Of a stretch of 64,000 nucleotides of DNA, positions 1-64,000 are shown piece by piece (position 1 is the first letter of the stretch; the number at the start of each line of letters is the position of its first letter). The stretch lies in the IMG/VR virus record IMGVR_UViG_3300033273_000833, positions 139,068 through 203,067 of that record; one strand, given 5' to 3'. The notes beneath the pieces are model-generated. The model was not told where the DNA came from. It worked only from the letters and a program-made list of their open reading frames with translations, and made no database searches. Position numbers and translations under genes: made by a program. The DNA is from a virus. Lineage: Duplodnaviria > Caudoviricetes.

Positions 1-32
1 TTAGTCTCAAAAGGGTTGTGAGGGATTCTTAA

Positions 33-401
33 TTGAATAAAAAAATTAAGATAGTCTTTTTCCTATCGTTATTGTTAATGCTATCGGGTTGCTTGACTCC
101 CTCTATGGTATCCATAGGGGGAGTCTTCGATGGGGATGATATACTTTACTCTCATATATCTGAACTAACAACAGATCAATCAAGAGCAATTTTAATCAGC
201 AATCCAACAGGTGTATTAAGGTATAAGCAAGCATTTATAATAGATATGTCCCAAGATAGAGAAGATTTTTTATTGCGTAGAAAAGGTGATGGAGCAGAAT
301 TTTGGGTTGAGTATAATATGTTTAGTGAAAGAGATAAAAATTTTATTACAAAATTACTAAAACAGATAGATAAGGAAAATGTTCATGTTGGAAGAAAATA
401 A
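33..401 (+). CDS. Putative lipoprotein (spanin or superinfection-exclusion-like, function unknown)
   Basis: TTG start after GAGGGA. N-terminus MNKKIKIVFFLSLLLMLSGC has basic residues, a hydrophobic stretch and a lipobox LSGC. Confidence 0.55.
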   Translation: MNKKIKIVFFLSLLLMLSGCLTPSMVSIGGVFDGDDILYSHISELTTDQSRAILISNPTGVLRYKQAFIIDMSQDREDFLLRRKGDGAEFWVEYNMFSERDKNFITKLLKQIDKENVHVGRK

Positions 402-564
402 TAGTGGAAACGAGATTGAAGTTTCGGGGCATACTGAAGGTTACTCCATTATTGAGGGTTGTATTCTCCAATCAATAGGTGAACAGAAAAAGGAAGCCGA
501 AGAGATTACAATGGAAGAGTTCTTAAATATCATAAAGCAATATACTTCCGATAATTCCAAATAA
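379..564 (+). CDS. Small acidic hypothetical protein
   Basis: 61-aa ORF overlapping the upstream gene end; Glu-rich. Confidence 0.45.
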   Translation: MFMLEENNSGNEIEVSGHTEGYSIIEGCILQSIGEQKKEAEEITMEEFLNIIKQYTSDNSK

Positions 565-1100
565 TTTCAAATACAATTAACAATATAATCCCTTTACCCA
601 TCCATATTAATAAACTATATACTTATATACTAGATCATAATAGCGAATATATACAATAAAAAGATAAACGAATTTTATTTAAATAATTGATTAATAAAGG
701 TTTAGATTAAAAATACAGAGAAGTGGGTTGAAGTGGGGGAAAGTGGGTGAGTGTGGTACGCGACTTAAATATATAAAAATATAAGTTAAATTAAAATATT
801 GTAAATTGCGTCAAAAATAAAAGAAATAAATAAACTAAATTTTTTTTGATATAGCCAAATAACTTAATAAGAAAATTAATAAAGTATAATGAACAAACTA
901 CAAATAAATTTTAATCAAATAATTGCAAATAACAATATGAAAGATAGCCGACTTAATTTAATAAATTTTTTTATACATTTTTGCGTTTTAGTTAAATAAA
1001 AATTTGAATGAAATCGGGCGAAATAAGATGAAAAAAAATAGAATAAAATATAATAATTAATTATACTAAATTTTTTGTTGAATTCGGGCGAAATAAAAAT
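565..1100. other. Very AT-rich non-coding region (possible genome terminus or origin)
   Basis: No credible ORF. A/T tracts, GTGGG repeats at 723-757, and a direct repeat TCGGGCGAAATAA at 1014 and 1084. Confidence 0.6.
723..757 (+). repeat. Four 10-bp-phased GTGGG/GTGGT boxes (MraZ-box-like)
   Basis: GTGGG at 723, 733 and 743 and GTGGT at 753, each separated by exactly 5 nt. Confidence 0.75.
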
Positions 1101-1104
1101 GCAC

Positions 1105-1133
1105 TTGACACAAATAAGAATTTAAATTATAAT
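1105..1133 (+). promoter_or_regulatory. Consensus sigma70 promoter
   Basis: TTGACA-17 nt-TATAAT. Confidence 0.85.
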
Positions 1134-1134
1134 T

Positions 1135-1380
1135 ATGGTATTGATGAGCGAGAAAGATAATAGCGTTAGTTACCTTCAGCACCATATAGACTTCACATTC
1201 CCCGAAATAATGATGCAGGAGCAAATAAATGATGTAGGATGGATAGATCAGTCGCAAATAATGGGCGAGCCACAAATAAGAGCGTTTGCGAGCTTTGAGG
1301 GGTCGAATCTAATTGCCCTGTTCCCCTTCTTTGATCCAACAGGGAACTACCCTGTGCAGGAAGATTGAATAAAATTTTTT
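1135..1380 (+). ncRNA. Candidate small RNA with repeated AAATAA motifs (alternatively the 77-aa ORF 1135..1368)
   Basis: Lies between two promoters. Four AAATAA motifs (~1205-1280). 3' stems CCCTGTT/AACAGGG or GTTCCC/GGGAAC, then a T-tract. Confidence 0.3.
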
Positions 1381-1447
1381 ATAAAATAAAGAAAAATAAA
1401 ATTAATACTTGACTTGTTTTATATTCTATACTATACTTATATACATC

Positions 1448-1786
1448 ATGACAATAGCAAAAGAGATAAATAATAAACTTGATACAATATTAAATATTAG
1501 ATCAGAAATAAAAAAGATGCGGGCGGAACTAAGTGCCGACTCCGAGTTAGTGAATCCCGACACAGGCGACAAACTGCTTCGGGACGAAGCAATAGGTATC
1601 GCCGAGGAAGTAATAAATAAAGTACAAAATGATATAAATCAAATAACAAATAATGGGAAGAATGTACGAAATATTTTTAATAATCAATACTATATAAATG
1701 ATATGCTACAAGATAAGCAAATTGCAAACGAAAATTTATCAAATATAAAAGCATTTATACAGGAAAGTGAGGATAAGATTAAATAA
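1448..1786 (+). CDS. Hypothetical coiled-coil early protein (true start likely ATG 1448)
   Basis: The tracked TTG start at 1409 is the promoter -35 box. ATG 1448 gives MTIAKEINNK... Confidence 0.7.
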   Translation: MTIAKEINNKLDTILNIRSEIKKMRAELSADSELVNPDTGDKLLRDEAIGIAEEVINKVQNDINQITNNGKNVRNIFNNQYYINDMLQDKQIANENLSNIKAFIQESEDKIK

Positions 1787-1804
1787 AAAATTTTATTAAT
1801 TTAT

Positions 1805-1879
1805 TTGGAGGCATAGAGTCCGTCGATGAGGCGGGACGAGGTAAGTCATCACCTGCATTGAACACTCCAAATCTTTTTT
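1805..1879 (+). ncRNA. Compact structured RNA element (two hairpins with complementary loops) followed by a U-tract
   Basis: Outer stem TTGGAG/CTCCAA. Hairpin GTCC-GTC[GATGA]GGC-G-GGAC and hairpin AGGT[AAGTCATC]ACCT. Loop GATGA is complementary to TCATC. Confidence 0.4.
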
Positions 1880-1943
1880 CTTGACAAAACGAAGACAATC
1901 GACTAGACTTATAGCATAACAATCAAACAAGGAGGAAAAAATT

Positions 1944-2141
1944 ATGGGTAACATAGCTAAATGTGCAAGAGCAACTTCAATTATGAACAATGTACAAAGA
2001 GGGGCATATGTGGGCATGAGTAAGTTCGCCAACTATGGTTCTATTGTCGAGGATAGTATCTTCGCACAACAAAGAGAGGCAGATCGCAGGTTGAAGGAGA
2101 TTCAAGCCAAGCGTCTCAAAAAAGCAAAGGGGGTAGCGTAA
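1944..2141 (+). CDS. Small basic hypothetical early protein
   Basis: AGGAGG Shine-Dalgarno upstream; promoter at 1881. Confidence 0.7.
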   Translation: MGNIAKCARATSIMNNVQRGAYVGMSKFANYGSIVEDSIFAQQREADRRLKEIQAKRLKKAKGVA

Positions 2142-2395
2142 TGGATGCAACAATTAAACCAATTAATAATAAGGTTAGTATGTTCGCAACTGATGAAGAA
2201 TTATATGAACAATTAACTGCAAAAGAATTAATGTTAATTAAGTTGGTTAAAGTAGAAGAATATGTAGATGATTTATATAGAGCACATGATTCTGATACAA
2301 ATAAAAAATTATTTCCACCTGAGAAGAGTTGGTTTAAAATAAAAGAATTATTAAGAGAGTGCAGAAAAATTAATAAAAGTAAAATAAATACTTGA
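2141..2395 (+). CDS. Hypothetical early protein
   Basis: TAATG coupling with the upstream gene. Confidence 0.7.
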   Translation: MDATIKPINNKVSMFATDEELYEQLTAKELMLIKLVKVEEYVDDLYRAHDSDTNKKLFPPEKSWFKIKELLRECRKINKSKINT

Positions 2396-2426
2396 CAAAT
2401 AAGACTAAATATACTATAATTATATA

Positions 2427-2767
2427 CATAAATTGAGAAACAAACTCAAATAAATAAAATAAATTGATCTTTAACATTTTTAACACTTTGGAAGGGCTTA
2501 TAATCCTTCCTGTGGGTGACTGAACAAACCTGTCGTAAGCGGGTTAAAGTATGCAGATCCCTGTGGTGGGGATGACAGAGTCCAATCGGATGAGTCAAAT
2601 GGCAAATACCACGCCTAGTCTGTAGTTCAAAGTAGGAAACTCGAAACTGAAAGTTTACGCCGAAAAGATGGAGGTATCTCAGAATCCTCCCCCACACTAT
2701 ATTTCCCCATCCGTGTAACCCCCACACATCCCGCCCCTCTCAGGAATATTCTTGAGAGGGGTTTTTT
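2427..2767 (+). ncRNA. Candidate ~340-nt structured non-coding RNA
   Basis: Perfect TTGACA-17-TATAAT promoter (2392-2420), no credible plus-strand ORF, GC-enriched, multiple hairpins, ends in a terminator. Confidence 0.6.
2734..2767 (+). terminator. Intrinsic terminator
   Basis: CCCCTCTCAGGAA-TA-TTCTTGAGAGGGG followed by TTTTTT. Confidence 0.8.
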
Positions 2768-2805
2768 GTTTTGACATTTCCAGGAAACCTGCCATACTTA
2801 TTATT

Positions 2806-3060
2806 ATGAAAACATTAAAAGACATATTATCAAACTACGGATACATCACGAAACCTCAGCTTGCCGAGATCGTTGATTATTTCCCGCACATGAAGGTCGT
2901 CATTAAATGGGGAGGAATGCCCCGTGAACGGGTTCATGCTTGGGAGGCAATCCAACGCATCGAAAAGGTAGAGAACGAGGATATTGACTACTGTCGAGAA
3001 GTTTTTCTTAGTGGTAAAGATTGCGAGAATCTTAGAGTAGCACTACATATAGCAAACTAA
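2806..3060 (+). CDS. Hypothetical early protein (start likely ATG 2806)
   Basis: MKTLKDILSNYG... starts 7 nt after the -10 box CATACT. Confidence 0.7.
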   Translation: MKTLKDILSNYGYITKPQLAEIVDYFPHMKVVIKWGGMPRERVHAWEAIQRIEKVENEDIDYCREVFLSGKDCENLRVALHIAN

Positions 3061-3120
3061 ATGGAAATTATTTTAGGTGCAATAGTAATTACAATTTGTC
3101 TCGTCTGTAAAGAAGATTAA
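3061..3120 (+). CDS. 19-aa hydrophobic micro-peptide (not in ORF track)
   Basis: ATG immediately follows the upstream stop. MEIILGAIVITICLVCKED. Confidence 0.45.
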   Translation: MEIILGAIVITICLVCKED

Positions 3121-3434
3121 TCTTTTTATTCAATCATATCATATAATGACATAGCAAATATACATATAACAAATATATAAGTAGCAAATATACAACAAAT
3201 ATATAAAGCTATAATTTAAACAAAAATTTATAAAATTAAAATTCAATTCGTAAAGGGTTGAGCGTCAGTGTTTTGCGGAATCGCCCTGCCAAATTTCGCA
3301 ATTATATGGTATTCAACAACTTACGAATCACAAAGTAGTTTTTTGCAATTTTCGCAATTATATGGTATTCAACGACTTACGACTATTTTAAAAAAAGGCT
3401 TGACTTGCGGAAGTTTTCTGTCATAATTGTATAC

Positions 3435-3812
3435 ATGATCAGAACAAAAAGCGACAAGAGATACGACATCGACTTTAGTAAGAAGGTGTTTGTATATAAG
3501 AATCTTCATAAAGACTGTTGGTCAGTCAAACAAGGCGGGCTTGTCAAGGCACACGCAGACAGCTTGGAGATGTGGGATTGCAGCTTCCAAGTAAACCAAA
3601 AGGGGCGGGCAAAAGTCATTCAAGAAAAGCGTAAGAATGTTCATGCGGGCATTTCAGGCAGGATAGACGATCTTGGTGGAACAATTGCAATTGGCACAGA
3701 AGTTACATACAACCCGTACAAGTATAGCTCTTTTGTAGAAAAAGGCACAGAAAATCCCGTATATTATGCAGGATTTGCATCATTAACCCATAACAGAGTA
3801 CTAGTAGCATGA
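3435..3812 (+). CDS. Conserved phage hypothetical protein (YxNLHKxxWS...KRKNVHA...TYNPY family)
   Basis: Motifs VFVYKNLHKDCWSVK, QEKRKNVHA and VTYNPYK recognised from phage hypothetical proteins. ATG 3435 follows the -10 box. Confidence 0.75.
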   Translation: MIRTKSDKRYDIDFSKKVFVYKNLHKDCWSVKQGGLVKAHADSLEMWDCSFQVNQKGRAKVIQEKRKNVHAGISGRIDDLGGTIAIGTEVTYNPYKYSSFVEKGTENPVYYAGFASLTHNRVLVA

Positions 3813-4009
3813 AAGAAGAATTAAAAAGAATAGAATGTGCAATCGACGGAGTCGCCGACGAATTATTAGAACATCGTCGTCATGGAAACATGGCGGATCT
3901 ACTCAGAGTTATGCGGGACATTAATGAAAATCTATGCACCATCAGCTATGAGCTCAAAGAGTTAGTTAATCAGAAAAAAAACCTTGACATTGAACAAAAA
4001 ATTTCATAG
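3809..4009 (+). CDS. Small helical hypothetical protein
   Basis: ATGA overlap with the upstream gene. Confidence 0.6.
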   Translation: MKEELKRIECAIDGVADELLEHRRHGNMADLLRVMRDINENLCTISYELKELVNQKKNLDIEQKIS

Positions 4010-4018
4010 TATTATATC

Positions 4019-4186
4019 ATGCAAGAAACAATAGATATCACACCAAAATGGTCAGCACTCATTCCTATTATGGTTGAGGTGTTGAAGAGTCCAAAAGCAA
4101 ACAGCTCAGCAAAAGCAGAAGTCACCGAAGAACTACTTCGTCTCGCAAAGATTGTAGACGATCAAAACCAAAAAGCAAAACAATGA
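4019..4186 (+). CDS. 55-aa hypothetical protein (not in ORF track)
   Basis: MQETIDITPKWSALIPIMVEVLKSPK...; ATG 6 nt after the -10 box TAGTAT; ATGA overlap with the next gene. Confidence 0.7.
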   Translation: MQETIDITPKWSALIPIMVEVLKSPKANSSAKAEVTEELLRLAKIVDDQNQKAKQ

Positions 4187-4407
4187 CATTATCAGAATCA
4201 ATTATGGATATCGTTAGAGGTAACCTCGCATGGTCAGATCCCATGTCAACAGTTTGCCTCGATCAACATGAGCGTCATCCCGAAAAGTTTCCACTAGGGA
4301 GTGCATTCCAAAGTGAAGATGAATCTTTAGCAGATATCATTAGAGACTTGACAGTATTACAAGATGAGCGTAGAATAGAATCATCTTTTCAATCAGCAGA
4401 ACTATAA
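4183..4407 (+). CDS. Acidic hypothetical early protein
   Basis: ORF coupled to the upstream gene. Confidence 0.65.
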   Translation: MTLSESIMDIVRGNLAWSDPMSTVCLDQHERHPEKFPLGSAFQSEDESLADIIRDLTVLQDERRIESSFQSAEL

Positions 4408-4411
4408 AATT

Positions 4412-4615
4412 ATGACAGTATTAGACACACCCGAACAAATCGATATGTTTCGATTCCTTAGCCTCAAATCCGCACTCAAGCTAGAGTGTCTTGGAATGAC
4501 TAGAAGAGGTCAATCAGCATATTCAATTATTAAAGCCGAGTACGGATTCAAAGGCAACAAGAACTCCGTCTTAGAACAAATGGAACAAATTATCAAGGAG
4601 TTTAAAAATGACTAA
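4412..4615 (+). CDS. Conserved small phage protein
   Basis: LKSALKLECLGMTRRGQSAYSIIK pattern typical of small phage early proteins. Confidence 0.7.
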   Translation: MTVLDTPEQIDMFRFLSLKSALKLECLGMTRRGQSAYSIIKAEYGFKGNKNSVLEQMEQIIKEFKND

Positions 4616-4811
4616 AGCACAGGTTGAATCACAAGTAGAGAGTTGGAATTGGAATCTCAATATCTTTGAGATTTATGATGAGCTCCGCGATGGGTATACC
4701 GCAGACGAGCAAGAACAACTTTTAACTTACGCATATAATTTTTTCAATAAAGATAAAATGATGGTAGAACTTGCGTCCCACTTTGGAATTAACATAGGAG
4801 AAGATGAATAG
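4608..4811 (+). CDS. Acidic hypothetical early protein
   Basis: AAGGAG Shine-Dalgarno; overlaps the upstream stop. Confidence 0.65.
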   Translation: MTKAQVESQVESWNWNLNIFEIYDELRDGYTADEQEQLLTYAYNFFNKDKMMVELASHFGINIGEDE

Positions 4812-4965
4812 TTCAGCATTAGAATATATCCGTAAGATCCAAAATCTTTTAGAAGACAACGAAGAACTCGTAATCCATAAAAATTCTTTTGAACTTAAAG
4901 ATGAAGAAAATGAAGAGAATTATGATTTTGATGTTGACATGATCAAGCAAATGTACGATAATTAA
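4804..4965 (+). CDS. 53-aa acidic protein (not in ORF track)
   Basis: MNSSALEYIRKIQNLLEDNEELV...DMIKQMYDN; AGGAG upstream; fills the gap in the operon. Confidence 0.6.
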   Translation: MNSSALEYIRKIQNLLEDNEELVIHKNSFELKDEENEENYDFDVDMIKQMYDN

Positions 4966-4968
4966 ACC

Positions 4969-5226
4969 ATGACAAACACAATGCAAAACAATTACTTAGA
5001 AGCCCTATGCGAGGGAAAACCACTCGGATTACCCGAATACAACGAAGGTACAGAACAATGGGAGCTTTTCTTTGAAGAGAACCACGACGATTGGCATCCG
5101 TACTTTCAGAGAGATATAATTTCATATAGTTGTGACTCAGCTGAGGAAGCTACAGACTTATACAACTATTACAACAGAAACCCAATAGTGGCAGAACCAC
5201 TAGTAGAAGAAGGAGAACAATCCTAA
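4969..5226 (+). CDS. Acidic hypothetical early protein
   Basis: Asp/Glu-rich 85-aa ORF in the operon. Confidence 0.65.
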   Translation: MTNTMQNNYLEALCEGKPLGLPEYNEGTEQWELFFEENHDDWHPYFQRDIISYSCDSAEEATDLYNYYNRNPIVAEPLVEEGEQS

Positions 5227-5462
5227 TGTTAAGGAAACTCAAAAACAAGTTAGCTGCTTTGTTCAGCTCAACCTATAATGTCGTGTATACTACCGAAGAT
5301 GGTAGGACGCAAATGTACACCATCTCCAAGCCCATGCACAAGCGTGAGTTTGGCAACGCTAGCGAGGGCAAGAGAGTCGTAGGCTTTCGTGCTCATTGCT
5401 TTAACCGCAACGGAATTCGTTCTTTCCGTTATGATCGTATCATCTCTTTGGTTAGGGGGTAA
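5226..5462 (+). CDS. Stand-alone WYL-like domain protein
   Basis: GFRAHCFNRNGIRSFRYDRIISL matches the WYL-domain signature (L/F)xAxCxxRxxxRxFRxDRI. Confidence 0.6.
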   Translation: MLRKLKNKLAALFSSTYNVVYTTEDGRTQMYTISKPMHKREFGNASEGKRVVGFRAHCFNRNGIRSFRYDRIISLVRG

Positions 5463-5465
5463 GAT

Positions 5466-5630
5466 ATGCAGAAGCGAATCGAACACTTAAGGCGCCAAGT
5501 TCGCGAGTTAGCTCATATGCTAGCTAGCGAAGAGGCGGAAGGCATTTATTTATCAGAGCATAACGAGCGCAGGTCTCGCCATAATGCGCTACTAGAAGAG
5601 CTCTATCATCTAGAGAAACGAGTCTTTTAA
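5466..5630 (+). CDS. 54-aa helical protein (not in ORF track)
   Basis: MQKRIEHLRRQVRELAHMLASEEAEG...EKRVF; directly follows the WYL-like gene. Confidence 0.6.
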   Translation: MQKRIEHLRRQVRELAHMLASEEAEGIYLSEHNERRSRHNALLEELYHLEKRVF

Positions 5631-5665
5631 TTTCATGGTCATATCGTAATCGGTGGTTAGTGTAT

Positions 5666-5693
5666 GCCCCCTCCAATTGGAGGGGGCTTTTTT
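5666..5693 (+). terminator. Intrinsic terminator
   Basis: GCCCCCTCCAATTGGAGGGGGC palindrome followed by a T-tract. Confidence 0.85.
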
Positions 5694-5825
5694 GTTGGTA
5701 ATCAACGTTTTATGAAATTTTCCTAAGCGATCTTGCAATTATATGATATTCAACAACTTAAGATAACTGCAAAAAAAAATTATTTTTTGCTTGCAATTAA
5801 CTCACAATCTGTCATAATTATATAT

Positions 5826-5945
5826 ATGAAAACGACAGAGATAAAGATAAGAAAACCGATCCTTTTCACTAAGGCTCGCCCGCACAAACTTAAAAACAAA
5901 ATCATACATAGAAAGCTGAAGCACAAAAAATCTTTAATTTCCTAA
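5826..5945 (+). CDS. 39-aa very basic peptide, loosely ArfA-like
   Basis: MKTTEIKIRKPILFTKARPHKLKNKIIHRKLKHKKSLIS; own promoter (5791-5818). Confidence 0.55.
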   Translation: MKTTEIKIRKPILFTKARPHKLKNKIIHRKLKHKKSLIS

Positions 5946-5990
5946 AATTAATTCTTGACAAAACACTAAAACTCAACTATTATTATACTT

Positions 5991-6839
5991 ATGAATAACG
6001 AACAAAAAACCAACAATCTCCGCATCTGTGGCGGTGAGCACAAAGTAGTAGAAATCGACCAAGTTAGAGCAGTTCAGACTCCGCCTATCGAGTTTCGTAA
6101 GGAACTCAACAAGAATGGCGAGCGTTCAATCTCTTACCAACCGATCTCTCATTCTCTTCTTATTGATAAAACTCGCAATCATCTTGAGCAAGCGGGCTTT
6201 ACTATCGAGGCAGAGTGCCATAACCTAGCGAGAAACGATCAAAGATACTTTGGTCTGTACCAAGTTTCTCATCCTAAAAGAGAAGCTTCAGACCGAGGCA
6301 CTATCGTAGGGCTTCGCAATGCCCATGACAAGTGCTTCCCTGCAGGACTTTGTGCAGGTGATGCTCCTTTTGTCTGTGACAATCTTATCTTTACCAACGA
6401 GGTCAAACTTGCTCGTAGGCATACCAAGAACATTCTCAATGAGCTTGACCATGTTATTGCTCGTACTCTTGGCAGACTCTTCAACTTTTGGGTTGCCCAA
6501 GATAGTAGGATTGATGCCTACAAAGAACATGAGCTTAAAAATGCTCAAGTCAACGATCTTGTGATCCGTGCTTGCAAGGCAGGTGCTTTGCCTAAGTCAA
6601 AGATCATTGATGTTGTTGACCAATGGGAGAAATCCGATCATCCCGAATTTTGGGATAGGAATGTAAACTCATTGTACAACGCTTTCACAGAGGTTTACAA
6701 GGGTAACCTTACCGCATTACCTCAACGCTCCGAAGCATTGCACTCCGTGCTTGACTCCGAAGTGGGCTTTGATTCATCAAGCTTTAAGCAGGATGAGATA
6801 ATCGAAGCCGAGGTAGTCGGTGCAGGTGACCCCTTCTAA
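5991..6839 (+). CDS. DUF932-family protein
   Basis: PISH...QRYFGL...IVGLRNAHDK...FVCDNL...WxxxNAFTE-like C-terminus. Confidence 0.8.
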   Translation: MNNEQKTNNLRICGGEHKVVEIDQVRAVQTPPIEFRKELNKNGERSISYQPISHSLLIDKTRNHLEQAGFTIEAECHNLARNDQRYFGLYQVSHPKREASDRGTIVGLRNAHDKCFPAGLCAGDAPFVCDNLIFTNEVKLARRHTKNILNELDHVIARTLGRLFNFWVAQDSRIDAYKEHELKNAQVNDLVIRACKAGALPKSKIIDVVDQWEKSDHPEFWDRNVNSLYNAFTEVYKGNLTALPQRSEALHSVLDSEVGFDSSSFKQDEIIEAEVVGAGDPF

Positions 6840-6865
6840 GGTTGCTGGTCATATCGTGTCGTTCA

Positions 6866-6895
6866 GCCCCCTTCCAATCGGAAGGGGGTTTTTCT
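6866..6895 (+). terminator. Intrinsic terminator
   Basis: CCCCCTTCC-AATC-GGAAGGGGG followed by a T-tract; related in sequence to the 5666 terminator. Confidence 0.85.
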
Positions 6896-7038
6896 TTTGC
6901 AAGTGACTGAGTATCAGTTAATTGCGAAAATCGCCTAAGAAAAATTTTAATTATATGATATTCAACGACTTATGACAAAGTGAAAAAAAATGAAAAAAGG
7001 GGTTGACAGATGTCCCCAACTTGTCTAGTATTGTATAC

Positions 7039-13677: not shown

Positions 13678-14261
13678 TGTTTTTTTACGAACTTAGTGAT
13701 TTTCCTCAATTAACTGAGTTGGTCGAAAATTGGAAAACTATTAAAGAGGAAGCTTCGCACCTGAGCGGCTATAACTTAAACATTAATAGGGTTGATAAAG
13801 ACCATGAAGTTGTTGCTGAAGAAATATTAAAAAAAATAAAATTAAATAAAAAAAATGGATGGGTTGATGGGTGGAATAACAAAGGCGAAATAAATAAAAG
13901 TTGGATTCAATATGGCTTAATAATTAATGATCAAGAAATACCGTGCAGTAATATGCCTAAAACTATAAAACTATTAAAAAAAATAAAAGGAATAAAAGTT
14001 GCGGCGCTAAATATACTAAAAAGTGAATCAATATTAGGAACCCATACTCATCCAGAAATGATTACAGAGAAATTGGCGCAAATGCACATCTCTCTTGACG
14101 CACCAGAGCCGAAGCAATCATATCTTTGTATTAATGGAGATTTTTTTGAACATAAAACTGGCAATTATGTAATATTTAACGGGGCCTATCCTCATTTTGC
14201 TATAAACGCAGGAAAAAAGGACAGAATGATTTTATATTTAGAATTTAAAAAAAATAATTAG
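13677..14261 (+). CDS. Aspartyl/asparaginyl beta-hydroxylase-family Fe(II)/2OG oxygenase
   Basis: NWKTIKEEA, PKTIKLL, ILGTHTH, MHISL, IFNGAYPHFAIN...DRMILYLE. Confidence 0.8.
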   Translation: MFFYELSDFPQLTELVENWKTIKEEASHLSGYNLNINRVDKDHEVVAEEILKKIKLNKKNGWVDGWNNKGEINKSWIQYGLIINDQEIPCSNMPKTIKLLKKIKGIKVAALNILKSESILGTHTHPEMITEKLAQMHISLDAPEPKQSYLCINGDFFEHKTGNYVIFNGAYPHFAINAGKKDRMILYLEFKKNN

Positions 14262-15544
14262 TATCTTTTTATTAATGCGTAAAAATCATTGCCGTTGGTA
14301 ACTTGCCCGTAAAAATTGTAATCACCATTACTATCTAACTTGGCCTGAAATTTATTGTTGACGCCGATGTAAACAACATCCTTGTGCGCAACGGCATCAA
14401 GCGTTCCCGTGGTAAATCTGCTGGATGAATGATCGAAACCTGTAAATGTATCATCAGCTGGATTTATTGCTAAAATTGATTCTTTTTCCAATTGTCTGAC
14501 ATGCATCTCAAAAAAACTAGTATCCTTCTTTTCGAGCGTTCCGCCTCCCCCCATAGTCTCTAGAGTATAATTCACGCCACTGCTAGGTTGGGCGGCTTGC
14601 CCTCCGCCTCCACCTTTTGTTACTGCAAAATAAAAAGTGCGCACATTCCCGTCCGCTAGTGTCAGAGCGGGGTTTGGTTTAATATGGAGCTTGTCGTTTT
14701 CAAACTTAGCTACCCAATATTCTTCTTCTCTATAACCAACTGGTACATAATTCGAGTCTAATTTATTCCAATTACCCATCATCACCCAAGGCTGGTGGAA
14801 ACTTGCAGCCCCAGAAGCTCCAAGCACGTTGCAGTCTGAGAAATCTGTGTCGCTATTCCAACTTGCGACACTACCAGAGGCATCGGTTGGGCGGTGCATG
14901 TCTATTATATCTCCTTGAGGTAAATCAACTAAATGAAAGTTTGCCAAGTCATTATTATAAGTGTTTCTACCTGATTGAGTTTGATTTGCAAAATCAATTT
15001 CTAGAACTTCTTCATGAGTGCTTCCTCCAGGCAGAGTACAGTAAACATATCCAATAATACCGCCTTCTCCGCCACTAGTTCGAGTGTCTTGGGTTGCGGA
15101 TGCTTTTGTAAAGCGCATAAGGTTAATTTTGCCCGAGGTCGACTTGCTATGACTGGCTGTAACGACCCCAGCGTCAGTAAGGCTTAATGTTACCGTGAAA
15201 GACGAAGAGCTGTTCTGCGTTATAGTAGCCGTCACAGAAGAACCAGGTATAAGCTCGACAGTCTCCATGCTGTATTGTGGATAACCGTTCGCAGCAAATG
15301 AAACAGGTTGAGCAACTATTATTTGAGTGTCTTTGTTGAAATCAGAAAATGTAGCGGTATTTGAGCCTTTAGTTAAAACAGTAGCGCTATCGATGTAGCC
15401 ACCAGTCGAGCCGCCGCCACCTAAACCTCCTTCATTTAAAGTTTTAATGCTGATTTTGTAATTTTGCGATTCATGCTCAATAGGTATATAGCCTCCTGTG
15501 GGAGCAACACCCGTTTCTGTAAGTTCTGAGATTTTCGAGCCCAT
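14258..15544 (-). CDS. Tail fibre/spike-like protein with KISEL N-terminus
   Basis: MGSKISELT start; modules separated by Gly-rich linkers. Confidence 0.65.
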   Translation of the reverse strand: MGSKISELTETGVAPTGGYIPIEHESQNYKISIKTLNEGGLGGGGSTGGYIDSATVLTKGSNTATFSDFNKDTQIIVAQPVSFAANGYPQYSMETVELIPGSSVTATITQNSSSSFTVTLSLTDAGVVTASHSKSTSGKINLMRFTKASATQDTRTSGGEGGIIGYVYCTLPGGSTHEEVLEIDFANQTQSGRNTYNNDLANFHLVDLPQGDIIDMHRPTDASGSVASWNSDTDFSDCNVLGASGAASFHQPWVMMGNWNKLDSNYVPVGYREEEYWVAKFENDKLHIKPNPALTLADGNVRTFYFAVTKGGGGGQAAQPSSGVNYTLETMGGGGTLEKKDTSFFEMHVRQLEKESILAINPADDTFTGFDHSSSRFTTGTLDAVAHKDVVYIGVNNKFQAKLDSNGDYNFYGQVTNGNDFYALIKRY

Positions 15545-15568
15545 AATTATTATATTATAATTACACTA

Positions 15569-16642
15569 TTATTCCAAATCTATTGTGTCTCCATTAGCTA
15601 GCAATAAACAACTATCATCAACTAGCTTTATGCATGCGGAGTTCACTATAACTGTTCGAGTAACTTCATCGGCGGCAGCGCCTTCTAAATCAGTAACGTT
15701 ATATGTAACTTCATAAGTCGCAGCTACAGAAGTGTCAACTGGATTATTTGTAACAATTCTACTTGTAATATCTCCATCTGCCGTATCAAATGCTGTGGCA
15801 CCTGCATCAGTATAAATGGAATCATAATCTACATTAACTTCAGCATCACCCAATAAAGTAATAACAGGAGGATTATTAATAATATTTACAATTCTATTTC
15901 CAGATACAGTTAACCCTCCAGAGTCAGTAACTTCATAATCTACAGTATATAATCCATTAGATCCAGTATTTACATTATTTGTTGTAATTATTGCGCTAGT
16001 CAAATCCCCGTCTTCAGGATCACTCGCTGTAGCTCCCGCATCACTGTAGACTACTCCATGAAAATGGTCTACGAAAGCGCTTCCAAGAATTGTTATGGTT
16101 GGCGGCTGATTCCATTCCACATTAACCGTCACCTCTAAACTATCTCTTCCAGCATAATTATCAGCAAAAACATTAAACACTATTTCAATAGTATCTCCAG
16201 CACTATAACCTAAATCACCTAAATTAATAGTACCTTGCAATAATCCTGTATTAGAATTAAATGTAAGACCAGAAGGATAACTATTAGCAATATATAAAAA
16301 TGGATGATTAATATCACCAGTCATATTATCAGCTACAATTTGATAAGAAAAATTAAATTCTCTACTATTAGTTTCAATATTAATAATTGAATCAGATGTT
16401 ATAACAGGAAGTTCTGATTTAACTATTCCCCTAAATTCAGAAAACCGATAGGTTTTAGTGGTGCTCCCTTCAGGTGCTAGTAGCCCTACAGGAATAGCCT
16501 GACCATAATCATCAATCAAAACCTCATTCGGCATCTTATATGGCGCGCTCCATCCAGCAATACTGGATGTACTAACTTTTTTAGAATTATTGTCTAAAAA
16601 ACCACTAATTTCAGAAAACTTTATTTCCCCTTCTTCGAACAT
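15569..16642 (-). CDS. Ig-like virion adhesin (He_PIG-like domain plus two DUF5011-type Ig domains)
   Basis: YPSGLTFNSNTGLLQGT; twice PPxITxLG...YxDAGATAxDxxDGDxT...YxVxYxVTD. Confidence 0.8.
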   Translation of the reverse strand: MFEEGEIKFSEISGFLDNNSKKVSTSSIAGWSAPYKMPNEVLIDDYGQAIPVGLLAPEGSTTKTYRFSEFRGIVKSELPVITSDSIINIETNSREFNFSYQIVADNMTGDINHPFLYIANSYPSGLTFNSNTGLLQGTINLGDLGYSAGDTIEIVFNVFADNYAGRDSLEVTVNVEWNQPPTITILGSAFVDHFHGVVYSDAGATASDPEDGDLTSAIITTNNVNTGSNGLYTVDYEVTDSGGLTVSGNRIVNIINNPPVITLLGDAEVNVDYDSIYTDAGATAFDTADGDITSRIVTNNPVDTSVAATYEVTYNVTDLEGAAADEVTRTVIVNSACIKLVDDSCLLLANGDTIDLE

Positions 16643-16809
16643 GGGAATTTTTTGTTTATTATTTTTATTAATGGTTCGGTATTGCCAGATTTTATGTAGT
16701 CTGCGGGATATCCTCCTTTTAAATCTTTATTAGGCTCTCCAAGCCATATTGCTGCATCGCGAGGACCAAGGTGATCACATAATCGTTGGAAAATTTGAAA
16801 TTTATTCAT
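16621..16809 (-). CDS. Stand-alone MbcA/ParS/Xre antitoxin C-terminal (DUF2384)-like protein
   Basis: AAIWLGEPNKDLKGGYPADYIKSG matches AxxWLxxPNxxLxGxxPxDxI. Confidence 0.65.
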   Translation of the reverse strand: MNKFQIFQRLCDHLGPRDAAIWLGEPNKDLKGGYPADYIKSGNTEPLIKIINKKFPCSKKGK

Positions 16810-16848
16810 TATAATTGATTACACTAGTGTAAATTTTATTTTAATAAT

Positions 16849-17577
16849 ATGCCACGTAAAAAAACTACGAAAAAAGAAGAGGCGTTCAAAATCCCTCAAT
16901 TAGCTAGCCCAGGTTTTAAAGTTGAAAATAAAAAATTAACTGAAAGACAAAAAGAGTTCCTATCCCTTTCTTTAGATCAAGATACGCGCATAATGTTTGT
17001 ATGCGGGCCAGCAGGAAGTTCAAAAACTTATATGGCTGTTTATTCCGCATTAAGGCATTTAAGCAATAATGATGATTATGATTTAATGTATATTAGAACT
17101 GTAATTGAAAGTGCTGATAAGGGGCTTGGCGCTTTACCAGGCGATATTGCGGATAAATTTAATCCATATATAGCTCCTTTAAAAGATAAATTAGATGAAA
17201 TGCTACCAGCTAAAAATACTGCACCCTCAGTCATGAAAGAATTAATGGATCAAAGAGTAGATGCGCTACCCATTAACTTCCTTAGGGGCGCTAACTGGAT
17301 TAATAAAATAGTTGTAGCAGACGAGGCTCAAAACTTTACTTTCAAGGAATTAACAACTCTCGTAACGCGATTAGGTGAAAATAGCAAACTATTCATTTGT
17401 GGAGATTTTATGCAGAGTGATATTAATGGAAAAAGCGGCTTCGGGCCAATGTACGATATCTTTGATGACGAAGATAGTAAATTGAAAGGCATTCATTGCT
17501 TTCGATTTACAAAAGATGACATCATGCGAGATGAATTACTTAAATTTATTATTGGAAAACTTGAAAATAGAAAATAA
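16849..17577 (+). CDS. phoH: PhoH-family ATPase
   Basis: GPAGSSKT Walker A, GALPGDIADKFNPY, FLRG, VADEAQN, GDFMQSDI. Confidence 0.95.
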   Translation: MPRKKTTKKEEAFKIPQLASPGFKVENKKLTERQKEFLSLSLDQDTRIMFVCGPAGSSKTYMAVYSALRHLSNNDDYDLMYIRTVIESADKGLGALPGDIADKFNPYIAPLKDKLDEMLPAKNTAPSVMKELMDQRVDALPINFLRGANWINKIVVADEAQNFTFKELTTLVTRLGENSKLFICGDFMQSDINGKSGFGPMYDIFDDEDSKLKGIHCFRFTKDDIMRDELLKFIIGKLENRK

Positions 17578-17595
17578 AGGTGTATATCTTTATAT

Positions 17596-18162
17596 ATGGA
17601 GCTAGTCGCAGCAATAATAGGAGCAATATCTACGCTATTTGGGGTATATTTAACCCATAAGCTAAGGGTATCTAAGGATCCTTTACCTAAAGATATAGAT
17701 AGAAATGATAACATTTATACTGCTTTATCGTATCTTATTGAAGAAACTGAAGCTGATAGATGCTATGTATATGAATTTCATAATGGGGATTATTATTACA
17801 GTGGAAATTCTCAACAAAAATTCAGCAATACATATGAAATAGTCGAAGAAGGTATTAGTTCTGAGTCAGAAAGAGAGCAAAATTTAAGAGTATCAAGTTA
17901 TAACTTTTTTATTAAACAATTAATTAATGAAGGTGGAGTTTGTTACGCAAATACAGAAAAAATACCCGACCCTTTGTTTAAGGAAAGAATGCATAATAAA
18001 GGTATAGTTAGCATTTCTTGCGTACCAATTAAGTTGTTGAATGGGAAAATAATAGGTATTTTGGGGGTAGATTACGTAAAGCATAAAAATAAATGCGATG
18101 AAACTATGTTTCAATTACTGAGAAATCAAGCTAGAATTATTAGCGGTTACTTAGGCGAATAG
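17596..18162 (+). CDS. Putative holin (single N-terminal TM plus GAF-like domain, T4 gpT-like architecture)
   Basis: Hydrophobic N-terminus; ADRCYVYEFHNG...QQKFSNTYE...IIGILGVDY. Confidence 0.6.
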   Translation: MELVAAIIGAISTLFGVYLTHKLRVSKDPLPKDIDRNDNIYTALSYLIEETEADRCYVYEFHNGDYYYSGNSQQKFSNTYEIVEEGISSESEREQNLRVSSYNFFIKQLINEGGVCYANTEKIPDPLFKERMHNKGIVSISCVPIKLLNGKIIGILGVDYVKHKNKCDETMFQLLRNQARIISGYLGE

Positions 18163-18195
18163 TTGAATTTTAATTAAATAATTATATAATTAACT

Positions 18196-18546
18196 ATGAA
18201 TATAGTTTATTGTACTAGTTGTGGCCACAAAATCGAATATACATCTCCTTCGCCAAAATTTTGTCCTTCATGTGGTAGTAGTATGGGTAACTCAAGCGCG
18301 TCTGTAGCTAGCAGCGCCTCAGTCGAAAATACTATTGTTGAAGAAAAGATACCATCTATATCTAAATTAGAATATGAGATAGATGCAAGCAATGGAAATC
18401 GAGTAATCTCAGGAAGCGATATACAAAATATATCAGAATCTCCTAAAAGAAAAATTTCCAATAGCCAAGGAGGCAATGAAGATCTTATCAAAGAAGGTAT
18501 GCAGTTATGTAGGCAAAGTAAAAAGCAGACCGATATTGATGGGTAG
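18196..18546 (+). CDS. Zinc-ribbon protein
   Basis: CTSCG...KFCPSCG. Confidence 0.75.
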   Translation: MNIVYCTSCGHKIEYTSPSPKFCPSCGSSMGNSSASVASSASVENTIVEEKIPSISKLEYEIDASNGNRVISGSDIQNISESPKRKISNSQGGNEDLIKEGMQLCRQSKKQTDIDG

Positions 18547-19255
18547 AAAAAAGAAACTTAAATACGAAGATTGCGTAGATGTAATTGATAACGAACTACG
18601 TAAAAGGAAGCACAAGTGGAGACTGCATGCGCTTGCATGGATGGATTATGACGATGTTCAGCAAATTATAAGAGCTCATATTTATAAAAAATGGGATCAA
18701 TGGGACCAAAAGAGGGGACTGGCTCCTTGGATAAATAAAATTATATCCAATCAAATTAAAAATATATTCAGGAATTACTATACTAATTTTGCAAGACCAT
18801 GCCTGAACTGTCCTTTTGCGCAGTCATCTGCCAGTGAACATGAAGAGGGTCATACAGGATTATGCGGATTTACCCCAAGCGGCGTACAATGTTCAGAGTG
18901 CCCGCTATACTCAAAGTGGGAAAAAACTAAAAAAAGCGCTCATGACATAAAAATGCCCTTAGCTCTAGAGCATCATCCCCAAGAAGTTTATAATATATCA
19001 GAGCAGTTAACAGATATTTCCGACGCTGAAAAAAAGTTGCATACTCTTATGCGCACTAAATTGTCTGAAAAGCATTATATTATTTATGATATGATTTACA
19101 TTCAACATATGCCAGAGGATAAAGTTGCCGAAAAAATGGGATATAAGAGTAACGAAAAAGGAAGAAAAGCTGGGTACAAACAATTAAAAAATTTAAAAAA
19201 GATTTTTGTGGAAAAAGCGAAAGAAATTATTGACAAGAAAGATATTATAATATGA
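18539..19255 (+). CDS. Phage-encoded sigma70-family sigma factor with Cys-rich insert (probable late sigma)
   Basis: Region-2-like YDDVQQIIRAHIYKKWDQWDQKRGLAPWINKIISNQIKN and region-4-like LSEKHYIIYDMIYIQHMPEDKVAEKMGY. The track starts at 18476; the internal ATG near 18539 (MGRKKK) is more likely. Confidence 0.75.
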   Translation: MGRKKKLKYEDCVDVIDNELRKRKHKWRLHALAWMDYDDVQQIIRAHIYKKWDQWDQKRGLAPWINKIISNQIKNIFRNYYTNFARPCLNCPFAQSSASEHEEGHTGLCGFTPSGVQCSECPLYSKWEKTKKSAHDIKMPLALEHHPQEVYNISEQLTDISDAEKKLHTLMRTKLSEKHYIIYDMIYIQHMPEDKVAEKMGYKSNEKGRKAGYKQLKNLKKIFVEKAKEIIDKKDIII

Positions 19256-20313
19256 GTAAAATAACATTAACAGATGCGCAAAAAGAATATTTAAGGGAAA
19301 ATCATAAAAAAATTCCTGATCTAATTAAATTGACTCAAAATACATTTTTAGATGAAAGCTTAGATGGGCGATCTAAAGAAGGTCGAGCTGTCAAAGATTT
19401 TCTCGTTGAGGAAAATCTAGACTACAATACGACAAAAAAAGAAAAAAAGGGACCAGTTGAACTTACTGATGAACAAAAAGACGAAATCTTAGACTTGGCT
19501 GAAGATGGCTTAAACTCTTTTCAAATTGCTCAAATAATATTCCCTGAGGATGAAGTAAAAAAATTATCAACAGAACAACGCACCGTTATGGCTTATATTA
19601 AAGATGTAGCGCCAGATCTTTTGCAAAAAGATGAAAAACCAAGAGTCAGGGAAAAATATCAACCACCATCCGAATTGAATCACGTATTAGCATTAATATC
19701 CGCTCACACTGGAGACGACATTAATCCTGAGGAATTAGGATTGGTTGAGAAAAAGTCGGCAGAAAAAATGCTATTATTCTTATCTGCTCCTAGGTTTCTA
19801 AATACAATAAATAATTATAGAGATAAAGATGATAGAGATTTGTTTGAAGCTGAGTTTGTTAGGGCTACTTGGGGCAAACCAGATTTAACTACCGATGAAA
19901 TTAATTTATACATTAATGTTTGTATTGATTATATTAACCTTAGGAACATAAGTAGAAATATCGAAAAGCTAAATAGAATGTTTAATGAGGCTGACTCTCA
20001 ACAAGAAATGACCGTAAGGCTCGCAGAACTCCTCAAGACAAAAAGTGAGGAGTATGATAAATGCGAAAAAAGAATGGAGTCTTTGATTAAAAAATTGAAT
20101 GGTGATCGAGCAAGAAGATTAGAAAACCGTCAATCTCAAAACGCATCTATACTTTCATTAGTTGAAACATTCCAGAATGAAAAAGAAAGAGCTGTTATGG
20201 TTCGAATGGCAGAAATGCAAAAGAAATTAGTTAAAGAAGAGGCTGATCGCATGGAGTCCATGGATTCGTGGAAAGCTAGAATACTAGGACTATCTAAAGA
20301 CGATGCAATATAA
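19252..20313 (+). CDS. HTH-repeat plus coiled-coil protein (possible terminase small subunit)
   Basis: Two related N-terminal repeats (LTDAQKEYL / LTDEQKDEI), long C-terminal coiled coil, near TerL. Confidence 0.4.
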   Translation: MSKITLTDAQKEYLRENHKKIPDLIKLTQNTFLDESLDGRSKEGRAVKDFLVEENLDYNTTKKEKKGPVELTDEQKDEILDLAEDGLNSFQIAQIIFPEDEVKKLSTEQRTVMAYIKDVAPDLLQKDEKPRVREKYQPPSELNHVLALISAHTGDDINPEELGLVEKKSAEKMLLFLSAPRFLNTINNYRDKDDRDLFEAEFVRATWGKPDLTTDEINLYINVCIDYINLRNISRNIEKLNRMFNEADSQQEMTVRLAELLKTKSEEYDKCEKRMESLIKKLNGDRARRLENRQSQNASILSLVETFQNEKERAVMVRMAEMQKKLVKEEADRMESMDSWKARILGLSKDDAI

Positions 20314-20878
20314 ATACGTACAGCCTCAAAGAATTACTACTGTATACGATCAGTTGTTTACAGCCAATTCAGTCCTTTCTAAGGAGGGTTGTAGTTACTT
20401 AATTGACTCTTATTCAAATAAATGCAAGCAAGCGACTGTAGTAGGTTCTAATGAAGGTAGCCGTAATAATTTACATACTATCGCAGAAGCATCTCACCCT
20501 GTCATCAAAGAGATTAAAAAATATTGCAGTCAGATAACTAAAACTAATATTAATTTTCAAGAAGAAGTTCAATTTGTAAAATATGACCCCTCTATGTATT
20601 ATGGCGAACACTATGATTTCTTTGAGAATACCAGATCTGTCATAGGTAACAGTTTTGGGAAACAAAGATTGTTTAGCATTTTATTCTATTTAAACGATGG
20701 CAAAGAAGGTGGGGAGACACGGTTTCCAAACTTTAAAATATCTTTCACCCCTAAAGCTGGTAGAATGTTAATGTGGAAAAATTTAAAAAATAATCAATTA
20801 AATTATGATATGCTTCATGAGTCTAAGCCAACAAAAGACTGGACGAAATACGCTCTAATATTATGGATCAGGACTTAG
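20303..20878 (+). CDS. Prolyl-4-hydroxylase-like 2OG-Fe(II) oxygenase
   Basis: QFVKY...YGEHYDFF, RLFSILFYLND...GGETRFP, FTPKAGRMLMW, MLHES. Confidence 0.9.
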   Translation: MQYKYVQPQRITTVYDQLFTANSVLSKEGCSYLIDSYSNKCKQATVVGSNEGSRNNLHTIAEASHPVIKEIKKYCSQITKTNINFQEEVQFVKYDPSMYYGEHYDFFENTRSVIGNSFGKQRLFSILFYLNDGKEGGETRFPNFKISFTPKAGRMLMWKNLKNNQLNYDMLHESKPTKDWTKYALILWIRT

Positions 20879-21792
20879 ATTATACATGCAAAGTTTGTAA
20901 TAAATCTTTTAAATCTGAAAGAGCATTGCATATACATATAAAATCTCATAATATTTTATTGAGTGAATATTATACCACTTACTATCCTATGAAAAATTGG
21001 TACAATGGCGAGCCATTACCTTTCAAGAATAAAAAAGATTATTTTCGTAAAAAATTTTCGAATCGATGGCAAATGATACAATGGTTAATTCAGAATAAAC
21101 ATAATTTTATCGCCAAAGATTATGCTATTAACGAATTAAAATATAGAATACAAGAAAAAAAGCTCGAGAGAGGCCCTAATCATATCGAATTAGAAATATA
21201 TGACTTGCCACCCATCGACAGCTATAAAATGCTTTTTGGGTCATATACGGATGCCTGTAGACTATCTGATGTAGAGCCGATATTTAATAAAAGAATATGT
21301 AAAGAATTTTACTCTAACAAATATAGCGATATACCAATTTTTATAGACACAAGAGAACAACAGCCCCTTGAGTTTTCAAATTCAAAGACAATGAAACTGG
21401 ATTTCGGCGATTATACATCTTCGGGCGATTATTATTCGTATACTTATGTTGACAGAAAAGGAGAGCAAGATTTTAAGTCTACAATGTCTACAGGATTTAG
21501 CAGATTCAAGAAAGAATTAGATCGATGTAAAAATATGGGATGCTATTTATATGTCGTTACTGAGAGTGATATAGAAAAAATTAAAAAAAGAAATAACTTT
21601 GCGAAACATAGATCAAATTTAGATTATATATGGCACAACATGAGACTTTTATCTCATGAATATGCAGGATGCTGTCAATTCATCTTTACTGGTGATCGTG
21701 AGAAATCCATAGAAGTTATCCCAAAGCTTTTAGTTTTAGGCGATAAATTATGGAACACTGACATACAATACTACTTAGATAAACAAAAATGA
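20863..21792 (+). CDS. C2H2 zinc finger plus ERCC4/XPF-type nuclease
   Basis: CKVCNKSFKSERALHIHIKSH; IFIDTREQQP...LDFGDYT...VDRKGEQDF. Confidence 0.8.
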   Translation: MDQDLDYTCKVCNKSFKSERALHIHIKSHNILLSEYYTTYYPMKNWYNGEPLPFKNKKDYFRKKFSNRWQMIQWLIQNKHNFIAKDYAINELKYRIQEKKLERGPNHIELEIYDLPPIDSYKMLFGSYTDACRLSDVEPIFNKRICKEFYSNKYSDIPIFIDTREQQPLEFSNSKTMKLDFGDYTSSGDYYSYTYVDRKGEQDFKSTMSTGFSRFKKELDRCKNMGCYLYVVTESDIEKIKKRNNFAKHRSNLDYIWHNMRLLSHEYAGCCQFIFTGDREKSIEVIPKLLVLGDKLWNTDIQYYLDKQK

Positions 21793-23657
21793 GCTGGGAA
21801 ACAGGAAATCAACCACATAATCCATCCAAAGAGGATATTAATAAACTACTTTTAGATAAAGGTTTTATTGAAGAAAAAGAAGCGAAGATATTATTATATC
21901 AATTTTTACGCGAAAACATTACATTCACAACTAATTTATTATCGGGGGTTGATTTATTCCCATTTCAACATATGGCAATCAAAGGTATGTTCGAAACTGA
22001 TTATTTCCTGGGTATTTGGAGTCGAGGTATGTCCAAATCTTTTACCACGGGAATTTATGCTTTTCTGGACGCCATACTTAATCAGGGCGTAGAAATAGGA
22101 ATTCTTGCAGCTTCATTTAGACAGTCCAAACAAATATTTAAAAAAATTGAAGATATCGCTAACAAGCCTCAGGCAAAAATGCTCGCAGGATGTATAACCA
22201 AAAAAAGTAAAAGTAACGATGAATGGTTGATGGAGATAGGGAGAAGTAGGATTAGGGCTCTACCTTTAGGTGATGGTTCTAAGCTTCGTGGTTTCAGGTT
22301 TCATAGAATTATTATTGACGAAATGTTATTGATGCCCGAAAGAGTATATAATGAGGTTATTGTACCGTTCCTCTCTGTCGTAGAAAATCCCACTCAGAGG
22401 GAAGAGCTCTATAATCTCGAAACAAACCTGATAGAAAAAGGGCAAATGACTGAAGAAGAGCGGTATAGATGGCCTAATAATAAATTAATAATGCTGTCAT
22501 CTGCTAGTTATAAATTCGAATATTTATATAAATTATATTCTAATTTCGAAGATTTGATATTAAATCATGTTGATCATAAAGATGGTTCTAACGCTAGAAG
22601 ATCTATTATGCATTTTAGTTATGATTGTGCTCCTAAGCAATTGTATGATGTGAATTTGATTAATCAATCTAAGGCTACAATGAGTCAATCTCAGTTCGAT
22701 AGAGAGTTTAATGCTATATTTACAGATGATAGCAGTGGATATTTCAAGACTTCTAGAATGGCGGAATGTACAATAAAGGATGGAGAAGGGCAGTGCGTGG
22801 AAATAGCGGGCGAGCCTGACGCTAAATATATTTTAGCTATAGACCCCAGCTGGGCAGAGAGCGAAAGTTCTGATGACTTTGCAATGCATGTACTTAAATT
22901 AAATGATGAAAAGCGAAATGCTACTGTAGTTCATAGCTATGCAATGTCTGGGACTCGACTGCAGGATCATATGTTTTATTTTAAATACCTTATAGAAAAA
23001 TTTAATATTGTTAGTATTGTAGCTGACTATATGGGAGGTGTGCAATTTATTAACGCCGTTAATGAAAGCTCTATGTTTAAAAAGGATAATATTAATTTTA
23101 AACAGATAGATGTTAACTTTGATGACTTGAATGACTATCAAAATGTACTAAAGGGCGTTAAACAACAATACAATCAGCAAGATAGAAGAATTTGCTTTCT
23201 GAGAAAACCTAGTTCTGATTGGATTCGTAGAGCTAATGAATCATTGCAGGCTAACTTCGATCATAAAAGAATATGGTTTGCCTCTAGAGCAATTGATGAA
23301 GATTATGCCATGCAGAGAAGAAAAAAGATTCCTATAACTAAGTTAAAGTTCTTAAAAAATGAAGAAAAAAATCAATCCCCTCAATCGAAAATGATTGATT
23401 TGATTGAGCATCAATATGATTTAATGAATTTAACTAAATCTGAGTGTGCTCTTATCCAGATTAAAACATCCCCTCAGGGAACTCAAACATTTGATTTGCC
23501 CGATAACTTAAAAAGACAGACTGGTCCAGAGAAGACTAGAAAAGACTCCTATTCTGCACTTGTGCTGGGAAATTGGATGGTTTCTCTGTACTACGAATTC
23601 ATGCATGTCGATTTAGCTCCAAAATATTTAGACTTTACGCCAATGTTTATAAAATAA
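21789..23657 (+). CDS. terL: Terminase large subunit
   Basis: Walker A WSRGMSKS, LRGFRFHRIIIDE Walker B, LSSA motif, RNase-H-like nuclease LAIDPS...DDF...KDSYSAL. Confidence 0.92.
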   Translation: MSWETGNQPHNPSKEDINKLLLDKGFIEEKEAKILLYQFLRENITFTTNLLSGVDLFPFQHMAIKGMFETDYFLGIWSRGMSKSFTTGIYAFLDAILNQGVEIGILAASFRQSKQIFKKIEDIANKPQAKMLAGCITKKSKSNDEWLMEIGRSRIRALPLGDGSKLRGFRFHRIIIDEMLLMPERVYNEVIVPFLSVVENPTQREELYNLETNLIEKGQMTEEERYRWPNNKLIMLSSASYKFEYLYKLYSNFEDLILNHVDHKDGSNARRSIMHFSYDCAPKQLYDVNLINQSKATMSQSQFDREFNAIFTDDSSGYFKTSRMAECTIKDGEGQCVEIAGEPDAKYILAIDPSWAESESSDDFAMHVLKLNDEKRNATVVHSYAMSGTRLQDHMFYFKYLIEKFNIVSIVADYMGGVQFINAVNESSMFKKDNINFKQIDVNFDDLNDYQNVLKGVKQQYNQQDRRICFLRKPSSDWIRRANESLQANFDHKRIWFASRAIDEDYAMQRRKKIPITKLKFLKNEEKNQSPQSKMIDLIEHQYDLMNLTKSECALIQIKTSPQGTQTFDLPDNLKRQTGPEKTRKDSYSALVLGNWMVSLYYEFMHVDLAPKYLDFTPMFIK

Positions 23658-23724
23658 AAGTTAAAAGTAACTTTAAAAGTAACTTTTTTTACTTATTATA
23701 ATATATAGGTGTAATTCTCGACAA

Positions 23725-25689
23725 ATGGCTAAAAGAAAATATAATAAGAAATCTGAATACTGGAAAAAGTTTGATAAAAGTCAACCTTTAGACAATGTTA
23801 TGATCTCAAACTCTGCGCAGTGGTCGCCAGAGTTATCTGGAGAAGGTTTTTATGAATCGATAGCAAGTCAATATACTCGATCAGGGAAAGTTGACACTCA
23901 GACAAGAAAGAATCGAGCAGCATTAGGCACTAAAGCTTCGAAATACGAAAACATTCATAAGGGTTTATTGCCTTATCACTTTGGTGCAGATGGCATACAT
24001 ATCAGAGAGGCTATTGAGTTATGTCAAAAGGCGTATTGCAATATATCGATATTCAGAAATGCTATCGACATTATGGCTGAATTTGCAAACGCTGAAATTT
24101 TACTAGAAGGTGGTAGCGAGGTGGCAAGAAACTTTATACAGAAATGGTTTGATAGAGTCAATTTATGGTTTTTAAAAGATCAATTTTTTAGAGAATATTA
24201 TAGATCTGGTAATGTTTTTTTATATACGTTAGAGGGAAAAATAAATTTAAATGATTTAAGGAAATCTTATCGTTCAGAAATTTTAGGATTAAAGGGTAAG
24301 ATTCCATTGAGATACATTATATTAAATCCATATGATATTGTTAGGCGTCACAGCTCTTCTTTTTCCGATTCTCTTTATGAGAAAATATTGAGTGAATATG
24401 AAATTGAAAGACTAAAGACTCCAAAAAATGATCTAGATAAACAAATATTTGAATCGTTATCTCCAGATGCAAAAAAGAAGGTTACTGATAATGCTTATTT
24501 GAGGGATGGGGTAAAAGTCCCGCTTGATCCTAAATATCTTAGATATTGCTTTTATAAAAAGCAAGACTACGAGCCGTTTGCAATTCCTTTTGGTTTCCCT
24601 GTTTTAGATGACATTAATTTTAAGCTTGAGTTAAAAAAAATTGACCAAGCAATTACGAGAACCATCGAAAATGTAATTTTACTTATCACCATGGGCGCTG
24701 AACCAGACAAGGGAGGGGTGAATCCAGCAAACATGGTCGCAATGCAAAAACTATTCCAGAACGAGAGCGTTGGTAGAGTTTTAGTAAGCGATTATACTAC
24801 TAAAGCTCAGTTTGTTATTCCTGAAATTAATAAAGTTTTAGGCGCCGAAAAGTACGCAATAGTCAATCAAGATATTAAAGAAGGATTACAAAACATAATC
24901 GTTGGTCAAGAAAAATTTTCAAATACAGCTGTTAAGGCAGAGATATTTTTAGAGAGATTAAAAGAATCTCGTAATGCATTTTTAAAGCAGTTCTTGCAGC
25001 CAGAAATTAATCAAATTTGCAAAAACCTGGGAATGAAGTCAATCCCAAAAGCGAAATTTGAAGAAGTAAATGTTAAAGACGAAACTCAACTACAAAGAGT
25101 GACTACTAGGCTTATGGAAATCGGTATACTTACTCCGCAACAAGGTGTTGATGTCATAAAAACTGGAGTGTTTCCAGAATCGAAAGAAATTGCTCCTGCT
25201 CAAGAAAAATTTGTAGAAGAAAGAGAGATGGGGTACTACAACCCATTAGTTGGAGGAGTGCCAATGATTGAAGGAGAAGGTGCGTCTGAAACCCCTAAAT
25301 CTGCTGGTAGACCAACAGGCACAAGTGGGATACCAAAGGAGTCTACGTCTAAAGAAACATATGGCAGAACAGATATACAGAATGTAGTTTACGCAACAGA
25401 ACAATTTTCTGAAGAAGCGAAAAAGATATTAAAAACGCACAAAAAAATTAAAAGATTTAACAAGTCTCATCAAAAACTTTTAAGCGAATTATGTTCTAAA
25501 ATTATAGTATCTTCAGAAACTGATAATTGGCATAAAGATTTTGAGGCTATCGTAAAAGATTCGGAAAAAATCATGGATCTAGACACCCTGCCTGGAATTA
25601 ATGAAATATGTGCCGAGCACCAAATCGAAGAATATCCAGCTGCACTTCTATATCATAGCAAAAAAATTAAAAACGAAAAATCTGTGTAA
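23725..25689 (+). CDS. Portal protein
   Basis: Directly after TerL; 654 aa; motifs RNAIDIMAEF, YEPFAIPFGFPVLDDI. Confidence 0.8.
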   Translation: MAKRKYNKKSEYWKKFDKSQPLDNVMISNSAQWSPELSGEGFYESIASQYTRSGKVDTQTRKNRAALGTKASKYENIHKGLLPYHFGADGIHIREAIELCQKAYCNISIFRNAIDIMAEFANAEILLEGGSEVARNFIQKWFDRVNLWFLKDQFFREYYRSGNVFLYTLEGKINLNDLRKSYRSEILGLKGKIPLRYIILNPYDIVRRHSSSFSDSLYEKILSEYEIERLKTPKNDLDKQIFESLSPDAKKKVTDNAYLRDGVKVPLDPKYLRYCFYKKQDYEPFAIPFGFPVLDDINFKLELKKIDQAITRTIENVILLITMGAEPDKGGVNPANMVAMQKLFQNESVGRVLVSDYTTKAQFVIPEINKVLGAEKYAIVNQDIKEGLQNIIVGQEKFSNTAVKAEIFLERLKESRNAFLKQFLQPEINQICKNLGMKSIPKAKFEEVNVKDETQLQRVTTRLMEIGILTPQQGVDVIKTGVFPESKEIAPAQEKFVEEREMGYYNPLVGGVPMIEGEGASETPKSAGRPTGTSGIPKESTSKETYGRTDIQNVVYATEQFSEEAKKILKTHKKIKRFNKSHQKLLSELCSKIIVSSETDNWHKDFEAIVKDSEKIMDLDTLPGINEICAEHQIEEYPAALLYHSKKIKNEKSV

Positions 25690-25697
25690 TGCTTTGT

Positions 25698-27299
25698 ATG
25701 AAGGCTCCCTTTAAATATAAAACAACTTTCTCCCAGAGTTCTTTGGCTTCTCTGGAGATTGAGTCTGAAGAAGGTATTTCAACTGCATCACTTAAGCCAC
25801 TTTTACCTCTTATACCACAAGAAGTTAATTTAGAAAAAAATTTGGACCTATTAGGTGTTGCATTTAACGCTGCGGTAGCAAATAAATTTAATAACAATGG
25901 TGATGGGATTGAAACTGCTACTGCAATAGCGATTAAAGATTATTTTATACATAAACCAGCTAATTTAGAGCATAACAGAGAAAATATTGTAGGTCATATA
26001 GTTAATGCTGGTTTATCTGAATACCAATCTGAGTCTGGCAATTTATTGAATGAAAAAGAAATTGCTGGAACACATGATGCATTTAATATAGCTTTAGCTG
26101 CTGTGGTATATAGAATTGCAAATCCTTCATTTGCAAAACTGATTGAAGATAGTGGAGATGAAGATTCAGATAATTATCAAGTTGTATCGGCTAGTTGGGA
26201 GCTAGGCTTTAATAAATACTATATTGCGTTAGGAAGTGATGACCTAAAAGAAGCGGAATTGGTTACTGATGAAAAACAAATAAAAGAACTGTCTCAATAT
26301 TTAATTACCCAAGGAGGCTCAGGCAAAACTGAAGATGGTGTCAGAGTAAGTCGCTTAGTTATTGGTGATGTATATCCTCTTGGGATAGGCTTTACTGCTA
26401 AGCCAGCAGCTGATGTAAAAGGGGTAATATCTTACGAAGATGAAGAACCTGAAAGTTCTGCAACTTCTTACTCAAATATAGAAAAAATTAAAATTAATAA
26501 GACCTTTTTAAACCCTTTTTTAGAAAAAGAATATAAAAAAATTTCCCACAATAACAAAAAAGGGGTAATCTTACAAGATAACACAAAATCTAATATTATG
26601 GAATCACAAGAATTAATTCAAGAATTCAAATCTGCATTAGCCGAACATAAGTTCGATAAAGAAGCAGTAGCTTCCATGACAGAAACATTCACTCAAGCTA
26701 TCAAGCAAAAAGATGAAGAGTATTTGTCAAGCATCGAAGCAGCAAAAAATGCAGAGGCAGAATTATTGAAGCAGCAAGAAGAGCTCAAAGCTTCTGTAGA
26801 AAAACTTCAAACCGAGCTTAAGCAAGCTCAGTCTGCAGTTGAATCTTTAGAAGCTGAGAAGACTCAAGAGCTTATCAAAGCTACCTTCAATGAAAGAATG
26901 GGTGCCCTTGATTCTGAGTACAATCTCGAAGACGAAGATAAAAAGATTGTTGCTTCGGAATTAAATGAACTTGACTTATCTGCTGAATCATTTGCTGAGT
27001 ATAAAGCTAAGTTCGAGCAAGTGTGGCAACACAAGAACAAATCTTTCATCGAAGCTCAAGAGAAAGCTTTCGAGGAAAAATTAAACGAAGCCGTTGAAGC
27101 AAAATTAAAAGAAATTCAAACTAGCGAAGCATCTGAAGTTGAAGCAACTGAAGAAGTTACAACAGAAGAAGTTCTTGATAATGCTGAAGCTTCTAACGTA
27201 GAAATTTCAAATTCAAGCGAAACATTATCTGAAGAGCCTGAATCTCTTACTGAGAGATTTCAAAAAGCTTTCAAAGATAACGTAATCGTAAAATACTAA
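25698..27299 (+). CDS. Prohead protease/scaffold protein (start likely ATG 25698)
   Basis: N-terminal domain with KPANLEH and SASWE motifs, then a long acidic coiled coil; between portal and capsid genes. Confidence 0.75.
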   Translation: MKAPFKYKTTFSQSSLASLEIESEEGISTASLKPLLPLIPQEVNLEKNLDLLGVAFNAAVANKFNNNGDGIETATAIAIKDYFIHKPANLEHNRENIVGHIVNAGLSEYQSESGNLLNEKEIAGTHDAFNIALAAVVYRIANPSFAKLIEDSGDEDSDNYQVVSASWELGFNKYYIALGSDDLKEAELVTDEKQIKELSQYLITQGGSGKTEDGVRVSRLVIGDVYPLGIGFTAKPAADVKGVISYEDEEPESSATSYSNIEKIKINKTFLNPFLEKEYKKISHNNKKGVILQDNTKSNIMESQELIQEFKSALAEHKFDKEAVASMTETFTQAIKQKDEEYLSSIEAAKNAEAELLKQQEELKASVEKLQTELKQAQSAVESLEAEKTQELIKATFNERMGALDSEYNLEDEDKKIVASELNELDLSAESFAEYKAKFEQVWQHKNKSFIEAQEKAFEEKLNEAVEAKLKEIQTSEASEVEATEEVTTEEVLDNAEASNVEISNSSETLSEEPESLTERFQKAFKDNVIVKY

Positions 27300-27319
27300 T
27301 TTAATAAAGGAAATCAAAA

Positions 27320-27946
27320 ATGGGACTAAGAATATTACCATTCAGACAGTACGACGAAAATGATGTTGTTAATCTTTTTGCCGCTAAAAGCGGTCAAGAG
27401 GTGAATCAACTCGATGATGCCCTTACTGGAGCAGCAGTACATGGCGGAGCTTTCGTTCAAGTTGAAGTCGGAGACCTTAATAATGATCCAATTGAATATG
27501 GAGCTGATTCCTACTTGGGCAAGACAGATTATCCCCATATTGGCGTCAATCAATATCCAACTGTTCCTCATAAGGTCAAACTAGCAGATGGCAGCGCAAA
27601 GGCGCTCGGCATAACGCTAAATCAAGTAGCTAAGTTTGATGAGAATGGAGAAAAGCTTCTCTATTATCCTCAAAAAGCTTTAGAAAATCACGCAGTGCTT
27701 CCTGGTCAAGCAGTACCTGTAGCTCGTAAGGGTATATTCACTCTTCACGATTCTGCATTTGATATTGCTGACTGGGCTACAGACGCAGCTATCGGTCACA
27801 CCCTTAAGGTAACTGCTGATGGAAAAGTTTCTGGACAAGCAGGAGCAGATGTAAGCGGAGTAGGAACTATTCTTGCTACTGGATCTCGCTCAGAGCCTGT
27901 CGGATCTCTAAGCGGAAATTATGCTATTTGCGCAATTGAATGCTAA
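27320..27946 (+). CDS. Capsid decoration/head protein
   Basis: Between scaffold and major capsid genes; beta-rich with LGITL and GQAVPV motifs. Confidence 0.6.
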   Translation: MGLRILPFRQYDENDVVNLFAAKSGQEVNQLDDALTGAAVHGGAFVQVEVGDLNNDPIEYGADSYLGKTDYPHIGVNQYPTVPHKVKLADGSAKALGITLNQVAKFDENGEKLLYYPQKALENHAVLPGQAVPVARKGIFTLHDSAFDIADWATDAAIGHTLKVTADGKVSGQAGADVSGVGTILATGSRSEPVGSLSGNYAICAIEC

Positions 27947-27967
27947 ACAAAAGGAGAAATTAAGAAA

Positions 27968-29080
27968 ATGAATATTACATTAAAAAGAACAGAAGAGCAA
28001 GTTGAACTCGTAAAAGCAATGGCTTCGAAAAATCGCGAAACCGCATATGAGGCTCAAGCGGCTCTAGCAGCTTTCTTGGCTCCAGTTTTGGCAGAAGTGA
28101 TTAACAATGCTCCTACATTGAGCAACTTGTTCCAAACCTTGTCTTTCGATGCAGACGATAATCCAAGTATTCCATTGGATCTTTACTATGACGTAGAGGA
28201 CGAAGATTACATTCAGGTTTACAGTCAGTCTGTACCAGGTGGTCTTCCTACCAGCCAAGTACAACCTAGCTTCAGCGAAATGAAGGTTACTACCTACACT
28301 CTTGACAGCGCAGTATCTTTCGATAAGAAATATGCAGCAAAATCTCGCCTTGATGTAGTTGGTAAAACCTTTACTCGTGTCGCTCAAGAGCTTTTGCTTA
28401 AACAAGAGCGTACTTCGGCTAATTTGATTATGGGAGCTTTGAAAAAAGCTAGTACCAATGGTCAATCTCATGTTATTGATTGTTCTGTAACCAGCAGAGT
28501 TATGCTTGATGATTTTAATCGTCTTATGACTCTTGCTAAAAGAATCAATACTTCTTATAGTGGCGGAACTCCAACTGATCGCAGAAGTGGGGTCACAGAC
28601 CTTATTTGTTCTCCAGAAGTAGTACAAGAGCTTCGCTCCTTGGCCTACAATCCAGTGAACACAAAAAGCGCTTCTGGAGCTTCTGCGCAAGCAGGTAATC
28701 CTCCGATTGCTGCTACTGACAACATGCGTGAAAGCATTTATAACAATGCTGGAATTCCTGAGTTCTACGGCGTTTCCATTATGGAAATCAATGAGCTTGG
28801 CGTTGGTCAAAAATACAACAAGATTTATAGCACAATTTCTGGATCTGCTTTGGGTGGTACAGAAGAGCTTATTCTTGGTCTTGATCGTAGTCGCGATTCT
28901 CTCATGAGAGTTCTTTCTCGCGATTCCGAGAGCGGTTCTGAAATGAGCCTTGTAGCAGACGATCAATACAGCGTTCGTCAGCAAAAAATCGGATACTATG
29001 GATCTCTTGAAGAAGGACGCGTTATCCTTGATGATCGCGCTCTTTATGGATTGATAGCTGATAACCTCAGCGGAATTTAA
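27968..29080 (+). CDS. Major capsid protein (HK97 fold inferred)
   Basis: Position, size, strong AGGAG Shine-Dalgarno, biased codon usage, C-terminal IGYYGSLEEGRVILDDRAL, downstream terminator. Confidence 0.85.
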   Translation: MNITLKRTEEQVELVKAMASKNRETAYEAQAALAAFLAPVLAEVINNAPTLSNLFQTLSFDADDNPSIPLDLYYDVEDEDYIQVYSQSVPGGLPTSQVQPSFSEMKVTTYTLDSAVSFDKKYAAKSRLDVVGKTFTRVAQELLLKQERTSANLIMGALKKASTNGQSHVIDCSVTSRVMLDDFNRLMTLAKRINTSYSGGTPTDRRSGVTDLICSPEVVQELRSLAYNPVNTKSASGASAQAGNPPIAATDNMRESIYNNAGIPEFYGVSIMEINELGVGQKYNKIYSTISGSALGGTEELILGLDRSRDSLMRVLSRDSESGSEMSLVADDQYSVRQQKIGYYGSLEEGRVILDDRALYGLIADNLSGI

Positions 29081-29104
29081 TTCCCCAAAACTTAACCCTT
29101 AACC

Positions 29105-29131
29105 AAAAAAGCTCGCTACGGCGAGCTTTTT
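29105..29131. terminator. Intrinsic terminator after the major capsid gene (possibly bidirectional)
   Basis: AAAAAAGCTCGC-TACG-GCGAGCTTTTTT. Confidence 0.9.
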
Positions 29132-29195
29132 TGTTTTCTATTGAGCTTGAAAAAAGTGTATATTCCTATTATAATACAAAGGAAAGGTAAAAGGT

Positions 29196-29633
29196 ATGAA
29201 AAAAACAAACACAAAGAAGAGTTCGTCAAAAACTCAATCAAAAGCTTCGGGCCAACAGAAACCAAAGAAAAACCTAATTGAAGAATTGGCGTCAATGGAG
29301 CAAACTACTGGAAAAGAGTACATTCAGAAAACAAAAGAGTTAGAGGATATTCTCGGAGTAAAAGAAGTAAATCCGTTTAAGACTGCCAACGCTAATGTAT
29401 TTCAAGAAAATTTATCAGAAATGACTTTGGTGGATATGCAGTCACTAGCCGTAAGGGTTGGTGTTATGCCGTCTTCAAACCGAACAAATCTCAAAAAAAG
29501 ATTAATGAAGGAATTTGAGCATAGAAACAAATCCAGAACTATTATCGGAGCTGCTGACTCTAGGCAAGTTGGATTAAACACTAATAGTCCAGATTTCGAG
29601 GAAGTTTCAAAAATTTTAAAAGAGGGTATGTAA
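29196..29633 (+). CDS. Hypothetical protein with Rho-N/SAP-like helical motif
   Basis: LSEMTLVDMQSLAVRVG...NLKKRLMKEF. Confidence 0.55.
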   Translation: MKKTNTKKSSSKTQSKASGQQKPKKNLIEELASMEQTTGKEYIQKTKELEDILGVKEVNPFKTANANVFQENLSEMTLVDMQSLAVRVGVMPSSNRTNLKKRLMKEFEHRNKSRTIIGAADSRQVGLNTNSPDFEEVSKILKEGM

Positions 29634-30098
29634 TTGAGTAATATTAGTGGTTTAGCGCAAGAAATATTTGACTATGAGTTTGATGGAGACTCTGAGGTAA
29701 TTACTTTGTCTTCAATTTCTGGCTGGCTAGATTCACATATAGGAAATTTAAACACAATGATCCACACATCGTTTGATGTGGTCAGTGGTCAAGTAGAACC
29801 TCAGGCTAATTTTAAAAATGAAGAACAGGCTATATACCGAGCCATGTACTTAAAAAACTTTAATTCAGCAATGTCTCGTAAAACTCTCCAGGGAGCCACC
29901 AAATCGAGCGATTTTATACAGATACGAGATTCTGATGGTTCAATGATTGTAAGGCCTAATAAGAACACAGCAGCAGGCGCATATCGATCTTTAGCTAATG
30001 GCTACGACCAGGAATTAAAAGAATTAGTATCTTCATATTTGTCGTTTGAAAGCAAACCTATACAGGTAGCAGGAAATGACGCTCCATCTAGTCAATAA
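29634..30098 (+). CDS. Head-tail adaptor-like protein
   Basis: Post-capsid position, ~150 aa, helical. Confidence 0.5.
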   Translation: MSNISGLAQEIFDYEFDGDSEVITLSSISGWLDSHIGNLNTMIHTSFDVVSGQVEPQANFKNEEQAIYRAMYLKNFNSAMSRKTLQGATKSSDFIQIRDSDGSMIVRPNKNTAAGAYRSLANGYDQELKELVSSYLSFESKPIQVAGNDAPSSQ

Positions 30099-30112
30099 GT
30101 GTAATTTAGAAT

Positions 30113-31576
30113 GTGGATAGAACATTCAATACTAGCCTAGGAGGAATCACAAAGAATTGGCCACAAAGAAATGGTCAATACTTAGCACCTGATTATGGTT
30201 ACTCTGCGAAATACGAAGGAGCTATAAGAATGTTTAGTTATGGTGATGGCTATTACGCTATATCACCAAAAGGCATTAATAATATTACTTTCAGTCTATC
30301 TTTAAACTATAGTAATTTACATGATAACGAAGCAAAGCAATTAATTGATTTTTTAGAAACATCTAAAGGTCTTAATTTTCCTTTCACACCTCCTGATCCA
30401 TTTTGTAAAAGAAATATATTTAGATGTCAGGGATTTTCTCATTCTTTTAATCAGGATAATTTAAATAATATATCAGTTAACCTAATCACAAACAGGCAGA
30501 GTTCGTTGAATATAGAGTCTGCTATACCTGGCTCCTCAGAAACGTTATTAAACGCTCCTCGAGCTACAGACGCGCATACTATGTATTTATCAATTAATTC
30601 TGATAATGAGTCGAACTTTTCGGCATCAAATAGCGCACAACATTATAAGAATTACTCTGACTATTGTAAAATAGGCTATAAGGAATACTTGAGAAGTATA
30701 TTCACTTTTGAAGAAATGATGAAGATTCCAAATTATGATTTCAATGATGGTATGTTTAGCTTTCCCTGGCATAAAATGGGCTTTATAGAGAGAAGCGTTA
30801 AAGATAGTTATGGATGGCCTGATAGTACTCATGATGTTAGGTCGATACATGCTGGTTATTATGATCCTCCTAGCTCAACTAACAACTCTAAGCCTTTTGA
30901 AATTAGAGTTGTTCCATGGACGCAACCTTTTGGGTATAACACAACTGATGACACTCTTTATGCCACCACAACAAGTACCGTCAATGCATTGAAGTATCTT
31001 TCGCAGTGGGCTTACCCTAAAGATATAGTGGTGTTTAAGCCTGATTATAGCGAACAGAGCTTCGACAAATATTATTATTGCAAGAAAAGCCATTTCGCAA
31101 GACCAACAAGCAGTGCTTTTACTTCTTGGTTAGAGGGAAACAATTTAGATACTGGCAGTGGTACATGGGTGGATGATCACAGAATTCCAGGCAGTACCGA
31201 TGAAAGACATTGGACTAAAAACTTTTTCTGGGAACCAAGTTATGCTTCATCTATTAGTCAACAGTCAAGAATATTAAGTAAGGTTTATGATAATGATAAA
31301 GTTGAAGTACTATCTGACGGAAGAAATACTAATCCTTTAGTGTTTGATGTAAAATTTAATAATCGAGATGATAGGGAGACTTATGCAATATTGCATTTTC
31401 TTGAAAATAGAAAAGGGTATGTAAGATTTAAATGGGATTCTGTTCCTGAAATGTATAACACTACAGATAGATATTTTATATGCAATAATTGGAGCTTTTC
31501 AAAACGATATATAGATAACAACTCTATTACAGCTGTTTTTATTGAAGATAGTTTAGGTTCGGACTTAGGATATTAA
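30113..31576 (+). CDS. Distal-tail/minor tail protein with duplicated domain
   Basis: Two related halves (LIDFLETSKGLNFPFTPPDP...FRC and ILHFLENRKGYVRFKW...FIC) flank an insert. Confidence 0.65.
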   Translation: MDRTFNTSLGGITKNWPQRNGQYLAPDYGYSAKYEGAIRMFSYGDGYYAISPKGINNITFSLSLNYSNLHDNEAKQLIDFLETSKGLNFPFTPPDPFCKRNIFRCQGFSHSFNQDNLNNISVNLITNRQSSLNIESAIPGSSETLLNAPRATDAHTMYLSINSDNESNFSASNSAQHYKNYSDYCKIGYKEYLRSIFTFEEMMKIPNYDFNDGMFSFPWHKMGFIERSVKDSYGWPDSTHDVRSIHAGYYDPPSSTNNSKPFEIRVVPWTQPFGYNTTDDTLYATTTSTVNALKYLSQWAYPKDIVVFKPDYSEQSFDKYYYCKKSHFARPTSSAFTSWLEGNNLDTGSGTWVDDHRIPGSTDERHWTKNFFWEPSYASSISQQSRILSKVYDNDKVEVLSDGRNTNPLVFDVKFNNRDDRETYAILHFLENRKGYVRFKWDSVPEMYNTTDRYFICNNWSFSKRYIDNNSITAVFIEDSLGSDLGY

Positions 31577-32544
31577 CGAACAGATTCCTTGATCGTAACA
31601 GTGCCCTCCATGAACCCATTTTGGCTGATTGAAATTTCTTGAGTATCTATTTGGCCTGCAATTGTTAAAGTTCTAGCGATTGCCTGCCCAGGTTGATTCT
31701 CCGCACCAATTGCTTTTAATAAAATGCTGATTGTTGCATTTCTTTTGTCGTGACCTTTAAAATTTATGACTTTACCAATATCTTCCCCTTGCACTGTGAC
31801 TTCGCGGTTAATTGCTCCAAGATTTACTTCCACAGGATGTCTTTTTCCAACTACATAAATAGGAAGTCTTTCATATGATTCCGTCCAACTAATGGATACT
31901 GGATGCTCTACTCCGATAGTGGCTCTATTATAACCGACTAATTCAGTTGTTACATGATTTTGGGTGTTTAAAGGAGTTATGGATATATTTGGTTCAGGCG
32001 GAGGAACTACAGGGGTAAATGTATCTCCCTCTAGTTCGTCTGGGTTGGATGTTCCTATATTTCTAAAATCATCATTTACGCTAGCAGTTGAACTGCCATC
32101 GCGATCTGAAGTCATTTTGTAAATAGAAAAGTCCGCGCTAATATTGGCGGGTTTGTATGGCTCCAGCGTTAAATTAAAAGAATTTAAATATGTTTGGCCA
32201 AAGTTGAATCCTGCAAGTCTTCCATATAATTCATCAGCTTCACCAGTTTTACTAATAATTTGATCGCTGTTTCCATTTAAAAAAAAGTCTGTATTTAAGC
32301 TTGCGGTTAAAGGTGCGTCTGGGAAGTATCTATGAAGTTGTTGTTTGCCCAGAGTTCGCATTGGGGGGACTGAGGCAGAAATTTGCAATCCAGCACTTGT
32401 TGAATAAATGTAGTCATTTGAGCTTGCGTTGACTGGGTAGTCTGGGTAATCAGCAGCATTAGCTCTTGAGTGATAACTTGTTCCAACCGCTCCTATATAA
32501 AGCGGTGTTTCTGTATATCTGTAGAAACTTCTTTGGTTGCTCAT
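31573..32544 (-). CDS. Tail-tube-like paralog / baseplate-proximal tail protein
   Basis: ISWTESYERLPIYVVG resembles the tube motifs RTPIERLG and REPVYVVG. Confidence 0.55.
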   Translation of the reverse strand: MSNQRSFYRYTETPLYIGAVGTSYHSRANAADYPDYPVNASSNDYIYSTSAGLQISASVPPMRTLGKQQLHRYFPDAPLTASLNTDFFLNGNSDQIISKTGEADELYGRLAGFNFGQTYLNSFNLTLEPYKPANISADFSIYKMTSDRDGSSTASVNDDFRNIGTSNPDELEGDTFTPVVPPPEPNISITPLNTQNHVTTELVGYNRATIGVEHPVSISWTESYERLPIYVVGKRHPVEVNLGAINREVTVQGEDIGKVINFKGHDKRNATISILLKAIGAENQPGQAIARTLTIAGQIDTQEISISQNGFMEGTVTIKESVR

Positions 32545-32569
32545 ATTCTATATTACACTAAATTAAAAG

Positions 32570-33094
32570 TTAAATTCCAATAAAGGAAAAATAAAACTTA
32601 TTGTTGTTTACTCCAGCCAAATTATTATTAATATATAAATTACTGCCACTAATAAAAGCGTGTGCTGCATAATTTAAACCAGACCCCCCGCCAGCATTAG
32701 CGATCCTCGGGGCGTCACTTAAATATTTTGACCCAGCAAGCACTGGAATCTCTACTCCATTATATTGAAAAAATTGAGCAGTTGACCCTCCATTTGACTC
32801 AGCATGCATGCCTAAATAGTAATAAGTTTTTGTCGAATCAATGGAAATACCTGACAGACCAGGCGTATTCAGATAAGTCGATATAAGTGTTCCCTGGTAT
32901 TGTGCCGTAATCCCTTTTTCCCACTTTACGACACTAGCAGAACCTTGAGATGAATTTGATGATATATACAAAAGTAAGTCTGAAGCTTTAATATTTTCCG
33001 TAGTACCAGCATTTCTAGCTACAAGCAATAAATCATCATCATGTAATGTAGATACTGTATTTAAATCTCTTACTTTTATGCTTTCGATTGACAT
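32570..33094 (-). CDS. Short tail fibre-like protein
   Basis: N-terminal IKVRDL...DDDLLLVAR...ENIKASDL docking-type motif. Confidence 0.55.
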   Translation of the reverse strand: MSIESIKVRDLNTVSTLHDDDLLLVARNAGTTENIKASDLLLYISSNSSQGSASVVKWEKGITAQYQGTLISTYLNTPGLSGISIDSTKTYYYLGMHAESNGGSTAQFFQYNGVEIPVLAGSKYLSDAPRIANAGGGSGLNYAAHAFISGSNLYINNNLAGVNNNKFYFSFIGI

Positions 33095-34731
33095 ATTTTT
33101 TCCAACTCTTTAATTCTTTTTTCTTGATCTTTTATACACTCTATTAGTAATGGTATTATACTATTATATTTTACACTTTTAAAGCCATTTTCTTTATCTT
33201 TGACGGCTTCTGGCAAAACAAGCTCTACTTCTTGAGCAAGCACACCGTAATCTTTACCAGAATATTTTGGCTGCATTTCTTCTTTCCAGTCAAAAGATAT
33301 TCCATTTATTTGTTCTATTTTATTTATCGGACTATCTATTGTTTGGATGTTTTCCTTAAGTCTTTGGTCAGAGGCGCTATAGTATGCAACAACATCATTA
33401 TAACAGAGCAGGTCTCCACTGGCGTCAATTTCCACGCTCTTGCTTCCTGATGTATAGAAACATATACTATCCAAATCTGGGCTTTCTTCTGTTGTTATAT
33501 AAGTATCATTGTCTGCATCAGATATACCTGTTAATAAGTCTATGGTTGCGAAATCTCCCGTTTGACCCGTAGTGACGAAAACGCCAGTTTCTCCAGTTGT
33601 CACAAAATCCCCTGTTAAGCCAGTAGTGACAAAGTCTCCTGTTTGAGCTGTAGTAACGAAAATGCCAGTTTCTCCAGTGGTCACAAAATCCCCTGTTAAG
33701 CCAGTAGTGATAAAGTCTCCTGTTTGAGCTGTAGTAACGAAAATGCCAGTTTCTCCAGTGGTCACAAAATCCCCTGTCAAGCCAGTAGTAACGAAGTCTC
33801 CCGTTTGACCCGTAGTGACAAACACGCCAGTTTCTCCAGTAGTTACAAAATCTCCTGTCAGGTCAGTAGTAACGAAGTCTCCCGTTTGACTCGTAGTGAC
33901 AAATACACCAGTTTCACTATCAGTTACAAAATGACCTGTCTCAACTCCAGTTAATACAGTCAAACCACTAATTGTCAGCTCTTGACTGAAGTTTCCTATT
34001 TGCCCTGTGATAGTATCGAAAACTCCACTAGTTCCTTTGAATTTATACCCACTAATGTCACCCGTAACAGAAACATCAGTTACAGACTCTACAAATGTTT
34101 CTCCCGTAACATATAGATTTCCTCCAATAGCTAAATCTCCAGTAACTCTAAAATCATGAAAAAATCCACTGACGCCACTCAATTGCTCTTCTGAATATAT
34201 TAAATTAGAGCTTCCGTTGAATGATGAACCGCTTTTGTATTGAATTGAGTAATTAGGTCCACTAACGGTTGCTGTTGAGTTAGAAAATGGAGCCCATGCA
34301 TTATTCGTGTAGCCTTCAAATTGGCTTAGTTCTGTATTGTATCTTATTAAACCGTCTGCAGCGAACGGTCTTTGGGCAGATGATCCCGCAGGCAACTTAA
34401 TGCCGTCAGATGTAAAAACTCCTAGTCCGCAGTTTGTTGAGACGGGAGCATTTAATGGGTTTATATTGATGCCTGATTTATTGAAATTTACAGAAGTTAT
34501 TCCGCTACAACTTATGGACGCAGTGTCGTCTCCAGTATGAACACTAAATTTTGTGTCGCCGTCTTGATCTTCTATTTCTATATACTGCTTTAATTTGCTT
34601 ATAGATATTTTAGAAGTTCTTGGAACATTGGCGGTTTCAGCTCCTGATTCAGTTATGACTAAAAAATCAGTTGATTCATTTGTGAAATCATCTGAAAACG
34701 TAGGTAAACCTCTTATTTTAACATTAGCCAT
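33076..34731 (-). CDS. Tail fibre with C-terminal peptidase S74 intramolecular chaperone
   Basis: SDQRLKENIQ...INGISFDWK...GVLAQEVE...VKYNSIIPLLIECIK; GLIRYNTELSQFEGY shaft motif. Confidence 0.9.
   Translation of the reverse strand: MANVKIRGLPTFSDDFTNESTDFLVITESGAETANVPRTSKISISKLKQYIEIEDQDGDTKFSVHTGDDTASISCSGITSVNFNKSGININPLNAPVSTNCGLGVFTSDGIKLPAGSSAQRPFAADGLIRYNTELSQFEGYTNNAWAPFSNSTATVSGPNYSIQYKSGSSFNGSSNLIYSEEQLSGVSGFFHDFRVTGDLAIGGNLYVTGETFVESVTDVSVTGDISGYKFKGTSGVFDTITGQIGNFSQELTISGLTVLTGVETGHFVTDSETGVFVTTSQTGDFVTTDLTGDFVTTGETGVFVTTGQTGDFVTTGLTGDFVTTGETGIFVTTAQTGDFITTGLTGDFVTTGETGIFVTTAQTGDFVTTGLTGDFVTTGETGVFVTTGQTGDFATIDLLTGISDADNDTYITTEESPDLDSICFYTSGSKSVEIDASGDLLCYNDVVAYYSASDQRLKENIQTIDSPINKIEQINGISFDWKEEMQPKYSGKDYGVLAQEVELVLPEAVKDKENGFKSVKYNSIIPLLIECIKDQEKRIKELEKICQSKA
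33545..33950 (-). repeat. In-frame 81-bp tandem repeat (3 x 9-aa TTGxTGxFV)
   Basis: TCTCC anchor at 33554, 33635, 33716, 33797 and 33878. Confidence 0.9.
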
Positions 34732-34743
34732 ATATAGTATATA

Positions 34744-34977
34744 TTACACTTTTACAATTGATCCATTTTTATAATAAAGTTTTTCTTTATCGTCACTTTT
34801 ATTTCGTATAATATTTTCTACATTAATATATTCAGAGTCATCTACTACTACAACTTTTATTTCGTCTTTATTGTGTGATTTATCTATATATTGTATAGCA
34901 TCTAATCTTGGCTTTTTTGATTCAGCTGGAAATGCAAAAATAATTTGATCGTTTTTGTTTATAAATAAATGTATCAC
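34744..34977 (-). CDS. Small protein, putative fibre assembly chaperone
   Basis: Between the adhesin and fibre genes; ends GTG-TAA, which is also the next gene's promoter motif. Confidence 0.45.
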   Translation of the reverse strand: MIHLFINKNDQIIFAFPAESKKPRLDAIQYIDKSHNKDEIKVVVVDDSEYINVENIIRNKSDDKEKLYYKNGSIVKV

Positions 34978-35984
34978 CCTATTACTCCTTTTAGTGTTGC
35001 AGATCCAAAAGTCCCGTTGTATAAACTGCTTGAATTGATTGTGAAACCGTTTTTTCTTAACAAATATCCAGCAGCTCCTCCACTTGCGGCGTTACCAAAT
35101 CCTGCCTTCGCCAGATTTCCTCCAGGCATTGGAGCATACATATCTTGCGAAAAAGTGGATCCTGGAGAGCCTCCAGTCGTGCTTGTTCCAGCGCTTCCAT
35201 TTGCGTTGCCTAAGCCTCCTTGCCCAGGAAGGATACCAGCTCCCCCGCCTCCACCGCTGTAAAGAGATCCTGAACCTCCTCCACCTCCTCCAAAGATGCT
35301 TCCACCATTATTTTCTATATAAATTCCATATTGCAAGCTAATTGCATCCCCACCATCTTTTCCATTTACGTCTGTGTTATAATTTAGCGCATTTCCACCA
35401 TCCCCGCCTGCAGCTGAAATTATACCTTCGTTGATAACTTTTACATAAGAGTTATTCTCCCAGCCAGTTCCCGTTTGCAGTGCTGGTACGCTACTATCTT
35501 TAGAATAAATTATTCCTTTATTTATAAAAATTAAAGCCTCTGCCTCTGTAGTATAACCTCTTGTCTGATATAAAAGCGATCTTAAATTAACATTTGCTAG
35601 CGAGGTTTCATTGACAATATGTATGGCTACAATTGATGTAGATCCAGTTTCATCGTCGCTCACTAAATTATCTCCGTCGTCTGTTGTTAGCCAGCCGTCA
35701 TAAGATTGCTCTAAAAGAGTGGGATAATCTCCTTCTCCATCTGCAATAATATAGTACCCAGGATTTGCGTCCATAAATTCAAATTCAGAAAATTTAAAAT
35801 CTGAACCTAATGTAAATGGGCTTAAGGTTTCGCCAGCATCTCCTATTCTTGGAAAAGATGAATTAAAGGCGAAATTAGAAACATCTCTTGTTGATATAGA
35901 GCTTGTTAAGGGAATTCCTCCCGCCTCTCCTCTTATCCTGCTTAGTGATATCGGGCCTGTAGTCTTTGAGTTTATGCGGGTCAT
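34974..35984 (-). CDS. T-even gp38-like glycine-rich receptor-binding adhesin
   Basis: GPISLSRI N-terminus; INEGIISAAGGDGG...GGDAI...NNGGSIFGGGGGG Gly-rich segments. Confidence 0.75.
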   Translation of the reverse strand: MTRINSKTTGPISLSRIRGEAGGIPLTSSISTRDVSNFAFNSSFPRIGDAGETLSPFTLGSDFKFSEFEFMDANPGYYIIADGEGDYPTLLEQSYDGWLTTDDGDNLVSDDETGSTSIVAIHIVNETSLANVNLRSLLYQTRGYTTEAEALIFINKGIIYSKDSSVPALQTGTGWENNSYVKVINEGIISAAGGDGGNALNYNTDVNGKDGGDAISLQYGIYIENNGGSIFGGGGGGSGSLYSGGGGGAGILPGQGGLGNANGSAGTSTTGGSPGSTFSQDMYAPMPGGNLAKAGFGNAASGGAAGYLLRKNGFTINSSSLYNGTFGSATLKGVIG

Positions 35985-36589
35985 AATAGCTGGGTATAAG
36001 AGCCATAGTTTTGTGGACTAACAATGCTTCCATTGTTGATTAAAATGATTTCAGAACTTGCGGGCCAGCTAGATTGCTGCAAATGTATATTATTAATATT
36101 TCCGTTATTTGTGAACTCAAAGAAAATTCTTGAATATGGATAACCAAAATTTCTGCAAAATTCTGCAAAAAGATAAATGTCTCCAGTGTCGCTGTTGTTT
36201 TCGGCTTTATGTTTTATTATAGTTTCATCCCCAACTTTATCATCGGTCCTTAATGCTCTTCCATTGTCGTCTGTGATTAAAAAAGCGCCAGTATCTTTTA
36301 TTCTGCTAGAATGAGCTTGCGCTCCGTCTTTAAATTCAGAAATCAAAAAATTATTATCATCATAACCATCAAATTGATAAAATTCAGAAAATTTAATGTT
36401 TGAAGATCTGCCTGGTATAATTTGGCCATATTCGTCTACAAAATTTGGGGCAGATACGTCTCCTGTTCTGTATGGATCCGAAGATTTGTCTCTTACAAAT
36501 TGATCTTGTTTTGATATGTTGCCGTATCCGTATGAACTCTCGCCTATAATTTCACTCAATGAAATTGGGCCTGATCCTGGCAGTGTCAT
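35981..36589 (-). CDS. Truncated gp38-like paralog
   Basis: MTLPGSGPISLSEI...KFSEF, and ends at IILINNGSI, where the full paralog begins its Gly-rich part. Confidence 0.6.
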   Translation of the reverse strand: MTLPGSGPISLSEIIGESSYGYGNISKQDQFVRDKSSDPYRTGDVSAPNFVDEYGQIIPGRSSNIKFSEFYQFDGYDDNNFLISEFKDGAQAHSSRIKDTGAFLITDDNGRALRTDDKVGDETIIKHKAENNSDTGDIYLFAEFCRNFGYPYSRIFFEFTNNGNINNIHLQQSSWPASSEIILINNGSIVSPQNYGSYTQLL

Positions 36590-37368
36590 TTTATTTTACT
36601 CTTTAATTCGTCAATTTGTTTTTGTTGATCTTTAATAGCTTCAATCAGTAGTCCAATTATGTTTTGGTAGGCAACAGCTTTTTTGCCTTCAGGTAAATCT
36701 TTAACTACTTCTGGGATAACTTGTTCAACTTCTTGCGCAACTAGACCCATGTGAATTTTTTCTTTGTCTTCAGAATCTTTTCTCGTATACAAACGCCCAT
36801 TGAGTCTTTTAACTTTTTGGATAGCATGAGGGATTGGTCTTATGTTATCTTTTACAGAAACGTCAGAGAAAGCAACAATATCATTTGACGCATAAATAGA
36901 TGTAGTCCCTACTACATTATGTACTTCAAGGGCTCCCAGAATGTTATTTCCGATTGAGGAAGATTCAATATCTGCTGATCCGTTTTGACCTATAGAGACA
37001 TGATTGTTAAAACCAACATTTTCATCAAATACTTTTGCTGCCGTAATATCTTGGGCTGTATTTACCGTAACAAAATTATTACCTAGATTTGTAAGCGCAG
37101 ATGTGTTTGCGTCTATGTCTGAAATCAGATTCGTAAATATATTACCAGTTCCTCCTACTGTGATATCATTAGTTGATTCCAGGTCGGTTGTAGTTACTGA
37201 CAGAGGAGAAATATTAACATCTCCATTTTGAATCATGGCTCCTTCTAAATTTGAAAAGGTAGTTTGTTTTGTTTCATCCGCGCTTGAGTCTACAACCACA
37301 AACAAGTCTGCGGTAGCTATTTCGTCGTAAGCTAAAGAATTTAGATCTGAAATTTTACTTTCTGCCAT
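36586..37368 (-). CDS. Short tail fibre with S74 chaperone domain
   Basis: MAESKISDL start; SDVSVKDNI...LNGRLY...GLVAQEVE...VAYQNIIGLLIEAIK. Confidence 0.9.
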   Translation of the reverse strand: MAESKISDLNSLAYDEIATADLFVVVDSSADETKQTTFSNLEGAMIQNGDVNISPLSVTTTDLESTNDITVGGTGNIFTNLISDIDANTSALTNLGNNFVTVNTAQDITAAKVFDENVGFNNHVSIGQNGSADIESSSIGNNILGALEVHNVVGTTSIYASNDIVAFSDVSVKDNIRPIPHAIQKVKRLNGRLYTRKDSEDKEKIHMGLVAQEVEQVIPEVVKDLPEGKKAVAYQNIIGLLIEAIKDQQKQIDELKSKIK

Positions 37369-37384
37369 ATATTATATTACACTT

Positions 37385-40300
37385 TTAATTATTGTCTTCT
37401 AATAAAATAATACCTGAGTTTTGTTGTAAAATTGGAGATTCGTCTTGTTGTAAAAGAGCTTTGGAACTAGAAAAATCAAATACTGCAGACTCGCATGATT
37501 CTCCAGATTCATTTTCAGCAACGCCTATTGCGTAGTATTGAGCTCCAGGAGATAAGGATGAAAGATTAACTGAGTTCGACTCAAAATCATCTTCGAAATA
37601 TAAATTATTTAAATTTTCATCTGTATAAACTCTTATAGTGTATTTCGATACTGTTGTAGATGAGTTTGATGTATTTTCTGAAAATGTGGATATAAAGTTT
37701 AATGTTATACCTGCTCCAGAAGCTCCATTGCTAACCGTAAAACCTGGTCTAAATGGTTTTGTTAGTACAGTAATTATATTAGAGCTTAAGGAGTCTCCTT
37801 CTGCGTTATAAGATCTGACTCTATAATAATATAATGTTCCCGTCGAAAGATTTTTAATATCTAAAGAGTTTGACGATCCACCTGAAACTTCATAGTTTTC
37901 TAGATATATCTCAGATCCTCCAGAGTCTTGAACGCTTGAGAAAGTTGAAAAGTCGGAATTTTCTGATAAGTCAATATAATATCCAGATGCTCCTGCTTGC
38001 GCATTCCAATTGATAGTAAATGATGCTGCGGTTGCTGAAAAGGTATGACCTGTTTCGCTGCAGTCAACGTTGTTGTTTGTTGCGGCTGTAGCCGTTGGAG
38101 AAGAAACTATTAGAGTTGTTGTTTGTACCGATGACGCTCCGCAGGTTAGATCTAGGGAATTATAAGCTTCTACTTTTGAGTAATAAACATTTTGAGTTAA
38201 GCCATCAACCGAAATATTGTTCGTAAAAACATCTATTCCGTCATAAGAGGCTAATACCGTAGAAAAATCAGAAACTTCGGATAAGTAAAATTTAAAATAA
38301 CTAACTCCATCTGGGTATGACCAGCTGGCTGTAAAAGAGGTGGCTGCAATTTGAGAAGAAATTCTGGTTGTTGGTACTTCTGGTGGTGTTATAATAATTA
38401 TTTCGGAGGCAGACCCTTCTCCGCAATCGTTATACGGTACAATTTTTACATAATAAGTTGTACCCTTCGAGAGGTTGCATATTTCATGAGTGGTATCAGA
38501 TTGCGAAATTTCTTTGTGGCCATAATCTGCGATAGTATCTGTAAAGCTTGAATCCGTAGCAACGTATAATTTGTAACCATTGACTCCTGTTGAGGAGTCC
38601 CAAGCGATATCGGCGCAATTATCACAACCAATATCGGTATACCTAAAATTCGAAACCTCGTTGGGTATTGTTATTATATATTCTGAATTAGAATAAGATG
38701 TTTCAGAATCTTTATTTTTGGCCTTAATCCGAAAATAATAAGTAGTACCGCCTAATAAACCAGTAAATACAATTGACGTTGAGGCTGTAGAGTGTGATGT
38801 ATCAAAACCATTTACGAAAGAAGAAAACGATGATGATGTTGAAAGATTAACTTCGTAAGAAGTTGCGTTTTGACTAGCTATCCAATCAAGAGTAAACCCA
38901 AAAGATGTATCAGTATAATTACAGTTAGAAGTTTCTATACCAGTAACTGCAGAGGGAGCTGACGAATTTGTTGTAAGAGAAATTGATGAAGATTTTGCAC
39001 CTTCTCCACATGAAGAATTAGAAGCTGATACTCTGATGTAATAATTTGAATCTTGCTGTATTCCCGTTGTAAAAGTAGTGCTAGTTAAGGCTGTTGTTAC
39101 GCTTTCGAGCACTGAGCTAAAATTTGGGTTTGTGGAAATGTCAACTATATACTGATTCGCGGATGCAGAACTATCCCATGTTGCAGTAATTGACGTGTCA
39201 GAAAAAGATGATATCGATAGATTCGATGGAGCTGCTGGCTTTGTGGTGACATAGAGAGGACTAGATTCTGAAGAAAGGCCATATTCATTTCCAGCTTGAA
39301 CTGTAACCCTGTATTGGGTGCCGTCTAATAAATTATTAAACTTAACAGAGTTCTGATAGGAATTGACAAACGTAATTAAGTTTGCGTTAATATATAAATT
39401 TACTCGATAGTAATCTGCGCTAGATGTAGCAGTCCAATCAACTTCAAACCCTCCTAGAAAACAATCTACTTTCGATAAGCCTACAACCGAAGACGCTAAA
39501 GATTTTGTAGTAAAATCCTGTACACTTGAGGCTTGGCTTTCTCCGCACCCATCGTTTTCTGATTTAATATAAATAAAATATTTTTGATCAGAATCTAGTC
39601 CATTTATTGTATATGCAGTATCAGTTGTAGATATTTCTGAATAAGTAGATACTCCATCTTTTCTATAAAAAATTATGTAATTACTTGCTGATTGTACTGA
39701 ATTCCAAGATAAGGAAACTGAATCAATTGAAGTTGAATTAATATTCAAACTTGGAGTTTGTGGGAAAGTTAGAAAGTTTTTAGAAGGAGAATACTCTGAA
39801 TACCCAAAACTATTTTTAGATCTTACCTTATAATGATATTTTTTTCCAGGATCTAGATTGGTTATAACCTCAGAGGTAGATGAGGTTAAGAATCCTTGCG
39901 TATAACCACCTTCGAAAAATGAGAAATTAGGATCTTCTGATAATACTAAATTATACTCACTGGCATTAGCTGCAGCATTCCAGGAAGCGGTTATTCCATA
40001 ATAAGAACAATTTGCCGAACTAAGCCCTGCGGGCGTTGACGGCATGGATGCTGTAAGGACATTAACGCTTGATGAATTTAAGCTTAATCCGCATCCTAAA
40101 TTTTTAGCCCTAGCTCTTATGTAGTATCTTGTGTTTGAGGATAGACCGTTGACTGAGATTGTCGTATCTGTTGTTTCTTTGGATTGAAAATCATCAATAA
40201 AGCTAGAAAAAGTTGAGCTTGTTGAAATATCTACCTCATAGGAAATTACTGAATTCGGTTCCGATAAAGAAATTTGAAAACTATCAGCCGTAATATTATC

Positions 40301-43300
40301 GGTAGTTATTGTTGGGGCTGAGGGAGCCATTTGTACAGACTCTGGATCAGAATATTCAGATGAGCCATATTGATTATAAGCTTTAATTCTGTAATAATAT
40401 TTTGTGCCCGCAGTTAAGTTTGTTATATCCAAAGATGATGAGCTTGTTCTGAATGAAGTATTGTAAGATCCTATAAAAGACGAAAAATTAATATCCGTAG
40501 ATAAATTGAATTCATATTCGGTAGAATTTGGGTCTTCTCCCCAAGAAGCTGTAAATCCATAATAAGTACAGTTAGAAGGGGGGTTTAAGCCTTTTAATGA
40601 AGACTTGGATGGAGTTATTAAAGATGCTATACTGCTATAAGGACTCTTTCCGCAATCTCCATTAGAAGACCTGACTCTAAAATAATACTCTGTTTTTTCT
40701 TGCAAATTAGACAAAGAAATAGAAGTGTTAGACAATTCTATTCCAGCATAGTTATCGATCAATGGACTCATTGTTTCTGATTTTGATAAATCAAAAATAT
40801 ATTTTATACCCGATCCCGCAGAGTTCCACAAGACATTGAAAGAATTAGGAGTAGCAGAAGAGGTCCGTACATTTGTAGGAGTGGGAGGGGCAGTACAATC
40901 GCTTCCTGTTATAGAATTTTCTGATATACCACAATCATTTACAGCCCTTATTCTATATATATAATTTTGTCCAGCGGTCAAGCCTACGACTTTTAAACTG
41001 TTATTATTTACAGACTTAGAATTATAATTTATTAAATTTGGATTAAAATTATTAGATTCGAGTGAAACATCAACTTCATAACTTTCTGCTCCGTCAACGT
41101 CGTTCCATTTTATAAGTATAGATGTCTGCTCTGTTGTTGGAGATTCGATGAGTAGAGGGGGCGGAGGTATTGTTACTTTATATTTATCGTCAGAATAATC
41201 ACCTGAGCCTGTTGCGTTAATAGCTCTTACTCTGTACCAGTATCTGGTTCCTGCTAGTAAATTAGAAATAACATAACTATTTGTAGAAGATGTTTTTGTT
41301 GTATTGTAAATCGGAAAGCCATTTGAGTCAATAGAATTAGTATATTGTATTTCATACTGCGAAGTTCCGTCTAGGTCTGGCCAGGAAAGCTTGAATCCAT
41401 AAAGGGTGCATGTGTCTGCCGTAATGTTTTTAACTTTATCTGGTATTAGCGTGATTGTTTCAGGTGATGTTCCAGATGTTTCTCCGCAATCGTTTTCTAC
41501 ATGCAATACAACAGAATATGTACCTCCTTTGTTTAGTCCAGTTACCTCCATTGAGGTATGATCAGTTCTCTTTCGGTTATATTGAGAAAGAGGGGTTGAT
41601 GATCCTGAAGGGTAAACTGAAACCATGTAACCATCATTTAATTTAGAAGGATCCCAGCTTAGCATAAACTCTGTCTCTAGGATATTTGAAAAAGTAATGT
41701 TTGTTGGCTTTGGTGGGCGGCTTTGTGTTTTTGAAATAGCGGAATTAGAACTAGAGCCAGAATTATTGACCGCTCTTACTCGTGAGTAAAAATTAGTTCC
41801 AGCTTCTAGCTCTTGTATTAAGTAGCTATTTTGTGTTACAAGATAGGAGTCTAACACTAAATTGTCAAAATTAGGATCGTCAGATAAATCTATGAGGTAA
41901 TGATTTGACCCTTTAGAGTTAGTCCAATTTAATCTAAAACCAAAGCTTGGAGTGTCTTGACAGTCTGAGAATCCAGTAATTATAGGGTCGGCTGGGATTG
42001 TTATTGTTTCCACTACATTAGACCAGTCAGAAATCTCTCCATTTTCATTTTTTGATCTTATGCGATAATAATAAACTGTTCCTGCTTCTAGACCGCATAA
42101 TTCATATGAATGCAGAATTTGTTCATTACTATCCCCTTGAAAAGGCATTCGGTCAAGAACTTTATTATTTATGTTAAAATAAGGATCCTCTTTTGATACA
42201 TCAATTTCATATTCATGATCAATTATATGCCCTTTCCAGTTTAATGTTAAGCACTCTTGTTGGTGATTTGTTGGTAGCTTTGCCTGAGGTATATAAACAG
42301 GCATAGTCGGTTCTTTACATTCTTTAATTTCTGTAACTGGTGGAACTTCAAAATCTCCTGTTAATTTGCCAGATATAATCGACTCATCAAGAAAATTGTA
42401 ATAACCTTTGTAACTTAGGGAAATTTCTAATTGTTCGTTAGCTGAAGCTGTAATATTTTCTGCAAGAAGTCTAGCATTAGGTATATTGTATGACCCTATA
42501 ACAGATGTATTGTCTGAATTTTTAACTAAAATTGTTAAGTCTTTTTTGTGTGGACTTGTTTGCTGAATGAGGTAGTCAAAGACATTTTTAGCTTCATAAT
42601 CATCTATATGTAAAACAATTTCAGCATTAACTTCATATGGAGGTATGGCTTGAACTTCTACTGGTCTATCTCTACCAACAACATATACAGGCTCTCTTGG
42701 TGTAGAAAGGGAGTATGTGAAGCTCTGAACTCTATTAGTTTCGGTTCCAAATCCTGATACATGTATTGATCCTTGATCGGGTATTTGAATTATGTCCCCC
42801 TCTTCTTCGGGAAATAAAACAGGATCTGCAGGTATTGGGTGGTCGCCGTCTTGACTAATCCAATTAAAGTCTATCCAGTCTTTAGCGTCTAGTTTTATTA
42901 CTCCAGGATCTGTTGTGATTCCTGTAGTCAATATTCCTGTTTCTAATAGATTTTTAAATAAGCCTACCTCTGTGTGATCTAGAGTTGAGTTGTAATTTTT
43001 GACTGCATTCTTTTCAACCGTTCTGGACTTGCCCCCAATGTTTCCAAATACAACAATTTGAGATGATACATTTGGAATTGCACCTACAGAACAAGAAACA
43101 GAATACTCTTCAAGATATCCGCTGACAAAATCAAAACTTGTACCATTATAATAAATTCCACCGTTAAAACCACATTCTCCTGTATAATTTAGAAGAGGGT
43201 CTCTTGTAATTAAACTTCTTTCAATAGAAAAATTACCCTGTAGGGGAGCATTGACCAAGCTATCAAAGTACCCATGACCTAAAACGTTGAGGGGCTCTTC

Positions 43301-43396
43301 ATTAATCTGGTAGCCACCATCAATCGAAGTTACTCCAGAAACTTCGTAATGTTCTAGGAAAAACTTTTGTTCGTAATTGAAATTGGCTCCATTCAT
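37385..43396 (-). CDS. Tail-tube-like N-terminal domain fused to about 17 fibronectin type III domains
   Basis: N-terminal RVQSFTYSLSTPREPVYVVG tube motif; 17 counted W...LxxGTxYxxRVRAxN units. Confidence 0.88.
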   Translation of the reverse strand: MNGANFNYEQKFFLEHYEVSGVTSIDGGYQINEEPLNVLGHGYFDSLVNAPLQGNFSIERSLITRDPLLNYTGECGFNGGIYYNGTSFDFVSGYLEEYSVSCSVGAIPNVSSQIVVFGNIGGKSRTVEKNAVKNYNSTLDHTEVGLFKNLLETGILTTGITTDPGVIKLDAKDWIDFNWISQDGDHPIPADPVLFPEEEGDIIQIPDQGSIHVSGFGTETNRVQSFTYSLSTPREPVYVVGRDRPVEVQAIPPYEVNAEIVLHIDDYEAKNVFDYLIQQTSPHKKDLTILVKNSDNTSVIGSYNIPNARLLAENITASANEQLEISLSYKGYYNFLDESIISGKLTGDFEVPPVTEIKECKEPTMPVYIPQAKLPTNHQQECLTLNWKGHIIDHEYEIDVSKEDPYFNINNKVLDRMPFQGDSNEQILHSYELCGLEAGTVYYYRIRSKNENGEISDWSNVVETITIPADPIITGFSDCQDTPSFGFRLNWTNSKGSNHYLIDLSDDPNFDNLVLDSYLVTQNSYLIQELEAGTNFYSRVRAVNNSGSSSNSAISKTQSRPPKPTNITFSNILETEFMLSWDPSKLNDGYMVSVYPSGSSTPLSQYNRKRTDHTSMEVTGLNKGGTYSVVLHVENDCGETSGTSPETITLIPDKVKNITADTCTLYGFKLSWPDLDGTSQYEIQYTNSIDSNGFPIYNTTKTSSTNSYVISNLLAGTRYWYRVRAINATGSGDYSDDKYKVTIPPPPLLIESPTTEQTSILIKWNDVDGAESYEVDVSLESNNFNPNLINYNSKSVNNNSLKVVGLTAGQNYIYRIRAVNDCGISENSITGSDCTAPPTPTNVRTSSATPNSFNVLWNSAGSGIKYIFDLSKSETMSPLIDNYAGIELSNTSISLSNLQEKTEYYFRVRSSNGDCGKSPYSSIASLITPSKSSLKGLNPPSNCTYYGFTASWGEDPNSTEYEFNLSTDINFSSFIGSYNTSFRTSSSSLDITNLTAGTKYYYRIKAYNQYGSSEYSDPESVQMAPSAPTITTDNITADSFQISLSEPNSVISYEVDISTSSTFSSFIDDFQSKETTDTTISVNGLSSNTRYYIRARAKNLGCGLSLNSSSVNVLTASMPSTPAGLSSANCSYYGITASWNAAANASEYNLVLSEDPNFSFFEGGYTQGFLTSSTSEVITNLDPGKKYHYKVRSKNSFGYSEYSPSKNFLTFPQTPSLNINSTSIDSVSLSWNSVQSASNYIIFYRKDGVSTYSEISTTDTAYTINGLDSDQKYFIYIKSENDGCGESQASSVQDFTTKSLASSVVGLSKVDCFLGGFEVDWTATSSADYYRVNLYINANLITFVNSYQNSVKFNNLLDGTQYRVTVQAGNEYGLSSESSPLYVTTKPAAPSNLSISSFSDTSITATWDSSASANQYIVDISTNPNFSSVLESVTTALTSTTFTTGIQQDSNYYIRVSASNSSCGEGAKSSSISLTTNSSAPSAVTGIETSNCNYTDTSFGFTLDWIASQNATSYEVNLSTSSSFSSFVNGFDTSHSTASTSIVFTGLLGGTTYYFRIKAKNKDSETSYSNSEYIITIPNEVSNFRYTDIGCDNCADIAWDSSTGVNGYKLYVATDSSFTDTIADYGHKEISQSDTTHEICNLSKGTTYYVKIVPYNDCGEGSASEIIIITPPEVPTTRISSQIAATSFTASWSYPDGVSYFKFYLSEVSDFSTVLASYDGIDVFTNNISVDGLTQNVYYSKVEAYNSLDLTCGASSVQTTTLIVSSPTATAATNNNVDCSETGHTFSATAASFTINWNAQAGASGYYIDLSENSDFSTFSSVQDSGGSEIYLENYEVSGGSSNSLDIKNLSTGTLYYYRVRSYNAEGDSLSSNIITVLTKPFRPGFTVSNGASGAGITLNFISTFSENTSNSSTTVSKYTIRVYTDENLNNLYFEDDFESNSVNLSSLSPGAQYYAIGVAENESGESCESAVFDFSSSKALLQQDESPILQQNSGIILLEDNN

Positions 43397-43411
43397 TACT
43401 TATTATATGTA

Positions 43412-46400
43412 TTATTTATTATTTTTCTGCAAGACTCCACCTAATCTTTGTTGATCTGTTAAAATTTTAATAACAGCTTCTTCAATTTGTTTGGCTATAC
43501 TATCTGCCTTGCCGTCAACGCTTCTGTTTACGCCGTTAGCTGTTTGCATATCATCGCTACCGCCTTCATATGTTGAGTTAGAGTTGCCTTTATTGTCAAC
43601 TGTAACATTGATGTTAATATTACCTACGCCACCCCCAGAACCTCCACTGGACGTTTTAAATCCTCCGCCTCCTCCTGATGGTTTAGATTGTACAGCTAAT
43701 AATATTTGTGATAATAAATCATTTTGTATTGTAGCTTGATCTACAAAATTAGAATTGTTTGAAATATTTGATACATTAGAAGAATTTTTTATGGATGATG
43801 AACTTGAGCTGGATGAATTATTTATTTCAGTAGATTCAGATGTTTGGCGTTTATCAATTATATTTTGTACGCTATTAGATATCTCTTGAGAGATAGTAGT
43901 ATTTTGATTTTTAATTTCTTCTAAAATTGATTGTAATATAGCAGATTGGTTTGTGTTGGGGTCAGAAGCTTCTCCTGTAGTTACGTTATTGGTAGTTTTT
44001 GATTCTATCGTCTCTTTTAATGTTTGAGTTTCGCTGCGAGTTGACTCCGCAGTCTCTCCCTGCATTATTAAAGTGTCTAGTATTTGCTGCAATAATTCTG
44101 ATTGAGAGTCTATGTTGCTGCCTGCAGGCATTGATATGTTTTTGCCTACAACCCCACCTCTGTTTAACCTTTGAGCATTGATACTGTTGAAGAAAGATAG
44201 TCCATGTTTTTTGACTGCATCTTTATTGATGACAAATTCTCCTCCAGTCAAGAGTGTTGGGACATTTTTATCTGCTTCTCCACTTGGTCTAGTAACTTTG
44301 CCCCCAACGGCAAAACCAGTTAATCTTCGTTGGACGTTATTAATTACTCCTGTAGCTCCAGATTTTGTTTTAGTTTCTGCTAAACCAGCTGCATTATTAG
44401 ATAGTGGTGCCATATTTTGACCTAGCATAGCTGTTCCAGCTGAAGTGTTCCAGGAGGTGTTTTGCGAAGAAATTATACCTCCCACTGTCCCACCGCCGCC
44501 AATATCTTGAGCAAAGTTTGGAGTCTGAAATCCACCAAAGAAACCAGAGCTTTGAGAGGCTATACCTAGTGAATTTACTTGGAAGCCAGAACCTGCAAAT
44601 CTAGAATTGGCTGCATTACCCCCTCTTGAGAATAAATTTTTAGTAAAACTGGTTGAGCCTCTTGTAGAACCTCCTGGGTTTTGACCTCCTCCAGTAAACG
44701 CTACATAAGCCTGAGGGTTACTAATTCCGTTCATTGCAAAACGAGAACTAGCCTTGGCCATGTTTGGCATTCCTCCTGACATATAAACGTCTCCAGCATT
44801 AATGCCCATCTCACTCATTACGGCTCCAGAGTGTTTTTGAAAAGTTTCTGGTCTTAAGGGGCCTGTTGGTACGTTTGCCTCAGCTCTTACTCCTTGTTCT
44901 AAGCCCATTGTGTTTGATGCTTTTGCTATTTGGGTACTTTGAACTGCGCTCTGTATTTGAGACATCCCAAAACTAATTGCTGCGCCTATTAAGGCTTGTT
45001 TTATGGCATTTTTAATAGCCTTTCTTCGCTGCTCTCTATATTTTCTTAAAGCTTCAACATTTCTATCGTAAGCGCCAACTGCATCAAGAGCTTGCTGTTT
45101 AGCTTGCATAACCTCATCAGCAACGGGACCGCTAATTAAACCAAGTCCAGATAATTTAGCGCTTTCATCTTCGAGCTGCATATTTATTCCACGACCAGGT
45201 ATAGCTTGGCCATAATCATCGACAGCTCCTGTAGAAGAAATCACATCTCTAGCTCCTGAGGTTCCTGTTTGTCTGGCAAATGACATTAAGTTATCTCTAC
45301 CTTCAATGTTACCCGCTTCAAAAGTTCCTGCTTGACCAAAAGATGATACTAAAAATCCGCCTTCACCAGTTTGAGCCTCTAATTCTCTTGTAGGATCTGC
45401 AGGCCCAACTGTACCCCCTTGGTTTCTTTGCTTAACTGTGCCTGAGTTGATGGCTGTTAAAAAATCTTTTCCATATTTATTGACTGCAGATTTACGAATA
45501 ACATATTCTCCACTATTCAACATTGCTGGAACGTCATCTTTTGTACCGCTACCTCCGTAAACTTCACCCCCGTCACTTCTTCTCACTACTCCTCCTTTAG
45601 AAAATAATTTAAAACTATTACCCATTGTAGCTCCTATTCCAGTGTTAATGGCTCCTAGAATTTGATCGGCTAATCTTCTTTGTATGGCTTGGTTTAAAGT
45701 ATTTAAAAAAGATAGAGCGACATCTTGGAATGCATCCCCCCAGGATTTTATTCCTGCTCCAGCTTCAGTTAGAGCTTTTGCCATATTGTCGGCGAATGTT
45801 CTTGGCAAATCTCTGCCTAGGGTTTCGTAAAATGTCGTTTCGCTAGTTTTTACGGCACTATCATTTAAGGCAACCCCTGAAAGGAAAGCCTCTCTTTTTC
45901 CCATTGGAGTGAAGCCTCCTGCCTGCATAGATGCTCTAGCTGTAGGACTAGATATGTCATACTGTTTTTGTAGGTCTAGCATTCCTCGTGCATAACCAGT
46001 TGAGTCTCCTTTTAGCTGCATTTTCCTCAAACTCTCTACAGTATTTTCTGTTTCATTCTTAAGTTTTGAAAAAACGTTGGTACTTTTTCTGATGTTTTCT
46101 CTTTCTTTTTCTCTGTCTAAAACTCCTTCTTTAATTATTTCCGCTTCCTTCATTTTATCTTGAGCTAATTGACTCATGTTAGTGGTCAATTGCACTGCTT
46201 GATTAGATAGATCAGGGAAATCATTAGCTAAAGAGTCAAACTTATCTTGTATTTCACCTAAAGGTAAATCGCTTAAATCTCCTGCAGCCTCAGAAAAGCC
46301 AGGGCTTGTTCCTGCAAGTTTAATAAGTTGCTGTTTTAAAAGACCTCCAACCTCTTCGTGTATTCCTTTTTGTGATTGAGATAACTCTCCTGAAGGCGGA

Positions 46401-49400
46401 AGCTTACCAAAAATTTGAGAAAGTCTATTGTTTAAATTAGCTCCTTGATTAACTTCTGTTGAATCGTTTGAAATATCTGAAAGAGGCTTATTAAAATCTA
46501 TAATTCTTTGTTGCTTGCGCAGGTTTGAAATTTCACTGTTTAGTGCAGAAATTTCACTGTCAAAATCTTCTAATGTTTTTGTGTTTTCTTTTGTAGCCTT
46601 ATCTTCAGAAATTGACTTTTGTTGTTGGTTCCAATCTGCAAAAGCTAAACTTAAATCTCCTGGTTGAGAAAAGTTTCTTTGATTTTGTGATATAGCTTTC
46701 ATTATTGGGTTTTGTCCTGAAAATTTATTTCCATAACCAAGGGCGCTAATAAAATCTACTTGAGGCAATTGTTTTTGCGCTACTTTATTTACTGTTTTAC
46801 TATTTGAGGCTAATTTTTCTTCAGCCTGTTTTGCCATTTCTAATGCAACTTTATCATTTTGCAGCTTTTTTATTTGAGACTCTTTATTTTTAATTTCATC
46901 AGATATTTCGGAGGAAGATTTACTTGGGTAAGGCCCATCTTCTGTTTTGTATGGCCCGCCTGATAGAACGTTTACTAGGTCGCGGTTTGTTTTTTCAAGA
47001 TCGTAGATAGATTTCTCTAAGGTTTTATTTGCAGATATCAATCTATCCTGGATAGCTTGGTCTTTAAGCATGTTTGTAAAGATTTTTTCTGATTCTAGAG
47101 CTATGTTGACTTTTAGATTTTTTAAATCTTCTTTAGCTAGTAAATCTTGTTTTTGCAGATTAAGTAATTCTTGAGCTCCTTCACCTACTGCAGGGAATGG
47201 AGTGTTAAACCTTCTTTCAATTGCTCCTTTGGTTCTAATATTAGATATATCTTGCTCGAATTGTTGTTTAGAAATTTCATTTAATCTCTTCTGTATTTGA
47301 GAATTTAATTGCTGCATCAGGCCAGACCTTTTTGCGTTTATAAGCTTTATTTGTTCATCTACTTCGGCTTGGTCTTTCTGTATTTGAAGATCAGCATCTA
47401 GAAGAGCGTTTTTATCTTTGTAGCCATCAATCAAGCCTCTGATTTGACTTAATAGCTCTCGACCTTCTGAAAGTGATCCTTCTAACCCAAGCAGAGTCTC
47501 TAATTTTTCGGGAGAATCTACAAGAGTCTCAACTATTTCACTGTTTGCGTTTTCAATTAAATTAGCAAATTTTTCTATGTTATCTTGAGTTGCGCCCTGT
47601 GCTCTAATTTTTTTCAAGACATCTGTTAGTAATTTTTGTCGAACAGATTCTAGGTTTTCTGATTTAGCAAGACTGTTAGCTGCTTGAGCTTGGGTTTTTT
47701 CAAATTCTGTTTCAAGCTTTATTCTGTTGCTGACGGATTGATTTAAAGATTTATATTGTAGGGCGTATTTATTTATTTCTTGTTTAATTTTTAAATTACT
47801 TCTTAGGAATTTAAAGGCTGTAGCACTTTTATTTGCTGCATCTTTAATGTTTCTTTCAAGCTGCAAAAAAGCATTAAGCGTATTTACTTCAACAACACCC
47901 GTCTCTTCCGTAATCTTTGTGGTTTTTTTGGCTTGTTCGGCTTGTTTGAGTATTTCTTCTTTAAATTTAGAAAAATTTTCATCTTTAGCTATTTTTTCAA
48001 CTATAGTTTTTAGATCATTAAACTCTTGACTTGTTTCGTCTAAACCTGTATTTAGGATACTTGTGAGTTTCGTAACGTATTTGTCTGTGATTTCATTGCC
48101 TTTATCACCTGGACCAAATACAAATTCAGGCTCCCTTGACGGGGATTCCAGGGCTTTCAGTTTTGAAATCTTATCTTGATCTGAGAAAATATCACTGAGT
48201 TGAGATATGGCTTTGTTCTGTCCTGATTTCCCTAAGACTTTAGATACTGCTTCAAGAGACTCTCTCGTGGAAAGGCCTGACGTTTTCGAAGCTTGAGCTT
48301 TTTCGAAATCTTTTATGATTTCTTTCATTCTGTTAATACTAACTGGCCCAGCCATACTTTCCATTTCGAGCTGCTCTCCAACGGTTCTATTATTGACTAA
48401 TACTCCTTGCTTAGATGTGCTTTTGATAATATCTTGCAGTTTTTTGGCTATTTCCGTGGAGCTTAACCCTTGGGTATTTTGTATTTTTTCTAGCTGACCT
48501 ATGGTATTATTTAATTCAGTTTGAATGGCTACGGATTGCTGTACGGCTTCGCTAAGTTCTTCTTGCGTTAATTCTGATTTGCCTAGTGCAGAAATTAAAC
48601 CTCCTGCTCCTCCAATTGCAGCTCCAACGGCGGAGCCTACAGCTGTACCTATTACAGGAACAATACTGCCTATAGCTCCTCCCAATAAAGCACCACTTGA
48701 CATTCCTGTTGTGATGCTTCCTGCCGCGCTACTTAAAACTCTTTGGGAACCAGTCATTGATGTCCTATCTCCACCAAAAGCTTGACTTAATCCTTGATCA
48801 ATTAGTCCTCCAGCCATTGGCAAACCTATTGTTGCGCCGAACCCTTGAGTAAAGTTTCCAAAACCTCTTACTCCTCTAGCAAAAGTTCCTTGAGATTGCT
48901 GGAAGCGATTAAGTCTGCTGCCTATCAGCCCTTCTTCCCCAAAACCAAATCTCCCAGATCTTCTTTCTAGGGGGTCATTGCCTCCTAACTTTCTTGCTGC
49001 ATCAATTTGTTTGATAGCTTCATCTGTTTCTTTTCTTGAAAAATTAAGCTGCCTCAAAGCTTCTGCTGTTTGTTCTTTTGATAAGCCTTTTTCTTTAAGC
49101 TTAGCCATTACGGTTTCTTTATTTAAACCTTTAACAACTCCAGTTTGTTGTTGAGCATATTTTTTGTGTTCAGCTACGAATTTTTCCATCTCTTGGTTTA
49201 ACTTGACTCCAGTGCTTTTTATGTTTTCAAAAGTGTCGCTAACTTTTTTGCTTGCAAATTTACTTTCATCAAAACCTGGTAATTTATTTTTGGCAAAATT
49301 TGGTACATCTTTCATGCCTCTTGGCTCATCTCTTGTATTAGTTACCGCAAGACCCATTGGGTTATTTGAGCTTTTAAGTCTATTGCTTTGATTAACTCTT

Positions 49401-52234
49401 ATTTTGGAAACGGGAACGCCAGCATCTTTTTCTCTTTGTATTGCTTCGATCAATGGGTGATCTTTTGCAAAACTCGGAATGAATCCTGATGAAGCTGTTT
49501 GTCCTATCTGAGCTAAATATTTAGCTTTATTATCGTTGAATATTTTTTTAGCCATACTGTTTACTGTAGCTAAACTGTCTGACGCTTTAAAGTCCATCCG
49601 AGACACTGTTCCTGGAATACCAAAAAGATTTCTTACTTTTTGCATTGATCCTGGGCTTTTTTTTGTATTGCTTAAATTAACATCAAAGTCTCCCCTGCCT
49701 CTTTCTGCCGACATGGCGCTATCTATGCCGTATGCTTGAGCTACTGCAGCTTCAAATGCAGCACCAACAGCAGCTCCTATCGCGCCTTTACCTCCTGGCG
49801 TTGATTCTAACTTCTTTTTAATAGTTGGAGCATTGACGCCCTTAGCTCCTGTGGGTTTTATGGCATTAGAGAATTGAGCAGAAGATTGAAAAATGCTTTG
49901 GCTAACGCTATCTTCAAGGGCGCTTTCTTGTGGGTCTGTTACATTGTCTCCAGCAGGGCTTTGTGGCCCAGCTACCAAAAGATTATTCATTGTGTAGCCA
50001 AGCTTGCCTTTAACTCCTCCAGCGCTAAACTGACCAACTTGACCTGTTATATAAGAGGGAGGACGATTGATGTTTGGAACTAATACAGCATATCCAGAGC
50101 CATCCATCATAATTCTTTGTTTGCTTTGTCTGGCAGCTTCTGCAGCAAGATCTCTATCTCCTGTGCGGCTACCTCCCATAATTCCTTCTAATTCTTCTTT
50201 AGAATAGCCACCCTCTTGAACCCATTTTGTATTTGTGGTTATTTTTGGTTTATTACTAGGATCGAATCCAGGTGAATTCACAAACGATTTAAAATCTTCC
50301 AGGTTAGAGAATTGACTGAGTGTATTTTTTCTCGCAAAATTAGGTATGAATCCTTTATTAGCGTATGGATCAAAGCCATACATTTCCATTGTTTTTTGAC
50401 GATGATTTTTACCTGCTCTAGAGTCTAGCGGCGGATTTATGAAAGGGTCTTGGAATCCTGGAACTTTTTTCACTTTTTCAGCAGTGTTGTATATAACCAT
50501 TTGCCCACTTGGCATATCCATGCTCTTGACAGAGCCTGGAGCATAACCTCCTGCAATAGCACCGTTCCTTTCTCTTTGTTTAGCATTGAAATTAGGTATG
50601 TATCCCGACGCACTTCTTCTTGCTCCGCGCTCAGGTATGATTAGACTTTCATTAGCTCCAACGTTAACAGCTACCCTCGAAAGGTGTTGAGCTAACTTAA
50701 CTTGCTCTCGTTGAGCTGCTGTCTGCTTAATAATTAAATCTAATATAACCTGCTCTTGCTGTCTTTTGGTTTGACCTTGACCTATTAAGGAGCCTACAAC
50801 TTCGTGATTGCTTCTTAATAAATTTAAAATACTTTCTTGTACGGCTTTTTGTTTTTGAGCCTCTGATGTCATGCCCATGAAATTAGCAATACTGGTTCTG
50901 GCAAACTTAGCGACATCTACGAAAAGCTTACCAACAAGACCCAAAATCAAGACTGCTCCTGGACCAGAAATCACATTACCTAACCCTTTAAGGAAACCAT
51001 TTGCAAAAGTACTACCTATCGAATCTCCGTCTAAAACGTTAGAGATTCCATCAGCTAGCCCATTTACAGCTTTTAATATTTTTTCAATTCCTGGACCGAC
51101 TGTAATTGATCCAATTTGTTCGGCTAGTTTTTGTAAACTGAGCCCTGTCTTAGTTAGTAGTGCATCTAAAGTTTTATTTAGTTGTTCATTTTTCTTTACG
51201 GCTTCATCTGTTGCGTTTGATGATATTTGAATTGCTCTAGCTGTAATGCTATTTTCTTTACCCAAGTCACGCATTGCTGCTTTCAATGTATTGATTTGAA
51301 ACATTCCACCAACTAATTGTGCAATATTGGATTGTTGTGATTGCGACAAGGTGTCGTATGTTTTAGCTAAATTTTCAAGAATTTTGATGGCTGGAATAAC
51401 ATTACCCTGCATATCCTTAACTGCTACTCCTAGCATTTCTAGCTGTTCAATGGTTTGAGGCCTTTGTATTCTTGTAAAAATTGTTTTAAACGAGTTACCA
51501 ATAACAGCGCCACCTCTAGCGGTAATTTGCTGAGCTGCTGTAATCGCGCCTATCAATTGATCAATATTCATTCCCGCATCTTGAGCAACTGCAGATGCTC
51601 TGGATAAACCGTCTATTAAGTCTTCGGAGCTAACGGCAAAAGCCATATCAACAGCGGCAAGTTTATTCATTATGTTCGCTGTAGTTAAGCCAGCTTCTCC
51701 AAAAGCATTAATTGCAGCAGTCAGACCTTTAACTGAATCAGCTGCCTTCATTCCAGTCAATCTAGTTAAAACAAGAGCGTCGCTTGTCCTCTTTAGCGTT
51801 TCTTCCATAGATAAACCTTGTCGAGCAAATTCCGTGGCGGCGCTAGCTACTGAATCAAAACTTTGTGCTGTATTTTTTGCTATTTTAAATAAACTATTAC
51901 CAAACTTATCTAAGTTCTTGGAACTAGTTCCCATAACTACATTAATGTCCGCAAGAGCTTTCTCTACTTTAATTGTCTGTACGACAAGTTGAGAAAAAGC
52001 ATTTTTAACAGAATCAATAACTGCGACTGAGGCACCAAAGGCTACAACGCGAGCATTAGAAGCTTCGATTGATTTAGTAAATTCATCGGCAGCGCCAGTT
52101 ATTCTTCCTAGCGGTTGAGTAAAAGAACGATCATCAACATTTATTTTTAAAGGCTTACGATTAAACTGATCCATAGCCTTTTGTATGGACCGCTCTAAAC
52201 CAACTTGCTCTACTGGAAGTTTAAAAGTACTCAT
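43412..52234 (-). CDS. Tail tape measure protein (2940 aa)
   Basis: TP901-type N-terminal repeats (FARQGLS...LTAAINAF...NSFKTIFTRI), TM-like Gly/Ala segments, long coiled coils, two GGxV...VPAMLxxGEYVIxKxAV modules. Confidence 0.92.
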   Translation of the reverse strand: MSTFKLPVEQVGLERSIQKAMDQFNRKPLKINVDDRSFTQPLGRITGAADEFTKSIEASNARVVAFGASVAVIDSVKNAFSQLVVQTIKVEKALADINVVMGTSSKNLDKFGNSLFKIAKNTAQSFDSVASAATEFARQGLSMEETLKRTSDALVLTRLTGMKAADSVKGLTAAINAFGEAGLTTANIMNKLAAVDMAFAVSSEDLIDGLSRASAVAQDAGMNIDQLIGAITAAQQITARGGAVIGNSFKTIFTRIQRPQTIEQLEMLGVAVKDMQGNVIPAIKILENLAKTYDTLSQSQQSNIAQLVGGMFQINTLKAAMRDLGKENSITARAIQISSNATDEAVKKNEQLNKTLDALLTKTGLSLQKLAEQIGSITVGPGIEKILKAVNGLADGISNVLDGDSIGSTFANGFLKGLGNVISGPGAVLILGLVGKLFVDVAKFARTSIANFMGMTSEAQKQKAVQESILNLLRSNHEVVGSLIGQGQTKRQQEQVILDLIIKQTAAQREQVKLAQHLSRVAVNVGANESLIIPERGARRSASGYIPNFNAKQRERNGAIAGGYAPGSVKSMDMPSGQMVIYNTAEKVKKVPGFQDPFINPPLDSRAGKNHRQKTMEMYGFDPYANKGFIPNFARKNTLSQFSNLEDFKSFVNSPGFDPSNKPKITTNTKWVQEGGYSKEELEGIMGGSRTGDRDLAAEAARQSKQRIMMDGSGYAVLVPNINRPPSYITGQVGQFSAGGVKGKLGYTMNNLLVAGPQSPAGDNVTDPQESALEDSVSQSIFQSSAQFSNAIKPTGAKGVNAPTIKKKLESTPGGKGAIGAAVGAAFEAAVAQAYGIDSAMSAERGRGDFDVNLSNTKKSPGSMQKVRNLFGIPGTVSRMDFKASDSLATVNSMAKKIFNDNKAKYLAQIGQTASSGFIPSFAKDHPLIEAIQREKDAGVPVSKIRVNQSNRLKSSNNPMGLAVTNTRDEPRGMKDVPNFAKNKLPGFDESKFASKKVSDTFENIKSTGVKLNQEMEKFVAEHKKYAQQQTGVVKGLNKETVMAKLKEKGLSKEQTAEALRQLNFSRKETDEAIKQIDAARKLGGNDPLERRSGRFGFGEEGLIGSRLNRFQQSQGTFARGVRGFGNFTQGFGATIGLPMAGGLIDQGLSQAFGGDRTSMTGSQRVLSSAAGSITTGMSSGALLGGAIGSIVPVIGTAVGSAVGAAIGGAGGLISALGKSELTQEELSEAVQQSVAIQTELNNTIGQLEKIQNTQGLSSTEIAKKLQDIIKSTSKQGVLVNNRTVGEQLEMESMAGPVSINRMKEIIKDFEKAQASKTSGLSTRESLEAVSKVLGKSGQNKAISQLSDIFSDQDKISKLKALESPSREPEFVFGPGDKGNEITDKYVTKLTSILNTGLDETSQEFNDLKTIVEKIAKDENFSKFKEEILKQAEQAKKTTKITEETGVVEVNTLNAFLQLERNIKDAANKSATAFKFLRSNLKIKQEINKYALQYKSLNQSVSNRIKLETEFEKTQAQAANSLAKSENLESVRQKLLTDVLKKIRAQGATQDNIEKFANLIENANSEIVETLVDSPEKLETLLGLEGSLSEGRELLSQIRGLIDGYKDKNALLDADLQIQKDQAEVDEQIKLINAKRSGLMQQLNSQIQKRLNEISKQQFEQDISNIRTKGAIERRFNTPFPAVGEGAQELLNLQKQDLLAKEDLKNLKVNIALESEKIFTNMLKDQAIQDRLISANKTLEKSIYDLEKTNRDLVNVLSGGPYKTEDGPYPSKSSSEISDEIKNKESQIKKLQNDKVALEMAKQAEEKLASNSKTVNKVAQKQLPQVDFISALGYGNKFSGQNPIMKAISQNQRNFSQPGDLSLAFADWNQQQKSISEDKATKENTKTLEDFDSEISALNSEISNLRKQQRIIDFNKPLSDISNDSTEVNQGANLNNRLSQIFGKLPPSGELSQSQKGIHEEVGGLLKQQLIKLAGTSPGFSEAAGDLSDLPLGEIQDKFDSLANDFPDLSNQAVQLTTNMSQLAQDKMKEAEIIKEGVLDREKERENIRKSTNVFSKLKNETENTVESLRKMQLKGDSTGYARGMLDLQKQYDISSPTARASMQAGGFTPMGKREAFLSGVALNDSAVKTSETTFYETLGRDLPRTFADNMAKALTEAGAGIKSWGDAFQDVALSFLNTLNQAIQRRLADQILGAINTGIGATMGNSFKLFSKGGVVRRSDGGEVYGGSGTKDDVPAMLNSGEYVIRKSAVNKYGKDFLTAINSGTVKQRNQGGTVGPADPTRELEAQTGEGGFLVSSFGQAGTFEAGNIEGRDNLMSFARQTGTSGARDVISSTGAVDDYGQAIPGRGINMQLEDESAKLSGLGLISGPVADEVMQAKQQALDAVGAYDRNVEALRKYREQRRKAIKNAIKQALIGAAISFGMSQIQSAVQSTQIAKASNTMGLEQGVRAEANVPTGPLRPETFQKHSGAVMSEMGINAGDVYMSGGMPNMAKASSRFAMNGISNPQAYVAFTGGGQNPGGSTRGSTSFTKNLFSRGGNAANSRFAGSGFQVNSLGIASQSSGFFGGFQTPNFAQDIGGGGTVGGIISSQNTSWNTSAGTAMLGQNMAPLSNNAAGLAETKTKSGATGVINNVQRRLTGFAVGGKVTRPSGEADKNVPTLLTGGEFVINKDAVKKHGLSFFNSINAQRLNRGGVVGKNISMPAGSNIDSQSELLQQILDTLIMQGETAESTRSETQTLKETIESKTTNNVTTGEASDPNTNQSAILQSILEEIKNQNTTISQEISNSVQNIIDKRQTSESTEINNSSSSSSSSIKNSSNVSNISNNSNFVDQATIQNDLLSQILLAVQSKPSGGGGGFKTSSGGSGGGVGNININVTVDNKGNSNSTYEGGSDDMQTANGVNRSVDGKADSIAKQIEEAVIKILTDQQRLGGVLQKNNK

Positions 52235-52258
52235 TGTTCATGAGTATTTACACTAATA

Positions 52259-53266
52259 TTATTGTTTTGGATTGGCTCCCATCAACTCAATTAAATCATT
52301 CATATCCAGCGATCCGCCTTTTTTCTTAGCTTCTTCGTATAATGAGACTTCTTTTGGGCCATTTTCTTTATCCACGCCCATATATTCATAGTCTTGCTCG
52401 GTTGCTCCGAATACAGTTGTGGCCCCTCTTTTATCCTCATCTTTTGATAATGTTTCTTTATTTTTATCAGAAGAGTTGGCGAAATCTAATAAAGCCAAAG
52501 GATCTTTCTTGATATGCTCTGGTATTTTTTCGTGTTTTTCTAAAATAGATTTAAATATTCTACTATATACTATTAACCTTATTTGATGTTGTGTTAAAAA
52601 ACAGACAGGCTTACCGTAAAATTGAGTCGAGTCTTCGCAAAAAGGCATGTATGGAAAAAAGAATTCTTCTAAGCAAATTTTTTGTATATTATATTCTGAT
52701 ATATCATTATGCCATTTATTATGTAGCGTTATTATTTCTGTTAATTCAGATCTTGATATAGAGTCGTATTGTTCTTTTGTAAATAAATGTGTTTTTAGTG
52801 ATTCGTCTTTATAAAAACATTGTAGTATGTAATAATCATTTACTCTTTCTTTCGCATATCTTTCGGCAGTTCTACCAAGGAGCTCATCCTTTTCTTCTAT
52901 CTTTTTATTTAATTCAATTTGTATATCTGATATTCTTCTGTTTTGTTCGTCTATCTGGGATTTTAAGCCTATATTTTTTTTATTTGAGATTAAGCTATCT
53001 AGGTACTTTTTCTTTTCATTTATAAAAAGTTCGTCTTCCTCTGTCCAGTCTCCGTTATCAATTAAAAGCGTTAAATTTTCTTTTTCTGTAGGAACTCCTC
53101 TGGATTTTGCCTCTTTCAGATATTCATCATGAATATCCTCAAGGTCAACTTGATCGTGAGAATTTATATGTTTTATATAAACATTGTTACCTTCGAACTT
53201 GTCTTGGGAGTATCCTCTTACAATATCTCTAAATATCTTGCGAAAAAGATTTGAACTCTCATCCAC
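52259..53266 (-). CDS. Pre-tape-measure tail assembly chaperone (second part)
   Basis: Position immediately upstream of the tape measure gene. Confidence 0.55.
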   Translation of the reverse strand: MDESSNLFRKIFRDIVRGYSQDKFEGNNVYIKHINSHDQVDLEDIHDEYLKEAKSRGVPTEKENLTLLIDNGDWTEEDELFINEKKKYLDSLISNKKNIGLKSQIDEQNRRISDIQIELNKKIEEKDELLGRTAERYAKERVNDYYILQCFYKDESLKTHLFTKEQYDSISRSELTEIITLHNKWHNDISEYNIQKICLEEFFFPYMPFCEDSTQFYGKPVCFLTQHQIRLIVYSRIFKSILEKHEKIPEHIKKDPLALLDFANSSDKNKETLSKDEDKRGATTVFGATEQDYEYMGVDKENGPKEVSLYEEAKKKGGSLDMNDLIELMGANPKQ

Positions 53267-53278
53267 CGTATTTAGAGG

Positions 53279-54217
53279 TTAAGTTTTTTTTGTAGATTTT
53301 TTACTGGCAGAAGTATTTGTTTTTGTTCTAGGTTTTGCGGCAGGAGTATCTTCTGATACTTTTTTAGCTACCTTTTCTACTTCTTTTTCTTGTTGCTTAT
53401 CTTTTGATTCAGCAGATTTAATTCCAGCTTTTTCTTGAGAGATCTCTTCACTTACTTCTTCTACGTCTTCATTTAAATTGTCGAAGTCTTCTTTGTCGGT
53501 ACTACTACTGAAAAACCAATAGCTGACAAAAGTTGTAAGTTTGTTTTTAATGTTGTTAAAAATTTCTGATTTTCCTTGCTCGTCGAAAACATAATACTGC
53601 TCTAGTTTTTCATCAGCAGAAACTCCTTCAAATAAAGGTAACAACTCTCCTTCTGACTCTTCTTCTTTAAAGTAGGTTAAATTGACCACGTACCACATAA
53701 TCGCCTTGTTTTGAGCTTTTGTATCTGCGGTATGATTAAAGAGTGCGGAATAAGCAGTTTCTAAATTGACTATACTTGTTCTTGTCTCGGTTAAATCGAT
53801 GAGTACTTGCCTAATAGTTGAAAGGTCTTGGGAGGTTTTTTTCTCCTTGCTTTGTAATCTTTGGTATTCTGTCTGTAGTTCGCCGACTCTAGCATAATGC
53901 TTATTGAGCTCAAGAGCATCATCTTCAGTCATCATTCCTCCAAGGTCTGAGTATTTTTTAGAAAGCATAGCCTTAGTTAAGATGCCTTTTTTAATACAGC
54001 GACTCATTTCGATGCTGTATTCCATATCGGCCTCTTCCATTTGCCTTCGAGTCGGCTGCTTTAAAACTATTCGATATCTAACTGGAGCTTCTACGGTTTT
54101 GGAAACCGTTACTTTTTCTGGTTCTCCCGTTTCTTTATTGAACTCTGTTTTTGTTTCAGATACTTCTTTTGTTTGTTGTACTTCTGTACTAAAGCTGTAT
54201 ATTTCTTTATTACTCAT
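53279..54217 (-). CDS. Tail assembly chaperone-like protein
   Basis: Position; VLKQPTRRQMEEAD motif; helical. Confidence 0.55.
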   Translation of the reverse strand: MSNKEIYSFSTEVQQTKEVSETKTEFNKETGEPEKVTVSKTVEAPVRYRIVLKQPTRRQMEEADMEYSIEMSRCIKKGILTKAMLSKKYSDLGGMMTEDDALELNKHYARVGELQTEYQRLQSKEKKTSQDLSTIRQVLIDLTETRTSIVNLETAYSALFNHTADTKAQNKAIMWYVVNLTYFKEEESEGELLPLFEGVSADEKLEQYYVFDEQGKSEIFNNIKNKLTTFVSYWFFSSSTDKEDFDNLNEDVEEVSEEISQEKAGIKSAESKDKQQEKEVEKVAKKVSEDTPAAKPRTKTNTSASKKSTKKT

Positions 54218-54225
54218 AATATATT

Positions 54226-54516
54226 TTATTTTTTAAACTCAAAAATTAAATCAATTTTTTCAAATTCAGAATTATTTTTTCTAACCGATTCATTTCCCAT
54301 GTCTAATACTTTTTTACGAATCAATTGTAATTTTTCATAATCAAAGTAATCAGCCATATTAATTAACCCTTCATGTTCTTCAGGCAGGGAATGCTTGAGT
54401 TTTAAAAATATCCTCTGATGTTCAGAGTGTAAATCTTCAATAATATTTAAAAATCTTTTAAACAGATCTTTAGTGTGTTTTTCTATACTTTCTTCTAATA
54501 ATTGTTTTGGTTCCAT
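54226..54516 (-). CDS. Hypothetical late protein
   Basis: Late motif at 54544 and GGAAAGG Shine-Dalgarno. Confidence 0.65.
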   Translation of the reverse strand: MEPKQLLEESIEKHTKDLFKRFLNIIEDLHSEHQRIFLKLKHSLPEEHEGLINMADYFDYEKLQLIRKKVLDMGNESVRKNNSEFEKIDLIFEFKK

Positions 54517-54578
54517 AAGCCTTTCCTTTTACCTTAATTAAAATTACACGATTTTCTTTTAATGTGTAATAAAATGTA

Positions 54579-55025
54579 ATGGAAGGACTATTTTCAGAAT
54601 CTGATAAAGATGAAATAAGGCAGAGTTTTCGCCTGCTTCACGATACATTTGGTAGGGAAGTATTTATATATAAAGATGCAAAAAAAATTATTGTATCTTC
54701 TGACTCAACATTTAATTCTGTTTATGGTCTAGCAAATAACGGAACCCAAACAATTCAGTACGAACCCGTTCAAAGATCAATTAAAGCTAGGATTATATAC
54801 GGAAAACAACAAAATGAAACAAATTTTCCTGGGACAAATGTAGGAGCTGAGCTATCAGAGGGGCAGGTCAAGATAACTGTCACAAAAGAAGATTATGACA
54901 ACTTTGTCAAAGGAGCTAAGCGCGCCGAGGTAGATGGAGAAAAATTTATTTTTGATAGTGATCCAAGACCTCAAGGAATGTTTGGTCCAGATTATTATTC
55001 CTTTGTTTTAAGGAGAGCTCAATGA
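54579..55025 (+). CDS. Head-closure (stopper)-like protein
   Basis: ~150-aa beta-rich protein at the start of the neck cluster. Confidence 0.55.
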   Translation: MEGLFSESDKDEIRQSFRLLHDTFGREVFIYKDAKKIIVSSDSTFNSVYGLANNGTQTIQYEPVQRSIKARIIYGKQQNETNFPGTNVGAELSEGQVKITVTKEDYDNFVKGAKRAEVDGEKFIFDSDPRPQGMFGPDYYSFVLRRAQ

Positions 55026-55621
55026 TTAATAGGGTATTAGCTAGTCAAATTATCCAGAAAGAATTGATGCGTCAGCCGTCCGCACTCAAGAGAATGAGAG
55101 TGGTTGCCTTAAGAGAGGTGGAAATTGAGATTGATAGAATTAAAAAAGAGATGATATATGAGTTTGAGAACCATCCTATTACTAGAGAATTAGAGATGGG
55201 TCCTGGAGGGCAAAATATAAGTGGAACGCTTGGTGGAAAGGGAAATCTTTTTACATTTATTGGTTTTGATAGGAATGCTAAACCTACTCAAATTATTAAA
55301 GAGTACCTAATGAGGGTTAGTGTGGCTTACAAAAGAATGGAGAAAGGTAATTTTATATTTGATATAACATACCCCTCTAAGCAGGAGTTGTTTGATGTCA
55401 CACCCATGCCCTGGGCTTCTGGTAGAAGCTGGTTAAAGGGTATTGAACTAGGTATGTCAGGTTTAGGCATGTATTTACATAAAAAGGGTGACCCTATAAA
55501 AGTAAGTCGATCTGGACAAGCAATTCAGATAAAAGGCAAGATCAATCCTGGCAGATTTAGTAATACTGCATACATATCTAAAATAATAAATAACTTTACA
55601 GCAAAAATACAAAAATTATGA
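55022..55621 (+). CDS. Neck/tail-completion protein
   Basis: Basic protein between stopper and terminator; GKGNLFTFIGF and TPMPWASGRSW motifs. Confidence 0.5.
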   Translation: MINRVLASQIIQKELMRQPSALKRMRVVALREVEIEIDRIKKEMIYEFENHPITRELEMGPGGQNISGTLGGKGNLFTFIGFDRNAKPTQIIKEYLMRVSVAYKRMEKGNFIFDITYPSKQELFDVTPMPWASGRSWLKGIELGMSGLGMYLHKKGDPIKVSRSGQAIQIKGKINPGRFSNTAYISKIINNFTAKIQKL

Positions 55622-56868
55622 AAGTAGCATATCAACATGAAGTTACAACAAGCTTCGTTATGTGGTTTGACCATTTCCTCTTATCCAAAGGCGAAGCGTA
55701 TAGAAATATTACTAGCCCGTGCTATCATCAGGTTGATGACAGATTGCCTGATAATACTATTTTTGCATCTCCACACAAGCAATGGGTAACTGATTCCAGT
55801 ATTCAGGGAGCTCAAATACCTGAGGGTATATATGACGACGGAGTTTTTGTACCAAGAGGAACAAATGGATTAAAGTTAGATTTTGAAAATGGTAGAGCAA
55901 TACTAGACTCAGGCTTTCCTGCCTCAGCGAATATAACAGCTACATTTGCTATGAAAGATTTCAATATATATGTTACTGACCAAAACGAAGAAGATTTAAT
56001 TATAGAAAGTAATTTAAAAATTAATAGCAGATTTTTTAGAGAAAACACAGGAATACCTCCTTACGATCACGTAGTCCCAGCCATATTTATTTCTAATGAT
56101 GGAGCTAGAAATGATCCTTTTGCTTTTGGCGGAGAAGATAAAACTACAACATATTTTAAAGCTGCGGTAATAGCTGAAAATCTATATACTCTTGATGGAG
56201 TTCTTTCTATATTTAATGACGCGAGTAGGACTGTGTTTAGTAAAATTAATTTCAATGACCATCCTATAAATGAATTTGGTGACTTAAAATATGGATTAAA
56301 GGCGAGCGCGCCAATCGAAAGAAGGTCGAAGTTACTTTTCTCAGGTAGCCCAGTAAGCGTATATCAACAAGGAGGATCTATGACCGTCAGAAGTTCTATT
56401 GTAAAGTCTGGGACAACATTTACTTTGGTTTTTGGGTCTCCTTCTAGCACTCCAAGTTTAGAGGTTAATCAATCAACTAATAATATAACTGTATCATATC
56501 CTAGATATAGTTCAGATGTAGGTTTTGGTTTCGGTACTGAACCTTCAGTTATAGATATTGTTAACTTCATAGATAGCCAAGAGGGTTTTACTGCCTCACA
56601 TAATGGATCTAGTTATTTTAGCACCTCTATGACTACCGTAAAAGTTCCAGGATTGCTAGAAGGAACTTATCAAGTTTCTACCGACGAAGATGTCACTCCT
56701 CCGTATAATTACAAAGATTTAGCAGATAAAAATAAGGAAGATTACTTTTTAATAGAATCTGTATCATGTTCAAGAATGACTGATAATCTCAGAAAGGTTG
56801 TTCTAGACAATCTTTTCGTGGGTTTTATAGATTTTGAAATTGCAAAAAATAGATTTCCTAGATTATAA
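55618..56868 (+). CDS. Tail terminator-like protein with inserted domain
   Basis: Directly upstream of the tube gene; PAIFIS...FAFGGED and FVGFIDFEI motifs. Confidence 0.5.
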   Translation: MKVAYQHEVTTSFVMWFDHFLLSKGEAYRNITSPCYHQVDDRLPDNTIFASPHKQWVTDSSIQGAQIPEGIYDDGVFVPRGTNGLKLDFENGRAILDSGFPASANITATFAMKDFNIYVTDQNEEDLIIESNLKINSRFFRENTGIPPYDHVVPAIFISNDGARNDPFAFGGEDKTTTYFKAAVIAENLYTLDGVLSIFNDASRTVFSKINFNDHPINEFGDLKYGLKASAPIERRSKLLFSGSPVSVYQQGGSMTVRSSIVKSGTTFTLVFGSPSSTPSLEVNQSTNNITVSYPRYSSDVGFGFGTEPSVIDIVNFIDSQEGFTASHNGSSYFSTSMTTVKVPGLLEGTYQVSTDEDVTPPYNYKDLADKNKEDYFLIESVSCSRMTDNLRKVVLDNLFVGFIDFEIAKNRFPRL

Positions 56869-56992
56869 AAAATTTTATATTAATAATTAATTAATTTATA
56901 TAAAAAATAAAAAACAAGGGGGGAAGCTAAATAAAAATTTCCCAAAAATAAAAAAAAAATGTAATCGACCATAACATCTAATTTTTTTTATT

Positions 56993-58189
56993 ATGGCTAG
57001 AAACAGAGTTATCTATCAAAGTGAAGCGTTATTTGTCAGTCCAAATTCGACGGGCTATCATTTTTCTGGAGAAGATTCAGCAGGAATTTCGATGGCTACA
57101 GGAATTCTTGGTATAGGCGGAACGCATGTAAGAGATTCGGGAAACATGGTATCCCAGCTAAGTCGGGTACAGAGTGCGAATTATAGTTTTACAATTAACA
57201 GGACTGATATCAATGAATTTGGAAGGTTGGCGCGTATTGACGCTTTGATCACCGAATCTCCAACGGTATCTTTAGACTTTACATATTATCCAATCGACGG
57301 AAAAAATGAGACATTACTCAAATTTGAAACCGATGGTCAAACCAACTGCATTAAGAATCACCTAAATGATACTGTTGGTTCAAACTTTTTCATCCAAACA
57401 ACCGCAGAAGGTACTGATGTTGCTGGCAACACAGATGCTGACAGCACTAAAACTACGATTGGTCTAGGTAATGGATTTATGTCTGACTATACGTTTGATG
57501 CGTCAGTTGGAAGTATCCCTACTGCCAGTGTAACAATTGAGGGCTTCAATATGAAAGCTGATCAAGGAGTTACAGGTAATTCTATACCAGCAGTTACGCT
57601 GGAAGATGGATCTCCTATTAGCAATGTTCAATACAGCTTGCCTTCGGGATCAACTGGAGACCATGCTCTTGCGGCTCTTCGTCCTGGTGATCTTAAGCTT
57701 CATTTTCCAGCAGACTCAGCTTTAATCACTAATACATCTGGAGAAAATGGTGGAACTGCGGCTCACGTTCAAAGCGTTAGCTTTAATATTCCAATGTCAA
57801 GAACTCCAATCGAAAGATTGGGTAGTGTGTTTCCATATGTTCGTGTGCCTGACGTACCTTTAAATGCTAGTTTTACAATTAATGCATTGGTTGCAGATAT
57901 TGGAACAGGAAACCTTGCGGTCCTTATAGATAATGAGCAAAAACAAGATCTTACCGTAACCATGGCGAATCCTGGAACTAGTCAAGATACAATGTCATTT
58001 ACTATTAAAGGAGCTCTTCTTGACTCCGAGTCATTTAGTTCGGATATCGGAGGAAATAAAACAGTTGACTTAACATTTACTACTCAAGTTGGTGGTCCTG
58101 AAGATACGGAAAACGGTGTGTTTATTTCTGGATCTTATTCTACTACTGATCTCCCAGACTACAGTAACGTAACAGCAGAATCAGTTTAA
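56993..58189 (+). CDS. Major tail tube protein (internally duplicated)
   Basis: MARNRVIYQSEALFV; RVQSANYSF...RTDINEFG and HVQSVSFNI...RTPIERLG halves; followed by a terminator. Confidence 0.8.
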   Translation: MARNRVIYQSEALFVSPNSTGYHFSGEDSAGISMATGILGIGGTHVRDSGNMVSQLSRVQSANYSFTINRTDINEFGRLARIDALITESPTVSLDFTYYPIDGKNETLLKFETDGQTNCIKNHLNDTVGSNFFIQTTAEGTDVAGNTDADSTKTTIGLGNGFMSDYTFDASVGSIPTASVTIEGFNMKADQGVTGNSIPAVTLEDGSPISNVQYSLPSGSTGDHALAALRPGDLKLHFPADSALITNTSGENGGTAAHVQSVSFNIPMSRTPIERLGSVFPYVRVPDVPLNASFTINALVADIGTGNLAVLIDNEQKQDLTVTMANPGTSQDTMSFTIKGALLDSESFSSDIGGNKTVDLTFTTQVGGPEDTENGVFISGSYSTTDLPDYSNVTAESV

Positions 58190-58213
58190 TTTAAAGATTA
58201 AATTGCTTCTTCA

Positions 58214-58241
58214 TAAAAACACCCCTTATGGGGTGTTTTTT
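58214..58241. terminator. Intrinsic terminator after the tube gene
   Basis: AAAAACACCCC-TTAT-GGGGTGTTTTT. Confidence 0.9.
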
Positions 58242-58258
58242 ATTGTGTAAATATATAT

Positions 58259-60733
58259 GTGAAAGGTAAAGTATCATATGAATCTGCGGGTATTTTAATT
58301 GGCCCATCTCCAGCGTTTTCTAGTCATACGGGCGAAGATAATTATTGCATGATGGATCAAATTAATAGAGTTCAGGATGCAAGCTTTAATTTTTCAATTG
58401 AAAGGCAAGACATTAAGCAGTTAAATTCTTTTATGATGGCTGACCGAAAAATAGTTTCCCAGCCAGAAGTTGGTTTAAGTTTTTCGTATTTACTGACAAA
58501 TGCATTTAATGAAAGAAAGTTTGGGTTTCATGTTAGTGATGACGAGCAATATTCTGCAATTAAAAACTTTTATGATAAGACGGTAGAAGATAGAAACTTA
58601 TTCTTCTTGATAACAAATCGAGAAGGCAGACATATAGAATTTAGTACATATATACATCAAGAGGCGTACAGGTCAAATACTTTTACTTCATCAATTGGCG
58701 CCGCTACTCAAGACAAAGAGATTGATGCTGATGTTAAAATGTATGATTTTAAAGATTATGATATAATTGGTTTTGGTAATAGTTTTTTAACTAATTATTC
58801 AGTTACTGCTGCCGTTGGATCTTTCCCTACTGCTACTGTGGATTGGTCTTGTTCTAATATAAAATTTGACAAACAGGATGAATCTGAAAACATAACTAGA
58901 GGAATATCAAGAGCAATAACATTTACTGGATGCTTATCTAATCTTGTTACTCAGGGAGGAGAAAGCTCTGGTGGCGCCCAGTGGCTTGGTCAAGAAGTTA
59001 CTTTGTATGACGATGCAATCACAGATAATTCTCAAACATATTTTTTTGATAAAGAGGATCAAGCTCTTGTGTTAATAAACCCTGATTGCGCAAAAAGAAG
59101 GGGTAAATGTAAGAATTTAATTGACCCCGAAAAACTATCGTTTGAATACGATGTTTCCGTGCCAACTTCATTAAATAGAGATCAATTTGATAAAACAGAA
59201 AAAGAGCCTCATTTGAGAATTGAGATAGATATAGATATTGGAGTATTTGATGAAAATGGAAATTTTCTTAAGGACGCAAATTTCACTTTATCCGAAATGG
59301 AGATAACATTAATCAAGGAAAATCATGATGGTAGAATTAGAAAAATGATTCATGAATATGGAACAGGTTATGGTTATCGAAAGTTTAGGGTAAAAAACAT
59401 GGACAATCAAATTAAGATTTTTTGGGATGATGACGATGTTGGTCATTTAGACTTAAGCGCTTTTATGGATAGCGATCCTAAGGGCAAATGGTCGTTGCAT
59501 GTATCTTCTTTTGTAGGTGGGAAATTAAATGAATTCAATGTATCTGCTGTAAAACCTATATATCATGATATACCTGCAATTAATAGACAAACTGGAGGTA
59601 TAGAAAATAGGCCTAAATATAATATTATTGCAAATGATTTTATATACCCTGAGCATGTTAACGCCTTATTGCCTGGTGATGTAGTTCTTGAGTTAGAAGA
59701 TCCTAATGTTGGAGGCTCTAAGTTATTAAATGATGATAATAGCGTTAATATTCAATCTTTCCAGATGGAGATACCTCTTGCTAGAGAAAATTTATTTAAA
59801 TTAGGTTCTAGATATGTTTGTGATAGAAAATTATTATTTCCTCAATTGCCAACTATTTCTATGAATTTAATTGTAGATAAACTTCTAAAAGGAGATTTGA
59901 ACAAAATATTCGCCAGAGATAAAAAGTATAATTTTAATATAAAACTAAAAAAGCATTTTGAAAAAGCGAATGCCATTCCTGGGCACGGGCATTATGTTGA
60001 GCATGATTATAAATCATATCAATCAGATAGGTCTAGGCCAATTATAGATGGTGATTGTGATGGTTCTAATAAAAAAGGAGATTGGATATCAACTCAAATT
60101 GAGACTGGTATGTTTTATAAAAATTTAAAATATATTGATGGTAAAATTTATTATATAGACAATGATATTGAAAAAAGAATTTCGCTTAATTATTTAAATG
60201 ATGTTTTTGTAGTAAAAACTATTAATGGTGAATTAGTTTCTTTTGGGTTAATTAAGCATATGGGTATATTACCTTCTTACACAATGGTTGTTAAGAAGAG
60301 TGGTAGGTATGCAGAGACCGTTTCTCAGCAGAACGGAATGTATAAGCAGAGGGGAGCTCATTATATAGGTTCTCTCAAAGATTCGGCTGGAGGTAAAAAT
60401 ATCTGCGAGGATGACATGGGTCAATGGAGCGTTAATAAATATGAAGATCCTGAGTATTTTGGTAACGAATCAAAAAAATCATCTAGAGAAGATTTTATTG
60501 TATATAAGATTAGGGGCGCCAAATTAGTTTCTCAAGATTTTTCTCTTGGACTAACTGATATGATGGAGTGTAATTTAACTTTTAATTTTGAAATATCTCC
60601 TGATTTTGGTTTTTGTATACAGGGGGCTGGAGAACCTATATCTCAAGAGCATAACTTTTTAGTTTTTCAAGAAGACCAACCTTTTATGATTACTATGGAA
60701 GATTCCGACATACCTATTTCTTTACGAGGTTAA
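58259..60733 (+). CDS. Tail tube paralog with large inserted domains
   Basis: RVQDASFNF...ERQDIKQL and NIQSFQMEI...RENLFKLG tube halves; insert with KGKWSLHVS...GGKLNEFNV resembling a P-domain. Confidence 0.7.
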   Translation: MKGKVSYESAGILIGPSPAFSSHTGEDNYCMMDQINRVQDASFNFSIERQDIKQLNSFMMADRKIVSQPEVGLSFSYLLTNAFNERKFGFHVSDDEQYSAIKNFYDKTVEDRNLFFLITNREGRHIEFSTYIHQEAYRSNTFTSSIGAATQDKEIDADVKMYDFKDYDIIGFGNSFLTNYSVTAAVGSFPTATVDWSCSNIKFDKQDESENITRGISRAITFTGCLSNLVTQGGESSGGAQWLGQEVTLYDDAITDNSQTYFFDKEDQALVLINPDCAKRRGKCKNLIDPEKLSFEYDVSVPTSLNRDQFDKTEKEPHLRIEIDIDIGVFDENGNFLKDANFTLSEMEITLIKENHDGRIRKMIHEYGTGYGYRKFRVKNMDNQIKIFWDDDDVGHLDLSAFMDSDPKGKWSLHVSSFVGGKLNEFNVSAVKPIYHDIPAINRQTGGIENRPKYNIIANDFIYPEHVNALLPGDVVLELEDPNVGGSKLLNDDNSVNIQSFQMEIPLARENLFKLGSRYVCDRKLLFPQLPTISMNLIVDKLLKGDLNKIFARDKKYNFNIKLKKHFEKANAIPGHGHYVEHDYKSYQSDRSRPIIDGDCDGSNKKGDWISTQIETGMFYKNLKYIDGKIYYIDNDIEKRISLNYLNDVFVVKTINGELVSFGLIKHMGILPSYTMVVKKSGRYAETVSQQNGMYKQRGAHYIGSLKDSAGGKNICEDDMGQWSVNKYEDPEYFGNESKKSSREDFIVYKIRGAKLVSQDFSLGLTDMMECNLTFNFEISPDFGFCIQGAGEPISQEHNFLVFQEDQPFMITMEDSDIPISLRG

Positions 60734-60752
60734 AATAGTGTAATTTTTAGAA

Positions 60753-63700
60753 ATGGCAGGAAATAGAAAAATATCTCAATTATCGACATATTCTGGCTAT
60801 GTCGCACCTAAAGATTTGTTTATCACTGCCACACAGACTACTCCAGTACGAAACAAGCAAATATCTTTTTATGATGGAGGTCCAACTGGGCATAACTTAA
60901 TATCAAGCATTCAAAAAGCTGGAAACTTTGTCTCAACTACAGGGGACGAACAAATTCATGGAGATAAATACTTTAGAGATGATTTAGATATTAGAGGTAA
61001 TGTGGTCATCCATGGAGAAGATCATCCAGGACAGCATTCTGAGGACGCTTTGTATGTTTATGGCAACATAGTAAATTCTGGCATAGACGTCTTAATGTAC
61101 GAGTCTGACGATAATTTATGTATAGATATACCTATTGGAAACTCGGATTTAGTAGATGAAAGGGGGGTAAGTAATTCATTTAATGTTGATGGTCATTTAG
61201 GTGCCTATCCTCCAAGGGTAGATGATCAAAGTATTTTTAATTATTATCCAATCGAAAAGGTACAGGTATTTTTTGAAATTGCCGAATACAAGGAAGACCA
61301 GTTTATTCGAGTATGGTCAGGGGTTAATCCAATTACTTTTGAGACTGACCCATCCGTTTATAAACATAAAACTGCTGGCTTGTTAGATGATACCGATGGT
61401 GGCATTGGGTTCCCTCAAAGAGGTAATGATTTTAAGGAAAAAAGTAATATTGATGGCCTGTTCATTAAGTTAACTTCTCCTGAAGGAACTGACTCAGAAG
61501 TTTATAATCATTTTGGTGGATTAGATTATCAAAGAGATCATACTGTGTTTCAAAATGAGCAGGGCGTGGGAACTTGGAAATTAAGCCTCATTGATGAGTG
61601 TGGGGATGTTATAGATGGTCAACTTAAGAGATGGTGGATTAAAATTCATAGAAGATTGGGTCAAACTGAACTAGGTCATAATAATGACACTACTGGTATA
61701 GATGCGATTAATATAGGACAAAGTAACTCTAACTACGCAGAATCTGGGTCTATATATGGTAGGGAAAATACAAATTCAGGTTACAATGCTTTTGTAGTAG
61801 GAGACTCAAATAAACATACAGCTTTTGCTAGAATTTCTAACACTTTTGGTAGGGGTAATCAAGTCGATACTACGGGAGCTAGTACATTTGGCAGTGGTAA
61901 TTTTGTGACAGGAGAATACTCATCAACCATTGGTTATGGTAATGATATAACTATTTCTGGAGTAAGAGCCCATACGATTGGTATGGAGAACGTAGCCAAC
62001 GCAGAAGATTCTGTTATGGTTGGTAGCGGTAATGAAAACAACGCTGCTGATAGTATGACCGTAGGTTACGGAAACTTAAACGAGGATGACGCTGATGGTT
62101 CACATATATTTGGCAGAAAGAATACTTCAGATTCTTTCAGAGCAACTACGGTTGGTAGTGGTAATTTTGTAAGCGGAAACTATGCGTCAACTGTTGGTTA
62201 TGGTAATGATGTAACCACGGCTGGCGTAAGAGCTCATACGATTGGTATGGAGAACGTAGCCAACGCAGAAGATTCTGTTATGGTTGGTAGCGGTAACGAA
62301 AACAACGCTGCTGATAGCATGACCGTAGGTTACGGAAACTTAAACGAGGATGACGCTGATGGCTCACATGTATTTGGCAGAAAGAATACTTCAGATTCTT
62401 TCAGAGCAACTACGGTTGGTAGTGGTAATTTTGTCAGCGGAAACTATGCGTCAACTGTTGGTTATGGTAATGATGTAACCACGGCTGGCGTAAGAACCCA
62501 TACGATTGGTATGGAGAACGTAGCCAACGCAGAAGATTCTGTGATGGTCGGTAGCGGTAACGAAAACAACGCTGCTGATAGCATGACCGTAGGTTACGGA
62601 AACTTAAATAAAGATAATGCTGACGGGTCTCATGTATTTGGCAGGAAAAACATTTCAAATTCTTTTAGAGCAACTACAATTGGTAGTGGTAATGTAAACA
62701 GTGGCAACCACTCGATGGTAGCTGGTTATGGAAACAAAAATAATTCAGAGGATTCAATTGTTGTAGGTTATAGAAATTTTGTAGATATTTCTGGAGACAC
62801 TTCAAACGTTTTTGGTAGGTCAAATGAAGTATATTCTCCCTTTTCGACTGCTGTAGGTATAGATAATATAATTAGTGGAGAAAGTGGAGCTGCTTACGGA
62901 AATCTAAATACAGTAACAGAGAAAGCTGACAATACTTTAATTTTTGGTATAGGTAATACTGGCAATGCGATAGATTGTGTTATCTTGGGTAAAGAAAATG
63001 TTATAAACTCTGCTAATTCTGTAATTGGTGGTTATAGGAATTATACTGATTCGACAGCTGCAGATATAACGATATTTGGTCGAAAAAATAAAGTCGAGTC
63101 CGCAACTTCTGTTCGGACAATGGGTAGCGGAAATAGAGCTTTAGCTGATCTATCGAGCACTTTTGGTAACGCAAACTTAGCGGATATAGAAGCTAAATAC
63201 GGAAATATATTTGGTAACTTTAATACTGGAGATGCTGAGGCGGCTGGAATTTTCGGAAGTGGGAATAAGAATTACGCTTCTCATTCATACATTTTTGGTA
63301 ATGATAATTTAAATACTGTAACAGCTATTAGGTCAAATACTATAGGTGAAGATAATGTCAATAATGGCGATAGATCTATTATAGTAGGAAGTGGTAATAT
63401 AAATAGCGGAACCTTTAGCGCTCTTTTCGGATACGGTAATGATAGTACGATATTAGCAGAAAGATCGCACGTATTTGGTATAGAGAATATAAGTGATGCG
63501 GAAGATTCTACAGTTATTGGAAGCGGAAATAATAATACAGCTTCTGATAGTATGACCGTGGGTTATGGAAATTTTAATGAGGATGAGGCTGATGGTTCAC
63601 ATGTATTTGGCAGAAAGAATACTTCAGATTCTTTCAGAGCAACTACGGTTGGTAGTGGTAATTTTGTAAGCGGAAACTATGCGTCAACTGTTGGCTATAG

Positions 63701-64000
63701 TAATGATGTAACTACGTCTGGAGTAAGAGCTCATACGATTGGTATGGAGAACGTAGCCAACGCAGAAGATTCTGTGATGGTTGGTAGCGGTAACGAAAAC
63801 AACGCTGCCGATAGCATGACCGTAGGTTACGGAAACTTAAACGAAGATGACGCTGATGGCTCACATGTATTTGGCAGAAAGAATACTTCAGATTCTTTCA
63901 GAGCAACTACGGTTGGTAGTGGTAATTTTGTAAGCGGAGATTATGCGTCAACTGTTGGTTATGGTAATGATGTAACCACGGCTGGCGTAAGATCTCATAC
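60753..64000 (+). CDS. Long tail fibre: KISQL N-terminus, proprotein-convertase P-like domain, YadA-head-like beta-roll repeats (runs off the window; not in ORF track)
   Basis: Translated by hand, open from ATG 60753 to the end. IKLTSPEG...GVGTWKLSLIDECGDVIDGQLKRWWIKI is followed by many 14/16-aa GxxN repeats. Confidence 0.9.
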   Translation, partial: MAGNRKISQLSTYSGYVAPKDLFITATQTTPVRNKQISFYDGGPTGHNLISSIQKAGNFVSTTGDEQIHGDKYFRDDLDIRGNVVIHGEDHPGQHSEDALYVYGNIVNSGIDVLMYESDDNLCIDIPIGNSDLVDERGVSNSFNVDGHLGAYPPRVDDQSIFNYYPIEKVQVFFEIAEYKEDQFIRVWSGVNPITFETDPSVYKHKTAGLLDDTDGGIGFPQRGNDFKEKSNIDGLFIKLTSPEGTDSEVYNHFGGLDYQRDHTVFQNEQGVGTWKLSLIDECGDVIDGQLKRWWIKIHRRLGQTELGHNNDTTGIDAINIGQSNSNYAESGSIYGRENTNSGYNAFVVGDSNKHTAFARISNTFGRGNQVDTTGASTFGSGNFVTGEYSSTIGYGNDITISGVRAHTIGMENVANAEDSVMVGSGNENNAADSMTVGYGNLNEDDADGSHIFGRKNTSDSFRATTVGSGNFVSGNYASTVGYGNDVTTAGVRAHTIGMENVANAEDSVMVGSGNENNAADSMTVGYGNLNEDDADGSHVFGRKNTSDSFRATTVGSGNFVSGNYASTVGYGNDVTTAGVRTHTIGMENVANAEDSVMVGSGNENNAADSMTVGYGNLNKDNADGSHVFGRKNISNSFRATTIGSGNVNSGNHSMVAGYGNKNNSEDSIVVGYRNFVDISGDTSNVFGRSNEVYSPFSTAVGIDNIISGESGAAYGNLNTVTEKADNTLIFGIGNTGNAIDCVILGKENVINSANSVIGGYRNYTDSTAADITIFGRKNKVESATSVRTMGSGNRALADLSSTFGNANLADIEAKYGNIFGNFNTGDAEAAGIFGSGNKNYASHSYIFGNDNLNTVTAIRSNTIGEDNVNNGDRSIIVGSGNINSGTFSALFGYGNDSTILAERSHVFGIENISDAEDSTVIGSGNNNTASDSMTVGYGNFNEDEADGSHVFGRKNTSDSFRATTVGSGNFVSGNYASTVGYSNDVTTSGVRAHTIGMENVANAEDSVMVGSGNENNAADSMTVGYGNLNEDDADGSHVFGRKNTSDSFRATTVGSGNFVSGDYASTVGYGNDVTTAGVRSH
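61890..64000 (+). repeat. Near-identical 264-bp (88-aa) in-frame super-repeats
   Basis: GSGNFV anchor at 61890, 62154, 62418 and 62682 (diverged), then 63651 and 63915. Confidence 0.9.

What the first reader, a model, noticed from the sequence alone, without database searches (positions are those of the whole stretch)
2392..2767. Independently transcribed ~340-nt structured ncRNA of unknown class
Seen: perfect promoter, no credible sense ORF, GC well above the flanks, and a clean terminator. Stems include GGAAGGG/TCCTTCC (2490-2510), AACCTG/CGGGTT (2527-2545), ATCCC/GGGAT (2557-2573), TGAC/GTCA enclosing TCC/GGA (2573-2597) and GGAGG/CCTCC (2670-2690). The loop GTGGT of the third stem can pair with ACCAC at 2608 (pseudoknot), and TGTGGG (2511) can pair long-range with CCCACA (2691 or 2721). 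The 3' half has degenerate tRNA-like pieces (TAGTTCAA...GTAG; GGT...GAATCC) but no canonical cloverleaf. This is the strongest candidate for a novel RNA gene in the window.
Basis: partly seen in the sequence, partly recalled or inferred. Interest (0 to 1): 0.75.

Follow-up and report, generated by a model that had tools for sequence, protein, structure and literature searches.

The report
Free-standing manA RNA gene in phage
The flagged stretch is a real folded RNA with its own promoter and terminator in an uncultured 203-kb marine phage. It belongs to the already catalogued manA RNA family, and its layout suggests a free RNA product, not the gene-leader switch the family is filed as.

Summary
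Window 2490-2700 is a full-length match to Rfam manA RNA (RF01745): 85 bits against a gathering score of 55.2, model positions 1-192. The "unknown class" reading is therefore refuted.

The transcription-unit reading holds. In 75 related uncultured phage contigs the same layout recurs:
- a consensus promoter;
- a roughly 65-nt leader with a small hairpin and a boxA-like motif (GATCTTTAACA, 10 of 11 to the published consensus GYTCTTTAANA);
- the manA core;
- an intrinsic terminator whose sequence varies freely;
- a second promoter butted against the next ATG.

The next gene differs in a third of these loci, and no anti-terminator pairing is detectable. In T4-like cyanophage loci the same RNA starts at the promoter and runs straight into a gene.

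Contigs from four metatranscriptome studies cover the core. The loop pairs L5/L7 and L8/L9 stay complementary and covary. A 2026 preprint reports these loops as the contacts that build manA cages in vitro.

Most likely this is a free-standing early phage RNA made like a miniature rRNA operon. Its function and the host are unknown. This scan has already reported free-standing manA genes on other phage DNA.

The parts
2392..2420 (+). Promoter P1: -35 TTGACA (2392-2397), 17-nt spacer, -10 TATAAT (2415-2420). The start of transcription near 2427 is inferred.
   Evidence: 12 of 12 consensus matches. A promoter within one mismatch per hexamer lies upstream in 66 of 74 lineage loci.
2433..2449 (+). 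Leader hairpin (boxB-like by position): TTGAG, loop AAACAAA, CTCAA.
   Evidence: Present in 58 of 74 lineage loci. Several relatives read TTAAG/CTTAA, a change on both sides of the stem. It forms in the MFE and centroid folds.
2466..2476 (+). boxA-like motif GATCTTTAACA followed by a T-run, 13 nt before the manA core.
   Evidence: 10 of 11 to GYTCTTTAANA (PMC5725501). It resembles the rrnG boxA-spacer ugcucuuuaacaauuua (PMC2724277). It is unique in the 203-kb genome. It is within one mismatch in 52 of 74 lineage loci and within two in 72, with perfect matches in about ten. It is absent from 36 T4-like manA loci, and the background is 0.017 per 130 nt. It is unpaired in the centroid fold.
2490..2700 (+). 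manA RNA core with helices P1 to P9. P1 2490-2495/2505-2510; P2 2512-2516/2691-2695; P3 2528-2533/2539-2544; P4 2553-2558/2618-2623; P5 2560-2562/2569-2571 (loop L5 GUGGUG, 2563-2568); P6 2573-2597; P7 2601-2603/2613-2615 (L7 with ACCAC, 2608-2612); P8 2626-2664 (L8 with CUGA, 2647-2650); P9 2670-2674/2686-2690 (L9 with UCAG, 2679-2682).
   Evidence: Rfam RF01745, 85 bits against 55.2, E 3e-20, model 1-192. On 57 copies 92.9% of cells are paired and 42 of 50 pairs change on both sides. Helix numbers are my mapping of the Rfam structure onto the preprint's labels (inference).
2701..2732 (+). Pyrimidine-rich 3' tail between the core and the terminator. It holds a second CCCCCACAC at 2720-2728.
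   Evidence: Read from the sequence. The tail begins TTTC.. in all relatives. Its length varies from 3 to 176 nt across the lineage. The second CCCCCACAC is not conserved.
2733..2768 (+). Intrinsic terminator: 13-pair stem at 2733-2762 and a T-run at 2763-2768.
   Evidence: A terminator follows the core in 62 of 67 lineage loci. There are 43 different 5' arms with the stems kept.
2771..2798 (+). Promoter P2 of the next gene: TTGACA, 16-nt spacer, CATACT. The -10 box ends 7 nt before the ATG at 2806, which predicts a leaderless mRNA.
   Evidence: The same arrangement occurs in 55 of 67 lineage loci.
2806..3060 (+). Downstream gene of 84 aa with unknown function. It is a neighbour, not part of the RNA unit.
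   Evidence: No Pfam or PHROG match. Homologues follow manA in 45 of 67 lineage loci, and other genes follow it in the rest.

Best explanation
This is a manA-family RNA (Rfam RF01745) made as a self-contained early transcript of an uncultured 203-kb marine phage with lambda-like tail genes. A host-type consensus promoter should start transcription near 2427. The 65-nt leader carries a small hairpin and a boxA-like motif in the same order as bacterial rRNA leaders. I infer that this leader recruits the host NusB/NusE complex, which would protect the untranslated transcript from Rho and help it fold. The 211-nt core folds into the nine-helix manA structure, and an intrinsic terminator should release an RNA of about 340 nt. 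The next gene has its own promoter. The RNA therefore most likely acts in trans as a stable folded particle and does not switch the next gene. It probably self-associates through its L5/L7 and L8/L9 loops, as a 2026 preprint reports for other manA RNAs in vitro. Shown here: family membership, the conserved unit layout, covariation of helices and loops, and presence in RNA libraries. Inferred: the transcript ends, Nus recruitment, oligomerisation of this copy, and action in trans. What the RNA does during infection is not known.
For: Family: a full-model Rfam hit at 85 bits against 55.2. All 29 relatives with enough flank carry it at 61-93 bits. Structure: 92.9% of cells paired, 42 of 50 pairs with changes on both sides, covariation score 0.567 against 0.175 for shuffles and at most 0.117 for slid controls. 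Unit layout in 75 loci fetched by an RNA pattern, so independently of the neighbouring gene: promoter 66 of 74, boxA-like motif 72 of 74 (within two mismatches), terminator 62 of 67, second promoter abutting an ATG 55 of 67, and the same downstream gene in only 45 of 67. No anti-terminator: terminator 5' arm against the upstream 107 nt gives mean z -0.17 and -7.9 kcal/mol, against -19.2 for the terminator stems, with 43 different arms. boxA: 10 of 11 to the published consensus, unique in the genome, absent from 36 T4-like loci. Contrast: in T4-like loci the -10 box ends 2-6 nt before the core in 29 of 35, and 26 of 35 run into an ORF with no terminator. RNA libraries: contigs from four metatranscriptome studies cover 2495-2697 and carry the paired P3 changes of the nearest relatives. 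Loop complementarity: GUGGU/ACCAC and CUGA/UCAG here; L8/L9 covary by subgroup, own 219 against permuted 197.7 +/- 6.0, 3 of 2000; L5/L7 4 of 2000. These are the contacts reported for manA cages.
Against: No transcript end has been mapped, because the RNA evidence is assembled contigs, which cannot show starts, ends, strand or level. The boxA-like motif has A where the gamma-proteobacterial consensus has C or T. The host is unknown, so its own rRNA boxA could not be compared. The permutation tests on the loops do not correct for relatedness. Two thirds of lineage loci keep the same downstream gene, so some functional link is not excluded. Oligomerisation is known only in vitro, for other family members, from a preprint. 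Rfam and the literature file the family as cis-regulatory.
Confidence: 0.65

Rival explanations
1. This is a riboswitch or other cis-regulator, as the family is catalogued. The manA core would sense a ligand or condition and set how often RNA polymerase stops at the 2733-2768 terminator, which would control read-through into the 84-aa gene.
For: Weinberg et al. 2010 proposed manA as a riboswitch candidate in 5' UTRs, and Rfam types it Cis-reg. A core followed by a terminator and then a gene is the classical order. The same gene follows in 45 of 67 lineage loci. In T4-like loci the RNA is a true 5' leader.
Against: No conserved alternative pairing exists between the terminator and the core or tail (mean z -0.17). 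The core-to-terminator distance varies from 3 to 176 nt, and the terminator arms vary freely. The gene has its own promoter right after the terminator. The downstream gene differs in 22 of 67 loci. No ligand is known.
Confidence: 0.12
2. This is a processive antitermination module of the lambda nut or HK022 put kind. The hairpin and boxA leader, perhaps together with the folded core, would modify RNA polymerase. Transcription from P1 would then read through this and later terminators of the early cassette array.
For: A hairpin and a boxA-like motif sit in a leader, within an array of terminator-bounded early cassettes on the same strand. In T4-like phages the core sits at the very 5' end of transcripts that lead into varied genes.
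Against: rrn-type boxA antitermination acts on Rho-dependent terminators, not intrinsic ones (PMC2724277). The element order is that of rrn leaders, not nut sites. The cassette lies inside the early array and not at its head. No N-like protein was identified, and every downstream cassette has its own promoter.
Confidence: 0.1
3. This is an RNA of a new, uncatalogued class.
For: The lineage is a divergent subgroup: 61-93 bits by the Rfam model against 120-197 bits for T4-like copies. It also has a leader and terminator that the catalogued motif lacks.
Against: The match covers the full model, lies above the curated threshold, and has all nine helices and the conserved loop sequences.
Confidence: 0.02
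4. The region encodes a protein on the opposite strand, the 93-aa ORF at 2446-2727.
For: A stop-free antisense stretch of 55-117 aa exists in all relatives.
Against: The alignment has 1-2-nt indels that break any frame. Substitutions follow base-pairing rather than codon positions. The open length varies two-fold between relatives. A promoter and terminator flank the sense strand.
Confidence: 0.01

Closest known systems
manA RNA motif (Rfam RF01745; Weinberg et al. 2010, PMC2864571) as found in T4-like cyanophages
   Same: It has the same nine-helix core, the same conserved blocks (GUGACUGAA, loop GUGGUG, loop ACCA, GGUAU..AUCC) and the same long-range helix. It lies directly behind a host-type promoter in a marine phage.
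   Different: Here the core sits behind a 65-nt leader with a hairpin and a boxA-like motif and is closed by its own terminator, and the next gene has its own promoter. In T4-like loci the core starts at the transcription start and runs into gp32-like or talC-like genes, tRNAs or other genes without a terminator. P6 is longer and lacks the GNRA loop of the consensus. The carrier is an uncultured phage with lambda-like tail genes and no cultured relative.
manA cage and decamer assemblies (bioRxiv 10.64898/2026.07.01.735769)
   Same: The two loop pairs named as contacts of the 60-mer former (L5-L7' and L8-L9') are complementary in this copy and covary in the family.
   Different: That work is in vitro, on other family members whose sequences are not in the text held here. 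It offers no in vivo role and still calls the RNA a putative 5'-UTR element. Whether this copy assembles is untested.
Bacterial rRNA operon leader (boxB-boxA antitermination; PMC2724277, PMC5725501)
   Same: The order is promoter, small hairpin, boxA-like U-rich motif, large structured untranslated RNA, then an intrinsic terminator. The motif matches the consensus at 10 of 11 positions and matches perfectly in some relatives.
   Different: The product is a 0.2-kb phage RNA, not rRNA. Position 2 is usually A. No boxC was identified, and binding of Nus factors is untested.
Free-standing manA RNA genes reported earlier by this scan on other phage genomes (e1-5341039, e1-5323103, e1-5365972, e1-5410058, e1-5348312)
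   Same: They show the same conclusion and a similar layout: own promoter, in several cases an rRNA-style leader, and own terminator.
   Different: They lie on different genomes, and some have doubled or enlarged cores. I did not examine those loci.

Membership tests
manA RNA (Rfam RF01745) | Covariance-model score at or above the curated gathering score over the whole model | tested here: met
   85 bits against 55.2, model 1-192 of 192, E 3e-20.
manA RNA (Rfam RF01745) | Nine-helix secondary structure supported by covariation | tested here: met
   All helices are present in the alignment to the model. On 57 copies 92.9% of cells are paired and 42 of 50 pairs change on both sides, well above the shuffled and slid controls. 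The alignment was fitted to the model, which favours the structure.
manA RNA (Rfam RF01745) | Conserved single-stranded blocks (GUGACUGAA junction, L5 GUGGUG, L7 ACCA, L9 in GGUAU..AUCC) | tested here: met
   All are present at 2516-2524, 2563-2568, 2608-2611 and 2672-2688.
manA RNA (Rfam RF01745) | Position as a 5' UTR running directly into the regulated gene (the basis of the Cis-reg label) | tested here: not met
   A terminator (2733-2768) and a second promoter (2771-2798) separate it from the next gene. The same holds in 62 of 67 and 55 of 67 lineage loci. This is a contextual feature, not a feature of the RNA, so it does not remove membership.
manA RNA (Rfam RF01745) | Self-assembly through L5-L7' and L8-L9' kissing loops (preprint) | tested here: inconclusive
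   Complementarity is present (GUGGU/ACCAC, CUGA/UCAG) and covaries. Whether the pairing is within or between molecules, and whether this copy oligomerises, cannot be tested with these tools.
Transcription-terminating riboswitch | Terminator that competes with an alternative (anti-terminator) pairing involving the aptamer | tested here: not met
   Mean z is -0.17 for the 5' arm against upstream sequence in 49 distinct loci. There are 43 different arms, and the gap ranges from 3 to 176 nt.
Transcription-terminating riboswitch | Specific ligand binding | not testable with these tools
   No ligand is known for the family.
rrn-type boxB-boxA antitermination leader | boxA matching the consensus GYTCTTTAANA in the transcribed leader | tested here: inconclusive
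   The window matches 10 of 11 (A at position 2). About ten relatives match perfectly (GTTCTTTAATA or GTTCTTTAACA). The motif sits at a fixed position and the background is 0.017 per 130 nt. The host's own boxA is unknown.
rrn-type boxB-boxA antitermination leader | Binding of NusB/NusE and resistance to Rho | not testable with these tools
   This needs binding or reporter assays.
tRNA or tRNA-like element | Cloverleaf detectable by tRNA finders | tested here: not met
   ARAGORN finds no gene in the window, and Rfam gives no tRNA hit.

The most novel reading that the evidence does not exclude
manA may not be a regulator at all. It could be a phage-made RNA building block, transcribed early from a miniature rRNA-style operon, perhaps trimmed to its 200-nt core, and assembled through its kissing loops into closed RNA-only particles inside the infected cell. 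Such particles might sequester or shield some host or phage component. That would give the in-vitro manA cages a natural setting and would be the first RNA-only compartment known in biology.
Probability: 0.2. Interest if true: 0.9.

Novelty: new variant of a known kind. Interest (0 to 1): 0.45.

Why it matters
manA has been an orphan riboswitch candidate since 2010, and a 2026 preprint reports that it builds RNA-only decamers and a 60-subunit cage in vitro, with no known role in cells. A widespread phage lineage that makes the same RNA as a closed transcription unit, with a leader like that of rRNA operons and no link to a particular gene, argues that the RNA itself is the product. This gives concrete constructs and mutations for testing that idea. 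It also adds a phage group that carries the family: large uncultured marine phages with no psbA match above Pfam's cut-off and no cultured relatives.

Tried and rejected
- **Nucleotide searches.** Both the 12-kb flank and the unit itself found nothing among 50,697 cultured phage records.
- **Protein searches.** The capsid-region protein has no match there. The terminase is at most 25% identical to phages of Firmicutes. Neither identifies the host.
- **psbA.** A search of the genome gave only a sub-threshold fragment.
- **Bacterial genome scan.** The lineage pattern gave 7 hits, of which only 3 are real manA copies by the model. They lie in MAGs of three unrelated taxa (Cellvibrionales, Rickettsiales, Neomarinimicrobiota), and one is a 210.8-kb contig. 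I read these as phage DNA binned by mistake, not as a host signal.
- **RNA contigs.** In the four RNA runs laid, the flanks 1900-2490 and 2700-3500 had no cover and the contigs end inside the core. Contigs cannot show ends or levels, and no DNA run was laid beside them. I therefore draw no conclusion from this about processing or relative abundance. No joints were seen, so there is no sign of a circular form here.
- **Unlaid runs.** Runs with small word shares that I did not lay are not used.
- **L8 extraction.** Automatic extraction of the L8 loop by folding was unreliable, so I replaced it with a scan of the whole P8 interior.
- **Second CCCCCACAC (2720-2728).** I considered it as an alternative partner for P2, but it is not conserved in relatives.
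- **Leader-tail pairing.** I looked by eye for pairing that would close the unit and found none. The MFE fold pairs only a few A/U bases there, and the centroid drops them.

Full report
**What is there.** Window 2392-2768 holds a perfect host-type promoter (TTGACA, 17 nt, TATAAT, 2392-2420) and a strong intrinsic terminator (13-pair stem at 2733-2762 plus a T-run). No sense ORF of 30 aa or more lies between them. GC rises from about 0.21 upstream to 0.465 in the core. A scan of the whole window against Rfam gave one hit. It was manA RNA (RF01745) at 2490-2700 on the plus strand, with 85 bits against a gathering score of 55.2, E 3e-20, covering model positions 1-192 of 192. It is the only copy in the genome. 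ARAGORN finds no tRNA or tmRNA in the window.

Their long-range TGTGGG/CCCACA pairing is P2, using the copy at 2691. Their GTGGT/ACCAC 'pseudoknot' joins loops L5 and L7.

**The carrier.** The window is the last 64 kb of a 203,067-bp IMG/VR virus record that CheckV rates as complete.
- It has a distant large terminase, a lambda-type minor tail protein, an endosialidase-chaperone fibre end and very large tail-region proteins.
- It has no nucleotide match and no capsid-region protein match among cultured phages.
- Its terminase is at most 25% identical to phages of Firmicutes.
- A search for psbA gave only a sub-threshold fragment.
- It is not a T4-like cyanophage, which is the group in which manA was described.
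- The host is unknown. Three real copies in bacterial MAGs lie in three unrelated taxa and look like binning errors.

**The unit is conserved as a unit.** I first fetched 30 viral contigs through the downstream 84-aa protein, at 58-95% identity. All 29 with enough upstream DNA carry a full-length manA, at 61-93 bits, ending about 100 nt before that gene. Their flanks show the same order everywhere:
1. A consensus promoter.
2. A leader of about 65 nt with the hairpin TTGAG-AAACAAA-CTCAA and the block TTGATCTTTAACATTTT.
3. The core.
4. A pyrimidine-rich tail.
5. A terminator.
6. TTGACA, 16-17 nt, and a -10 box that ends 6-7 nt before the ATG.

To remove the bias of that search, I then fetched 75 contigs with a pattern specific to this lineage's RNA and scored them:

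| Feature | Loci with it | Loci with enough flank |
|---|---|---|
| Upstream promoter | 66 | 74 |
| Leader hairpin | 58 | 74 |
| boxA-like motif, within two mismatches | 72 | 74 |
| boxA-like motif, within one mismatch | 52 | 74 |
| Terminator | 62 | 67 |
| Second promoter abutting an ATG | 55 | 67 |
| 84-aa gene homologue downstream | 45 | 67 |

At least ten loci keep the whole layout in front of a different gene. The RNA cassette is therefore modular and not bound to one gene.

**Contrast with the catalogued form.** A general manA pattern and my covariance model R1 gave 36 full copies with usable flanks in other viral contigs, and the 15 of these that I re-scanned score 120-197 bits by Rfam. 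In these copies:
- the -10 box ends 2-6 nt before the core in 29 of 35, so there is no leader;
- 26 of 35 run into an ORF within 90 nt with no terminator;
- only 1 of 35 has a terminator within 120 nt;
- none has a boxA-like motif.

The same RNA thus occurs in two settings. It is the 5' end of messengers in T4-like phages, and it is a closed unit in this lineage. By the Rfam model this lineage is a divergent subgroup.

**The leader.** An earlier first-reader note on this same stretch (e1-5376160) suggested an rRNA-style boxB/boxA leader, so I tested the idea.
- The published sequences are the rrnG boxA-spacer CAC-ugcucuuuaacaauuua (PMC2724277) and the gamma-proteobacterial consensus GYTCTTTAANA (PMC5725501).
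- The window has GATCTTTAACA followed by a T-run, which is 10 of 11 matches with A at position 2.
- About ten relatives have perfect matches, GTTCTTTAATA or GTTCTTTAACA.
- The motif is unique in the 203-kb genome and sits at a fixed place in the leader.
- It stays upstream when an extra element of about 60 nt is inserted before the core.
- It is unpaired in the centroid fold.
- The background for a match within one mismatch is 0.017 per 130 nt.
- The hairpin shows one change on both sides of the stem, TTAAG/CTTAA.
- The order hairpin then boxA is that of rRNA leaders, not of lambda nut sites.

The resemblance is real and conserved. Binding of Nus factors is inferred, and the host's own boxA could not be compared.

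**The terminator is not a switch.** For 49 distinct loci I compared the best duplex between the terminator's 5' arm and the 107 nt upstream with duplexes of shuffled arms.
- The mean z is -0.17.
- The mean energy is -7.9 kcal/mol, against -19.2 for the terminator stems.
- There are 43 different arms.
- The distance from core to stem ranges from 3 to 176 nt.

A conserved core followed by freely drifting terminators, each followed by a promoter, is what a plain end of a transcription unit looks like.

**Structure and loops.** On 57 copies aligned to R1, 92.9% of cells pair and 42 of 50 pairs show changes on both sides. The covariation score is 0.567, against 0.175 for shuffles and at most 0.117 for slid controls. 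The alignment was fitted to the model, which favours it. Against the Rfam consensus, this copy's P2 differs at two pairs by changes on both sides.

A July 2026 preprint (10.64898/2026.07.01.735769) reports cryo-EM structures in which manA RNAs form octamers, decamers and a 60-subunit cage. These are built from pentamers held by L5-L7' and L8-L9' kissing loops, or in a second class by an L6 GNRA contact, L5-L7' and L3-L8'. It gives no in vivo data. Numbering the Rfam helices in order gives P1 to P9, with the GNRA loop on P6, which fits the preprint's labels. That mapping is my inference.

- This copy has L5 GUGGU with L7 ACCAC, L8 CUGA with L9 UCAG, and no GNRA on P6.
- L8/L9 complementarity changes by subgroup: CUGUA/UACAG, AUGUA/UACAU, ACUG/CAGU, CUGA/UCAG, ACUAAA/UUUAGU and AACCA/UGGUU.
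- The sum for each RNA's own loops is 219, against 197.7 +/- 6.0 for permuted partners, reached in 3 of 2000 permutations.
- L5/L7 includes UGGC/GCCA variants, and the own-loop sum is reached in 4 of 2000 permutations.
- These tests do not correct for relatedness.

**Expression.** Runs were found by shared words. Contigs from four metatranscriptome runs of four studies lie on 2495-2697, at 95-99% identity. They carry the paired P3 changes of the nearest relatives, L121 and L122. This shows the core in RNA libraries. It does not show ends, strand or level.

**Mechanism, with steps marked.**
- Shown: family membership, the conserved promoter-leader-core-terminator-promoter layout, the lack of an anti-terminator, the variable neighbour gene, helix and loop covariation, and presence in RNA libraries.
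- Inferred: a start near 2427 and an end near 2768, Nus-factor recruitment by the leader, action in trans, and oligomerisation of this copy.
- Unknown: the function in infection and the host.

I put 0.65 on the free-standing RNA reading, 0.12 on a terminator-type cis-regulator and 0.10 on a nut- or put-like antitermination module. The rest goes to minor rivals.

**Relation to earlier scan results.** A word search made after my analysis shows that this scan has already reported free-standing manA-family RNA genes on several other phage genomes, several with rRNA-style leaders. My result agrees with those reports, and I did not examine those loci.

Noticed in passing
L122:2600-2690, L134, L139-L142 and many of L151-L225 (boxA 63-176 nt from the core): In many relatives an extra element of about 60 nt or more, which looks like a hairpin, is inserted between the boxA-like motif and the manA core. 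The leader therefore accepts additional folded modules.
   Followed up: partly
L087, L068, L038, L045, L031, L036, L112 (first 60 nt after the manA core): A conserved small hairpin (..CCTAAGATGCAAC.. / ..GGGCAGATGG.. followed by a T-run) lies directly after manA in several T4-like loci. It matches no Rfam family at gathering score.
   Followed up: partly
L093, L028, L071, L068, L113 and others, about 40 nt upstream of manA: In T4-like loci the -35 box TTGAC sits in the loop of a GC-rich hairpin whose T-run forms the promoter spacer. This is a combined terminator-promoter element like the promoter-early stem-loops of T4-type phages.
   Followed up: no
L041:9346-9550 (minus strand): This is a divergent manA-like RNA. 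My lineage model finds it (78.7 bits) but Rfam does not report it at gathering score. L7 lacks ACCA, L8/L9 read AACCA/UGGUU, and about 190 nt of further GC-rich sequence follows before a terminator.
   Followed up: no
L231 (contig JAYQMT010000004.1, 210,818 bp, labelled Cellvibrionales MAG): A contig of phage-genome size with a lineage-type manA (220 bits) is filed inside a bacterial MAG. Two further copies lie in Rickettsiales and Neomarinimicrobiota MAGs. These are probably phage contigs binned by mistake.
   Followed up: partly
window 2688-2696 and 2720-2728: The 3' strand of P2 with its flank (CCCCCACAC) is repeated 32 nt downstream in the tail. The repeat is not conserved in relatives.
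   Followed up: yes
L112:5862-5910, L068:312-360: Glutamine riboswitch (glnA leader, RF01739) hits lie just above threshold in two T4-like contigs that also carry manA.
   Followed up: no
L127-L130, L131, L133, L134, L138, L144, L146-L149: tRNA genes lie 2-3 kb from the manA cassette in many relatives, whereas this 64-kb window has none.
   Followed up: no
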